Part shown: one piece after another, positions 1 to 64,000 of the stretch | Position numbering within the stretch: position 1 is the stretch's first letter | Layout: the number at the start of each line of letters is the position of its first letter | Notes under the pieces: model-generated | What the model was told of the DNA's origin: nothing | What the model saw: the letters and a program-made list of their open reading frames with translations, nothing else | Databases searched by the model: none | From: Pseudogymnoascus verrucosus | Taxonomy: Eukaryota | NCBI GenBank assembly: GCA_001662655.1 | Contig: KV460207.1 | Strand: one strand, 5' to 3' | Length of the DNA stretch: 64,000 nucleotides | Translations under genes and position numbers: made by a program

Positions 1-2736
1 AGAAGTGGCTGCCACGACACCAGCGGCAATCGCCGAAACGCCCAGTGCAGCAGCTCCAGCGGCAACGACTTCACCCGCCTTTCCCTTTGCAGCCTTAGCC
101 TTAGACTTCTTGTTCTTGCCCTTCTTGCCCGTAGCAGCAGCGGCCGGCTCAGCCTCCACCTCCTTGGCCTCAGCTTCAGGCTCGGCAGCAGCAACTGGGG
201 TCTCTTCCTTGGCCTCCTCAGTTGCAGCTACTGGCTCAGCGACGGCTTCGGTTGCAGCAGCAACGATAGTGGCGGACTTGTCCTCCTCGGTGGCAGCGAC
301 AACTGGCTCTGCCTCTACTGCGGCGGCTTCTGGTGTAGGCTCAGCAACGGCTTCGGGAGTATCGTCTTTCTTCTCTTCGACGACAGCAGCTGGCTCAGAC
401 GTGGTCTCAGTCTCTGTAACAGCAGCAGGGGCCTCCTCCTTGGCCTCTTCGACAGCAGCTACAGGCTCAGCTTCCTTGGTCTCAACCTCTGGCTCGGAAA
501 CATCGACAGAGGCGATTTCCTTTGTTTCCTCAACAGCGGCGGCAGGCTCAGCAACAACTTCCTTTGCCTCAGCCTCTGGCTCGGCAACGGCAGCTGTTGC
601 CTCCTCCTTCTTATCCTCAACAACAGCTACGGGCTCGGCCTCAACCTCCTTGGTCTCGGCGGCAGCCTCTTCGGCAACAACTGGGGTATCATTCTTCTCC
701 TCGGCGTCGATAACTACCTTCTCAGCAACCTCCGGCTCAGCCTCAACCTCCTTGGTCTCGGTGGCAGGCTCCTCGGCAACAACTGGGGTATCATTCTTCT
801 CTTCAGCGTCAACTGCCTTCTCAGCAACCTCCGGCTCAGTCGCGGCGGCATCAGCCTCAGCCTCCTTGGCCTCGACATCTGGGACAGCTGCAGCACCGTT
901 TGTCTCGGTCTCCTTGATTTCCTTAGTTGCTTCAGCTTCGGCCTTTGGTGCTTCCTCCGACTTGGCCTCTTCCTCCTTGTACTTGGAGCCTACAGCGACG
1001 GCAGCTACAGCTGCGGCGGCGATCGCTGGGATAGCCAGTGCTGCTGCTGTCTCCTCGGTCTTTGAAGCGCCAGCCTTTGCTTTGGCGGCCTTCGCCTTTG
1101 ATTTCTTGTTCTTGCCCTTCTTACCGGCAGCAGCTGCAGGTTCGGCGGTTTCGGCGACAGCTTCGCTCGCTGGTGCCTCCGTCTCGGCAACTTCAGCCTC
1201 TGGCTCTACCTCGCGTGTAGTCTCCGCAGTCTCGGCAGTTGCAAGTGCAGCCTCAGAAGCTTCAGCCTCGGCGGCCTTTTCTCTTGTTGCATGTGCCTCT
1301 GCCAGAACCTCCTTAGGCACTTCCGTCACAGTGACGGACTTGTCATCGGTGGCGGCGGCAGCAGCAACAGGGGTCTCCTCGGCGGTAGATTTTTCGGTGA
1401 CCTCCCTAGCATCTGCCTCGGGTGCCTCCTTCACAATTTCAGTCCCTGTTGCTTGGACAAGGATGACATCTTCGCCATCCTTGCCCTTGCTGGCGTCAAC
1501 AGTGACATCGACCTTAACATCGCCCTGGGGTGTTGCAACGATGACATCTGACACCTTGGCTTCAGCATGTTCTTTGTTGTCAGCAACATCCTTCTTCAGC
1601 TGCTCCGAGATATCCTTCATCACATCGCCGCTTGCCTTGACAGCGATACTCTTAGCGGTGCTCATAGCGTGATCCGAGGCCATCTTGCCAACCATTGCGA
1701 GTGCAGGAACGAGAATTCCTGGTGCGACCATAGTCGCGGCTCCGACGGCAATAGCAATAGCTCCCCTGTGTGACATGTTAGTCATTACAAATCAGTGAAT
1801 AAGGTTCGTGTGAATGTGAAACTTACTCAGCAATCATCTCTGGGTGTTCTTTAATCGCCTCTCCGACATCCTGGACGCCTTCGATGACCTCTTTCGTAAC
1901 AACCTGCACAGCGTCGGCGATTTTCTCCATCAAGGTTTCGTCATCCTTGTCAGTAATCGTAGATGCAACTTCTTTTGCGAGGTTGTTATAGATGTCTTTT
2001 GCGTCTTCTGCTGTCTTCGCCTGCAGTTCCGTCGCCACAGCTGCCACACCTGCTGCTACTGATCCGCCAGTCTATTTTAAAGTAATGAGTAAATGCCATA
2101 TTGGTTTTTAGATAGATGTAATAAACTTACAGTTTGTACTACTGCTGCGTCAACAGCTGGTGCAGGCGTTTCTTTTGCGGCTCCATCCTTTGCTGCGTCT
2201 GGTGCTGGAGTTGCCTCTTTGTCGACAGGCGCCACTTCCTTGGCTCCCTCCTCGGCAGGTGCTGCTTCTGTGGCTGGAGTATCCTCCTTGACTGGTGCAG
2301 CCTCCTTTGCTGGGGCTTCCTCCTCGACGGGAGCAGCCTCCTTCACTGGGGCTGCATCTTCAGCTGGAGTAGGCTCGGCCGGTGTGAGCACCTCCGGTGC
2401 TACTTCCTTTGGTGCTTCTGCCGCAGGTGTTTCTGCTACAGGAGCCTCTGGTGTTGGTGCTGGTGCCTCCTCTTTGGCGGGTGTTGTCTCCTCCACTACA
2501 GGAGCCTTCTCCTCCTCAGCTGGAGGTGCTGCCTCAACAGGGGCAACCTCCTCAACAGGAGCGGCTTCCTTAACGGGAGCCACTTCGACTACAGGCTTCT
2601 CCTCGACGGGAGCCTCCACCTTCTCCGGAGCAGCCTCTGGTACTACAGGAGTTGTCTCTTTATCCTGTTCCACAGCAGTAGGGGCCATATCCGTGACCGT
2701 CTCCGGGACAGCTTCTGCAACAATATCTTTGGTCAT
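1..2736 (-). CDS. Large acidic Ala/Glu/Pro/Thr/Lys-rich low-complexity repeat protein, 3' end beyond the left edge
   Basis: ATG at 2736 (MTKDIVAEAVPE). Predicted introns 2072-2130 and 1766-1826 (GTAAGT donors; the second has a GACTAAC branch site) join the minus ORFs 2077-2745 and 1823-2047 to a long open minus frame reaching base 1. Contains EEKAPVVEE-like repeats and two KKGKNKKSKAKAAK blocks. No recognised domain. Confidence 0.75.
632..832. repeat. Intragenic tandem duplication of ~100 bp (2 copies)
   Basis: 632-733 and 734-832 share long identical runs such as tcaacctccttggtctcgg and tcggcaacaactggggtatcattcttctc. The 3-bp length difference preserves frame. Confidence 0.85.
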
Positions 2737-4170
2737 AATCCACAATCACAGCTCTCTTTGGGCAGTGAAAAAGCAGTATGAAGAAGAGAGAAAAGGCAGC
2801 AGCAAGGAAAACAGCAGAGACGGCAGCTTTGTAAACAAAGCTGGGTCCTCTCGGGGTCGCCTTCTTCCTCGCAGATTGCGTTGCATGGGGGGAGCTCCAT
2901 TGGAGGCGCCCCCGAATCCTTATCGGGTTAGGCGAATTACCTGATTAGGCTAAGTTTAGTTGACAGCGAGGTGGGGTCCAGCAATGACCCTTGAGATCGC
3001 TCCGAGCCGAGCATGACGCTAGGATTATTTAGGGATAGCGCATGAACTTGGCACTTTTGTGCTATGCACGTGATGGATCTAGTGAAGTGTACAATCTCTC
3101 GTGTGTCTCGTTTACCGCTTCTCTCCGTACTTTCGTTCGTCGTTGATTCTCCTTAGCAAACTTGGAAATATAAAACATAAAATATATGAAAAACGTGCAT
3201 TGCAGCAGTCTAAAATGTGTTGCAGATTCTATTGCATCATGCATGACAAGATCAAGGCGTCAATTGCTTCATTGGCCGTAAATTGTCCGCAGTTGCCGCC
3301 CATTTCTAAGACACGGCCGTGATGGTCCCATCCCAATATGTACAGGAGGTACTGCTAATCTATGCGTGGGGTGCATATTGCGCTCGTCCCCCGCTAGTTT
3401 CCCCGATAGGATGTCATCCCCGACTATTTTGTACAGTACAACTCACCGACAGTTACTGTAGGAACAGGATTTTCCAGTTCTGGGAGACGCGATGAGGTTC
3501 TTGCCGTGAATGCATGCTTTAAGTGGTTGCAGCTGGCCGAGGTACTCGTTGTTGCTAAAATACCCGTGATGGGAAGCACGTGGAATTTTTCCAGTGTCTT
3601 TATATACTCCTCACCGCTAGTACAGACAGGACCAAGACGAATTGTGCCAATTGTACGAATTGTGACCTTTTCCCCGTATAGTGCTGTACAGTACGTATAG
3701 CACTGTCGATCCTCAGCTGCATCATGTCTCTGGATTCCTGTTATCTTAACCCCGCGTATCGAAAGGGGGGCAATACTACCCTACTCGTCGAGTTTTTTCG
3801 GAACGAATATGATCTTTCTTGCCACTAGATTATCATTGCATTTAACGCCCTGAGACATCGGGAAAGGTTGCTACAATTATATCAGCGCTTCCCCATCATG
3901 TGCTTTACTTCTGTGGCGGTTCTGACCCAGCTGAGGGGTTGACGACGGCCCAATGGCTCGCTGAATTTATGGTTGTTTTGAAACCTATTTGCTACATATA
4001 CCTTAAAAGTCTCAGCCATACACCATCATACTCCATCTCGACCAAAAAAAACCTCAACCATTGCTTGGCCAGTCTCATGTATTATCACATATTTTGGTGA
4101 AGCGTCTCACTCAGTCAATACGACTGCACTGAAGTGCAAATGTGTCAATGAGGTAACTCCTAATTCTCTT

Positions 4171-4560
4171 CCGTCGTTCTTGCCAGTTCTATATGTCATT
4201 TCCCTCCCTCGTTCCTGCCATTCTTATACCTCAAAAAACTCCCATGGTTCCTGCCAGTTCTATACATTAGACGCCTCTTATCGTTCCCTGCCAGTTCTAT
4301 CCATCACTCATCTCCCATCGTTCTTGCCAATTTTATACGTCAGACATCTCCCGTTGTTCTTGCCAGTTTTTTACCTAGCTCATCACCCATCGCTCTTTCC
4401 AGGTTTATACATCGTATATTCCCCATCGTTCCTACCAGTTTGATATATCACCCATCTTCCATTGCGCCTGCCAGGTCTATAGATCGCTCCACTCCCGTCG
4501 CTACTACCATTTTATACGGCAAGCATCTCCGATCGTTCCTGCCATTTTATACTTCACTTG
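4171..4560. repeat. Degenerate 36-bp minisatellite, ~11 units
   Basis: Units start at 4171, 4207, 4242, 4278, 4315, 4351, 4387, 4423, 4459, 4495 and 4530. Consensus is approximately CCATCGTTCCTGCCAGTTTTATAC followed by ~12 more variable nt. Confidence 0.9.
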
Positions 4561-4702
4561 CACGTTGTTGTGAATCCGCTCCTATTTTTTAGTATCTGCA
4601 ATATTGTGTTCTAAATCACAAAAAAACGCTGTTGCTTGACCCCGTTTCCATCCCATCTTACCTCGCTGTACTGTTCAGTTTAATCAGTCATCCACCACCA
4701 CC

Positions 4703-5741
4703 ATGGTCTCCCTTCTCAAAGGTTCAGCTTTTTTGACTGGTGCTGGCTCAGGCATAGGTCGTGCCACTGCCCTCGCATTTGCCAAATACGGTATCACGCG
4801 CCTCTCCCTAGCCGACCACGACTCCTCCTCCCTAGCAGCCACTTCCAAACTCATAAAAGCGGTGTATCCTTCGATCCAGATCTTACAGCACTCTCTTGAC
4901 GTCACAAATGAATCGAAGGTCCAAGCTGCTATTGCCAAAGCGGCTATTGAGTTCGGCCGCATTGACGTAGCCGTCAATATCGCTGGTATCAGCCACAGTG
5001 GTCTGACCCATGATTGTAAGACAGAGGAGTGGAGGGAGGTGTTGGGGGTTAATCTTGATGGGTTGTGGTTTTGCCAGCGGGAGGAGATAAGACAGATGCT
5101 GGCACAGGAGTGAGTGGCAATGTCCAATCCTAAGCTTCGTTTCAGCAAATTTCCTATACAGTGAGTGAAGTTACGATCTAACCAACCCCCAAAAGAGACC
5201 GCGGACCAAGAGAGGGAAGAGGTTCAATCGTCAACATCTCCTCAGTAGCTGGTCTTGTTGGCGGCGGCATAAGCCCCGCCTATACAGCTTCCAAACATGG
5301 TACGTCCAACTATCCATCACCCCAAAGCCACTGCTCTCTCATGCTCTTGCACTGACATACTAAAAGCCGTAATCGGCCTCACCAGAAACGTAAGTTCACT
5401 CAAACTCCTTACCAAACACAGCTCTAACGTCGATCAGGACGCTGCCACCTACGCTCCCAAAGGTATCCGCGTCAATGCTATATGTCCCGGGTTTGTCATT
5501 CCCCATATATGATCACTAGTCTCTTATTAACAAGTCACACAGTTGGACGGCTACGCCGATGGTTGAGCGCTTCCAGAGCCAGTTCCCAGATGAAGTAAAG
5601 ACATCGGTGGCGACGGTGCCGATGAGGCGGATGGCGGAGATGGAGGAGGTTGCGGATGCGATTGTCTTTTTGGGGAGTCGGATGGAGAGTTTTGTGTGCG
5701 GAGCGGCGGTCCCAGTGGATGGGGGATTTACTGCTATTTAA
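4703..5741 (+). CDS. Short-chain dehydrogenase/reductase (classical SDR), multi-exon
   Basis: TGAGSGIG Rossmann motif and NIAG. After intron 5110-5195 come IVNISS and the catalytic YTASK, then GIRVNAICPG and the C-terminal VPVDGG. Stop TAA at 5739-5741. Confidence 0.92.
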
Positions 5742-6394
5742 GGCTATGGGACCGCCCAAGTCGCGAGGCTGTTCTTTTAGAGAGGGGAGGGGTTTTGGCT
5801 TATTATTATTACTACAACATTTATAGCTATTACTACCAACAACGAAGATGATGGACGACTGCGGTTGCAAGGTTATGCCCAGTTAAATCTAAAATTTGTG
5901 CTTTATAAGGCGCCTCGTATCTGGTAAACAGATCGCAAAGGTTCTTTAAAAACTACCGCAGGATTGGAGAGAGGAGGGGATAAAGGGACTGTAAATTAGA
6001 GATGGGTTGCTCAACAAGAGACAATCCACACAGTGGAGGAGCTTGACGATATGACTGGCGAAATAATTTCAAGGATGATGGGACACATCGGTAGAAGCAG
6101 AGCGTATGGACTTTAGATGAAGAACACACAGAGATTGATTTCGAGCTGGGGTGGTGAGAAAAATAAGGGGTGGCGAGAATTGAGAGTGGCAAGAAGGGGG
6201 TGGTAAGAAACCGCGTAACCATGACCTGACTAGTCATACTTTTGTATGGCATGCTCTTGCGGATCAAAACCTCTCCCTTGAGGGCAGCCCAGTCAGCTAT
6301 TATCTCTGCAATTTTTGCTTTCTGCCCGTAGTTTAACATCTGTGCTGCCCCGACAGAGGCGACATTCTTATCCTCCTCTTCTTACTGCGCCAAC

Positions 6395-6735
6395 CTTCTC
6401 TCATGTTGTATACCGTAGCGAACTATGAATTATCTTGTGTCGTGTATCAACGCCGCTATTACGACACTGAGAAAATGTAAGACGCAGAAGGAGTAAGAGA
6501 TAATAGGGGAACACTGTCGAGCTGAAGCTCATCCTAACCGGGGATCTTGCCTTTGGAGCCACTTGCGCCCATCTACTCTTATGTTGTACACCACGATTAA
6601 CTATGCTGTGTCGCACATAAATACTCCCATCGCGGCACTGAGAAATGAGTAGACGATTAACGACACGGCATTCGAAGCTCACACTTCCGAACTGAAGCTC
6701 ATTCTAACCGGGACATTGTCTCAGGAGGCTTCATC
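6395..6735. repeat. Diverged tandem duplication of ~170 bp
   Basis: Colinear shared blocks occur in both halves: atgttgta, aactatg, cactgagaaa and ctgaagctcat(c/t)ctaaccggg. Confidence 0.7.
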
Positions 6736-6789
6736 TCGGTGGAGGAGGAGACGGAGAAGGAGATAGAAAATGGGAGGTGGGAAGGGAGA

Positions 6790-6890
6790 TAGGTGGTGAG
6801 AAAGGTGACTGGCAGCGAGAAAGGGGTGGTTAGAAGGGGATGGTGAGAAGGGGATGGTGAGAAAAGGGTGGTGAGAAGGAAGGGGTGAGA
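6790..6890. repeat. Purine-rich GGTGGTGAGAA(A) short-unit array
   Basis: Several degenerate 12-14 bp units. The same motif recurs at ~6148-6210 and ~19917-19980. Confidence 0.6.
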
Positions 6891-7196
6891 CGCGAGGGCC
6901 AAAACAAAAAAGGAGATGTAGCAAGAGGGAGAAGGTTTGTTGGAGATCGACGTGAGGAAGCTAGCGCCGAACCGTTGTAGCGCTGTCATAGTCAGATTTC
7001 TCTGATATTAAAAATTATTAGTTATCTTAACAACTAGTCTATATACAAAGTCATATATCGTAACTTGAAGCAGGGTTCATGGGTAGCCTTCTGCACAGTA
7101 GAAATGAATTCCTGTCTTGCAAGATGATACCCGAAATATCTCCAAGATCCAGTTCGCCCGCCAAATCCAAAATCACAAATCTCCATGGCCATCCTC

Positions 7197-7807
7197 CTAA
7201 GCCTCCTGTGACAAGAGCGGGGTCCGTTCACCTTCCTCCACAGCAGCATCTCGCGCGGCCACCTTGTCTTCTTCGCAAGCCACATACGTAGCGTAAATAG
7301 CAGTCGGGTAAAACAGGACTCTAGATATCCCATCAGTATTTCGTCTCTGTGATTGCGAGGAAAAAGTGAACTTACAACAAAGCAAACCCAGCAATAAACG
7401 CCCTCACAACACGGAGAAACCTATCGTTCGATGGCTCCCTGTACCTGCCACTATGGTCCGCATACGCGCTATCCAACACAAGCCACAGCCACATAGCCGT
7501 CGCAAGCAGCGACTTGGCGGCTTCTAGGACAAACGATATTTTTGCGGACAGGCTTGGCATGCGGTCCTGGATGAGGAGGATGAAGAGGATTATAGTTGCG
7601 AGGAGACCGTTGACGGTGTATGTGCTTTGGGGAGTTAGCGTGGTAAGGCAATATAAAGATACGGCGGGGGGGAGCTTACAGGAAGCGGTATACGGTTTCG
7701 TAGTTATCCCATAGCTGGACGAAAGCGAGGAAACCGAGGGTGAGGGCGATGGGGGTGGTGAGGAGGGCTTGGAAGAGGCCGGCGGCGCGGAGGATTTGGT
7801 TCGTCAT
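7197..7807 (-). CDS. Small integral membrane hypothetical protein, 3 exons, ~4 TM segments
   Basis: ATG at 7807 (MTNQILRAAGLFQALLTTPIALTLGFLAFVQLW). GTAAGC and GTAAGT introns near 7630-7679 and 7322-7375 join hydrophobic segments in frame. Ends ERTPLLSQEA*. Confidence 0.75.
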
Positions 7808-9234
7808 TGTTCTGGTTCTGGAGGATTTGAGATATGTCAGTTTGAGGACGACTTTGTAGAGGATTCATTCCCGGTGATGTGGTTGAGGTGGGACGAGGAG
7901 AAAACCTACGAAGGCGGGCTCATTAGATCGATATATTAAATGTGATTTCCCCTGGCTCGTAACGTGTACGGATAGGCTTGAGGGCGGCAGTAAATCCCGG
8001 AGCTATTGCTCTCGACAGCACTCTCAAAACCACGAGATAAGAGGCTTCCTGGCGTGTTGGATCTGTTGCTCGACGAGGTTTCAAAGCTGCATGACGACCG
8101 AGGACAGGGACTGGGCGCTTTGGGGAGGCTTGCCTGGACGTTACCTAGAACAGGGGTATGCGTATATCACGTGAAATTAGTGCCTACATCGGGACTAGGG
8201 TGGTCGGGAAGTGCCTGGTGGTGTCAGGAGAGACCGTGCTTGCATTAGACACTGATCCACACAGGGGTCGAGGTCTTGTCATCGTCCTTGATTGTGAACA
8301 CTCTTGCTTATTACAATGCACCTCATGAATCATGGGTATAATGGGCATAATATGCCTCGTTTTAAAACTCTGAAGGGCGTTTATACATATAGAGAGTGCT
8401 GCTTACTATCTATTCTCCGATAATTCTCCGATAGTGCATCCAGCGGTGTGAGTTTCGGCAGTTGTGCACTGTGAGAACTTGGCCTAAGTTAACGATGTAG
8501 TACAGACAACAACCCCAAGGCTTTTTCAAGCAAATCCAAATGTCAAAGCTGAACCCAGCATCGACAGAGCTCAGTCCACTACTATAACAAGGTTGGGCGT
8601 GCACGTACGCTAGGGCTGCAATGACACACTGTGGCGCGTAGCTCTGAGCCAATAACGATGGGACCAACGTTATTATTGGTGGTGTGCCATACCGCCATCA
8701 CCAACACGTCCCCAGTTCTCTTTGCGGAATCCCGCCTCATGATGTCTCAAGGCATCTGAAACTCCCTTGCCTTTGGCCGTCCAGCGTGATCCGGTGTCGG
8801 TGCGCGCGTATTTATTCCCCATGCCGCAATAGATCCGCAATCACAGCTCGGCATTGGGGGATGTGGCTGGTTCTCCAGCGTCCCGGGTTGCTGTACGTTC
8901 TCGTGTCTTTAAATGCATCACTACCCCTTGACTTGGGAAGCTTGGTAATCTTGAATGTTGCCTTGATATATACTTTGCCTGGATGTCTCCGTCGCGAGTC
9001 CCCCTCATCGACTCTTTTCAACTTGAGTGCCGTGATGTCCCATGGTACCGTTGTATGTTTATCACCCCTCTTCTCCTTGCATGCGCGTTATTAGTTAGAC
9101 CCCAATTTAGTGATTTGACGGTGTCGAGGGGTCAAGTGCTTTTCGATGCCAGCGTTGCTTTATTCCCTCACCATAGCCACTTTAGTTTCAACTCGGATAT
9201 ATGTGAGCAGGGTAGATGCTAATGACATTTATAG

Positions 9235-10574
9235 CATGATATTATTTTGCCACCAGGCCTCACACGAGCAGAATACGATGCACAAACGCGAGTGCCCTTA
9301 ATTCTTGCTGGGAACATCACACCCTTCCTGGTAGCAACTATTTTTGTCGTTGCGCGCTTTTGGTCGCGCCAGATCTTAAAAGGGTCATGGGCACAAGATG
9401 ACACCTGGGTCTTTACATCATGGGTTCGTGTCTCTGCCGTGTCCTGCCTCCATAGTTTTCCGCAAATCGTACTAAAATCTCCGCAACAGATTGGATCTTT
9501 GGCCCACACACTTCTCAACTGCAGTATAACATTCTACGGCATCGGGCGCCATTTCACCGTCCAGCTTCCTCAAGATGCCGTTCGCGTTCTCGTGATAAGC
9601 TACGCCACACGGTTACTATACCAATGCATTCTTGCCACCACCAAAATTGCGATCCTGACCCTATACCTCCGAATATTCACAGATGCCAGGAGTCAATGCA
9701 TGGTGTATGGGATGATAAGCTTTGTTGTGCTCTACACAATTCCCTGTCTCCTCCTGCTGATCTTCGAGTGCACTCCTTTCTACGACTCTTGGAACCCCTA
9801 CAAGTTTCCGCAGACATGCATAAACCTCACCATCCAGGTGTACATGTCTGCAAGTTTTAACATCTTCCTCGACCTCCTGATGGTCGCTTTTGCCGTACCA
9901 CGCGTCCGTAGGTTCTTCACTCCCCCTGGAATATACTGGGGTTTGGTCTAACTTAAGCTCAAACATAGTGCCCCTTAAACTTCCAAGGCTGCAGAAAACC
10001 GGACTTATTGCGATTGCATCTCTCAGCTCCCTGGTCGTCATCTCATCGGTCGTTCGACTTATCCGTATCAGCACGTTGAACACAAGCAAGGATCTGCCAT
10101 GTACGTCTCCTCTACTACCATTCCATGGCTCTCCCATACTAATGCGCATTAGGGGACTCATATGACTTTACAACCTGGTCCTCGATCGAAGTCAACATCG
10201 GCCTCTTCTGCGCGACTGCCCCAGCTATCAGGCCCGCAGTCCGCGCCATGAAGGATGCTCTCCGGATGAACTCATCGCCTACTACGAGCCAAGGCGCAAG
10301 GTTCCCCACTTCTATGAGCGGGGGCCTGGAACTAGAAGACGGCGAGGCCTTCAACGGGACACCACCGGCAGTGCCGGCGAATAGGTATTGGATTACTAAG
10401 AAGGGGCGGGTCACAGATCGGGAGCTGAGTGACGCAGATAGTTCGAAATGCGTGCTTGATTCCGTATCGACGACTAGGTCCCCTGAGAGTGGGAGGACTC
10501 GCAGCGCAACAGAGAGCGATGGGGAGATGGGGCAGAGGAGGGCGAAGCAGGGAGGTGGGACGCTTTTTGTATAG
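9235..10574 (+). CDS. PTH11-like integral membrane protein (fungal rhodopsin-domain GPCR-like, no CFEM seen); 5' exon uncertain
   Basis: Family-typical motifs VVARFWSR..DD, YGIGRH, TKIAILTLYLRIF, IFECTP, NIFLDL..FAVP and WSSIEVNIGLFCATAP. An acceptor (GCTAAT..TAG) at 9234 implies an upstream exon, possibly ATG 9035 to donor 9053. Confidence 0.85.
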
Positions 10575-11338
10575 ATACCCCTGGGTGGCAGTCGTCTGTT
10601 TTTGTAGAGCTTTGGCGCAGGTTTTTCTTCTTGTTACATACCCTATCTTGCATCATTTAGAATTACAGTATTAATCATGAATAAAAGAATGTTAATGATG
10701 AACCAAGGGTTATTAATCGTGAACCAAAATTGATGATAATTAAATATCAGTGTCGCGATCGATGTATCCCTCAATTAATGTTTTCAGCACGCTCAAGATT
10801 CCAAGGCCAGTTCATACTCGGGGTTCCGGTACGAAGTTCATCGTGAGGATCTCCCGATATGTGCCTTATCTAAGCCAGTCGAATCCCAAACCATATAAAT
10901 AGCTTGTTGGTTAATTTGCCCCGCCAAATTGCGCGCCCGAAGGATGAGCGATCATCACGAACGCGTAAACTCAGCAAACTCAATGCTGGTGGTTCATACC
11001 ACCCACCATCTTGGGCATAATGGGCGAGCGCAGCGATACTTGTAGTACCCGACTCGCAGCGACAATCGCACTCAAGTTGGAAAGTGCCCGTTTCACCAAA
11101 TGACGGAGACGGCGGTATGGACGACTTACTTCAGTAAGCCGTCGATACGGCCGAGTATCAAGGTACAGTAAGATTTTAGCAGTCAACACGAGGGTATAAG
11201 CATAAGTATGATGATCAATGCAAAATTTCTTCTTCGTATTCCATCTTCCATATTTCAACATCTCTTTCTTTCTGTTTTAATTATTTTCACATCCTACCCT
11301 CACACGCGACGACCCTCTCGCCGCCAAAAACCAGAAAG

Positions 11339-13141
11339 ATGACATCCCCCCTCTCCACCACCATCCCCAACACCGGCATCCCCCTCAACATCCTCGTCAT
11401 CGGTGCCGGCCTAGCGGGTCTCTCCGCCGCCATCACACTATCACAGACAGGCCACGATGTCACGGTGCGTTGCGTTCAGCCCCCTTTCACACACGGCCCC
11501 TTTCCCGATCTCCGCGGTGGTGCTGGTGGCGTAGGCGCTAATGCGTGCGTGCCCAGGTCCTGGAGCAGTCTGAGAGTAAGAGGGAGGCGGGGTATATGAT
11601 CGTCATGGGCTCGAATGCGATGCGTGTGATTAATAAGATTGGTATTTCTCTCTCTCGGTCCCTTACCTTACCCCCTTTGTCGGGTTGCGCGTATGGGGGG
11701 TACTATTGTGGGGTTTTGTGTTAATTGTGTTGTGAAGGCGTTGATGCGAAGAAGGCAGGTACCGTTGATGTGGACTTTGTGAGTGTCGATCTGTGATGTG
11801 ATGTGATTGTGGCTTGGGCTGAGAATGGGTAGATTGAGCGTCGGGATTACAAGACGTTGGAGCTATTGTCGAGTTTGGATGCTGCGAAGGTGGGTTATTG
11901 GATTCATGTGGACAGACGGGGTGGATAGGGGTAATGCTAATAATGATGGATGGATTTCAGGATCCAAAGGCACCTGCGAAGTCGTATTATCGCCCTGACT
12001 TGCACAATGAGCTAAAGAGAGTTGCGCTTCTCGGGTTAGGATGCAAAGCCGCGAAGTTGGTTCTTGACGCGAAAGTCGTCAGTGTGGTAAGTCTTCTTTG
12101 CGAATGAGCCAGACGCAGGAGCAAACCGTCTAATTCAAGAAAGGACATCAACAATGCAAGTGCCACACTTGCCGACGGGAGGGTTTTCAAAGGTGATGTA
12201 CTAATAGGCGCCGACGGCGAGCGTGTAAGTCGTGACTCCATCCTATATGAGACCGCACCGTCACTCACACTCCCCAGTCAATCGTCAAATCCTCCTTCAG
12301 CGAGCCCGGCAGCATCCAACAAGCCCCCTTCAAAATCTTCCGCTCCCTCGTTCCCACCTCCGTCTTCCTCTCTGACGAGCGCACCCGCCGCGTCCTCGAC
12401 CTCTCCCACAACCGCTTCCTCATGTTCTGCCACCCCACCAACTCCCTCGTCTCCGTCCTAATCGGGCGCAACAGCGACCTCATCGACATCGAATGCGGTT
12501 ACCGGCGTCGCAAAGGTGAGAGGGCGATAGATGTGTCTGACCAGGCAGCGATCAGGGCAAGGCTCTTGGAGACGTTCAAGGAGTATCATCCGGATATTAG
12601 GTGTGCGATCGAAACGGCGACGGTGACTACTGATTGGGAGGTATGGAAGTGCAAGCCCCAGAAGCATCTGGCGCAGGGGAAGGCGGTGCTTACGGGCGAT
12701 GCGGCGCATTCTATGGAGCCGACGACTGGGCAGGGTGGGTCGCAGGGCCTTGAGGATGCGGGGGCGCTGGCGGTGTTTTTGAGTAATATTGGGAGCAAGG
12801 ATGAGATTCCGCATCGTCTGGAGCTTCTTGCGAAGATGAGGGGAGAGCGCACGGCGAAGGTGGTGGCGCTGTCGGGGGTGAGACCTGGGGAGGAGGAGAT
12901 CATAAGGAAGAATTATCCCAGACATGCGATTAATCGGTCGAGTATTAAGAATGGGGTTGAGCATATTGTATTTTTGTATGAGTAAGTTTGATTGACACCC
13001 CTTTCCTTTTTGAGATTTGTGGTGGCTTCCCATGGAGGCGCAGAAGCGGAAGAGATTGGCTGACTTGACTGCAGTTATGATGTGATAGAAGAGAGCAAAA
13101 AGACGTTGCAAGCGGCTGCGACGCCGAGGGCCAGCCTTTAA
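11339..13141 (+). CDS. FAD-dependent monooxygenase (salicylate hydroxylase-like, group A), 8 exons, ~428 aa
   Basis: GAGLAG, IGADG and LTGDAAH..P..GQG motifs. Exons 11339-11464, 11557-11641, 11738-11778, 11833-11889, 11961-12086, 12144-12224, 12278-12981 and 13075-13141 sum to 1287 nt in frame. Confidence 0.9.
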
Positions 13142-14046
13142 ATCTTTCAAGTTGAGTAAAGGTCGATATACATGGATGTAGATGGCAGAATTGATCGTTA
13201 TTATGTCAGCTCCTTCACTGTGTATGCACTACGCAAACCTCATATATGATACGTTTCAAACAGAGAGCAATGTAAAAATACTCTTTCCGGGGCATCAAGA
13301 CGTTATAACCTACAGAGCATATCTTACATGAGTGGGGGTCCCTAACCACCTTGCCCCTTGGAAACGGTCAGAAGAACGTATGACGCTCCTGGCACTACTG
13401 ATATCCCTGACGCTGATATTCCCAATGCTGTCTATCCCTGATGCTTAGATGGACCTCTGCACGTCATCTAAAATGGTACGATGCATGTTGATTTCAATCA
13501 GTTCCATAGATTGTATACCACCGTGCTACTCTCGCCACCATTACCATTGCTGCTACCGCCCCCTCTTCTCATCGCCATTACTATTATTGCTACCCCCGGC
13601 TCTTCTCACCACCACTATTATCACCACCACTTTAGCAACGGAACGCCGTCATGTGACGTTCACAAGTTCAGATCGGCGTTGACCAGGTAGAACTCGACCT
13701 TAATGGAGCTCTTCATCCAAGAGGTAGAAACTTGATCTATTGTAGGAGGTTTTTGTAGTTAATGCACGATGCTTTGGTCGGCTATCGTACTGCGCACTTC
13801 AAAGTCAATGCATATATCAGATAGTATTTTACCAGTTCGCTATATACCAAATACTAAGTATACCACTGTAGCACTCGTATCAGAGCCCAGACATAAATCA
13901 TCACGACATAACAAAATCAAACCAGCTCCAAGGCCAAGGGGTATCCGCCTCACCAGTCCAAGCTCCCCCATCGCCAACCCCTCATAACCCAGAAAATCAC
14001 TCAAACAATTTCACCTCAAACACACCCATCAGCTCCATCGCTCTCC

Positions 14047-15882
14047 CTACTCAAACACCTGAACCCTAATCCCATGGCTCCCCTTCCTCACCAACGGCAA
14101 AAAGCTATCCCCATCCAACACCACATCCCCAATCCACGTATCATACAACCCCATCACGCCCTCATCCCCCTCATGTCTCACGCCCTCATACAAAACCCCC
14201 TCCTCCGTCTCCCCCTTCACACTCCCAAACCTCACCCATAACGAGCTAATAACAAGATACAATTCCGACCAGCCCAAATGCATACCCAAGCACTGCCGAC
14301 TCCCCCGCGTAAAACTAAGGAGGTACTTATCCAACCCCTGGTTCAGCTCGCCATTGGAATTAAGCCAGCGCTCCGGAATCCATTTATGGGAGTCAGGGAA
14401 GATCGACTCGTCGTGGTGCAGTTGCGCGACGGACATACCCACCGGCGTATTCCTCGGAATGACCCACTCCCTCCCCGTCCTGCGATCAGTGAAAAATAGC
14501 GGCTCTTCAGCGATCCTCGCCAATCTACCCGCGACACCATAGGTAAGACGCAGCGACTCTTTAATAACCGCATTCAAGTACGGGAGCTGTTCCAACGTCA
14601 CCAGCGGGGTGGGGGCATTGCGGTCCGGGATAGCGGCGCGGAGCTCGGCTTTGAGTCTGCGCAAGGCGGAGGGAGTGCGGAGGAGGTAGAATGTGCTTAG
14701 GTCTAGTGTCCAGGCTGTGGTGAGGGTGCCGGCGAGGACGAGGACTTCGGCTTCATCTGAGAGGCGGCGGACGGATTTCTCTGATTCGGGTAGTTTGGAG
14801 TCGAGGATCTCGTGGAAGATTGTGGCATGGGAGAGGTGCTGGTTGGATGAGTTGGCCCCGGTTTTGATGTCGGTTATTTGTTTGACGATGTGCTGGGGGT
14901 GTGTGTTAGCGGATGGAAAACTGGGTTGAGTGGGGGATGGGAGGAGGACGTACGCGTCTCTGGGCTAGAAATGCGGCGAGGAGGGGGTGGGCGAGTCGGG
15001 TTAGTTGGTCGGGGAGGGATTGGAAGATGGTGTTGAGCCAGGGGGCGTGCTTCATGAAGTTTGCGGCTGTGGAACCGAAGAAGCAGCCGTCGCGGTTGGC
15101 GCGGTCGAAGTCAGGACGCTCTATTTATTTTTGTCAGTGGTGATAAATATGATAGACGAGCAAACGTTTCATACCAAGTCGATGATCGGATCTGGCAAAT
15201 GCGTATTGCATGACAACATCTATACTTTGTTAATTACAGCGGTTATTGGGATTGGGTTCTAAGCTTACCGCTCGTGAATGCTGCATAGAGCCAGCTAACA
15301 TTGAGAACTTCTTCGCTTTCCTTGAAATCCCTGATCCTTTCCAGCATGGTTGAAACACGCTCCTGGATGACTGGCTGAAGCTTTCTCACATTTTGCTGTG
15401 AAAAGAATGGATTGAGCGCAGCCCTCCTGTATTTGTGCAAGTCGTGGTCTATGGTTGCGAACATGGAGTAGTCCATTCCAAATGATTCATAAAACAGAGG
15501 GTATTTGTTCCGCTTTCTGTTGCTAGCGCTGCTGGCATACACCTCATCGTAGAACTCGGGGTCTGAGATGTGGAGCTCGAATGGGGTAATGCGGATGATA
15601 GGTCCATATTGCTTATGGAGCTCGATGAGCTTGAAAGTATACTTACCGCCAAGGATGAGATCGTAGTAGAGTTCATACCTAGCAACGACTATTAGAATAT
15701 ATGTCAAGGCGCGCAGGTATTAAGTGGTCTCACCAAGATGTCAACGCGGCAATTTTTGGGCCTGGGAATTTGCTCAGCGGACTGAGGAACAAACGATAAA
15801 TTGCTCCATAGATAGTGTATAAAGTCACAAGAATGATGAGCAGAGTAATAACGGCATGGTTTTCCCAGTCGAATAGCTCCAT
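14047..15882 (-). CDS. Cytochrome P450 monooxygenase (trichodiene oxygenase/CYP58-like), 5 exons
   Basis: N-terminal TM plus [18 protein letters not shown], ExxR (ESLR), PERW and the heme motif [13 protein letters not shown] at 15882; four GT-AG introns. Confidence 0.93.
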
Positions 15883-16110
15883 GGGTACAAATTTGGCGAC
15901 GCCGAAGTGGTCTGAGGAGATTTTCTCAACGTGATAAAGTCACAGTACTAAGAACAACGATACTCGAGAATAGTATAGCAAAACAACAAAGAGAAAATGG
16001 GCGGACATATATTACGGAGATATATGGCCATGCGAGGGGCACAAGCAATATAGACAAGGAAAAAGAGAAGGGAGGTGATAAGTGACACATATTCCGCCTA
16101 CAGACAAACG

Positions 16111-16152
16111 AGAGGGTTGGTTGAAGAGGGTTGGTTGAAGAGGGTTGGTTGA
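16111..16152. repeat. Perfect 14-bp tandem repeat x3 upstream of the P450
   Basis: (AGAGGGTTGGTTGA)3. Confidence 0.9.
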
Positions 16153-17164
16153 ACCCTGCGCCAGAATTCCAGGAGACTGGTTCAGGGTTCAGGAATTCCC
16201 CATAAGGTAGCCCGACCGGTCGGGCGCTGTTTGGAGACGGAACAGACAGAATTGGGAATAGAAGCGGGAAAGAGCGTGTGCCACAGAGCCAATAAGGTGT
16301 TCCGGGTGCCGTTGGAGGGATTTCCAGAAAGCTGGAAGGAGGGATCCGGGGTATACAAAGTGGGCGAAGTGGCTCGCACGGCCTCGATGGGAGGGATGCT
16401 GCTTGTTGGATACCAGCCCCAGCGGCTGTTGCTTTTAGCCAGATAGTAACCAACAAACAAGAGGTTGGTCGGCTGAAGATTCATTCTCTCGGATGCCACA
16501 CACACCGATAATCTCACACAGCCGGCTCAGCTCAGCTCGGCTCGGTCAGCTTAGATCATCTTGGTCGGCTCAAGTCAGCGTCGATATATAAGCCCACACA
16601 GGGCTTGCCGACCAACCCACAGGCATAGAATTTTCTCGCTCATATACCGAGTGGGACCGAGTGTTTGACAGAAACAAAGGCGAAGCGATTGTCACATAAA
16701 GCCAGGCTTCCCGTAGGTGATTGAAGTGATCTCGAAGGTGACAAGTAAGGCCAAGATGTAGTAGCAGATGCCGCTAGCACCATTTCCGACAAAGACAATG
16801 CCACTGTCTCATTGCTTCCGGGTGTGATTGATTCGCTGAGACGGGAACGAGACTGGATGAGACTGGATGATCAGTACTGTACTGTTAGTCTTCTGTAGTT
16901 GGAAATCCGAGTCTTGTCTAAGAGTTAGCCACAAGAGCCACAATTTGAGGCTGGCCAAACGGAAGTGCATGGCTGGAGATCTAAAAGAAATGATGTGCGA
17001 CGGGGATTTATAAGGTGGACACGCGCTACTGTGGTACCCATACAGTACTGGAAGAGCATTGATGCTATAGCAGTACTCATATAGTAGCACCGTACCATAG
17101 TAGTACTGTACTGACACCAATAGCTCCATACTCCGAGTACAATAAGACAGTAAGTGAAGAGATG

Positions 17165-17216
17165 TAAGACGGTGAGACGGTAAGACGGTAAGACGGCAAG
17201 ACGGCAAGACGGTGAC
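17165..17216. repeat. 8-bp microsatellite (AGACGGYR) x~6
   Basis: taagacggtgagacggtaagacggtaagacggcaagacggcaagacggtgac. Confidence 0.85.
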
Positions 17217-18037
17217 AGGTATCTAGCAAGGGGTTAATATCAGCTTCCTTTCTCCGCATTCCAGCTTATGGTTTTAAGGTACGTACATCCAGTGCGTAAG
17301 TGCCTACGTCGACCCATTTTTATCGATTCTATAGACACCCTAAGCAAGCTTCTATAAAGGTAAAATCTCATAGTATAAAAAAGCTAGGGACGCGATGTGA
17401 TTTAATTATTCGATGTTATATAACTCACTATAAGACAAGACTTAGATACTCAGCTAAAGAGACAGCCTCGGCTCGTACTAATAAACCACGTACCCCCGCA
17501 GCACTCGCGATCTACGCCTCTTAGGGTATGGATCATTGGGCATTTAGAACCCTGGTACAGTAGCTCGGTGCGGGGCATTCTATAGAAATCGACGAGATCG
17601 AAAGTAGCTTCAGCAGTGGAGTAACTTAGGAATGGGTTTATGGCAGTCTGCCACGGAGTATATTGTAGTAGGGCTTATCGATAAGAACACAATGGATCAT
17701 CTCAGACATTGGCTGTTATGTAAGCATGAATTTTGTCTCCATCGAATCTCGAACCTCCTTAAACTTGTGCCTGAGAGATTCACGGCTTTCGGGGTAATTA
17801 TTGGTGTTCTTCTACGTACGCAACTTGTATACGCAGACTGCGTGCGCAACCGATCGCAGCCTGAAAGTTCTCTGGTTTTCTGGTTCTCTAGCGGATCGGC
17901 GCGCATGTCAAAAATATTTCATGTGATAAACGAGGGACAACGACCATATAAAAAAGGTCCACAAACATCAACCCTCAAATCCCAATCGCAGGTTGAAAAC
18001 ATAATTCACCCAGTATAATCTCTCCTGACACATCATC

Positions 18038-19534
18038 ATGTCCAGCACCCAAGCGGCCAGCAAGGCCGACTTCGATGTCATCATTATAGGGGCAGGCATC
18101 TCCGGTATCAATGCCGCCTACCGCGTGCAAACCGAGCTCCCCAATGCCACCTACACGATCCTCGAGGCCCGCGACACCATAGGCGGGACCTGGGACCTCT
18201 TTAGGTTCCCCGGTATACGTTCCGACTCCGATCTCCACACTTTCGGCTTCGAATGGCGGCCATGGCAGGCCAAAAAGGCCTACGCCGACGGCCAGATGAT
18301 CTTAGATTACATGAAAGACGCCGCAGCAGCCTACGGTATCGACGAGAAAATCAAATACCACCACCACCTCACCGCCGCTGACTGGTCCTCCGCCGATCAG
18401 CTGTGGAACCTCGAGGTCACTGCTAATGGCGAGCCTAAGACCCTCACCGCTCACTTCTGTATCATGAGCACAGGGTATTATGATTACTCCAAGCCTCTCG
18501 ATGCCGACATCCCCGGTCTGGAAAACTTCAAGGGGACTGTCGTTCATCCGCAATTCTGGCCCTCAGACCTCGATTACTCGGGAAAGAACATGGTCGTCAT
18601 CGGATCCGGCGCCACCGCCGTCACACTCCTCCCCGTCGTGGCAGAGACAGCTAAACATGTAACCATGCTCCAGCGCTCGCCCTCCTACATTCTCGTGCGC
18701 TCCTCAAACACCCTTCAAGAGCGCGTTATGCACGCCATCCTACCGCGCTGGGTCGCGCTGAAACTAGTCCGATGGACATGGATCATCCTCCCTTGGATCT
18801 TCTTCCGCTTCTGCAAAGCCTGTCCCGCGGCCTCCAAGTCGCTGATGATCGCACTGACGAAGATGCATTTGCCTAAGGGCACGAAGATGGAGCCGGATTG
18901 GGTACCATCTTATAACCCCTGGGAGCAACGCCTCTGTACCAGCCCTGATGCGGATTTTTTCCTGGGCTTGAAGACGGGGAAGTCAGATGTGGTGACAGGG
19001 ACTATTTCCCAGGTGTCTGCTGACGCCATTAACCTCGATGACGGAAGGACCCTGCACCCCGATATCATCGTCACAGCCACCGGTCTCCGCATCTGCTTCG
19101 CCGGCGCGGTCACCATATCCGTCGATGGGGAGAAAGTCGATCCCTCCAGTAAATACATCTGGAAAGGGATGATGGTCCAAGACCTCCCCAACATAGCCTT
19201 CCCGTCCGGGTACCTTCACTCTTCCTGGACCCTTGGCGCCGACGCCTCAGCCATCATGACTTGTCGTCTCATCAAGCACATGCAGACCCAGAATATCAGC
19301 GCGGCGATTCCGAGGCTAAGCCTTGGAGGGGAAGAGGACATGGAGGATAGCTCGTGGAAGATGTCGAGTACGTATATGAGAAGGGGGAAGAGTGCGCTGC
19401 CGAGGGGAGGGGATAGGGGGGCGTGGTGGTCGAGGAATAATTTGTGGAAGGAGCTTGTTGCGGCGAGGTGGGGGAATTTGACGAATGGGTTGGAGTTTGT
19501 GGGGGGGTCGAGATGGGGGGTAGGTGGTAACTGA
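18038..19534 (+). CDS. Flavin-containing Baeyer-Villiger-type monooxygenase (EthA-like), intronless, 498 aa
   Basis: GAGISG, GGTWDLFRFPGIRSDSD, the fingerprint FKGTVVHPQFWP, a second Rossmann GSGATA, and ATG. Confidence 0.95.
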   Translation: MSSTQAASKADFDVIIIGAGISGINAAYRVQTELPNATYTILEARDTIGGTWDLFRFPGIRSDSDLHTFGFEWRPWQAKKAYADGQMILDYMKDAAAAYGIDEKIKYHHHLTAADWSSADQLWNLEVTANGEPKTLTAHFCIMSTGYYDYSKPLDADIPGLENFKGTVVHPQFWPSDLDYSGKNMVVIGSGATAVTLLPVVAETAKHVTMLQRSPSYILVRSSNTLQERVMHAILPRWVALKLVRWTWIILPWIFFRFCKACPAASKSLMIALTKMHLPKGTKMEPDWVPSYNPWEQRLCTSPDADFFLGLKTGKSDVVTGTISQVSADAINLDDGRTLHPDIIVTATGLRICFAGAVTISVDGEKVDPSSKYIWKGMMVQDLPNIAFPSGYLHSSWTLGADASAIMTCRLIKHMQTQNISAAIPRLSLGGEEDMEDSSWKMSSTYMRRGKSALPRGGDRGAWWSRNNLWKELVAARWGNLTNGLEFVGGSRWGVGGN

Positions 19535-20605
19535 AGGAAGGGGTAGGAAGGGAGGGTTGGAAGGGCCATTCTTGTCTTCGATATTGCTTTGGACTCAGCT
19601 CAGGCCGGGTCGGTGTTGATACCCATATATAATTGGTTCTGTGGTAGGAAATAATACACGTATTTACCATATCAATAATTACCATGTCAGAGAGCCGCCC
19701 TGCATCCGAACCGCTCGCAACAGTCCCCACAATGCCTGGAATACATATATATATTGTCAGAACGTCTGTCATGGGAGTATGGAAGGTACGGCAATTCAAA
19801 CGCGAGCAGAAGATTGCGATGTCGTGAAACAAAAATCCGTAAGAGAAAATGGCTAACAATCCAACAGGACCGTAGCTTCATTGATGATCTCCCGTGCGAA
19901 TAGCAAGAAATAGGACGGTGGTGAGAAAGCAGATGTAGCGAGAAAGAGGAACGGTAGCTACAAGTCGGTGTGGTGAGAAAGGGGGAGCGGTGATATTTGG
20001 CGGACAACGAGACAAGCTGGCGCGTTGAGGCAGGCAAGGCCGCGCGGATCTGACAAGCAGTCTAGAAATGTTCTGGCACATCACCGATCGCGCTCTGGCA
20101 TCTTTGAAGTTGGACTTATCTCAGTACAGACGGGACTTTAAAGTCACAAAGAAGGTGGTGGTGAAAAAGGGATACTTATGCGGATACATGCATCCAGACT
20201 GTCTCTGTCCTGTATCGCTGCCTCCAACACTGGAGTCGTACAAGAGCGGCTCAGCTTACCATACCCCTTCAGCAATTTTCAAACGTTTATTCCGAACGGG
20301 TCACATAAACTGACCCCTTACCTTATGTAGCTCCCGGTTGAAGCAAGGGCCCGATCGATTGAAGGGCGGGTCAGGAACATAATCACAAAGCACACCAGCA
20401 GTCACACCTGTACTACAAACGACGATCCACAGCAAAGACGCCAAGACAACAACGTCGTCTTCTCATGCTTTTTCCATTCTCCGATATATACGCCTCATTA
20501 TGCTCAGGGTATCCCATTTGTCCCCGCTCCCGCCCGGAAATCATCGTAGACCACTAAATGCTAATATACAGTGTATGCAAGCCTGATAAAACTCCATCAT
20601 CCCAA

Positions 20606-23362
20606 TCACTCCTTCTCCACTGCAGCCGCATCCCCCTCCACCATAGTGGTATCATCGCCCTCCGCCACGGCGCTCACAGCCTCGGTTGCGCCCTCATCCT
20701 TCGCCACATCTCCCTCCGCCATAGTGGTATCATCACCCTCCGCCACGGCGCTCACAGTCTCTGGTGCACCCTCATCCTTCGCCACAGCGCTCACAGCCTC
20801 GGTTGCGCCCTCTGCCTCTTCAGCGACAGGGGCCTCTTCCGTCTCAGCAGCGTCGGTTTGGAAGATGTATTTCTCGAGCTCTTCGAACGTGCCGGTCAAG
20901 TCGTCGTTAATGAGGATCTTGTCATGGAAGCCTTCAATCTCGGCGTGTTTGATCTCCTCAGCCGCAGTCTCAAGTCTCTGCTTGACCGTCTCGTCGTCGT
21001 CTGTGCCACGAGCGCGGAGGCGCTTCTCCAGCTCCTCCATGCTCCGTGCGTTGAGGAAGATGAAGCGGGCGGGGTAGGACTGGTCTTTGAGCTGTTGAAT
21101 TCCCTTTGTCTTGTCAGCAGCCGCTCATATGTAATAATTAGGGGAGAAAGATTCATACATGAAAGTCCATCTCCATAACCGGGACCTTGCCCGACGCCAC
21201 GATCCCCTCGACGATCTTCTTACTGGTGCCGTAGTCATTGCCGTTGAAGTTGTTGAACTCAAGGAACTGGTCGCCATCGCGCATCATGGCGTAGGTCTCA
21301 GGGGTGATGAAATTGTAGTGCGTTCCATCAACTTCGCCTACCCGTGGCGCGCGTGTAGTGTGTGAGGCCTTGCGACCGAAGAGTTTCGGGTGTTTGTCGA
21401 TGAGCATCGAGATGAGGGTGCCCTTGCCGACGCCGCCGGGTCCGGAAATGACGACGGGGCGTCGGTCGACAGGTGAGATATCACTCGTTCCGTCCATGTT
21501 GTCGATCGGGCTGCTCGTGTCTTTTTCGATCTCGATCTCAGCTACAGGTGGCTTGTCCTCGAAAATATAATCGATCTTCTCCGCGTCGTCTATCTTATCA
21601 AAGGCAGCTAGCTTTGTTTTGCTAGCGACTCTCAGAGCTCTCCAGGTTTTGCTTGCTTTTCCGTAGATGGCAGCTTCTTTTGTGTCGTCGTTGGTTGGCA
21701 TGTCGATTTCCATGTCGTCAAGCGCGATTTTATCTTTGAAGCTCGCTAAAGGAGGTAATGAATAACGCGACGGATCCTTTAATCGCTCCATACCTATGAT
21801 TCCGTCCGCCTCACTCAGAAATCCAAGTTCGAGCGAGCCCATCGGCTTCGGCCTTAGCCGTTTATTTGTAGTAATCTTTTTTGCTGTAGCTTTTGCGGCG
21901 AGGTACTCTTCTGGCGTCACGGCTGGCCTTTCTATAGATGGACAGCTTTCAATCTTCCAGCGCACCCAGTGCTTATCTCGTGATAACACTGTTTCAACCA
22001 TCCGGTAGAAAAAAGGCCCGTCGTAGCCCTGTTTTAAATAGTCGGCTATAGATTTCTTGGTATCCACTGCCCATTTTACATCGTCGTCGCTGAGGATCTG
22101 ATCTTGGTACATTACTGAGAGGTTTTGTTTGGTGGTGGTTGCTTGCTTCTCCTTCGCCTTGCTGCCGAGTGATATCAGGAAATCCATTATAATAAGTGCC
22201 TGAACCAAAATATGACGACGGAATGAAAGATCCTTGATCTCAAGTTCGAACAGGTCTCTGCTAGTAAGGTATTTGGGGTTGAAGATGTGGGCCAAGTCAT
22301 CATCATCCTGTCGTCGCTTTCGCTTGGTGCCCCTATTTTCATCGTCGACAGGCTTGGAAGGACCGCGATTGTTTGATTCGTTCTGTACCGATCGAAACGC
22401 CGTAATCGTCGAAGTTAGCCCTTCTTTGAACTCTTTAAAACGCTGTGTGTCGAACAGTCCTTTTGGTTGACTGAAGCTCTGCTGCAAAGACCAGAAAATG
22501 GGGTATAGATCGTCAGAACTCAACGGCTTCTCTGATTGAGCAGTTGAAGCAGCATTAAAAGTAACCTTCTTGGCTTCTTCACTCATAGGTGTGTCTGCAG
22601 CGGGTCCTGTGGGCGTAGGTTTAACAGCCGCATCAACTTCCATCTGGTCCCCCTGGATTTCCCCTTTCGCAGGTATTTGGTCGAATGTTGTCACATTCTC
22701 AACATGGTATTCGCCCCTCAGATTCACAGAACTCTTGTCGCCCAGAGGGAAACTCTGGAACATGAAAATGAAAACCCGTCCACAGAATGCCGTGTCCTCC
22801 GCCCGTGAGAGTCGTCGTAGGAGCTCATTACAACTTCTCAGTATCGCCAATTTCTTTCCTGCGAAGTCCTTTGCAATTATGCGCTCCCGCCTTGACTCCA
22901 GGTAATCCAAAATCTTCCGGCACCCGGCGATAGTCTGGCTGTCGAGGAGTTCTTCGATGAGCCAGAAGAGCAGGGCTGGGTCGCATTGTCCGTCATCGGA
23001 GAGAGTCGATACGATATCCAGCAGATTCCACACTTGGACAAATTGAGGTTGTTCTATGGAATAAGTGGCCTAGTCCTGGTTAGAATTGGTCGACGTTCGC
23101 AAGTTGTAGGGATCCTCACCAGGAGATCGATAAAGGCGTCTCGGACAGCTATTTCGATAACCGCATATAAAGTTGATTTCTTCGTATCGCGTCTCTCCAC
23201 AAAGTCTGGTAGCTCTTGGAGTCGTCGAAATCCCTCTTCAATGTCCGCTTTCAATATGGGCGGCTCGATACCGTTTGTTCGTTTGACTTCGCTGGCTTGC
23301 GCCAACATATCACCAAGGAGCCCCTTGCACTGATTGACCGCCTCCACTTCGAGAGCCGCCAT
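20606..23362 (-). CDS. THO1: THO complex subunit 1 (Hpr1/THOC1) fused to a C-terminal guanylate kinase domain, 3 exons
   Basis: THOC1 motifs LRSCNELLRRLS..DTAFCGRV, DKSSVNLRG, PKYLTS and WVRWK..C. The same exon continues in frame into a GK domain (VISGPGGVGKGT, SHTTRAPR.GE.DG.HYNF, RLRARG, INDDL). Introns at 23070-23119 and 21104-21158. Confidence 0.9.
20631..20812. repeat. 78-bp coding tandem repeat (2 copies plus a partial) in the THO1-GK tail
   Basis: 20631-20708 and 20709-20786 are near-identical and encode VAKDEGATEAVSAVAEGDDTTM-type units. Confidence 0.85.
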
Positions 23363-23643
23363 AACGATTCATATGCGGCGCAATGCCAATCCCAAGTACT
23401 TGAGTTTGGATTGCGTCTGTTGTTGCTGAGTGAGGCGCAAGCTACTCGACAAATGCCCGATCCAGCATTCTTGAGGCTCTAGAATTACCTACTATCTGCG
23501 GGCGGCACTAGTCCAAACCTTAATTCACCAAGTCACATGACGTAGATTTTGGTGCTTGACCATCATAACGCGGTTCAACTTCAGATCATGAAGCTTAGCG
23601 TGTTGCGCAAACATCAATCGCCAACCGCAATTCCTCTACGATA

Positions 23644-26600
23644 ATGGCGCCGAGGACAAGGGGCCCCGTGGAGCCTCGCAAGGAGGTGGATGATGGCCGG
23701 CCTACGGTCGCGGATCTCCAAGGCGAGAGTCCATTCGCCCAACTCGCAAAGAAACACTGGCTCAAGCCAGGCAAGAAAGCTGCGAAGGTCAAAATAAAGC
23801 CACAGGTGTTGAGGAAGGAAATTTGGGATGTTCTTGAGCAGGAGGGTTTCTCATATAAAACGCTCCTGGTTCTTGAGAATCTGCAAATCCTCGAGAGGTA
23901 TGCGCATCAACAAGCCTTGTGTTTGCCCATACTAATTATACTGCAGCTACCTATGGCCTGGGTTTTCGGACGATGCATCCAATCACCATGTGCTCCTGAT
24001 CGTTTTGATTTCTAATGTGCGCAGTCGGGAGCATTTACCTGTATGGAGTAAGTGAAGACCTCTGTCCCAACTGGTTCTTGGGTGGAAACTGACAATCACA
24101 GATATATACTCTGATAATCCTGCCGATTTTTCGTTATTATTTCGACGTATACTTTCAATGACTCTGGATAATACCCTTTCGCCAAATATACGAACACACC
24201 TTCTCTCTTTTATAATAAGCGCCTTCCAATCCCTAGACAGTGGCATTGTCCGGAAGGAATGCGCTCCGCTGGTGTCGATAGCCGTCTGGCATAACCTTTC
24301 AAGCGAGAAGAAGCGAAATAATAAACTGGATGAAAGCGTTCAGTTGAGAAAGGTCTGGAGGGCATCCGGCAAGCGATACGAGGCTGCAGATGATACGACG
24401 AAGGCAAGGCTCCGTTTCGAGAGGTCATGGCTGTACGCCATGCTGCTCGATTTCTTCAACCAATTGCATGACACAAAGAACAAATCAGACAATCTTCTGT
24501 ATTGCGAACGTTTCCTCGAGCTGCTGTCCGACTTTCAAAGTCAGTTGCCGACCCGGAGATTTGTTAATACGCTGCTGCAAGATTTGAACACACTGCCCCT
24601 TATAAGGCTATCACCACTGTTCAACGACGAAGGCAGTGGGCTATTGCGAGATCTATATGGCTTGTTAAAGCATTACACGTACTTTTCCCTTGACGACCAC
24701 ACTGGGATCCAGTATACCGGAGAGGAGACATACGAGCGCCATTGCACGCAGCTTGGTCGTTTACAGCGCACTGCCCTTAAACACTACAAAGATAAGCTCA
24801 CGATTCTTGCCTTATCAAATTATGGCTCCATCGAAAAGCGAGAAGACCTCGAGGGTCACCTAGAAACGTTGACAGATGATGAGTTAAAGGCTTATTGCGA
24901 GCTTCTTGATCTCCGTGTATCGTATCCAGACTCGGCCAATGTTGCGGGTGGCCGCCCGTTTTTACTGGAGGTTCTCGTGTCTACGTTTGAGAGACGGAAG
25001 ACATTCCAGGACACAGCCCGTGATCTGAGTATTCTACCGACAGAAGAGACTTTGTTCGAGCCAACATTATTGCGGAATGAGAGCTACAATGGATCTCAGC
25101 CGCTAGCTCTGCCAAAGCTCAACTTACAATACTTGACTGTTGGCGACTTTTTGTGGCGCTCATTTATCCTGCACCGCTGCGAATCCTTTTTCGAGATCCG
25201 CAAAGATATCGAAGATACCCTTAAACGACTGCGGCCACAAACTAGCAGAACAGGAGAAACGAAGTTCGACGGGTTCTCAAAAATGGCACTGCCAATTTCG
25301 AAACCGGCTATTCTCGAGGTCGTACCCCCACTTGTCGGCGAGACGAAGCCTGCTGCCGTGAAGGCAGAGATCGCTCTGGATGTGAGCCGTCTTGCGGAGA
25401 ATATACGTCGAGAATGGGAGTCGTTGCGGCCAGATGATGTAGTTTTTCTTCTGGCTATAAACCTTTCTAACCGTAGTAATCTGATCTCAAACGGCGAATC
25501 AAAAATTAGCGATCAGCAAAAACTAGGCATAAGGCATATTCGAGCTGCCGAGGTTACTCAAGTACTAGATGACAATGGGCGTCCTATGAGAGACTTCAAC
25601 GGCCAGACTAATGGCCGTGGGCAAGCGCGGCTCCGTCGACTGCACATCAAACTCGACGCTGCTATGTACAAGCAGGACTTGGATAGCGCTTCGGCTGGCA
25701 AACCTGATGTCTACGAGTCAATCAATGTTATTGTGCGAAGGAGAGGTCGGGAGAACAACTTCAAGTCGGTGTTGGAATCTATTCAAAGCCTGACATTATC
25801 GGACGTTCCACTTGCTCCGTGGCTTCACGAGGTCTTCCTTGGCTACGGCGATCCAGCAGGAGCATCCTACCCGCAGTTAGCCAACAAGATTAAAAAGGTG
25901 GACTATCGCGATACGTTTCTCAATTGGCATCACCTGATTGAGAGCTTGCCTGGCAAGACGGTTGAGCCCAGCGAAGAGGCAAGCGGTAGCTTCGGTCCGC
26001 CTTACGTCCTTAACACTACAGAGAGCGTATCCGCGCCAACCCCTACCAAGCCTTCAAAGAAGAGACGTCGTGGTCAGGAGGATGTTCCAGCGAATGTTGC
26101 CCCTCCAGTTGTCGAAGTCTCTACTTACAAGCCGCCAAACACTGGGCCATACCCGATGGACGAAGTGAAACTTAATCACGTTCGTTTCACGCCAGCTCAA
26201 GTTGATGCCATTCTCTCTGGGACACAGCCAGGCCTGACTGTAATCATTGGCCCTCCAGGAACGGGCAAAACCGATGTGGCAACTCAAATCATCAATAACA
26301 TATACCACAACTTCCCCAAGCAGAGGACTTTGCTTATTGCACACAGCAACCAAGCTCTCAACCAGCTATTCCAGAAAATTGTCGCTCTAGATATTGATGA
26401 GAGACATCTTCTTCGTCTGGGACATGGTGAGGAGGAGCTCGACACTGAAAGCAACTTCAGCAAGCATGGTCGCGTTGAGTCTTTCTTGGAGAACAGAGAC
26501 AGGTATCTGCTTGAGGTGGATCGCCTGGCTGCAAATTTCGGTGCACCTGGAGCGCATGGTAGCTCTGCCGAAACCGCAGGCTACTTCAACTCCGTTTATG

Positions 26601-28114
26601 TCCAGCCTGCCTGGGCGAGATTCCAGGAGGCACTCAAAGATCCGGAGGTAACCAAAGAGACTGTTATCGAGCTATTCCCATACCACCACTACTTCTCCAA
26701 TGCCCCGCAACCGCTTTTCCCTGCCGAGGCGGATAAAGCGGGCGTCATCGAGATTGCCAGCGGATGCAATTATCACGTCACAAAGATCTTCACCGAACTT
26801 GCCGATGTGAGGCCCTTCGAAATCCTTCGCCGGGATCGCGATAAGGCAAACTACCTTCTCACAAACGAGGCACGCATTATCGCCATGACATCAACGCATG
26901 CAGCAATGCGGCGACGAGAAATCGCTGATCTCGGGTTTCACTACGACAATGTCATCGTCGAAGAAGCAGCCCAGATCACCGAGATCGAAAACTTCATCCC
27001 CCTTGCGCTTCAGACTCCGAAGAACGGGATGATGCCCCTCCAGCGCGTCGTCCTCTGTGGTGACCACTTCCAAAACTCCCCGATCGTTCAAAACCTCGCA
27101 TTCCGTCAGTACGCGAACCTCGAACAGTCGCTTTTCTCTCGTCTCGTGCGTTTAGGCGTTCCTACTGTCATTCTCGACAAGCAGGGTCGTGCTCGCCCAT
27201 CCATCGCCGAACTTTACCAATGGCGTTACCCGCACCTAGGCAACCTTCCTCTCGTAGAGACTGGCCCAGAATTTCAGAAGTCGAATGCCGGGTTCAGATA
27301 CGACTACCAGTTCATCAACGTCCCAGATTACAAGGGCAACGGCGAGTCCGAGCCGACTCCCCACTTCATCCAAAACCTAGGTGAAGCCGAATACGCCGTA
27401 GCAATCTTCCAATACATGCGACTACTCGGATACCCCGCCTCCAAGATCAGCATTCTAACTACCTACGCCGGCCAGCGCGCCCTGATCAAGGACGTACTCA
27501 CCCACCGCTGCGCTAAGAACCCCATCTTTGGCCTCCCCAAGATCGTCACTACAGTCGACAAGTACCAGGGCGAGCAGAATGACCGTAAGTTCCCCCACCC
27601 CCCGCCCATAATTGCCAACTTCCACTAACCCATCTCCCTAGACGTCATCCTCTCACTCACCCGCACATCCCGCGTCGGCTACCTCCGCGACGTGCGGAGG
27701 TTAACAGTAGCCCTCTCCCGCGCCCGTCTCGGTCTCTACATCCTCGGCCGCCGCGAAGTATTCGAGTCCTGCTTCGAGCTTCAGCAGGCATTTGAGATTC
27801 TCTTCCGTCGCCCGGATAAGCTCATGCTCGTTACCGGCGAACTCTGGCCTTCGCAGCGGACTATCGCGGATGAGGCGGATGATGTGGAGGTTGTCGGCGT
27901 GACGCCCATGGAGGGGGTTGAACATCTGGGGCAGTACGTGTTTGAGATGACGAATGCGAAGGTGCAGCAGTTGCGGGCGGAGAGGGGGGTGGGAGAAGAT
28001 GTAGATGTCCTGGCTGCCGTGGAGGAGATGGATGAAGGAGAAGAGGTTGCTCTTGATGGCGAGGTGGAGGAGGAGGCTACTGTGGATGGCTTTGAGGCGG
28101 AGGAGGCGGAGTAA
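23644..28114 (+). CDS. cwf11: Aquarius/Cwf11 intron-binding spliceosomal RNA helicase, 4 exons
   Basis: LALPKLNLQYLT..DFLWRSF, RENNFKSVL, Walker A GPPGTGKTD, the variant motif II VEEAAQ, QNLGEAEY and TVDKYQG. Introns near 23898-23946, 24048-24101 and 27585-27641. Confidence 0.95.
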
Positions 28115-29492
28115 GGCGTTATATGGGTGGGGGGGGAGGGGGGGAGGAAGTGTATAGTGAGTGAGTGGGTGAGGGCACGTTGGGTTGGATCATGGGATGG
28201 CGCACATTTTTTATTTCCCTGGATACGGGGTGGTGGGTTTCATGAGCTTTTGTGAAAAAGTAGTGTTAGGATATTAGCGGTGGCATGCATGCCTGCAGTC
28301 GAGCCTTTGTAATCTGTATGCACATATATTTGCCTGGTCTGAACTTTATGTGTGAAATTATACGTGCTTGCTTATAGTATTCGCCACCGAAAGGTTGTCC
28401 TTTGAGGATTTCACCTTGAAGATTTCACTGGAGGTGATTGCGGCGAACTGCAGCCTGCCTACCAAGACCATGCAAGGAGCATACATAGAACAGCACACAA
28501 ACCACATAGAACTGTTACACATCTAACATTTCATTCACACGCATTCATATCTACAACACAAAGGTCATTGAAATAACTGCCTAGTTGATTGCTCGCGAGA
28601 CACCTATTAAAGCAAGAAAGCTGGCCGGCTCGATTTATCGAATTAGATATAGTACAGTGTATCCCCCCCCCGGCCCTACCACCCGATCCACCTTATCCCC
28701 TCACTCACACACCGACATCGTTGGCGACCGACACCAGTGCACGAGCGAAGCATCGAAGAATGTCCGAGCTGACCCCATATCGCAACCCCCACCCAAGGAA
28801 CCCAGAGAACGAACGCCCTCCGAACCCCTTTTTTTCACCGCCTAATATCTCCCAGCACTGTCTTTCTCTCTCTCTCTTATTCTTCCCTCGCTAAATTACA
28901 CGGCCGGCCGGCCCAAACGACAGCCCAACTCGGAAAAACAAAATGACGAAAACGAATATTGTCGAATCTAAGCAGCAAAAACGGGCGCCCCGGTTATGAA
29001 AAAATGTGAACTATTGACACAAAGCTTTTGTGCAGAGCCGCCCCCCTACCCACCCACCCTCTCCGTGGCGAATCTCGCGTAATGCTCCGGCGGCAAGGAA
29101 AAAGAAAGGAGAAGTACCACGCGATTATTTCGGATAGTGTAAAAAAAGCAACCCGTCGGTTTTGATCGTTCCGCGTTTTTCTATATCCAGTACTCGAGGG
29201 AGGGGTGATGTTCGATGTGCTGAGGAAGGAGAAGAAGACGAGGGTACGGTTTTTTCGACTGACGAGAACAGGAGACATTAAAAAGAGGTAAGGCCCTTCC
29301 CGGATAGGACCTAATGCGGGACCGAAGTTCTATAAGCCGATCTGAGGTATCATTGAGACTGAGAAAGCAACTTTTAACACACGTTTGTTGGAATGAAAAC
29401 CCGCCGGAAATGCATGGAGAATGGGAAAGCCCGCAGTCTAGGCACAAGAGATTGGGCATGCAAGACGCTATGACACGAATGGCGCTCAAAAT

Positions 29493-32400
29493 CTACTCCC
29501 CCTTCTTCTCGCCTGACGCAAGATCGCTCTTGGTCAGGACTGGAGAATCAGCTGGAGGGGGAGATGTTGGGTTCTCCGGTTCGTGGTCGTTCAGGTCACC
29601 AAGAAGACTGAACGCGTTGATTGTGGCGACGGGCTCCTTCTCCTTCTGTTGTGGTGGGGTTCCGGTGCGGGATGAGGCTCCCGAGTCGTCTCCAGTTCTG
29701 GATAGCGATCCTCCAGGTCCCATCTTGCGTCCGCTGTTGCTTCTCGACGAGAACATCGATGTAGGGGCAAACGACATTGGCGCTCCGGAAGCACGGCTGG
29801 CTCCCTTGTTTGTCAACCGACGGAGATCATCAGTGGCAACGGTGTTCTTCGAGTAATCAATCGGGGGCTGGTTGCCGTATTGGTTGGAGAAGTTGCGCGA
29901 ATCACCGCGGCCAGGTTGCATACGTCCTCCACCACCTCCACGGGGTCCACGAGCATTCTCAGCAGCCTTCTGTGCGGCAGCAGCCTCAGCCTAGGTGATG
30001 TTAGTATTTGTGAATATAAATAGTGAATGGGAATTCTTACCTCTGCGCGAACTTCCTCAAGAGTCTTAGGGCCCTTGTTGTCCTCCTTCGACACCCATCT
30101 CTTCTTACGGAGATCCACAATGTCCATAAGCATGAACTTAAGACGGCTGGGCAACTCTGGGGTATCTGTCATGGCCACGATGCGGCTGAAGTAGATATCC
30201 ATCATTGGCTTGCCCTTCTCGGTGCTGTCGAGGTTGCCTCCGATAGTCTTGAGGAGCTTGGTCAACGACTCAATCTCAGCCTCATCAGGAATACCAGTAT
30301 AATCGACAAGCTTCTTGACACATTCGTGCATGATACGCTCAGTAAGCATGCCAAGCTTGTAAAGCTCACCGATGAACTGGACGAGACCAAGACCACGTCT
30401 CTTGGCTGCAGCGGCAATGTAGTAGGCGTCAGAAAGCATAACAGCCTCCTCGGTCTTCTCCTCGCCACGCTCGCCCTCTGGCTTGTCACCGAGGTCCATC
30501 TTCCATCCACGCTCGAACTCCTCTTGACATCTGTTGAGGAGGTACTTGCGGAAGAGGTTACCACCCGACACAACGTTGCCGTTCTTGTCGAGGATGCTCT
30601 CATCCTTGATCTCGGGACTCATGGTCTCAAGCATGCGCTTGCAGAACTTCGCGTACATAGAAGCCCAGTGAGCCTCGTCAGTAGCCTTCTCAAAGGTGAG
30701 CTGGATGACTTGGCGCAGGGTGCGTCCGTCGGCCTCATCCTTGGACTGAGCCGCAATAGTAAGAATCTGATCTGCGATCTTATCGAACTTCTCGGGCGTC
30801 ATCTTGTTGAGAGCAGCCTTGACCTTACGCTGGACCATATCGGGCTCCATGTGGGTAGAACCACCTGCGGCACCTGGAGCAGGTCCGGCGGCACCAGTAG
30901 CAGATTGAGCTGCAAGACTGCGTGGCTTCCATCCAGTGGATGTGACCTCGATAGGCTTCAGGACCATGCCAGCTGTGAGAGGCATCTTCTTCTCAGCCTC
31001 AACATTGTGCTTGCTCGTGTTATCACGCTTGCTGCCTTGGCGACCGCCACGGCTGGGGTTGGTGTTACGCGGTGATTGCGGCTGGCCCATGCCCGAGGGC
31101 TGTCTGCCAGGTCCCATACCACCAGGGAATGTTCCGGTGCTTCTGAAGTTGCCGGACATTGGGTTTGCACCAGCCGGTCGTGGCATAGTGCCTTGAGACA
31201 TCTCGAAGCGTTGCTGGGAAGTTGTTCCGGGAGGAAGGGTCTTGCCAACACCGAATGTGCCCATGGTGAATGCACCTGGAGCACGGTTGGAGCCCTGGCG
31301 TGGGCCCATGCCGCCTGGGGTTCTCGAAGAGCCCGCGCGGGATGATCCTCCGTCACCGTCGCCAATCAAGGCCTTAATCTGGGACTCGAATTCAAGAGAT
31401 GGCTTCTCGGTGAAAACCTTCTGGAATTGAAGCAAGAACTCTTTGTCGTACTTGAAGCTCTTGCCCTTGCTTGTAACAGCAGTGTTAAGAGCAGGGTTTG
31501 GTGACGAGATGTTTGGTGGGTAGATGGAAGAGTCCAGGACAGAGAGGAACCTGGCCGACTTCAGCGACTGAAGTGCGGCACTTGGCTGCGGTGGCTCGAC
31601 TGGCTTGGTGTTGAGAGGTGCGAGGTTAAGCGCTGCAGGCTTAGTCTTCTTCTCACCGCCCAAAACCTTTGGTGGCGGGCCCATCGAGTCATCTGAAGCT
31701 GGGGTAGATGCTCCGCTGTCACCACCAAGCTTGAGAGCACCGAGTTTCGATGCCAGCGTGCTTGGTGTGAGAGGGGCAGCATCGGCCTTGGAGTCTGCGG
31801 ACTTAACCTCAACTCCGGCAGCCTTTGCCTCAGCATCCTTGCGCTTCTGCTCGCGCTCATCCTCGATGCGCTCCATCTCACGCTCTTGCTCCTTAAGCTT
31901 GCGGTCATTCTCCTCGGCCAGCAACTTGTTCTTCTCAGCGTTAACCAAGTCGGCAGCGGCCTTCTCGGCAGCGCGCTTGGCCAGCACCTCAGCTTCAGCC
32001 TTCTCGCGGGCCTCTTCGGCCTCCTCCATTTCCTTGATCTGCCTCTCGAGCTCGTCCTCGGCATCCTGCTTCTCCTTGGCAGCGGCTGCCGCGGCATCGG
32101 CCACAGAAGTATCCGCCTTCTTCTCCTCAGTCACCTTAACCTCACCGGCCTTTGGCTTCTCAGAGTCAGTGCCCTCAGCGTCTGATGCCTTGGCATCTTC
32201 GCCCTCAGCAGCTCTGCGCACTCTGTCCTTGAATTCTTGCATGACAGTCTCATCTCTCTTGCTATCAGTGCGGGCGTGCTGTGGGGTGGCAGCCTTTGGT
32301 GGCGGTGTGGGTGTTGAGACAACAACAGGTGGAGTCTTGGAAGATTGGATGCTTGGAACGGGCGACGCCGGTGGCTTTGCCGATGGCAGCTTAACAATGT

Positions 32401-34176
32401 CACCATCTGGGTTCTTGATGACAATTGCGGCGCTCCTGCGGGTTGTGCGTTGGAAAGTGCTGGGAGAAGCCGCAGCCTTTGCTTGGGGAGTTTGATGAAT
32501 GACGGACGCTGGCATGGAAGGAGTTTGTGGCTGGCCCATGCTTGAGTTTGGCCTTTCAGACATTTGCGAAGGTGTACGCGACATTGCCTGGGGTTGTGGC
32601 TGCTGCTGGTATTGACCTGGGATGAATGGCTGTTGGTAGCCTGGCTGGGGAGATTGTGGCTGGCCTGGCATGCCCTGCATGTACTGCATTTGCGGGTACA
32701 TAGCGTATGGGGAAGGAACAGGCATGCCGCTCATGCGGTCGTATGGTGGAGCTTGGTAGCCGTAGTTCTGCATTCTTGTTAGAATCTGGTCAAAGTTGCC
32801 ACTCTCTGGCGACAAATCAATCTTCTCAGTACGTGGGGGGAAAAGGGGGACAGAGGGAACTGGGTTAGGGAAGAACGGTTTGGCAGCAGCACTCCGCTCG
32901 GAGCTCTCCAGAATCTGCTCCAGTTGGTTTGAAAAGAATGAACAGGGCAGATCTCCAGATGGCGCCTTGAAATTATCTCCCGACTGGAAATGCTGTTGAT
33001 TATTCTTCCCAGCAGCTTGCTGGCCATTCTTGGAAAACTTTTTGCCATTTTTGCCTGACTTGAAGGAATTTGGAGGAGGATGGAGTGAAGAAGAAGGGTG
33101 AAGTACTTGAGGTTGAGGCATGTATTGAGGGTGGTATTGGCCATATTGCTGAGGGTTCTGCATTGGCATGACTTGGCCCATGTTCGGGGTGCTTGGTACC
33201 GAGTTGGTCAGAGCAGGGCTGCGGTTTGCCTGGTGTGGCGAGTTCGGGTACTGGGGCATAGGTCCTCCACGGCCAGGGAATGGACCGGGCATGCCGCCAC
33301 GGCCCTGGTTTGGAGCGCCGCGGAACTGGTGGTTGCCTTGCGGGTATCCCATCTGTTGGTTCTGGTAGGTGTTGCTGTAGCCACGGCCGCGGCCGCCTTG
33401 AGGGTTGAAGCCGCCTCTGTTGGGACCACCCATGCCGCCTTCTCCGGAAAGTCGTCGGTCATGGCCAGGTTGTGCGCCTGGGGCAAGAGGTGCCTGTGGT
33501 ACGGAAGCATGTCGCATGTGACGCTATTAAGGGAACAAAGATTAGTACAATGTATCTATGTAGGAGAGCAGAAAATAAAAATACTTACATCGCCATCGCC
33601 ACCCGGGTGACTACCAAAAGTCATTCCGGCGCTCTGAAGTCCTGCAGGAGGTCTGCCGCCACCACTCGCTGTTGGCTGTGGGATCGGGGAAGGCGATTGC
33701 GCCGGAGAAGTCACTCTCGGGTTGCTTGGAATCGCAATCGGCGCCGACGAGGAGGTCGACTGTGAGATCTGAGGAGTGCTATGAGTAGCAGCAGGAGACT
33801 CAGCCAGCGAACCGAACTGGATCGCCTTCGAGGAGCCGTTTGCGACGTAGCCACCGTTGATGGTGACGGAGCTCTTTCGGCTGTGCTCCATCGCGTTCCC
33901 GTTGCTGCTAGCAATAGCCGGGGTTGAAACTACCGGTACAGCAGGAGGTATCGACGATCTGCCATTCACTGGCGAGATTGACGAAGACTTTCCATGCTGT
34001 ACCGGCGCGACGTTGCCGACTGCCACGGCTGGGGATTGAGAGGACGAGCCCGTCGCGACCGGAGGCGACGAGACTGCTTTTCTGGTCGCGGAAGCGTAAG
34101 ACTGAGCGGACTGCGACGCGCCGTTGTTGTTGGAAGCCGAGCTTGGGGGTTGAGTGGGTTGAGAGACGGAAGTCAT
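29493..34176 (-). CDS. TIF4631: Translation initiation factor eIF4G
   Basis: eIF4E-binding motif YDKEFLL and MIF4G domain (VKAALNKMTPEKFDKI..FEKATDE..LLNRCQEEF..GLVQFIGELYK..SRLKFML). Introns at 33524-33588 and 29991-30040, plus an optional in-frame intron at 32768-33106. Confidence 0.95.
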
Positions 34177-35914
34177 AGAGTTGTCGACGTTGGTCTGGTG
34201 ATAGATAATGACGTGTTTGAGATGGCAAACGGGATGGGATCCGTACGGGTCGATGTTATCGAGCAGATGTCAAATCTGGAGTCTCCGTTTATGTCCAAGG
34301 GAGTGTATTTGATGGAAGAACTGAGCGGAGATGTTCGAAACAATCGCAGTGGTCGAAGTTAATCGCACTTGTCCGTTGAAGGATTAATTAAAAAACTTGA
34401 GATTAACAGGGCGCAGGGCCTCTGGAAATTCAAAGGAGAGTCGTGAACCCGTGGCGATCTGCAGGACAGTCGCGATCGAGATCCTTTGACGGTTTGTGAA
34501 GGGTATCCGAAGATATGAAATGCGATCTCTCTATTCCTTGCTAAAGGATAGAGATTCGCAGATTCTTGGAGATGGGGGAAGTTGTTTGGTGGTTTGTCGA
34601 AGACAAGAGGGTTGGAACAAAAAAAGAGCAAGAGGGCGAACAGAAGAAATTTGATTTGGCTGGGCGGAGCTGGGAAAACGGGAAATCACGCTAGTCCTAG
34701 AAATGCGACTTTGGCCTAATGCGGTTACTGTATTACAAGTATGTTAGATAAATTATATATTAGGAGGGAGGAATTGGAGGGCTATGGAATGGGATAATAA
34801 TTGGAATAATAATTGATTGCTATAGACAGTGATTGGAAAGATCGGATTGGAATAATTATAATAATTACCGGCGACGAGGGCAGTGATTCAGGCGTTTTTG
34901 CTTGTTACTGTGCGCTGTGCGAGTATAACCTAAGATTATTTTATTATCGCCTGGGTCTGTGGTATGTGGTCACTTGGGGAAATCACAGTTAGTAATCGAC
35001 TCGACTACTATAGTATCCTTTTACTATAGGAAGGCTACAATATCGCATCAGGTACTCTACCCTAACTCTACTCTACTCTGCTCTACACGAAGCAGAATAT
35101 AAAATCAATATATAAAATCTAACCTTCATCGTGTTGTCTTGCCTGTCCTTCTCTCTGTTCCATCCATTCACTTACTTGCCCGTCTCCCCCCTCTAATCTG
35201 ATCTGGTCTGACTGATCTGGTCTGATCCAGGGGCACAAAGGGCTTTATTCACATCTCCTGACCAGCACCACCACCATCCAATCCAAAAGTATTCTCTCCT
35301 CCCCCTACTACCAATATTGTTTTTTTGCTGCCCTGCCCTAGACAACAACACGTTTCTCCAAAAGCGGCAATCGATATCTCATCCCCAGCTCTACCCTCCT
35401 ACAGTCCACTCAAACTAACCAACCCACCTGAAACAGCATTAGAGTCTAGTGCGCACAACTGGAGAAGCCGGGCTCGCCTCTACTAGTAGGCAGCCTCGCC
35501 TGCCTCTAGTCGCAAAAACCCACCACCATCCGTCGCGTCGTTACCAAAAAGTGACTGCGCGGTACTGATTCACTACTTCTGAGTCTACAAAAGCAGCGTC
35601 CTGGGTAATGAATCACTTTTTGTCTTATCCGCACATCTCCTGGCGAGGTCGTCATCACTTATCCACGAACGGATGGATAATCGACCAAAGGGGATTAAAT
35701 TGACTCCGTGGCACGCACGCACTTTAACGGGGGCGAGGCTGCCTACGTGCGCGTGAACGAGCGAGCGCGCTTTCTTTTTCTTTTTTTTTTTAGTTACAAG
35801 GGTTTCTGTCGCAGCGCACAATAATACAATACGAAAAGTGACTGAACAGTTGATACACCCAACAATCTACCTAACCAAGATGTGCTTCAATTATCGAAAA
35901 TCTGACTCCTTGGT

Positions 35915-35944
35915 TTGACTGACTGACTGACTGACTTGACTGAC
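35915..35944. repeat. (TGAC)n microsatellite in the long intergenic region upstream of eIF4G
   Basis: ttgactgactgactgactgacttgactgac. Other simple repeats lie nearby (ctgatctggt at ~35198-35227, poly-T at ~35771-35791). Confidence 0.8.
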
Positions 35945-38054
35945 CGAGGGCAAACCCAACCAGTGGCGAATCAACCTCCCCCACCTATGTCTCTCCCTCC
36001 ACCCCCCACACCACAGCTCACTCCGCGCCTTACCTTGGTTCGTTCGCCAGACAGTTTCGCCCCCCTTCATGTCATCCGATATCTATCCAGTTGCCTGTTA
36101 CTGTTGTGACTGTACCTCCAGTGACTCGAGAGTGACACGACCACGACACGACCCAGCGCCGGTCGGTTTCTCAATAACGAGGCAAGCAGGGCAATTTGCA
36201 TGTAGATGTTCGGGGTGCGTGGGTTGCATAGGGGATGGGAGCTGTGTGTGATACGATGGGATGAAGACGAGAGACCTACATACATACATCTACGACTCAC
36301 TTAACCACTCCCTCGGTCCGCTCGCCACGCCTCACTGACCTCATCCATACATACACACATTCCATATAAACAAACTGATGCCTAAAATCGCCACACTCCC
36401 ACCTCCAGCAGCAGCGCGGTCTTTCGGGTCATCCGTGGTCCATATCATATCATATCAATCCCACCACCCTCCCCTGGCCCATCTACCCGGCGGCCCTGAC
36501 AATCAATCAATCAAATTAACCCCGGACCGCGATCCCTGAAGCCATATGGAGCAAACTGGACACATACGCCACTCCGACCAAAGCTTACTCTTACTGTGCG
36601 TACGGCAAGGGAAAGAAAGATGTTTATAAAAAATGCTGCTAGGTAAGTAAGGGCTCGTTCAACTGTGCTTCCTCGGACCACCAGCCAATGGTTTTAAAAA
36701 CAGCCATGTCCGACCCTACTTACCTATCTCTATCTCTTGTCTGTCTGCCTAGTCCGGTGAAGCTCAAGGGCTTTTTCTACGCCGCTTTTGGGGGGAGGGG
36801 ACTGTCCTTTGTTATGTAGTTCTCGTGCCAGCTGAAATGTGTGGTTGTTTTTGAGACAAGATGTTAGAATGAGGAAGTCTCACGACAACAACCACGACAA
36901 TTCAACCACCTACCACACAACACAACAATCCAATCCAATCCATCCCATCTCCCGCAAAACTCCGCCGCCAACAACTTGTAGATGCAACCGACCACAGTCC
37001 GGTCCCCGAAGTTCATTCAGATCATCGGATATTATCCCCCATCTCCATCCCATCCCCTATCCATAAACCCGCACACACGCACTAGCACCTGCGGACGTCA
37101 GCAAGAGTCACAGCCAGCACGACAGATATTCCTGCTGTCGTGTTCCCACAGCACAACCCCAGGGTTATGTGCGAGTGTGAGTCGAGAGGATGACAGCACT
37201 AGTACTGTACCGCACGCGAGGAGCTGTGAGGGTACGAGGGGGGCAGGTAGGTACTGTACTATACTGTCTGAACTGTACCCTAGATCTAAAAATGCCAGAT
37301 GGATGGCCCGTTCCGCCGCGGTCGAGTGCTGGGGGCCGGGGCTGATGTCATGTGCAGCGTACATGCATACATAGATGGGATGTACTTGCATGGGTTGGGA
37401 GAAAGGGGGGGGGGATATATTTGGGAGGTTGTACTTTGGGGGTTGTAGTTCACGTGAGGAGGGTTGGGTTTGGTGATGGGGAGCCTTGTTGCTGCTGGTT
37501 TGGTTATTATGATGTCTTCGGTGAGTGTATAGGGGTTATTTATTGTTGTATATTTTATTTAATAATTGGGTTGATTTATTGTTTGATGCGTGGTTTTGGT
37601 GATATTAGTTGTTGTGAGTATTTAATTATGAGAAATACGTTATAAAATTCCCATTCTCATAATTTATACACATTGAGAATATAATTAAGACAAAACCATT
37701 AATTTATTCCACCTCATCACCCACATACACCGTTCCCAAGCTCTAGCACCATATAAATACACACCAACGCCTTCCGCCACCCCCAAGCCTCAATATATAA
37801 CCCATGCCATCTCGCAGCCCAATCCTCAAACGCCTCATCTGCAAGCAATCCCCTCATGCCACATAGCCAGCCTCGCCTCCCCAGCCTCTTACACACCGAA
37901 CGCCTCTCCCCTTGAGCCTCATCTTGCACACACCCCCGGTTTCCCCCCCCTTCAGCCTCAACTTCCACACACCGAGCGTTTGCCTTTCAGCCTCAACCCC
38001 TCCCCCTGCCGAATTAACACCAGCGGCTCTCCCTCCCCCGGCCTAATCCTCCCC

Positions 38055-38516
38055 CTAAGACTTCACCACAAAAATATCTCCCCCCGCTCCAACAACCACC
38101 CCCCTCACCCCCCCTTCCTCCATCGCTCTCCACATTCCCCCCCTCCTCCCCCCCTTCTCCCCCTTCCTCCTCTTCCACCCCCTCCCCTCCCTATCCCTCC
38201 TCCCCCTCCTCCGTCCCAGCACCCACCCCAGAATCCCCACCACCGCCCACGCAACCACAACCATCCCGAGCACCACTCCAATCCCAAGTACATCACCCTT
38301 CGTCACCCCTCCCCCCCCAATGCGTTCTCTTCCCCATTCCCCCTCCACCTCCTTCAACCGAAAACAAGTTCCAAATCTGTCATCAACGGTGTAGGCGGGG
38401 CAGTCGAGGATGACATGGGGGGGGACGTGGATGTGGTTTTTGTGGTCGAAGATGTCGCTTCGGTCGGGGGGAAGGGAGGAGGAGGTGGAGAGGAAGGTGG
38501 TGTAGGACTGGGGCAT
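38055..38516 (-). CDS. Hypothetical single-pass membrane protein, ~153 aa
   Basis: ATG at 38516 in an ACAACAATG context (MPQSYTTF..). A hydrophobic segment VLGIGVVLGMVVVAWAVVGILGWVLG is followed by a basic Arg/Gly-rich tail. The DNA is low-complexity, so the ORF may be spurious. Confidence 0.45.
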   Translation of the reverse strand: MPQSYTTFLSTSSSLPPDRSDIFDHKNHIHVPPHVILDCPAYTVDDRFGTCFRLKEVEGEWGRERIGGGGVTKGDVLGIGVVLGMVVVAWAVVGILGWVLGRRRGRRDREGRGWKRRKGEKGGRRGGMWRAMEEGGVRGVVVGAGGDIFVVKS

Positions 38517-39704
38517 TGTTGTTTGTTGTGAGGGTTTGGGAGGTTGGTTGGTTGGTTTGAGAGATTGAGGGTTTGAGTGAGTTTTTGAGAGCTTGAGGGT
38601 TTGAATGAGTTTGCGAGAGGTTGGGTTTCTGAGAGCTTGAGGTTCTGAAAGTCTGAACTCTTGCCGTTGAGCTTGGAGGATTGGATGGTAGTTCGTCTGG
38701 CTCAGAAGCTTAGAAGCAACTTTTCGATTTTGGATCCTGGTTTTGCTCGCAGCGATCTTTGGATTGTAAACTGAAGATTGACTTGCAACGAGCCTAGGAG
38801 ACCAATGCCCGTACCCCGCTATTGAGAGTAGAGCTCGAGCCCACAGACGTGGAAGTCTGACAAAGACCTCGACAATAATTGAAAAGCCGCTGCAATTCGC
38901 ATACAGACGACAACAACAAACAGAAGAAAAAAGAAGAAAAGAACCCTCCACCTACCTAGCAAGACCTACCCCGCCGCCACTACGTAAACCTCACCCCCAT
39001 CGAATATAAAAAGTCAATCACGAGGGACGTGGTGCCATTCCCAGAACTGCGGAGAGAGAGTGGCCTGTCATATCAAACCTTAAACTCACGCCGGTCCACA
39101 CTATCCGGCGCCGGCGGCAACCCCACCAAAGGCTAGCCTCAAGGAGTCCGTCCACACCACACCCATATCACATCAATCAGCAAAAACACACAAGACCAAG
39201 CATTCTCCAATAATCTCTCGTGTATTGCCTTTCCATTCATTCATTCCCAGCAGCGCAGCGCATCTTCCAAACGGCGAAACCCTTCTATCTCAAGAAAGAA
39301 AAATAAAAGGAGCCCTATGCTACACACCATTCGTCACCGTCGCGCATCAAAAATACACAAATAAAAAAGGACGCCGCATCCCCCGTACCTGCTTGCTGAT
39401 GCAAATGCCCCCCACCCACCCCGCCCATCTCCGCTTCCCCGTCATCGTTTCCATCCTTCGTCCCAAAATTCCCTCCGCTGGGTATTACAAAGCCGCCTCC
39501 CCACCCCTTGCTTCGCACCGAGCGTTGTCCCATTTTTGTTCCCACATCGACCCCACATCGACGCAGAAAAGGAGCCTCCCTTTCTACTTTCAGATACTCC
39601 CATGTACTTCGCCACCACCACACCTCTGTAGTCCGGTTAAATAGTCCAATATATCCTTTATTCAAGCATACGTCGTACACGCGCGCTGACCCACGGCAGT
39701 CCCA

Positions 39705-42688
39705 TCAATGCCACTGATTTTGCGCCCCCATGAACCCCTCTTCCAGCGTGCGGTCCTCGAGGTTACGGATGAAATCCCTGTTACTCCTCGCGCCTTGCTG
39801 CGCGCCCTGCGCGCCCTGCGCTGCTCTGCTACCGCGGCGCCGCTGGCTGCCCGGGTTGCCATCCGGCATTCCGTCGGGGGGAGGTGGGTAGTACGCTGGA
39901 CTGGGTTGCAAGCGGATCGGCTGCGTGGGGTCGAGGTGGCTTGCGACGCGCTGGATGGCGGGTGGGATTCCACCTTGTTGCACTTCCATTGTCGTGGCTC
40001 TCTGGCGTCTCGCTTGGGATTGGGGGTATAGACCTTGTTGCGCTGGCTGGCCGTACTGTCCTGTAGGCATCTGCGGTGGGGGCTGCTGTTGCATCATCCC
40101 GCCTTGTGGGTAGCCGCCGGGCTGGGCGGGGTATGGTGGCGGGCCGGCTTGGTGGGCTTGGGTTGGTGGGTACATGGCGCTGTTATTGTACAGCTGCGCT
40201 GCTTGGGGGTGGGCTTGGGGGTGGGACTGGGGAGGATACTGGTTGCTGGGTAAACCGCCAACTTGTTGTGATTGTGTCGGGTATTGTTGAGCCGCATGGG
40301 CCTGGGCAGCTGCTTGGGCAGCGTGGGCTTGGGCTTGAGCTGCGGAGTGTTGTTGGGCGAGCTGGGCTTGTGCGGCTTGTGCGCGTTGCTTGCTTAGCGC
40401 TTCGGCCTGCTGTTGCTGCTGGGTTCCAGGGGCGGGGGATCGGTTGGAAGAACTGGTCTTTAGGTTCATGGGTGGTACAAATGGTCCAGTGTACTTTTGC
40501 TGGGTGATGAATGGATGGAGCTTGGCTTGCTGTGGTGACCATCGCTCCAATGGATTGATGTTCAATAAGCCTCGGATGAAGTCGATGAATGCTACCCTAT
40601 TGTTCATCTCTGTATATTTTGTTAGTGAGCTGCCATATGGGATAATTATCGTAGACCTTACCTCGTTCCACCTCGTTTGGTTTCATATTTTTCCTGGGCA
40701 TGGCGTATGATCGTATTATCTCCGGTAGCGTCGTCGCTTGGAAGTATTTCTTGCTCGGCTGCTCTTTAGAACCATGTTCTCTTGAGTATTGCTCCATGCT
40801 CTTCAGGTGGTATGTCCTCCTCCCAAAATCGTCAACATCATGGCGCTTCTCAAAGAATTCTCCGGACTGTTTCCCCATCTCCAACATCCAGTTTGGCGGG
40901 TTGCCTAGCATTTCGACAATGCGCGACACCTGGTTATATTCGGATGAACCAGGGAACAGTGGTAAACCTAAGAAAAGTTCCACCACAATACAACCTAATG
41001 ACCACATATCAATCGCCGAGGAATATGGTAGGCCAAGTAGAACCTCTGGAGACCGATAAAATCGAGACTGAATGTAGGTATACACCGTTTGGCGTTCGTC
41101 ACAAGCCGAGCCAAAATCAATGATCTTAATGATGGGGCTCTCGAGGTTCTTGAGTAAGATGTTCTCGGGCTTAAGATCACAGTGTATAAGGCGCGCCTTG
41201 TTCAACAGGGCAAGCCCAGTTAAAAGCTGCTGCGCGAATACACGGACAAGCGTCGTGCTTAGACCGCGGAACTGGTTCTGCTTGATGAGTTCGTACAAAT
41301 TGACGCTCAAGAGTTCGAAGACCAAGCAGAGATGCTGCCTGTGAATAAATGTGTCTCTGAGCCTGAGCAGATGGTGGTCGTCGTTCTTGTCGAGCTTGCT
41401 GTTAATCTGCATGGGGTTAGCACTTGTAGTTTATTCAATAAGGACCAATTCTCACCAAGTCGAGCACAGAGACTTCCATCATACTTTGGTTAAAGTATGC
41501 CGTCTTATTCTTGATCACCTTAACGGCGACAACCTCCTGGGTCTTCAAGTTCTGGCACTTAACCACTTGACCGAAGGTACCCTGGCCAAGAACATCGAGA
41601 ATGAGATAGCGGTTCCTACAATTGATTAGATTGCAACTCGTTGAAGTATGGGGATTGCAGTAAAGCTTACTTATGACCCGTCTCTTCCGAACCAAGGATA
41701 TCGTTGACATATAAAATGTAATCGCTGTCCTCGTTGTCGAACCCGTCATTCTTCGTTCCCTTGCTCGGTTTGGTGAGTACTCTCCTGGGGTTTCGGGACG
41801 ATTCGTATTTGAACATTGGGTTGCATATTCGGTATGTCGATGGTAAGTGTGTCGTGAGCGCTTGTAGTGGCTAAATCGAATTATTAGAGGAGTCAGACGA
41901 CGACACGGATTTCTACTTACACTGATGAATCCACCCTCTGGGTTCGCTCTTCTGAACGCAGGCTGCGCATTGATCTGTGGTTGAAGATCTGAAACGGACC
42001 TCAGCTTCACGAACTGCGGGATCGGACCACGCTCTACAGGTGGTGCTGCTGCTGGATGAGGCCTGCGGGGTGACTTGGGGTCATTGCCAAAGACTGCATT
42101 CAGCTGTGTTGTTGCCGATGGTGGGTATGAATCCTGGCTGTTGTTCGAGGAGTAGGGCGTTATGGGAGGTAGTTGTTGCACCTGCTGTCGTGATGAATAG
42201 TATGAGTTCGGCGAAGAATAGCTCGACCTCGTTGGAGATTGCCGGTTGGTATATGGATTCTGGCTGGTCTGAGTACTCGTAATGTACGGCGTAGCTCCCG
42301 ATACAGCTTCCATCGGGGAGTATCTCTGAGCTGCCGATGACTGCTCTTGAGGGCTTTGTGGATGTAATCCGGAGCGACTGCTAGATGACAGATGCTGCTG
42401 GTGATGTGGTCGCATCGGGTACTTGACACCGCTGTACGGGTCCCCGATATCTTGCATGGCTACGTCTCCGTTGCCGTCTCGAGTTTGAGGGGTATTCGGC
42501 GTCGATGCCACCATGGACTGCCCTTGCGAAGCCGGGTTCGTTGCACCTTGGTATTGATCGAGCCTATAGTTGGGCTGCGCACCACTCGAACCGTATTCTC
42601 GTGCCTGTTGAGGCTGGCCTGCCTGTGAATTGGAATCAAACCTACGAGCACCTCCGCCAGTACTAGAATATGCCTGCCATTGATCCAT
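39705..42688 (-). CDS. YAK1: DYRK-family protein kinase Yak1, 5 exons
   Basis: GQGTFGQV, VAVK, HCDLKPEN, DFGSAC and the activation loop YTYIQSRFYRSPE; Q/P-rich termini. Introns at 41871-41920, 41616-41670, 41407-41455 and 40610-40661. Confidence 0.95.
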
Positions 42689-44136
42689 GACAGATAAATA
42701 CGTTCAACTTCGCTGCGCAGCAGAAGCGGGGCTTGCGCGAGCTTGTTGTTGGGTAGACCTGGCGGCGCGGCGTCAGGCCAATCGCGAAGGAACGCGTGGG
42801 AGAGGGCCAGTATTTGCTGGGGGAGAGGCGAAGGGAGCCTGTAAACGTAGATGCCTTCGTCTCAAAGATGCATCATGATGCTGGGCGACAGCGTGAGTAT
42901 GTTGTTACACTTGTACTCCAACGTCAGGTCGCCATTACGAGTTAGCGCCAGCGTCGCGGTTGGTTTGGCGAGCCCAGCGACGACCAATACGGCAGAGATG
43001 ACCGCAACGGTGTATTGCTTATTTATGAAGTATTCGGATTAATTATTACGGATATATTGGTCGCATGCAGGCATATAATATATAAGCCTTCGCATTCTAC
43101 AAAATGACTACTTCATTGCTCATCATTCACCACGTACATCATGTCACAAATTATTCAATGAGCTGTTTTATGACTGCTGATGGTGCATACGAATCTCCCC
43201 ACTCTAATGAAATTGTCTCTACAGTGTATCAAACCTGTCAGGCACAGGGCTCCACAGCTTTGTCTTGACAACTGATAATAATCACGCGCAGCCTCAGAGG
43301 GGTTGGAAACCTTTTTGTTTGTTGCCCTGTAATTCATCCGCCCTGGGATGCTCCGCCCATGTATTTTGGACTGGAATCGCGGCTGCGCTTAACAACCGAC
43401 CACGCAAGATCAGATCTCGCGCCAATCCGGAAACATTTCATGTGCTTGTCGTAGTCAAGCCAACGGCGCAGATTATCAGTCACATGACCCAGACTTTATC
43501 ATTTGCGTTCTTATTCTGATATATAAGTTCTCTATTCTTCGTTGGGCATTGATAGCGTTGTTCTATGGATGAGGCTGGCAGTGTTCCTGAGGTAGAAGGT
43601 GGTGTTGCCAGTGTCTCAATAATCGTTATCTGATATTCTACTGTTGTCGTATTAAATATTATCTCAAGCTTCCAGTTCACATTGTTTTCATCATAGAACA
43701 ACGATAAACTGTACTTGTCTATATTGAGGCTACTGTTCGTACATATTGTCAATGGTCTAGTGATGTATTGAATGTATTATCGTGAATTGTGATTGGCTAA
43801 TTTGACAACAATGGTCTATTGTGGGTCCTAGCGGCCAGGCTGAAGGTCGTAGCCTGGCCATCTGAGGAATTCCGATTTGACTGAACTTCAAAAAAGGGTT
43901 CCAAGACTCAACATCACCTTTTATTTTCTTCATACTTTCGAACTTTCTTTTTATTTGCAAGCTGGCAGTACGTAAGCAGACGCTTTACTCTTCCACTTCC
44001 TTCACATTTTCCCGTCATCAAGCAAGATTTCACATTTCTCTGCTCAAAGCCTGCCGATAAGACCTTCAGCCTCGGGTTCCAACCTCAAACTCCGAACATA
44101 AAGAATCTTCTTCTATGCAATAATTGTTCCGCAAAT

Positions 44137-47100
44137 ATGCCGCTCAACTCCACCGCAGAGGCGGATGTTGAGCCGAATCATCCTTCGCACGATAGACCCT
44201 CAGAGGGCGTTGCGAACATTGATGACGATGCCAAAAATACGACTGCCGAGGCAGATACCACTACCACCCCTCCACATGCGCCACCGCCGGACGCCGATGA
44301 AACCGCAAGCCCTGGCGATAACATGGATGCGATTTTGGGAGGCTTGACGGAAGGGATTCGCAATCAAGAAGACATACAGCGAGACATCACGGCCCGGGCG
44401 AACATCGCACTGGTGGCGCAAGAGGATGAGAGAGACGAGAAGAGGATTGAGAGGGCGACTACGAACAGGGATAGGTTGATGAATCAAAAACAGAAACAGC
44501 TGCGACGCCTGGACCTGGTCACCACAACGTCGACACAAAAGAAGGCCATTAGGGACGAGATCGCGGATATTGACGAGAAGGTGGCTGGTCTTAATAATGA
44601 CATCGTTCAGTCCCAGGAGCGAATTCAACTGCGACATATGGAACAGGATGGTGCAGACAAGAACGATGGCGAGGTTTCTACCGCAAATAGGCGAATGCCA
44701 AATGAAAGCCAGCGCGACTTCCTCATCAGGACTGGAAAGATCACACCGTTTTCTAGGATGGAAGCTAGACCGACCGAAGGACCTACAGGAGAACTGACAA
44801 ACATTTTGATGGAGGCTGAAGAGGCAGCCGAGCTTCCTGGGGTGACTGATGACCAGTCAGCCGAGCCGAGATCTCATCAATTTCTGAGGAAGCCTGGCTT
44901 TGAGGACATCAGCGAGGTCAGCAGCCCAACCGATGAGGATGCTGGACCTTCTCGCCCTCGCAAAAAGCGCCGTGTTGGAGATGGAAGTGCTATCACATCA
45001 GCTGAGGCATCGGAGGGAGAGTTTATTCCGGATTCTGCGAGACCTCGGAAATCTCCAGGCGCCGACTCGGCTTATACTCCGGATATAATAGATGGAGATT
45101 TCATTGTTGGCGACGAAGAAGAAGAGGAGGATGACGAAGGCATTGTTGATATTGGCCGAGCCGTGAAGAAGGCAGCAAAAGGAAAAGCCAAAGCCAAAGA
45201 TGTGATAGAAAAAGTTGTCGACGATGGCAACGAGGTCGACTACCAGAAGCGATTAAAGAGCTGGGTGGCTAAGCGCAGTCGAGCTCGCCGCATGAAACTT
45301 GGAGAGGAGGCAGATGTTGACGACGGGGAAGAGGAGTGGTTCAAGCGCAGTCCTGATGCTCCTGACCACCACTTACCGAATGACTTGAGGCTCCCTGGAG
45401 ATATTTATCCAGCTCTATATGATTACCAGAAGACTGGCGTGCAATGGCTTGGCGAACTGTATGCGTCCCAAGTCGGGGGTATTGTGGGAGATGAGATGGG
45501 TCTTGGAAAAACAATTCAAGTCGTCTCTTTCATAGCGGCACTCCATTTCAGCAAACAGCTCAACAAACCCGTTATCGTTGTGGCCCCTGCGACGGTTCTT
45601 CAACAGTGGGTGAACGAATTTCACAGATGGTGGCCTGCACTCCGGGTGTCCATATTACACACCTCTGGCAGTGGAATGATGAATGTTCGTCAAGAGAGCC
45701 GCGTTGAAGATGAGGAGGAGGATGTCACGCGCACTCGTGGGGGAAAGAAAGAGCCAAAAGCCAAAAAGGCAGCAAAGCGCATCGTGGACCGTGTTGTGAA
45801 GCAAGGTCATGTCCTTGTCACCACCTACGCCGGTCTCCAAACATACGGCGACCTTCTCGTCCCTGTGGAATGGGGCTACGCTGTGCTGGATGAAGGTCAC
45901 AAGATTCGAAACCCGAACACGACTGTCACCATCTATTGCAAGGAGCTACAAACTCCAAACCGTATTATCCTCTCCGGCACGCCACTACAGAACAACTTGA
46001 TTGAACTTTGGTCATTGTTCGATTTCATTTACCCGATGCGCCTGGGAACGTTGGTTAACTTCCGCAATCAATTTGAGATTCCAATCAAGCTTGGTGGCTA
46101 TGCCAATGCAACCAATCTTCAAATTCTGACAGCTACGAAATGTGCGGAGACCTTGAAAGAAGCTATCGGACCGTACCTCATCCAAAGACTGAAGGCGGAT
46201 GTTGCATCTGACCTTCCAAAGAAGACGGAGCAAGTATTGTTTTGCAAGCTCACAAAGCCACAAAGACAAGCTTACGAGGAGTTCTTGAAATCGGAAGAGA
46301 TGGTATCAATTCTCAATCGCACGAGACAGTCGCTGTATGGAATCGATATTCTGCGCAAGGTTTGCAATCACCCAGATCTCTTGGAGCCGCAGTTACGGAA
46401 CAGAGCTGGGTACAAGTGGGGGAACCCAAACAAATCCGGCAAGATGCAAGTCGTCAAGGCTTTGATTATGATGTGGAAAGCGAAAGGCGACAAGATACTT
46501 CTATTCAGCCAGGGTGTGCAGATGCTCAACATCATCGAAGAGTTTGTGAAGAGTCTTGGTGGGTTCACTTATTTGCGTATGGACGGTGGCACCCCTATTA
46601 AGGAACGCCAAACTATGGTCACAAATTTCAACGAGAATCCGGATATCAACATATTCCTGCTCACAACAAAGGTGGGAGGCCTTGGTGTGAACTTGACTGG
46701 GGCAAATCGTGTGATCATCTTTGATCCCGACTGGAATCCTTCCACCGATGTCCAAGCACGCGAGAGAGCTTGGCGTCTTGGACAAAAGAAAGAAGTTACC
46801 ATTTATCGCCTGATGACTGCTGGAACGATCGAAGAAAAGATCTATCATCGTCAGATTTTCAAGCAGTTTCTAGCTGACAAGATCTTGAAAGACCCCAAAC
46901 AACGCCAGACTTTTCATATGAAAGATCTTTATGACCTCTTCACTCTTGGATCTTCAGAGGACAGCACTACAGAGACGGGAGAGATATTTAAAGGGACGGA
47001 AGTGAAATTTAAGAGAGACGTGGAACCGGTTCTGGATTACGACGGCACGAGCAGAATGCCTTCTCAAGATATCCCACCAAGAAACGCAGTATCTCAAGCT

Positions 47101-47862
47101 GTCAACGGCGAGACTGCCAAGGACCTCATTGCGGGGAAAGTCACAGATCCCCTAGCTTCCACCGACGGCAAGGTCCTACCATCCAACCTCGAGCGTGACG
47201 AGGTGGGCAACTTCATCGGTATCGCCAAGATGGAAGACTTCCACGATGAAGACGAAGGCAAGACCTCGACAGAAGAATCTCGCATCATGGAAGGCATCTT
47301 TGCTCGCTCGGGTGTCCACTCTGTCCTCCAGCACGACAAGATCATAAACGGCAAGCGCGTCGTCCAAGCGGACCGCGGGATGATCGAACGCGAAGCCAAG
47401 CGCATCGCAGCTGAAGCCGCAGCAGAACTTCGCAGATCCGGAGAAGAAGCACGCAATGTCCCCATCGGCACAGTTACCTGGACTGGCCAGGTTGGCGAAG
47501 CTGGGCGACCTGCTCCTGCGAGACGTAGAGGTCCCGGTGCCTCGGGCGTGTTGCAGGGGTTGAATGAGAGACAAGGCCCTGGCTCTTCTCTCAGCAGCCC
47601 TGGAAGCTCGAGGAGTGGTACACCGACCAGTGGAACGCGTGGGCCGAGGGGCAAGGACTTCTTGAAGCTTATCAGGGATTACATCCGCATTCAGGGTGGA
47701 AGCGTCCCGTCCCAGATGCTCGTGGTGCATTTCGGGAATATGTGCAGGACGCCCCAACAGACGGCCGATTTTAAGGCGATGTTGGATGAGGTTGCGGAGA
47801 TCAAGCGGCCGAATGGAGCGAATGCGCGGGGAAGATGGGAGTTGAGGGATGAATTTAAATGA
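44137..47862 (+). CDS. RAD26: SNF2-family TC-NER ATPase Rad26/Rhp26/CSB, intronless, 1241 aa
   Basis: LIRTGKITPF, GDEMGLGKT, LDEGHKIRNP, LSGTPLQNNLIELWSL, PIKLGGYANA, QARERAWRLGQ and EEKIYHRQIFKQFL. Confidence 0.96.
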   Translation: MPLNSTAEADVEPNHPSHDRPSEGVANIDDDAKNTTAEADTTTTPPHAPPPDADETASPGDNMDAILGGLTEGIRNQEDIQRDITARANIALVAQEDERDEKRIERATTNRDRLMNQKQKQLRRLDLVTTTSTQKKAIRDEIADIDEKVAGLNNDIVQSQERIQLRHMEQDGADKNDGEVSTANRRMPNESQRDFLIRTGKITPFSRMEARPTEGPTGELTNILMEAEEAAELPGVTDDQSAEPRSHQFLRKPGFEDISEVSSPTDEDAGPSRPRKKRRVGDGSAITSAEASEGEFIPDSARPRKSPGADSAYTPDIIDGDFIVGDEEEEEDDEGIVDIGRAVKKAAKGKAKAKDVIEKVVDDGNEVDYQKRLKSWVAKRSRARRMKLGEEADVDDGEEEWFKRSPDAPDHHLPNDLRLPGDIYPALYDYQKTGVQWLGELYASQVGGIVGDEMGLGKTIQVVSFIAALHFSKQLNKPVIVVAPATVLQQWVNEFHRWWPALRVSILHTSGSGMMNVRQESRVEDEEEDVTRTRGGKKEPKAKKAAKRIVDRVVKQGHVLVTTYAGLQTYGDLLVPVEWGYAVLDEGHKIRNPNTTVTIYCKELQTPNRIILSGTPLQNNLIELWSLFDFIYPMRLGTLVNFRNQFEIPIKLGGYANATNLQILTATKCAETLKEAIGPYLIQRLKADVASDLPKKTEQVLFCKLTKPQRQAYEEFLKSEEMVSILNRTRQSLYGIDILRKVCNHPDLLEPQLRNRAGYKWGNPNKSGKMQVVKALIMMWKAKGDKILLFSQGVQMLNIIEEFVKSLGGFTYLRMDGGTPIKERQTMVTNFNENPDINIFLLTTKVGGLGVNLTGANRVIIFDPDWNPSTDVQARERAWRLGQKKEVTIYRLMTAGTIEEKIYHRQIFKQFLADKILKDPKQRQTFHMKDLYDLFTLGSSEDSTTETGEIFKGTEVKFKRDVEPVLDYDGTSRMPSQDIPPRNAVSQAVNGETAKDLIAGKVTDPLASTDGKVLPSNLERDEVGNFIGIAKMEDFHDEDEGKTSTEESRIMEGIFARSGVHSVLQHDKIINGKRVVQADRGMIEREAKRIAAEAAAELRRSGEEARNVPIGTVTWTGQVGEAGRPAPARRRGPGASGVLQGLNERQGPGSSLSSPGSSRSGTPTSGTRGPRGKDFLKLIRDYIRIQGGSVPSQMLVVHFGNMCRTPQQTADFKAMLDEVAEIKRPNGANARGRWELRDEFK

Positions 47863-48639
47863 ATTGGAGTTTTGGGAGTTTGGTCACATGAAGGCATTGT
47901 TTATGCACATGACTTGCATTTGGAGGAAATACCCTGGGAGCATTGTTATGGGAGAATCAGGGGGGATCAGAGAGCGTTTGTTGCGCGATTTCTGGCGCTG
48001 GGATATGGGTCGTTAAGGGGTTGGGGACTCATGGCCTCACTTTACATAGGCCATAGAACTGGCATTGAGCCAAAATAATACAATGGCACTAGGTGCCTTG
48101 CTAATATTTCAGAGAAATGAAGACGTTAAACTCACATTTACAAAATCTTGAACTGTGATTGTTACAATATCCAAGTGTAATTTATTATACAGCTAATATC
48201 ATAAATGGGCCTCTTTTTAATTCAAAAATCATAAATAGGCCTCTTTTTATATATAATATCATAAGTAGGCCTCTTTTTAATACAATATCAGGAATGGGCC
48301 TCTTTTTTTCTTATCGCGCACGTGCCTAATTATTCTGCCAGTTATATGACCAAGCATCAGCTGACTTTGACTTCCCTGCTCTAATTAAAGTTATAAATTT
48401 AATTTACATAGCAGACGACTAAGGGTATTATGATGCCCTAGCTATTCCTATGCTCCTAGACTCCTAGACTCCTAGACTCCTAATCCTCCATAAGCTTATC
48501 ATTTCAATCTTCCTGGATATTTATATCTAGTCATATGCAGGCGCATGCGACGGACAAGCTGTATGTCCTTTGCTTAGATAGTTACATACTTAGTGTGAAT
48601 AGTAGCTAGGTTAGTCACTAGATTGATTACTATAATATT

Positions 48640-49102
48640 TACTATACCTTAAATTCATAGTGTAGTATATCTTCCTCCCCTTCTTCTTAGTCTTTAACAG
48701 TCTTACATTTCAAGACAAATCTCACTAGCTGTAAGGCGGTCCTCACGTGATGACACGTGAGGTGCTACGCTGAAGGCAGCCCTACGGTAGAGCTGTCATT
48801 CAGGTATAGCCCGGTTATTAGGGTTCATAGTATAGGAAGATATATTAGGGGCTAGAGCCTCAGTAGAGGACTCTAGTCAATAGTCGCTGTATTCACGTAG
48901 ACCTATTGTTACGCTATATAACCTCTCTTCCTACCTTCTGATCTGGTTCCCTAAACTCCCGCGTGACCCTAGGCCTACGCCTTTACATTAGCTTTAAGGT
49001 CTCAGTCTAGTATAATTGCCCGTTGTCTTTAAGAGCAGCTATAATAGATAGCTTAGCTTCTTTTATTAAAGGGAAAACATCACCTATTGCTAGAGTAGAC
49101 AT
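48640..49102 (-). pseudogene. RIP-decayed MuDR-type transposase N-terminal remnant, interrupted by the solo LTR
   Basis: From ATG 49102, with the LTR and one TSD removed, the frame reads MSTLAIGDVFPLIKEAKLSIIAALKDNGQLY*TETLKLVRFVLKCKTVKD*EEGEEDILHYEFKV**. This resembles the MuDR N-terminal pattern (L.vG..F....eak.ai......R....C....C.f.v); the resemblance was judged by eye. Confidence 0.55.
48730..48987. mobile_element. Solo LTR (258 bp) nested inside the MULE-like element
   Basis: Termini TGTAAGGCG...CGCCTTTACA (TG..CA with a short terminal inverted repeat). 5-bp flanks CTAGC (48725-48729) and TTAGC (48988-48992) differ by one C/T. Confidence 0.8.
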
Positions 49103-50201
49103 TGTACGAGTAAGGATATAGTAATATACAGCTAGGAATACTCAAATATAAAATGTAAATAGAGGCAGTTAGAGTTTTCACTCGCGTAATATGTTGTAGG
49201 CGGTGAGCGATAAGAAAAAAAGAGGCCCATTCCTGATATTGTATTAAAAAGAGGCCTACTTATGATATTATATATAAAAAGAGGCCTATTTATGATTTTT
49301 GAATTAAAAAGAGGCCCATTTATGATATTAGCTGTTTATTATAAGCCCTTATTGTGCACTTGAGGGAGCTAAATATATAGCCCAAAGGCTACGAGAGACT
49401 AAAAGCTATAGGGTACCGCAACAGAGATTCGATCCAGATAATAGCAAATAATAGGCCATAATTAAGGTACGCAGGTTCATTGCCTGGTTGATTATGGTTT
49501 TAAGACTCTGAGCTAGCTTTATTTTGAAGCTGTGGCGCTTGCTATCAAGATTGCTTTTGTTAACAGGCACCAGTAACTTATACAATGACGATCACGTAAT
49601 CATTTCAAATCAAATATGTGCTCAACCTTAAATGTAAACAAATCTAATTTACCCGCAGATTTATTCTTGAGCTGCTCTGAATGGTAGCGACCATATTTTA
49701 ATACGGAGACGGTGAGACGTTACGCGCAGTAGGGCCTTGGAAAGTGCGCAACAAAATGAAGTGAAGCTTGAGAGCTTAAACCCAATCCATGATCATCGCC
49801 TCCCTTAATCTCCCGTTGTGACGACGACGACGATCAACAAATTTGGTCTACTGCATAGGCGCGCAGTACAATACCTTCCACCTTCAAATTAATTTATTGC
49901 AAAAATTCCACGTTGGAGTTTATATATTACCAGCGCCTCTGAGCCTCCACATAAACAATCTGATAACATCGACGATCTCCTCCCGAATCAGGGTAAAACA
50001 TTTATCGCACAAGCCACCAAAACGTCATATCCGCTCCCGCCAAGACCCATACCGAGGCTGCGCTCTTCTATGAATATATGAACGAAAGCCCGAAGCTGGT
50101 CTCGGACACACGAATAACTCTCGCGCCGGCGCAAGGCGCAAGATCTATTCCCTCTGCAACGAGTGCGCGACTCCTACGGCCCCTCGCCAAAACGCACCTT
50201 C

Positions 50202-51973
50202 ATGTCCGAACAGAGCGATGATGCTGTGCCGCCCAGCTCTGTGCCCCTCCCGCCCTCCGCGGACAGTTCAGCGGATCCCAACGCCACAGCGCTCATAGCC
50301 ACGCCTGCCAATGAGGCTGACGAACAACCGCCGCTCAGTGGATTCGAAGATGCACGGCGGATCGTGAGGCTGCTGCAGTGCGCGCAATGCTCCTTGCTAC
50401 TTCGCGAACCTATGACACTGCCGTGTGGCAACTCGCTGTGCAAACAGTGTCTGCCGGAGATACATACGCGGCAGAACATAACGTATCCAGCGACCGCGGC
50501 GCGGATGCAGGGGATCGATTGCCCGTTTCCTGATTGCATGAGGAGCCATGCGCTGGGGGATTGTAGCATGGATGTTACGCTGTCGAAAGTTGTAGCACAG
50601 GCTAAGATCTCCATGGACGAGTTTCGACCCGTCATAGGCGAGGCACCGATACTGCTCGAGGAGAAGGATGAATGGGCAGCTGCTGGAATAGCGAGTCTCA
50701 GCGGCCGATCACCGAGGAGTAGAGCTTTGCCTGGTGGCCGGCTGATAGCAACATATAAGATGGTAGAGCTGGGCGAGCTCGCCCACGACGCAGAAGTCAC
50801 ATACAAACCCCTCTCCGGCGCTCTAGGAGACTCCAAAGACCTCGATGCAACGACCCTCGAAGCAGTCAAGGAAAAGATCCGCAGCGAGTTCGACTGCCAA
50901 ATCTGCTACGCCATCTATCTAGACCCCCTCACCACGACCTGCGGCCACACATTCTGCCGCAAATGCCTGCAGCGCGTCCTAGACCACTCCTCGTACTGCC
51001 CAATCTGCCGCCGCCTTCTTGATCTCTCCCACACTATATCCCCCACCCAATATCCCTCCAACGCGCGCCTCGTCTCCCTCCTTACCGGCCTGTGGCCCGC
51101 CCTCCTCACGGCCCGCCGCACCCTTCTCGCAACAGAAGAATCCCCCACCCCCGCCGACCTCGACCTCCCCCTCTTCGTTTGCACTATCTCCTTCCCTACC
51201 ATGCCTACCTTCCTCCACATCTTCGAACCCCGCTACCGCCTCATGATGCGCCGCGTCCTCGAATCAGACCGCCGCTTCGGCATGCTCTTACACAACCCTG
51301 AGCAGATCCCTCAGCCCGGTCTCGCTGCCACACCCCCTTTCTTCGAATACGGCACCCTCCTCCACATCGTCAGCGCACAGCTCCTCCCCGACGGCCGCAG
51401 TCTCATCGAAGCAGTCGGTATGTCGCTCTTCCGCGTCCTCCGCCATGGCGTCCGAGACGGCTATCTCGTCGGTAGCGTGGAGCGCGTTGAAGATCTCCCT
51501 CTGGCTGACGAAGAAGCTCTCGAGATCGCCGACACCGCTATTGCTGTAGATGCAGACGCAGATGCAGATGCAGATGCAGATGCAGACGCGGACGCGGACG
51601 TGGATGCGAACCCATTCGCCGCGCTCTCGACACAGGACCTCATGGCTCTCTGCACAGCATTTGTCCGCCGCATGCGCGCAGCCTCCGCGCCGTGGATGCA
51701 CGCACGCACGCTGCGCGTGTACGGGGAATGTCCAACGAGTCCTGCGCAGTTCCCATGGTGGTTCGCGAGTGTGCTACCGCTACCAGAAGGGGACAAGTAT
51801 GCACTATTACAGACGACGAGTGTGCGAGAGCGATTGAAGATTTGTGCGGCGTGGGTGGAACGGATTGAAAGGATGCCGGAGTGAGTATTTTCCCGTTTGT
51901 TATAGATTTTGGACGTTCAAGGGCTAATGAGTTGGGCAGGCCGAGTAGGAGTAGTAGCTGTGTGGTCATTTGA
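50202..51973 (+). CDS. LON peptidase N-terminal domain and RING finger protein (LONRF/CrgA-like E3 ligase), 2 exons
   Basis: Two RING-type motifs (CAQC..PCGNSLCKQC and CQIC..TCGHTFCRKC..CPIC), then the LON substrate-binding domain FPTMPTFLHIFEPRYRLMMRR. Intron 51881-51939; the last exon encodes EPSRSSSCVVI*. Confidence 0.9.
51548..51607. repeat. Coding hexanucleotide repeat (GCAGAT)n encoding poly(Ala-Asp)
   Basis: gatgcagacgcagatgcagatgcagatgcagatgcagacgcggacgcggacgtggatgcg encodes DADADADADADADADADVDA. Confidence 0.9.
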
Positions 51974-52928
51974 CTCGCGGTTGTGGGGATTTTGACGGTG
52001 GTTTTGGGCGTCTGGGTTGCTCCAGAGGGGCTTGAAGCAAAGTGATGCTCTGCCTTTGATGTGACAACCCATTCACCCCTTGCTATTGCCGTCGAATTCC
52101 CACAGCTGTGCATCTTCGTGTAAATATTTGGCCCAGACTAGGCCAGTCACATACCGTCTGTTGTTGGTTATTGTGGGAAAGTGTGTTAAGACCTGTCATA
52201 CGTGGCAGGGTTATTAAGTTCGTGTTTGTGTTTATAGCATTGGAGTTTATGTGTGCATACTGGCGTTGGGATGTATTATATTTCGTGGTGAGCAGGATGG
52301 CAAGAGTTTTCCGAGACTAGTAGCTACTGGAGCTGGGAGTCAAGGTGGAAATAGGGCGTTCAATTTCACATTTTATGGGACAGAGTTTTGTATAGGGGCT
52401 GTATACTGTGCCTGGCGGTGGCCAGATTGTATATATAATGTGGGCTGATAGATGGTTAAAGTTGAATACCCTTCATCTGCATGCGTTCACTATTGTTTTA
52501 CTGTGGTTATGGTGAATATTCCGATCCATGCGATGTGATTGGTTTCTGGCTACAATAGTCACGGTGTATTTCAGCAAACAGCAAACGGATTGTGTTTATG
52601 ATCGAATTAGTATCTGCCTATTGTAATATACAGTTGTGCATCATCGAAACGCCATATCCACCCGCCATCTGCGTCAAGGAATATCCCTCTGGTATAATTC
52701 GGCGCCGAAGACCATATATAGCCCTGAACTCCACTTCATACGTGCTGTTAAATGGTCATTTTAAGACCAGAAAATTCCCTATTAGAAGGTCTCGGCGATG
52801 TGTCGATGTGCTGTTCTAGTCATGAACACGTAAAACCGTAACACTATATATCGTGTTCGATGTCCACAAAGGGACCGTATATCTTACAACTAGCTTTCGT
52901 CTGGGTGATAGTAGCTAGGATTCGATCT

Positions 52929-54161
52929 TCATCTGTATCCGCGACCTCTCGCACCACCACGTCCACCGCCACCGCCCCGGCTGTAACCTCTCCCGCCGTC
53001 ACGGTTATCGCCCCTGTCACTCCTTCCACCAACCATGTTATCGCTGTACAGCGGTTTCGGGGCTTCGTACTGATCCGTGTCCATGCGATCGTCCTCGAAT
53101 CCGTATGAGCCATCCACAACTTCATTTCTGCCGCTGTCACGGTTGCGCTGATTGTAGCGATCAGAGTCCGCAGGGCGCGCGGGCCTGAGGTTGTTGCGGT
53201 CAGCGCGAGGGCCGACTGGGATGGCAGGGCCAGTAGGGGCTGAGGCAGGCGCGGCGGATTTAGGCGCAGGGACAACGTCGGGCTTGATGAAGAGGTTGAG
53301 GACACGTCCGTCGGCCTATATTGTCGTTTATTAGTGGAATTCCTAGCCAGGCAGAGCAATTGTACTCACAGTCTGGTTATGGAAAGTGTCAATGATGGCG
53401 TTGGCGCCCTCTCTGTTCTCAAAGACGATCTCGGCGATAACGTTCGGCCTGGTCGCTACAATGATGCATTTGAGGATTTTGCCTCCAATTGGTGTCATTG
53501 CGCTCTCGATGTCCGCTCCAGTCGTTCCAGGTGCGAAGTTCTGTGCTTGAACGGTGGTAGGACCAGCAATACCGCGGATGGACAAGCCAGGACCCGCCTT
53601 TGAAACCACATTGAACTGGGCGTTCAAGTTGGGTGACGACGCTGAGTTGCTGAGAAGGGTGCGAAACTGAGCATTGCGGCCGGGTTTCATGTTCTTGTTA
53701 TAGAAGGACGATGGAGCAAGTGGGCTCGGGTTGTTGACGCCATGGAGATCGTGGGTCCAGTCTGAGTTGACATTGCCTGCCGGAACCTGTCTCTTGGGGA
53801 ACTTCGCAGAGCCTATGGGTTTCGGTGTGATGGAGCGGGAGCGTTCCTAGATTAACAATCAGCACCTTTGCTATTCGGATTTTGCGGCGACTGCACAGAG
53901 TATGAAAGTATACCACTCACTTTGCTAATGCCGACTCTGCTGGCAAGGGATGGGCCGGTTCCTGGCTTACGGAAGGCTGCGGCGCCAGGGGCACTTTGGC
54001 GACGACCACGGTTGAAAATGTCATCTGCAAGTGCTTCATTCTTACGTCTTGTGCGATCTAGACGGAATATCATTAGATTGAGATCAACAGGGAAAATGGA
54101 GTGCCAACAAACCAGTCTGGATGATCTTATCGAAGTCCACGGCGACTTTGCGTCCTGCCAT
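52929..54161 (-). CDS. ALYREF/Yra1-like RRM RNA-binding protein with an RGG tail, 4 exons
   Basis: ATG at 54161 (MAGRKVAVDFDKIIQ). Introns at 54058-54112, 53847-53920 and 53316-53369. Contains WTHDLH, an RRM (VQAQNFAPGTTGADIES..AEIVFENREGA..FHNQTADGRVL) and a C-terminal RGG region. Confidence 0.8.
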
Positions 54162-54662
54162 GGTTACCTGTGCTGTTAGTTTCACTTACCACTTCAAATA
54201 AACACTCTCTGACTACGTAAGTATGCCAAGACTGGATGCGACTTGGAGGGAAGTGTCAAGGTGTGGGTATGGAAGGTTTCGAGGAAGGCGCGTTGTGGTC
54301 AGCTACGAGGGAAGCGCGAAGCACTTTCCTCATAATTTTGATTAGGTAAGCGAGGCTGAGTGCTCCTTCCCTTGTTGGCCGTTCTCATATTATCAGTTGC
54401 GTCCCAGGGACGTGAGAACCTTCTCTTCCCATTATCGGCGACAGTTTTGGATATTTCTAGACTAGAAACTAGTTACTATTTGTTTCGGGGAGCCGTTGGT
54501 GAAATTATCATTCTATTATTTCCTGTCTGCCTTCGAGCTGGATTCTTATTGCACAGCTATCAGCCAGGCTTGGAAGCTGGAGTTACAGCTCGAAAACTGA
54601 AATTGAGGCTCGACATTGAAACCTAACATATCATTTCAGAGGTCTATCGCCTGAATTACACC

Positions 54663-57600
54663 ATGAAAAAAGTATCCGGCGATATATCGCCTGGGACCAG
54701 GAAAATGAAGGAAGCTCCTGCAACAAGAGGCCCGCCGTCTCCTACAAGGCGCATCAATCGGAGCAAATCTGTATTCTCACTTGCGCAAGATTTCTTCAAG
54801 ATGGCGCTCAACACATCTTCTGATGAACCAACGCCTAGTTCCCAGAACAACTATGCGAAGCCAGGATCCTGGAACATTTTTGGGTCGTTACGAGGGACAT
54901 GGACCGGTGCCAGTCCTGGTGCCAACTCCCAGAGGCCAGTGGGGCACTACGCATCACAATCTCTGAAACCATCAAACAGCTGTAAGTAACCTACAAAATA
55001 AGAACTCAAATAAAGCTGACTTGTCAGACCATGAGGAGGGTGCACCATCTTCACTTCTAAGACATCGCAAAAGTCTCCAAAACCTTTTCGGAACAGTTGG
55101 GAAAAGAAGCTCAATGAAAGGACGCAGACCCGACCAAACAGTGCAGCCAAATGTATTGCGAAAAAGAAGCGGAGGCGCGAATACCTTGCAGATCCCCGAC
55201 AATCTTGGTGTTCAATCTATTGAAGATGCGGATCGGGTTCGTCCTCCGCAAACCTATGCTGCTGGATCTCATGCAACAATTGGCCGCAGAAAGGTAACAT
55301 TCAAGGATGAAATTGTAGAACCAGTGGCTCGCCCCGACTCCGGTGTTAGTGTTGACGCCATTTACGCCCCTTGGTGTGACTATCAAGGGAGCACATCGGG
55401 ACCAAGATCTCCAGATCAGATGCCAAAGAAAGCGGCTCTTCTTCAACCGCACAAAGCGCCAATAGAACCAGTTTGCTTACCAAAGAAGCCCTCATCAGGC
55501 ATATATTCTGGCGGCTATGCAGCTCCATTTCCTCCAACATGTTTTGGTAGGCGTGCAGCAACCCAAGATATGGTTCCCCGGAGTGAATCATGCCTTACAG
55601 GCCCTTACCCTGGAACGATATCTCAGAGCCTACGAAGGTAACTAATCCCTCTCTAGTATCTTAAAACTTTAAGCTGGATCTTGGTTTAACAGTGCCCAAA
55701 GGCTCAAAGAGAACTTGGATTTCGGTGGCCCAGATTATAATATACTTCTCGCAAGCCCCGGTATGCCGTCAAAAATTGATATCAATCCATCTTTTGCATC
55801 TCGCGCACAAGCCTTGGATCAGAAATATAGGAACCTATTGGTCCAATCTCGACTTCAACAAACCTTGAATACCGAACATGTCCCACAAAGCATTTTGGAA
55901 TCAATCGATCAAAATGCCGCAAGAATGTCTAAGATCTTGAACATCTCTGAGGGTCGCTCCAGCCAAAGCAGACCCTCCTGTCACTTAAACGACACAGCGC
56001 CGCTAGGCTCTCTGCCTCAGGATAGTTCGATAAATGCCGGTTTTCTTGGGCATGAATGTGGAATGTTTACCCAGAATGATAAGGTTGACGTGAGTACTAC
56101 CAAGTTTTTTGTAGCTATCCGGGAAATCGCCTCGGAAAGGGGTTGGAATTTGAGAAGAACATATGAAAGTATACTGTTTTAAAACTAACAATTTATAGAA
56201 AACCAATGCGTCTCTCGACAAAAACGTTGTCTTGGACACCATGCTGAAGAATAACAAGGCTACTCCCTCAAGAGAGAATACCATATGCGACGAGCGCCCC
56301 AATAAGTCCCCAGGAAACACACTTCGTGAGACGCTATCAGCCAGCCCCCTTCTGGTTCCGAAAAGGACGGAGACTTTGGCATCGAAAAAGAAGCGACGCG
56401 CAATGAGATCAACGACTAGGAAAAGCTCTATAGGCCCATTCCATATCGACTTCCCCAAAACCGAATTCGGCGAAGCGCGCCATGAGACGTACCAATCCAA
56501 GAGTGATGCTATTGGAAGTTTATTCCAGAACCCGGTAGAGTATTCAAATTACATTCTCTTCGACCGAGGTTTAAGCACGTTTTATCCACAGCCTAAAGGC
56601 TACGTTTTCAAATATCTTGATGAACAGTCCAACCCTAAACTAGAATGCATCTGGCTACCTATGCAATTTGGAAATTTTAAGGGAATGGGCCTTAGCCAAG
56701 AACTGAGTCTCAATTGCTGTGCTGGTAACCCTCGTTGTGGCAAACACCAATTATCAGACATTGGGGAATGCGAAGGAGAAGCGCCTGGTACTTCAACAAC
56801 TCAGCCCGAAGAGCTCCAATTCATAACAAACACACCGTCCAATGACTCCCTACTAGATTTGTACTTGGGCACACCGGAGGGCAAACAACAGAGGACGGAA
56901 GCAGGCAAGCTGAAACAGCCAGAGGCAACACTAGCCACGACCCTTTCGATCCATTTGGAAAAACCACTGGGAGAACCTGCAAGCCCCCCTAAACTAGTTT
57001 ATCCCTGGGGTGATATAGACGACGGAGAAATAACAGAGCCATTGGCTGCGGAATACAGTATTGGGAAGACGAAGACTTGGGCAGATCTCGGCGTTGAGTT
57101 CATTGACAAGTACGCTCCCAACAAAAATGCGGACCCCCAGAAACGAGCCGTGGACGCAGCACGGAATTTTCTCAAAGCACAAGGAAAACTTACTTCTGAT
57201 TACGACTCAGGTACCAGGCCACAGAGGAAAACATGGTCACGGGGTAGAGATGGAAGTGAAGATATTTCGTTTTTGCACATTGAGGATCTTGCAAGATATG
57301 AAACTTTGCGAGCTGAGTATCGGAGGCATATGGCGATGTTCTCTGAAAGCTCTTCCGATACTAACAGTACCGATGCTCTAGCTGAGGCCAATTATACCGC
57401 CAAAACTCGTGAAGTATCCAGGGCATCATCTCGGGACAGCGGATACGCTGGGATAGATGCTACGTTAGCTGAACTTCACTTGAGTTCTTGGGAAATGTAC
57501 ACGAAAAGCGAGGCTGCTTCCGTAAGTTCACAGAGTAGCTCCTCGACGGCGGTAGAAGAGGTTGCAGCCTCGAAGGCTACAAGAAAGATAACTTTATCGC

Positions 57601-58007
57601 CGTCTCATTCGCCTGATCCATCAGTGAGAGAGGAACATGCTCAGTCATCTGATCTGCAATCAAATAGGGCCATGAGCGACAGTACGCCATCAAGAATCGT
57701 ACGGACGTGCAGTTTAGAAAAGTTTGAGTTTGAGCTTGAGAACTCCTTCAATACACAAGTTGGAAATGGGAACATAACCGGCAATATTGATTTAGAGGGG
57801 TTTAAAACGCCACGAAGGGGTCCCCTCCAAGGAGTAAGCTCCAATTTCATACGGCAAGGACGGATGATTCAGCAACAACCTGCCAGTCAAGTAGAGGCTG
57901 CATATCATAGCCCAACTGATGAACCACCCCAGAAACGGAATCACGACAAAGAGGATGAAAAGGAGAATGAGGAAAGAAATTGGAGAGACATGATGCTCTA
58001 TGGATAG
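54663..58007 (+). CDS. Hypothetical Ser/Pro-rich protein, ~1040 aa, 4 exons, no recognised domain
   Basis: Four consecutive + ORFs join in frame through introns 54982-55027, 55638-55692 (or -55701) and 56090-56198, with consistent phases. Confidence 0.7.
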
Positions 58008-58477
58008 GCCTGCATCAACTTTCATTTCAGGGGAATAACCGAAAGTGACCACACGCGGACTATTGTTATTTCACTAACAATTGGACTGTATTCATTGTGT
58101 ACAACTTTCGTGGGTCAATTAGCATTTGTTTAGGATGGCGTTTCCATAAAGCCGGCGAAATTCTGCACGACTGAGCACTATGGAGAGTGACCGGGGGCAG
58201 CTGTATTTTATCATAGCCATTCATTTGTATTCGTAGTATGGCCAGTGTCCAAGAGGCAGTTTCGGTTTTCACTATGCAACTGCAGTCTTCTCAATCGTAT
58301 TAAGTTTCATTATTCGCTGCGACTTCCACAGGCTTACTGTACATATGATACAGGTAATATTTATACAAGCCATATCTGACCCGAACTTGACCAAAAGGCC
58401 AAGTTCCGAAAGGGTGGAGTTGGTCCCTCTCTAGTTATACAAGAATTGATCCACAACAGGAATCATCAACCCGTCGT

Positions 58478-60742
58478 TCATTTCGGCTGATTCTCCGTTC
58501 CAGTTGTTTCTGTAGTCTGCTCAGCTACATTCTCTGCAGCCTGCTCAGCTACTTTCTCCGTTGCCGGTATCTCCGGTCTCTCCTTATTCCAAGTCCTAAA
58601 GCTTGAGGCTTTAAATCTGTTCCAAGTATCTGGCTCGTACTTGGCTTTAAATTTCGTCACAAGGGCCGTAAGCTTTGAGCGCTCCCTAGTAAGAGTTCTA
58701 TAGTCCTCTCGTGGAACCATGCCAGCGTCCATCAGCTTATCATAAGCGCTGATCATTCTCTGGGCTAGCTTTAGAGCGTCCTGTTGGTAAGAGGCGTCTG
58801 TACTTAAGCTGTCTTTGCGGCTTTGTGACCAAGATCTCGCTTTGTTTGTGGTCCCATAAGTCAAGGTGGCCTTTATATTGAGGATAGATGGTGATACCCT
58901 GTCGAGAGCTGCAACAATCCTTTTGCCCTTCTCGAATTTGGCTAACCTAATATCATCAGGCCTTCCGCCCTCCAGAGACCGAACAGGCTGCGCCTTCGCA
59001 TCCAAGGACGGAATCAATTCCCCGAGGTCTGCCTCCATCAGGGCTTGCTTCATCTGCTGGATAGATCCAGGGGAAAGCTGGCGAGTTTTGCTCTCCAGAA
59101 AGCGGTTCGGGTCCGTGTCGGACTCAATCGCACAATCAAGGTAGATGTGGAGAGTAGGGAGGTCAATAGTATCCATGGTTTCCTGCATCAAGTCGACGAC
59201 CTTGGTCGCATTCCTGAAGGAATTTGGGTTGTGCTTGTCGCGCGCACATGCTGCAATTGCGAGGCGGAAAGTCTTCTTTTCGAGCATATGCTGGGGCATC
59301 TTTTCGAGCACAGCAGCTGCCTCATCGCTGAGACGTGCCTGCCGTAGAATGCGAAGATAGTCGTGGTAGTTCGCACTATCTGGTTCAACGTTATAATGCA
59401 TAGTGAATATCTCCCAGTACAATGTAGCTTGCTTTCCCAGATTAGCCTTCTGTAAGGCCACCATGATTAGAGATAGTGTATTTCGCCCGGGTCGTGGGAA
59501 GGAGCTTAGTCCTCTGCCGTATGTGTCTTTGCGAGTCGCTGGAACTATCCGTTTAAATTGGCCGTGTGAGGCGAGAGAAGGGCCAGTATCAACCTTGGCC
59601 TGGTCTAGCTTTACATTTTCCCACTCTTCCAGTGATTCGCTCTCTTGTGGCTTTTCGATTACCTCGACTCGACTTCCATGCGGTATAACAAGTTGTGGGA
59701 TCTTCATGGTCTGCCTGAGGAGGGCAAATACATCATCCCTATCCCTGTCACCTCCCATCAGCAAGATCCTGCCCAAACTGCAGACAAGTTCTTCATCGAT
59801 CCAAAGATCACCATGTCTCCAGCGGCTCGCTATGTCATCCCACATTCGTCGTGCGTCCATCACAGATTTGTCCCGGAGTGGCCTCAGCTCTTCTGCGCTG
59901 ATTTCAGTCGTGAGTCTTTTGATTGTGTTATCACGGATCGCGTTGAATATGATGGTAAATGTGAGGTTATTTGGAGCCCGTATGCCTTTATCTCGCAACT
60001 TGGCAGCTATTCCAAACAGAGCATCCATATCTCCAGCCTGTGCGCATACTTTTAGCACGGAGTTGGTGTGGATGATGTTGGGCTGAACAGGCGCATTCTC
60101 GGCATCCATGGAATGGTATATCGACAATGCGTGAGCAACAGCAGATGGATGTTGATGCGCCTGCTGTGCCAAGCCTCTGAATATGAGAGTATATGTGTAT
60201 GCATCAGGCGTCTGGCCTCGTTTCTTCATCTCGTTGTATGACTTAACGGCGCTGTTTATCTTTCCCTTCTTGCATTGCCAATCGATAAGATGGTTCCAGC
60301 CAACTGTACAATCGATCGCAGCGCTTGATCTCCGAACTAAATCTTCGGCCTCTTCGAATCTATCTTTCTTAAGCTTCGCAAGTGTATCGTCCGCCAATTT
60401 CAGAGGATCTCGGTATTTCAGGTCGTACCGCCGCCTCTCGGGCGCAGCGACGGCGTTATCATCGCTGCCAATGCGATTCCTCCCAGAGGTTTCCCTTTTC
60501 GAAAACGACGTTGGTTGTGATGGCTCCGAGTCCCTGCTTATCCTGAACCTCTGTTGCGGTTCTCGATTTCTCCTTCCGGACCTCTCATCTTCGATTGCGG
60601 ACTCGGCCTGGCTGCCAAACGTCCGATGTGACAGAGAAGTAGAACTCCTCACAACTGGCGCACATATCCGAGACGATGCATATCGAGAATTTGCTGCGAC
60701 ATTTGTCACGTACCGCTTTACATATGGCCGGTAGTGCAACAT
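58478..60742 (-). CDS. Pentatricopeptide repeat (PPR) protein, probably mitochondrial, 754 aa
   Basis: Arg/Ser-rich N-terminus. PPR-like units VGWNHLIDWQCKKGKINSAVKSYNEMKKRGQTPD, AYTYTLIFRGLA, PNIIHTNSVLKVCAQAGD and PDSANYHDYLRIL. Confidence 0.88.
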   Translation of the reverse strand: MLHYRPYVKRYVTNVAANSRYASSRICAPVVRSSTSLSHRTFGSQAESAIEDERSGRRNREPQQRFRISRDSEPSQPTSFSKRETSGRNRIGSDDNAVAAPERRRYDLKYRDPLKLADDTLAKLKKDRFEEAEDLVRRSSAAIDCTVGWNHLIDWQCKKGKINSAVKSYNEMKKRGQTPDAYTYTLIFRGLAQQAHQHPSAVAHALSIYHSMDAENAPVQPNIIHTNSVLKVCAQAGDMDALFGIAAKLRDKGIRAPNNLTFTIIFNAIRDNTIKRLTTEISAEELRPLRDKSVMDARRMWDDIASRWRHGDLWIDEELVCSLGRILLMGGDRDRDDVFALLRQTMKIPQLVIPHGSRVEVIEKPQESESLEEWENVKLDQAKVDTGPSLASHGQFKRIVPATRKDTYGRGLSSFPRPGRNTLSLIMVALQKANLGKQATLYWEIFTMHYNVEPDSANYHDYLRILRQARLSDEAAAVLEKMPQHMLEKKTFRLAIAACARDKHNPNSFRNATKVVDLMQETMDTIDLPTLHIYLDCAIESDTDPNRFLESKTRQLSPGSIQQMKQALMEADLGELIPSLDAKAQPVRSLEGGRPDDIRLAKFEKGKRIVAALDRVSPSILNIKATLTYGTTNKARSWSQSRKDSLSTDASYQQDALKLAQRMISAYDKLMDAGMVPREDYRTLTRERSKLTALVTKFKAKYEPDTWNRFKASSFRTWNKERPEIPATEKVAEQAAENVAEQTTETTGTENQPK

Positions 60743-60875
60743 GGCCGAATCGTTGGAGCTTTCGCAAAGTTCGTGAACGGTTCACTTAACTTTTTGGTAT
60801 CTCAAAGTTTTCACGTGATGTGGCGATGGTAAATTTCTCGGGCCGGAATAATTATTTCGGCGCAATACAGGGGTA

Positions 60876-60953
60876 ACGCGAAACGCGGACTCTACGCGTG
60901 TACCTGGGGGTCCTTTACGCGTGATTGATAGCCAGGGCCTTTCAACGCGCGAA
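60876..60953. promoter_or_regulatory. Cluster of MCB-like (ACGCG/ACGCGT) cell-cycle elements in the PPR/POL1 divergent promoter
   Basis: ACGCG at 60876, 60883, 60894, 60917 and 60945. Two are full ACGCGT and one overlaps CGCGAAA. Confidence 0.8.
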
Positions 60954-61071
60954 TTCACCCACCAAGCAACCACATTCTCAAAACATTATCTCCATTGTGT
61001 GAACGGGCAGAATTGAACAACCACACCGCTATGCTATTTTAGATTTGTATTTCTGGGTTCAACGCTTCATC

Positions 61072-64000
61072 ATGTCGAAATCTGCTCGCTCGTCAAAATT
61101 GGCAGAGCTTCGTGCTCTTCGTGAGTCGGGAAAGAAGCGCCTCGACACTTACGAAGTGCACCAAGAGGAGGACCTATACGAAGAAGTGGATGAAGATGGA
61201 TACAAAAAGGTTATCCGTGACCGCCTAAACCAGGATGACTTTGTCATCGACGATAATGGAGAGGGTTATGCCGATGACGGCCGGGAAGACTGGGACAGGC
61301 GGCAAGGATACGACAGCGAGAGTGAGGAGGATGCCCGTCCCAAAGCGAAGAATGGGAAAGCAGCAAAAAGGAAACGGGAAGAAGATAAGACGAAAAGGGA
61401 GAATATGGACAGGGGAATCAATAATTACTTCACAAAGGGGCCGGTAGTGGCGCAACCGAAAGCGAAGGTAACTTTGACGCCCCTTTTATTCACGACTGGC
61501 TTCGATGCTAATAGTTGAATAGCCTGTGAAAACACAAGCAGACGACGACTTCTTGGGAGACCTCCTTGCCGAGGTAGACACAAACGTTCTTCCCCGAGCT
61601 TCGCATCACCCACCGAAGCAACTGACTCGACGGACGAGGGCCCTTTCTCCGCCTATCCAAAGTGCCAAAAGCTTGTCAGCTAAGAGGATGAGACTGGGGG
61701 GCGCAAACGACGCCCCGCTTGCGCATGATGACGATGACGGCAACTTCATTGGCGGGATGGACGACGACGACGTACCTATGAGCGACCCGGCACCCTCGTC
61801 ACCCGTTCAGAAAGCTGTGGAGCGGAAAGCACAAGTAGCTATCAAAGCGGAGGAGGAGGATGACTACGATGCGATGGAGGTAGCTCAAGCCGACGGAATT
61901 GCTGCTGCCAGTGTCAACATGTCCGGTTCAAGGCCTGTGCCGAAGCTTTTGAAACCCGACCCATACCCAACCCCAGGAAGCTCTTCGCCCACAAGGCCGC
62001 CTCCTGAAGAAGTAGATGCGTCAGCCTGGAATAATGTCACTTCGCGCTTAAATGTCATCTCTAGCAGCCCTCCGACAGACACCAGGACTTACGGGAAGAT
62101 GGACTACAAAGATGCAATTGAGGGAGACGGAAGTTTGAACATGTTCTGGACAGACTATACCGAAGTGCATGGCAGCCTCTGCCTTTTCGGAAAAGTCAAA
62201 AACAAGAAGACTGGCGAGTATGTCAGCTGCTTTCTCAAAGTTGACAATATTCTACGGAAGGTATTCTTTCTGCCGCGAGACAACCTGTATAAGCATGGCA
62301 GGGAAACCTCCGAGGAAGTGAGCATGGAGGACGTCTACAAAGAGGTTGACTCTATTATGACACGGATGAAGGTTGGTATGCACAAGATCAAGCCTTGCTC
62401 AAGGAAGTACGCCTTCGAACTCGAAGATGTACCGAAAGAGGGCGAATATCTCAAACTGCTTTATCCTTACAATAAGCCTGCCCTGCCAATCGACCTGACT
62501 GGCGATACCTTCTCACATACTTTCGGGACCAACACTTCGATATTCGAACAGTTCGTATTGTGGAAGAATGTTATGGGTCCATGTTGGTTGAAGATTGAAG
62601 ACGCCGACTTCACCTTCCTCAACAATGCCTCTCACTGCAAGCTTGAAGTCCAAGTGACCACACCTAATCTTATCACCCCTCTGACGGAGTCGGACAGCAT
62701 GGAGCCTCCTCCATTGACCCTTATGAGTCTTGCCATGAGAACAACCTTGAATGCCAAGGACAACAAGCAAGAGATTTTAGCCATCAGCGCGCGTATTTAC
62801 GAAAACATCTCTCTTAACGACACAACGCCAGCGGAGCAGATCCCCTCCCGAACCATCACAATAATTCGACCTGTTGGCTCTTCTTTCCCTCTGGGATTCG
62901 AAGATCTCATCAAGAAGAAGAGCCGGGGCCTGGTCAAACTGTGCAGACAAGAACCGGAGATTCTCAGTTTCTTCTTGGCACAGCTTGATAGGGTCGACCC
63001 TGATGTCATTCTTGGCCACCAGCTCGAAGGTGTCGACTACAGCATTCTGCTCAGTCGCCTTCAGACTAGAAAGACGCCCGGATGGTCTAGGATCGGAAGA
63101 TTTAAGCGCAGCGACTGGCCAGGCTCTATGGGCAAGATTGGAGGAAACTTCTTCGCTGAACGCTCGTTGATTTCTGGACGTTTGCTTTGCGATCTTGCTA
63201 ACGATGCTGGTAAATCGACAATGACAAAGTGTCAGTCCTGGAGTCTCACTGAAATGTGCAACCTCTACCTTAGTAGTGGCAACAACGTCCGCAGAGAGGT
63301 CGATAACGAAGTGGCGTTGAAGACATGGGCCTGCACCAGGGATGGTTTGGTAGACTATATCGGCCACTGCGAGGCAGACACATATTTCATTGCCGCATTG
63401 GCTCTGAAAGTGCAGATGCTGCCACTCACAAAGGTCCTCACAAATTTGGCTGGAAACTCTTGGGCAAGGACACTTACGGGTACCCGTGCGGAGAGAAACG
63501 AGTACATTTTACTACACGAATTCCACCGCAATAAGTACATTGTTCCTGACAAGGCTCCATTCAAGGGTAGACCCAAGACAGAGCAACAAGACCAGGACGA
63601 GGAGGGCGGAGACGCGAAAAAGAAGGACAAATATAAGGGTGGTTTAGTCTTTGAGCCCGAAAAGGGGCTTTACGACAAATTTGTGCTGGTCATGGATTTC
63701 AACTCCCTCTATCCTAGTATCATTCAAGAGTACAACATCTGCTTCACAACAGTCGACCGAACAACAATTTCAGATGATGAAGATAAGGTGCCAGAAGTCC
63801 CTGTCGACCAGGACCAAGGTATCCTTCCAAAGCTGATCGCAACTCTTGTTGGTCGCCGTCGCCAAGTCAAGAGCCTGATGAAGGACAAGTCCGCAACCTC
63901 GGAGCAGCTGGCGACGTGGGATATCAAGCAGTTGGCTCTGAAGCTCACAGCTAATTCTATGTACGGTTGTCTTGGATACACCAAGTCGCGCTTCTATGCC
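61072..64000 (+). CDS. POL1: DNA polymerase alpha catalytic subunit, truncated by the right edge
   Basis: N-terminal DDFVIDDNGEGY and intron 61468-61522. Family B motifs YKGGLVFEP, VMDFNSLYPSIIQEYNICFTT and KLTANSMYGCLG. Confidence 0.96.

Follow-up and report, generated by a model that had tools for sequence, protein, structure and literature searches.

Predicted Guk2-family fusion of THOC1 to an enzyme-like guanylate kinase domain in Pseudogymnoascus verrucosus

In a 64,000-nt stretch of contig KV460207.1 of Pseudogymnoascus verrucosus (GenBank assembly GCA_001662655.1), referred to as the window, a minus-strand gene of three exons (23362-20606) encodes a protein of 883 aa, which comprises, from the N-terminal side on, an efThoc1 domain, a linker predicted to be disordered, a complete guanylate kinase (GK) domain and a tail of acidic repeats (Table 1). 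The results below establish this architecture, the intact inventory of active-site residues, the GK fold and the membership of the domain in a clade of fused GKs. We think it probable that the protein is a THO subunit fused to a GK of the Guk2 family, that the GK is accessory and that its GMP pocket is what the family holds constant. The efThoc1-GK fusion as such is already known: it is widespread in Leotiomycetes and Sordariomycetes, and a knock-out was published in 2017. What the present analysis adds, as judged from aligned residues, is a split of the fused GK into putatively intact and decayed forms between Leotiomycetes and Sordariomycetes.

Table 1. Features of the efThoc1-GK gene in the window
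Feature	Position	Strand	Description
Exon 1	23120..23362	-	ATG 23362-23360; 81 codons; N-terminal helices of the THOC1 part
Intron 1	23070..23119	-	50 nt; GTGAGG...CTAAC...TAG; near the 5' end
Exon 2	21159..23069	-	637 codons; efThoc1, linker and N-terminal GK half in a single open frame
efThoc1 (THOC1/Hpr1) domain	21552..23033	-	PF11957, E 6.1e-154; exon-2 product residues 13-506
Linker THOC1-GK	21465..21551	-	Poorly conserved, predicted disordered
GK domain, N-terminal half	21159..21464	-	P-loop, GMP-binding subdomain, MEMD; PF00625 E 2.2e-25
Intron 2	21104..21158	-	55 nt; GTATGA...GCTGAC...AAG; inside the GK domain
GK domain, C-terminal half (exon 3)	20858..21103	-	Lid arginines, C-terminal core; PF00625 E 1.3e-12
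Acidic tail and stop	20606..20857	-	Ala/Glu/Val-rich repeat, 83 aa; stop codon 20606-20608

The gene model was compared with contigs from four runs of relatives about 93-95% alike, which are strains other than that of the window and whose runs are not on record as RNA. In three of the four runs, from three studies, contigs of 2779, 2810 and 2889 nt spanned the whole coding region without either intron, running from 23440/23447 to 20477/20330, and in the fourth run three pieces lay over the same region. Intron 1 (50 nt, CT..AC on the plus strand) was skipped in the contigs of all four runs, as was intron 2, for which the aligner gave a skip of 60 nt interrupted by 5 letters, equal to 55 nt net. 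Intron 2 separates MEMDFH from GIQQLKD; the unspliced frame stops immediately after FHV, and past the intron the relatives' contigs read H joined to GIQQ, matching the model. Exon 1, likewise covered by these contigs, yields an N terminus identical to that of the annotated Pseudogymnoascus protein P0001. Thus, the close relatives carry a single spliced coding sequence.

In the window itself, the minus-strand frame from 23069 to 21153 contained no stops and led from THOC1 into the GK. The relatives' contigs differed in the coding region by in-frame indels only (3 nt and 117 nt), and the linker held no stop. A sequence-only reading of this DNA had placed the gene at 20860..23362 and the GK at ~21464-20860; the ATG at 23362-23360, the GK start at 21464 and the GK end near 20858 in our model agree with this reading. 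Its statement that THOC1 and the GK share one uninterrupted exon was correct for the junction and for the first ~100 GK residues, which lie in exon 2, and incorrect for the remainder, since the 55-nt intron splits the GK. The gene does not end at 20860, as had been proposed, but continues through the 83-aa acidic tail to the stop codon at 20606-20608.

The THO/TREX complex, of which THOC1/Hpr1 is a subunit, packages nascent mRNA for export. The THOC1 part of the window protein matched PF11957 with 513.8 bits (cut-off 27) over profile positions 1-466 of 490, and query residues 25-485 aligned with residues 138-557 of the human THOC1 chains 7APK_A and 7ZNK_A at an E value of 1.5e-41. The nearest unfused fungal THOC1 proteins, of ~650-680 aa, came from Macrophomina, Caeruleum and Vezdaea, all outside the sordariomyceta clade.

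The GK profile PF00625 was covered nearly end to end, with positions 2-101 of 182 in exon 2 (89.8 bits) and positions 104-181 in exon 3 (48.3 bits), against a cut-off of 25.2 bits. The N-terminal half matched mouse, yeast and human GK chains at E values of 3e-23 to 1e-22, and the C-terminal half matched residues 113-184 of yeast GK (1EX6) at 1e-14. The AlphaFold2 model of P0001, which is 99% identical to the window protein, found yeast GK with bound GMP (1GKY) as its best PDB match, with a TM score of 0.93 and an rmsd of 1.4 A over 184 columns at 42% identity; pLDDT in its GK was ~78-88.

All ten scored catalytic and substrate positions were kept in the window GK: the P-loop, S34, R38, R41, Y50, E69, Y78, R131, R135 and R146, numbered as in yeast from the gapless 1EX6 coordinates. 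We take S34, R38, R41, Y50, E69 and Y78 to be residues of the GMP site, with roles as in the yeast GK-GMP structure. The P-loop (GxxGxGK, with Lys14) is present as GPGGVGKGT, with a Gly at position 3 where stand-alone GKs have Ser (GPGG versus GPSG). The lid arginines R131, R135 and R146 lie in RLRARGTDDDETVKQRL, which aligned to yeast RLEGRGTETEESINKRL. Every residue that had been listed earlier from the letters was found, including SHTTRAPR, HYNF, FLE and YGTS besides the P-loop and lid. The alignments to GK chains also bore out that MEMD replaces LDID or LDIE: of the acidic pair D98/D100 in LDID, D98 has become Glu and D100 is kept. Stand-alone GUK1 of Pezizomycotina reads LDIE, with D100 changed to Glu, so that bona fide enzymes tolerate the replacement of one Asp by Glu. 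Of 54 columns with an invariance of at least 95% among 58 stand-alone GKs, the window GK agreed in 44 and differed in 10. MAGUK chains matched it at 1e-8 to 1e-14, compared with ~1e-23 for enzymes, and neither the exchange of Ser34 for Pro nor the degenerate P-loop and lid of MAGUK-type GKs was observed. The earlier assignment to the catalytic rather than the MAGUK type therefore holds, with Ser34 in place, P-loop and lid arginines kept and enzymes as best matches. By its sequence, the window's GK copy is still fully enzyme-like.

The segments flanking the GK are of a different kind. The linker was 13-24% identical to that of Helotiales orthologues, compared with 59-66% in the efThoc1 and GK domains, and its pLDDT was below 50 at P0001 residues 588-610. 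The acidic tail, also with pLDDT below 50 in the P0001 model, is encoded by a tandem repeat with a period of 78 nt (2.1 copies, 90% matches), and it is here, at 20670-20786, that the relatives' contigs show the 117-nt in-frame length change. Tail identity was 26-51% even within the genus, with the near-identical strain P0001 (79%) as the exception.

At least 120 homologues were found, and all 120 of those listed, from Leotiomycetes and Sordariomycetes, carried both PF11957 and PF00625, in keeping with the earlier remark that similar fusions might already be annotated in related fungi. The closest among the matches listed was 99% identical and came from Pseudogymnoascus sp. VKM F-4519. The fusion-bearing group includes Podospora, Fusarium and Magnaporthe, all three represented among the matches listed, and presumably Neurospora, which was absent among them. 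Within Leotiomycetes the GK was as conserved as efThoc1 (66% versus 59-65%). A FastTree tree of 92 GK domains placed 40 fused rows, among them Gaeumannomyces P0244 (Magnaporthales), on one side of a branch with a support of 100 and all stand-alone GKs on the other. This position is probably a rate effect, and for that reason no donor lineage can be named. The stand-alone GKs opposite the fused clade included even the non-fungal ones.

Fusion and separate GUK1 occurred together in eight species: Cadophora gregata, Colletotrichum chlorophyti, Mariannaea sp. PMI_226, Cylindrodendrum hubeiense, Cephalotrichum gorgonifer, Metarhizium rileyi, Claviceps maximensis and C. pusilla. Since relatives keep a separate GUK1, the fused GK is probably a paralogue. 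The idea that Leotiomycetes lack GUK1 and use the fusion as their sole GMP kinase was dropped after a search of the protein collection, with a profile from six short GKs picked off the tree, listed stand-alone GUK1 from four Leotiomycetes (Amorphotheca resinae, Cadophora malorum, C. gregata and Golovinomyces). None of the matches listed in the protein-collection searches was a stand-alone GUK1 of Pseudogymnoascus, an absence that carries no weight.

The state of the active site differed strongly across the family. The fused GK was intact at all scored positions in 16 of 31 Leotiomycete sequences, the window included, and in 0 of 69 Sordariomycete sequences; the other 15 Leotiomycete GKs had lost at least one scored position, two Diplocarpon sequences having Pro for S34. 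Among the named Pseudogymnoascus sequences, seven of eight kept all positions. In the 69 Sordariomycete fused GKs, R135 and R146 were kept in none, S34 in one and R41 in six, compared with retention of R38 in 68, E69 in 69 and Y78 in 63, and conservation was highest in the GMP-binding subdomain (mean frequency of the major residue 0.75, versus 0.55 for the lid). Gaeumannomyces P0244, the closest Magnaporthales sequence that we read, has no P-loop Lys (GPEGVDMSG) and carries THTTKARQ. On the tree, the state changed between intact and lost at least eight times. Because Sordariomycetes lost the lid arginines and Ser34 and kept the GMP pocket, catalysis appears dispensable across the family. We infer that the constant of the family is the GMP-binding pocket and not catalysis, and this pattern of residues speaks for binding or sensing as the role of the family at large. 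Of the two alternatives offered by the sequence-only reading, a tethered kinase and a repurposed binding module, each keeps some probability.

A protein of the same architecture has been studied in Magnaporthe oryzae: MoGuk2 (MGG_06394), described as an "atypical guanylate kinase" of a Guk2 family (Cai et al. 2017, PMC5732230), was deleted, dissected by domain and expressed in yeast, which overturns the earlier remark that no functional study was known. According to the accessible part of that article, the knock-out was viable with lower GDP and GTP and higher GMP, MoGuk1 could not be deleted, and expression of MoGuk2 in yeast raised GDP. In the dissection, deletion of efThoc1 was worse than deletion of the GK or of the P-loop, P-loop deletion being the mildest. 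There the data were interpreted as kinase activity and every phenotype as a defect in GTP synthesis; the protein is treated as a metabolic enzyme, and the portion of the article available to us describes no THO or mRNA-export tests (PMC5732230). With catalysis apparently dispensable across the family, this "kinase" reading is open to question. Our literature search found no paper that treats the fused protein as a THO subunit. MGG_06394 itself was absent among the homologues listed, and we classify the window gene as an orthologue of the Guk2 family, MoGuk2 type, on architecture and clade rather than on the MGG_06394 sequence.

We propose the following arrangement. The first ~590 residues (THOC1/Hpr1) would build into THO, and the ~25-residue disordered linker would tether the complete GK flexibly, with the disordered acidic repeat tail behind it. 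The GK module may bind GMP and ATP at its intact site, and in Pseudogymnoascus it is probably still able to make GDP. Given that a highly conserved, separate GUK1 persists in related species, the fused GK would have an accessory function and not be the housekeeping GMP kinase.

Some of these data could be read in other ways. The fused GK might here be mainly a non-catalytic ligand-binding module with incidental residual kinase activity, either a sensor of GMP or guanine nucleotides or, MAGUK-like, a reader of phospho-proteins through the phosphate pocket for GMP; it would then link THO/TREX with nucleotide status or with a partner that is phosphorylated. The Sordariomycete losses with the GMP-binding subdomain best conserved, the repeated losses inside Leotiomycetes (15 of 31) and the retention of the GK domain in all of the at least 120 homologues listed point in this direction, as do the more severe effect of the efThoc1 deletion in MoGuk2 (PMC5732230) and the precedent of MAGUKs, for which the accessible parts of two articles describe GK enzymes turned into phosphoprotein-binding domains (PMC3335814, PMC4325336). 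However, the window and seven of the eight named Pseudogymnoascus sequences keep every catalytic position, which is unexpected if catalysis is irrelevant, Ser34 is not Pro in the window, and the metabolite shifts of the MoGuk2 mutant were read as kinase activity (PMC5732230, as far as its accessible part goes). We regard this reading as possible for the window protein, with doubt prevailing.

Two alternatives concern the product rather than its activity. An internal start site upstream of an in-frame ATG in the linker (DNMDGTSD...), which lies 15 codons ahead of the GK, could give rise to a free GK of ~270 aa next to the fusion, serving as an ordinary cytosolic GMP kinase. A Met shortly before the GK occurs in orthologues P0013 and P0069 too, but it is missing in P0045 and P0096, relatives have a separate GUK1, and the relatives' contigs are continuous over the junction, though contigs are blind to minor starts; we consider such a second product improbable. 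That the fusion is an artefact of two adjacent genes, THOC1 and GK, is scarcely credible. Merged gene models are frequent in fungal annotations generally, and nothing else speaks for it, whereas the frame is continuous without a stop between the domains, all 120 homologues listed, from two classes, have both domains with the junction open, contigs lacking the introns span this junction in three of four runs, and the fused GKs form a clade of their own, distinct from GUK1. The sequence-only reading had likewise rejected a gene-merging artefact. We retain the reading of a Guk2-family THO subunit with an accessory, tethered GK.

Going further, we suggest tentatively, and with less confidence than doubt, that the fused GK marks the second time, independently of the first, that a GK has become a non-catalytic ligand-binding module, in this case within the nuclear machinery for mRNA packaging. 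In an ancestor of Leotiomycetes and Sordariomycetes, THO would have acquired an active GMP kinase as a tethered domain; the copies of Pseudogymnoascus and of about half of the sampled Leotiomycetes would have stayed enzyme-like, and those of all sampled Sordariomycetes, the order of Magnaporthe included, would have decayed. The conserved job would be guanine-nucleotide sensing or the reading of a phospho-partner at transcribed genes. If this is true, the phenotypes of MoGuk2 mutants would mainly be THO defects and not defects in GTP synthesis. A GK acting as a sensor of nucleotides or phospho-ligands on THO would tie guanine-nucleotide status to mRNP assembly, to the export of mRNA and to the control of R-loops, a link that would span a very large group of fungi. 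The architecture is ordinary as a finding, with annotations in well over 100 fungal genomes and a published knock-out; the putatively intact Leotiomycete and decayed Sordariomycete copies would amount to a natural experiment on the passage from enzyme to pseudo-enzyme.

Among known systems, MoGuk2 shares the architecture of an N-terminal efThoc1 (PF11957) and a C-terminal Guanylate_kin (PF00625) domain in ~800-880 aa with a few introns, and a separate Guk1 orthologue exists alongside it, as it does in relatives for the family of the window protein. In contrast to the Sordariomycete MoGuk2, the window protein is from a Leotiomycete, with all ten positions kept. Human THOC1 (7APK, 7ZNK) has a similar efThoc1 core. 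The C-terminal module is a GK in the window protein and a death domain in animal THOC1, and yeast Hpr1 is not known to have one. Stand-alone GKs (yeast Guk1, 1GKY/1EX6; human and mouse GUK1, 6NUI/1LVG; MoGuk1) resemble the window GK in fold, P-loop, substrate and lid residues, and its identity to fungal GUK1 is 45-53%; unlike them, it is tethered to a ~600-aa THO subunit with an acidic tail behind, reads MEMD for LDID/LDIE, evolves faster and belongs to a separate clade. In MAGUK proteins (Dlg/PSD-95, CASK, MPP) a GK-derived domain likewise sits in a scaffold protein, and the Sordariomycete fused GKs appear to have followed a parallel course, with catalytic residues decaying and the phosphate/GMP pocket staying. 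The window GK differs from those of MAGUKs in that Ser34, the P-loop and the lid are all intact, in its independent fungal origin and in its predicted place in a nuclear complex.

On the minus strand of the window, three open frames are joined by canonical splice signals, with both introns in phase, to give a product of 883 aa. The coordinates are summarized in the table below. Pfam placed efThoc1 (PF11957, E = 6.1e-154) in exon 2 and split Guanylate_kin (PF00625) between exon 2 (positions 2-101 of 182, E = 2.2e-25) and exon 3 (positions 104-181, E = 1.3e-12). Human THOC1 of the solved THO complex also matched the efThoc1 part (E = 1.5e-41). The in-frame fusion is real, with one correction to the sequence-only reading, which had put the THOC1 and guanylate kinase (GK) regions in one uninterrupted exon: their junction does lie inside exon 2, as judged from the Pfam matches, but the GK domain itself is cut by intron 2, which was overlooked; without splicing of this intron, the frame meets a stop two codons into it.

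Features of the fusion gene and its surroundings
Feature	Position	Strand	Remarks
5' short ORF	ATG at 23362	minus	upstream of main frame
Intron 1	23119-23070	minus	50 nt, GTGAGG...CTAAC...TAG
Exon 2 frame	23069-21153	minus	stop-free, 638 codons
Intron 2	21158-21104	minus	55 nt, GTATGA...GCTGAC...AAG
3' ORF	stop at 20606	minus	downstream of main frame
Acidic repeat tail	20606-20857	minus	after GK domain; tandem repeat, period 78 nt, 2.1 copies, 90% matches
Aquarius-type intron-binding spliceosomal helicase	23598-27628	plus	divergent neighbour, ORF 24056-27628
FMO-like frame	18029-19534	plus	501 codons; flavin-monooxygenase and pyridine-nucleotide oxidoreductase domains (E = 9e-12); ordinary downstream neighbour
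Low-GC block	48001-50000		2 kb, GC 0.387 versus 0.47-0.59 elsewhere in window

Contigs from four runs (four studies, close relatives; the kind of run is only guessed) were aligned to 20200-23800, with mismatches to the window ranging from ~5% (exon 2) to ~13% (exon 3). A single contig of 2779-2889 nt spanned 23440/23447 to 20477/20330 in three of the four runs, and contigs of all four skipped exactly both predicted introns: intron 1 as 50 nt with gene-strand borders GT..AG (plus strand CT..AC), and intron 2 as 60 nt with 5 replaced letters (net 55 nt), reading H followed by GIQQ at the junction, as in the gene model. Since these intron-less contigs stop at the gene borders, they follow the pattern expected of spliced mRNA, if the guessed run kind holds, and they are blind to minor isoforms of the fusion gene. 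All coding-region indels in the relatives were in-frame (3 nt, plus 117 nt within the repeat tail), and their linker carried neither the stop nor the frameshift that had been named beforehand as telling against the fusion, which thus survived this test. Tail length varies among close relatives, 117 nt (39 codons) being absent in all four runs; tail identity is 79% to P0001, the near-identical protein annotated in the sister strain Pseudogymnoascus sp. VKM F-4519, and 26-51% to the other congeners compared. The neighbouring helicase gene (Aquarius_N 1st, 2nd and 3rd domains, AAA_11 and AAA_12; E = 1e-125 for the first) formed a separate contig starting at 23598-23606. Because the contigs of the two genes end ~150 nt apart in relatives (23447 and 23598), a short bidirectional promoter appears to serve both the THO subunit gene and that of a helicase linked to splicing and R-loops.

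A search with the exon-2 product retrieved 1554 proteins at E <= 0.001 among 8000 candidates scored, and all 120 matches listed (the best 120 of 1554) contained both efThoc1 and Guanylate_kin, in line with the earlier suspicion that similar fusions may already be annotated in related fungi. The closest matches listed were Pseudogymnoascus proteins (93-99%), followed by Helotiales, other Leotiomycetes and many Sordariomycetes (Colletotrichum, Fusarium, Verticillium, Metarhizium, Claviceps, Podospora, Chaetomium relatives and Hypoxylon), with eight of the names spot-checked for their class. In an exhaustive search against 50%-identity representatives, the ten best matches covering the query to its end were all fused, and the next-best full-length matches (~650-700 aa) ended at query ~505-538. 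Three named representatives among the latter (Macrophomina, Caeruleum and Vezdaea) all lie outside NCBI's sordariomyceta clade, and five divergent representatives with the fusion are Podospora, Seiridium, Gaeumannomyces, Berkeleyomyces and Sporothrix. On this evidence, the fusion appears to have arisen in the ancestor shared by Leotiomycetes and Sordariomycetes.

The GK domain of the window best matched enzymes among solved structures (mouse, yeast and human GK, E = 3e-23 to 1e-22), with MAGUK GK domains reaching only 1e-8 to 1e-14; FAP42, a protein with many GK repeats, was the sole match better than the GK enzymes. Numbering by gapless coordinates against yeast 1EX6 recovered the active-site inventory previously read from the sequence: the P-loop GPGGVGKGT with Lys14; Ser34, Arg38 and Arg41 in SHTTRAPR; Tyr50, Glu69 and Tyr78; and lid residues Arg131, Arg135 and Arg146 in RLRARGTDDDETVKQRL. 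In MEMD, Asp98 is replaced by Glu and Asp100 is retained. We take the roles of these residues to be those known from the yeast GK-GMP structure. An AlphaFold model was made for P0001 (99% identical over the exon-2 product; alignment of 50 sequences), in which the GK domain was confident (pLDDT ~78-88), linker 588-610 and tail 803-878 were disordered, and the closest structure to the domain was yeast GK with GMP (1GKY; TM 0.93, rmsd 1.4 A, 42% identity).

In the protein collection, a stand-alone GK of 190-250 aa with 45-53% identity to the fused domain accompanied the fusion in eight species (Colletotrichum chlorophyti, Mariannaea sp. PMI_226, Cylindrodendrum hubeiense, Cephalotrichum gorgonifer, Metarhizium rileyi, Claviceps maximensis, C. 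pusilla and the Leotiomycete Cadophora gregata), and three more Leotiomycetes also have a stand-alone GK. Of 92 GK domains placed in a tree, the 40 fused ones formed one clade (support 100) separate from all stand-alone ones. This coexistence and the separate clade identify the fused GK as a paralogue, and extrapolation from related species makes a separate GUK1, the stand-alone enzyme, likely in Pseudogymnoascus. Protist proteins and one or more from a chytrid (P0121, P0123, P0124, P0131 and P0388-P0399) scored above single GKs; at ~400-450 aa, they are long enough to suggest a tandem pair of GK domains.

To compare catalytic residues, 187 GK domains were aligned and ten positions scored (the P-loop and the nine Ser, Arg, Tyr and Glu residues numbered above), the stand-alone group being <=270 aa after removal of three fragments of fused genes. 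All ten were intact in 57/58 stand-alone GKs, in 16/31 Leotiomycete fused GKs (including the window and 7/8 named Pseudogymnoascus) and in 0/69 Sordariomycete ones. The latter kept Arg135 and Arg146 in 0/69 each, Ser34 in 1/69, Arg41 in 6/69, Tyr50 in 13/69, the P-loop in 43/69, Tyr78 in 63/69, Arg38 in 68/69 and Glu69 in 69/69. These counts cover sequences whose GK match spans at least 150 of 184 positions, which left out 11 from Sordariomycetes, 1 from Leotiomycetes and 6 unnamed ones; most of the Sordariomycetes left out belong to genera we take to be Chaetomium relatives, whose short matches may reflect more decayed domains, so that the contrast would be conservative. A FastTree of the fused GKs showed at least 8 changes of the fully intact state. 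The GK was conserved like efThoc1 in Leotiomycetes (66% versus 59-65%) and less so in Sordariomycetes (33-40% versus 53-62%), where the GMP-binding subdomain was the best-conserved segment (mean major-residue frequency 0.75) and the lid among the least (0.55). Of 54 columns invariant in stand-alone GKs, the window matched 44 and the Sordariomycete median was 29. As judged by these residues, catalysis would be dispensable in the fused family. In two Leotiomycete fused GKs, P0029 and P0042 of Diplocarpon rosae, Ser34 is replaced by Pro (PYTTR), a substitution characteristic of the non-catalytic GK domains of MAGUKs.

This kind of fusion is already known and annotated, and the statement that no functional study was known proved wrong. 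Cai et al. (PMC5732230) report that deletion of MoGuk2, the Magnaporthe oryzae protein of the same architecture, is viable, with GDP and GTP down and GMP up, that deletion of the canonical MoGuk1 was not achieved, and that GDP rose on expression in a yeast diploid heterozygous for guk1; a 2024 review repeats the MoGuk2 results and places characterised Guk enzymes in M. oryzae only (PMC10879430). The published kinase activity is worth re-checking against the protein's own sequence, because its closest comparable relative, Gaeumannomyces P0244 (the sole Magnaporthales sequence compared), has GPEGVDMSG without Lys at the P-loop; this GK also has THTTKARQ and Gln at Tyr50. Cai et al. do not handle MoGuk2 as a THO subunit (PMC5732230), our searches found no full text combining THO complex, guanylate kinase and fungi, and the matches listed for Hpr1/Thoc1 mRNA export included none on filamentous fungi. 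The interest of the gene rests on this THO side, unexplored in print, and on how the Leotiomycete domains that are intact differ from the decayed Sordariomycete ones.

We read the gene as the THOC1/Hpr1 orthologue of this fungus, to which a GK module of the Guk2 type is flexibly tethered. The Pseudogymnoascus module is fully enzyme-like in its residues, with probable GMP and ATP binding and GDP production; since GUK1 is retained and strongly conserved in related species, the fused module probably serves as an accessory rather than as the housekeeping kinase. Across the family, the loss of the lid and Ser34 with the GMP pocket kept says that the selected function of the fusion would be something other than catalysis. 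This pattern resembles the way in which GK domains of MAGUKs, according to two reports (PMC3335814, PMC4325336), turned into phosphoprotein readers. We infer that the pocket may sense guanine nucleotides or read a phosphorylated partner.
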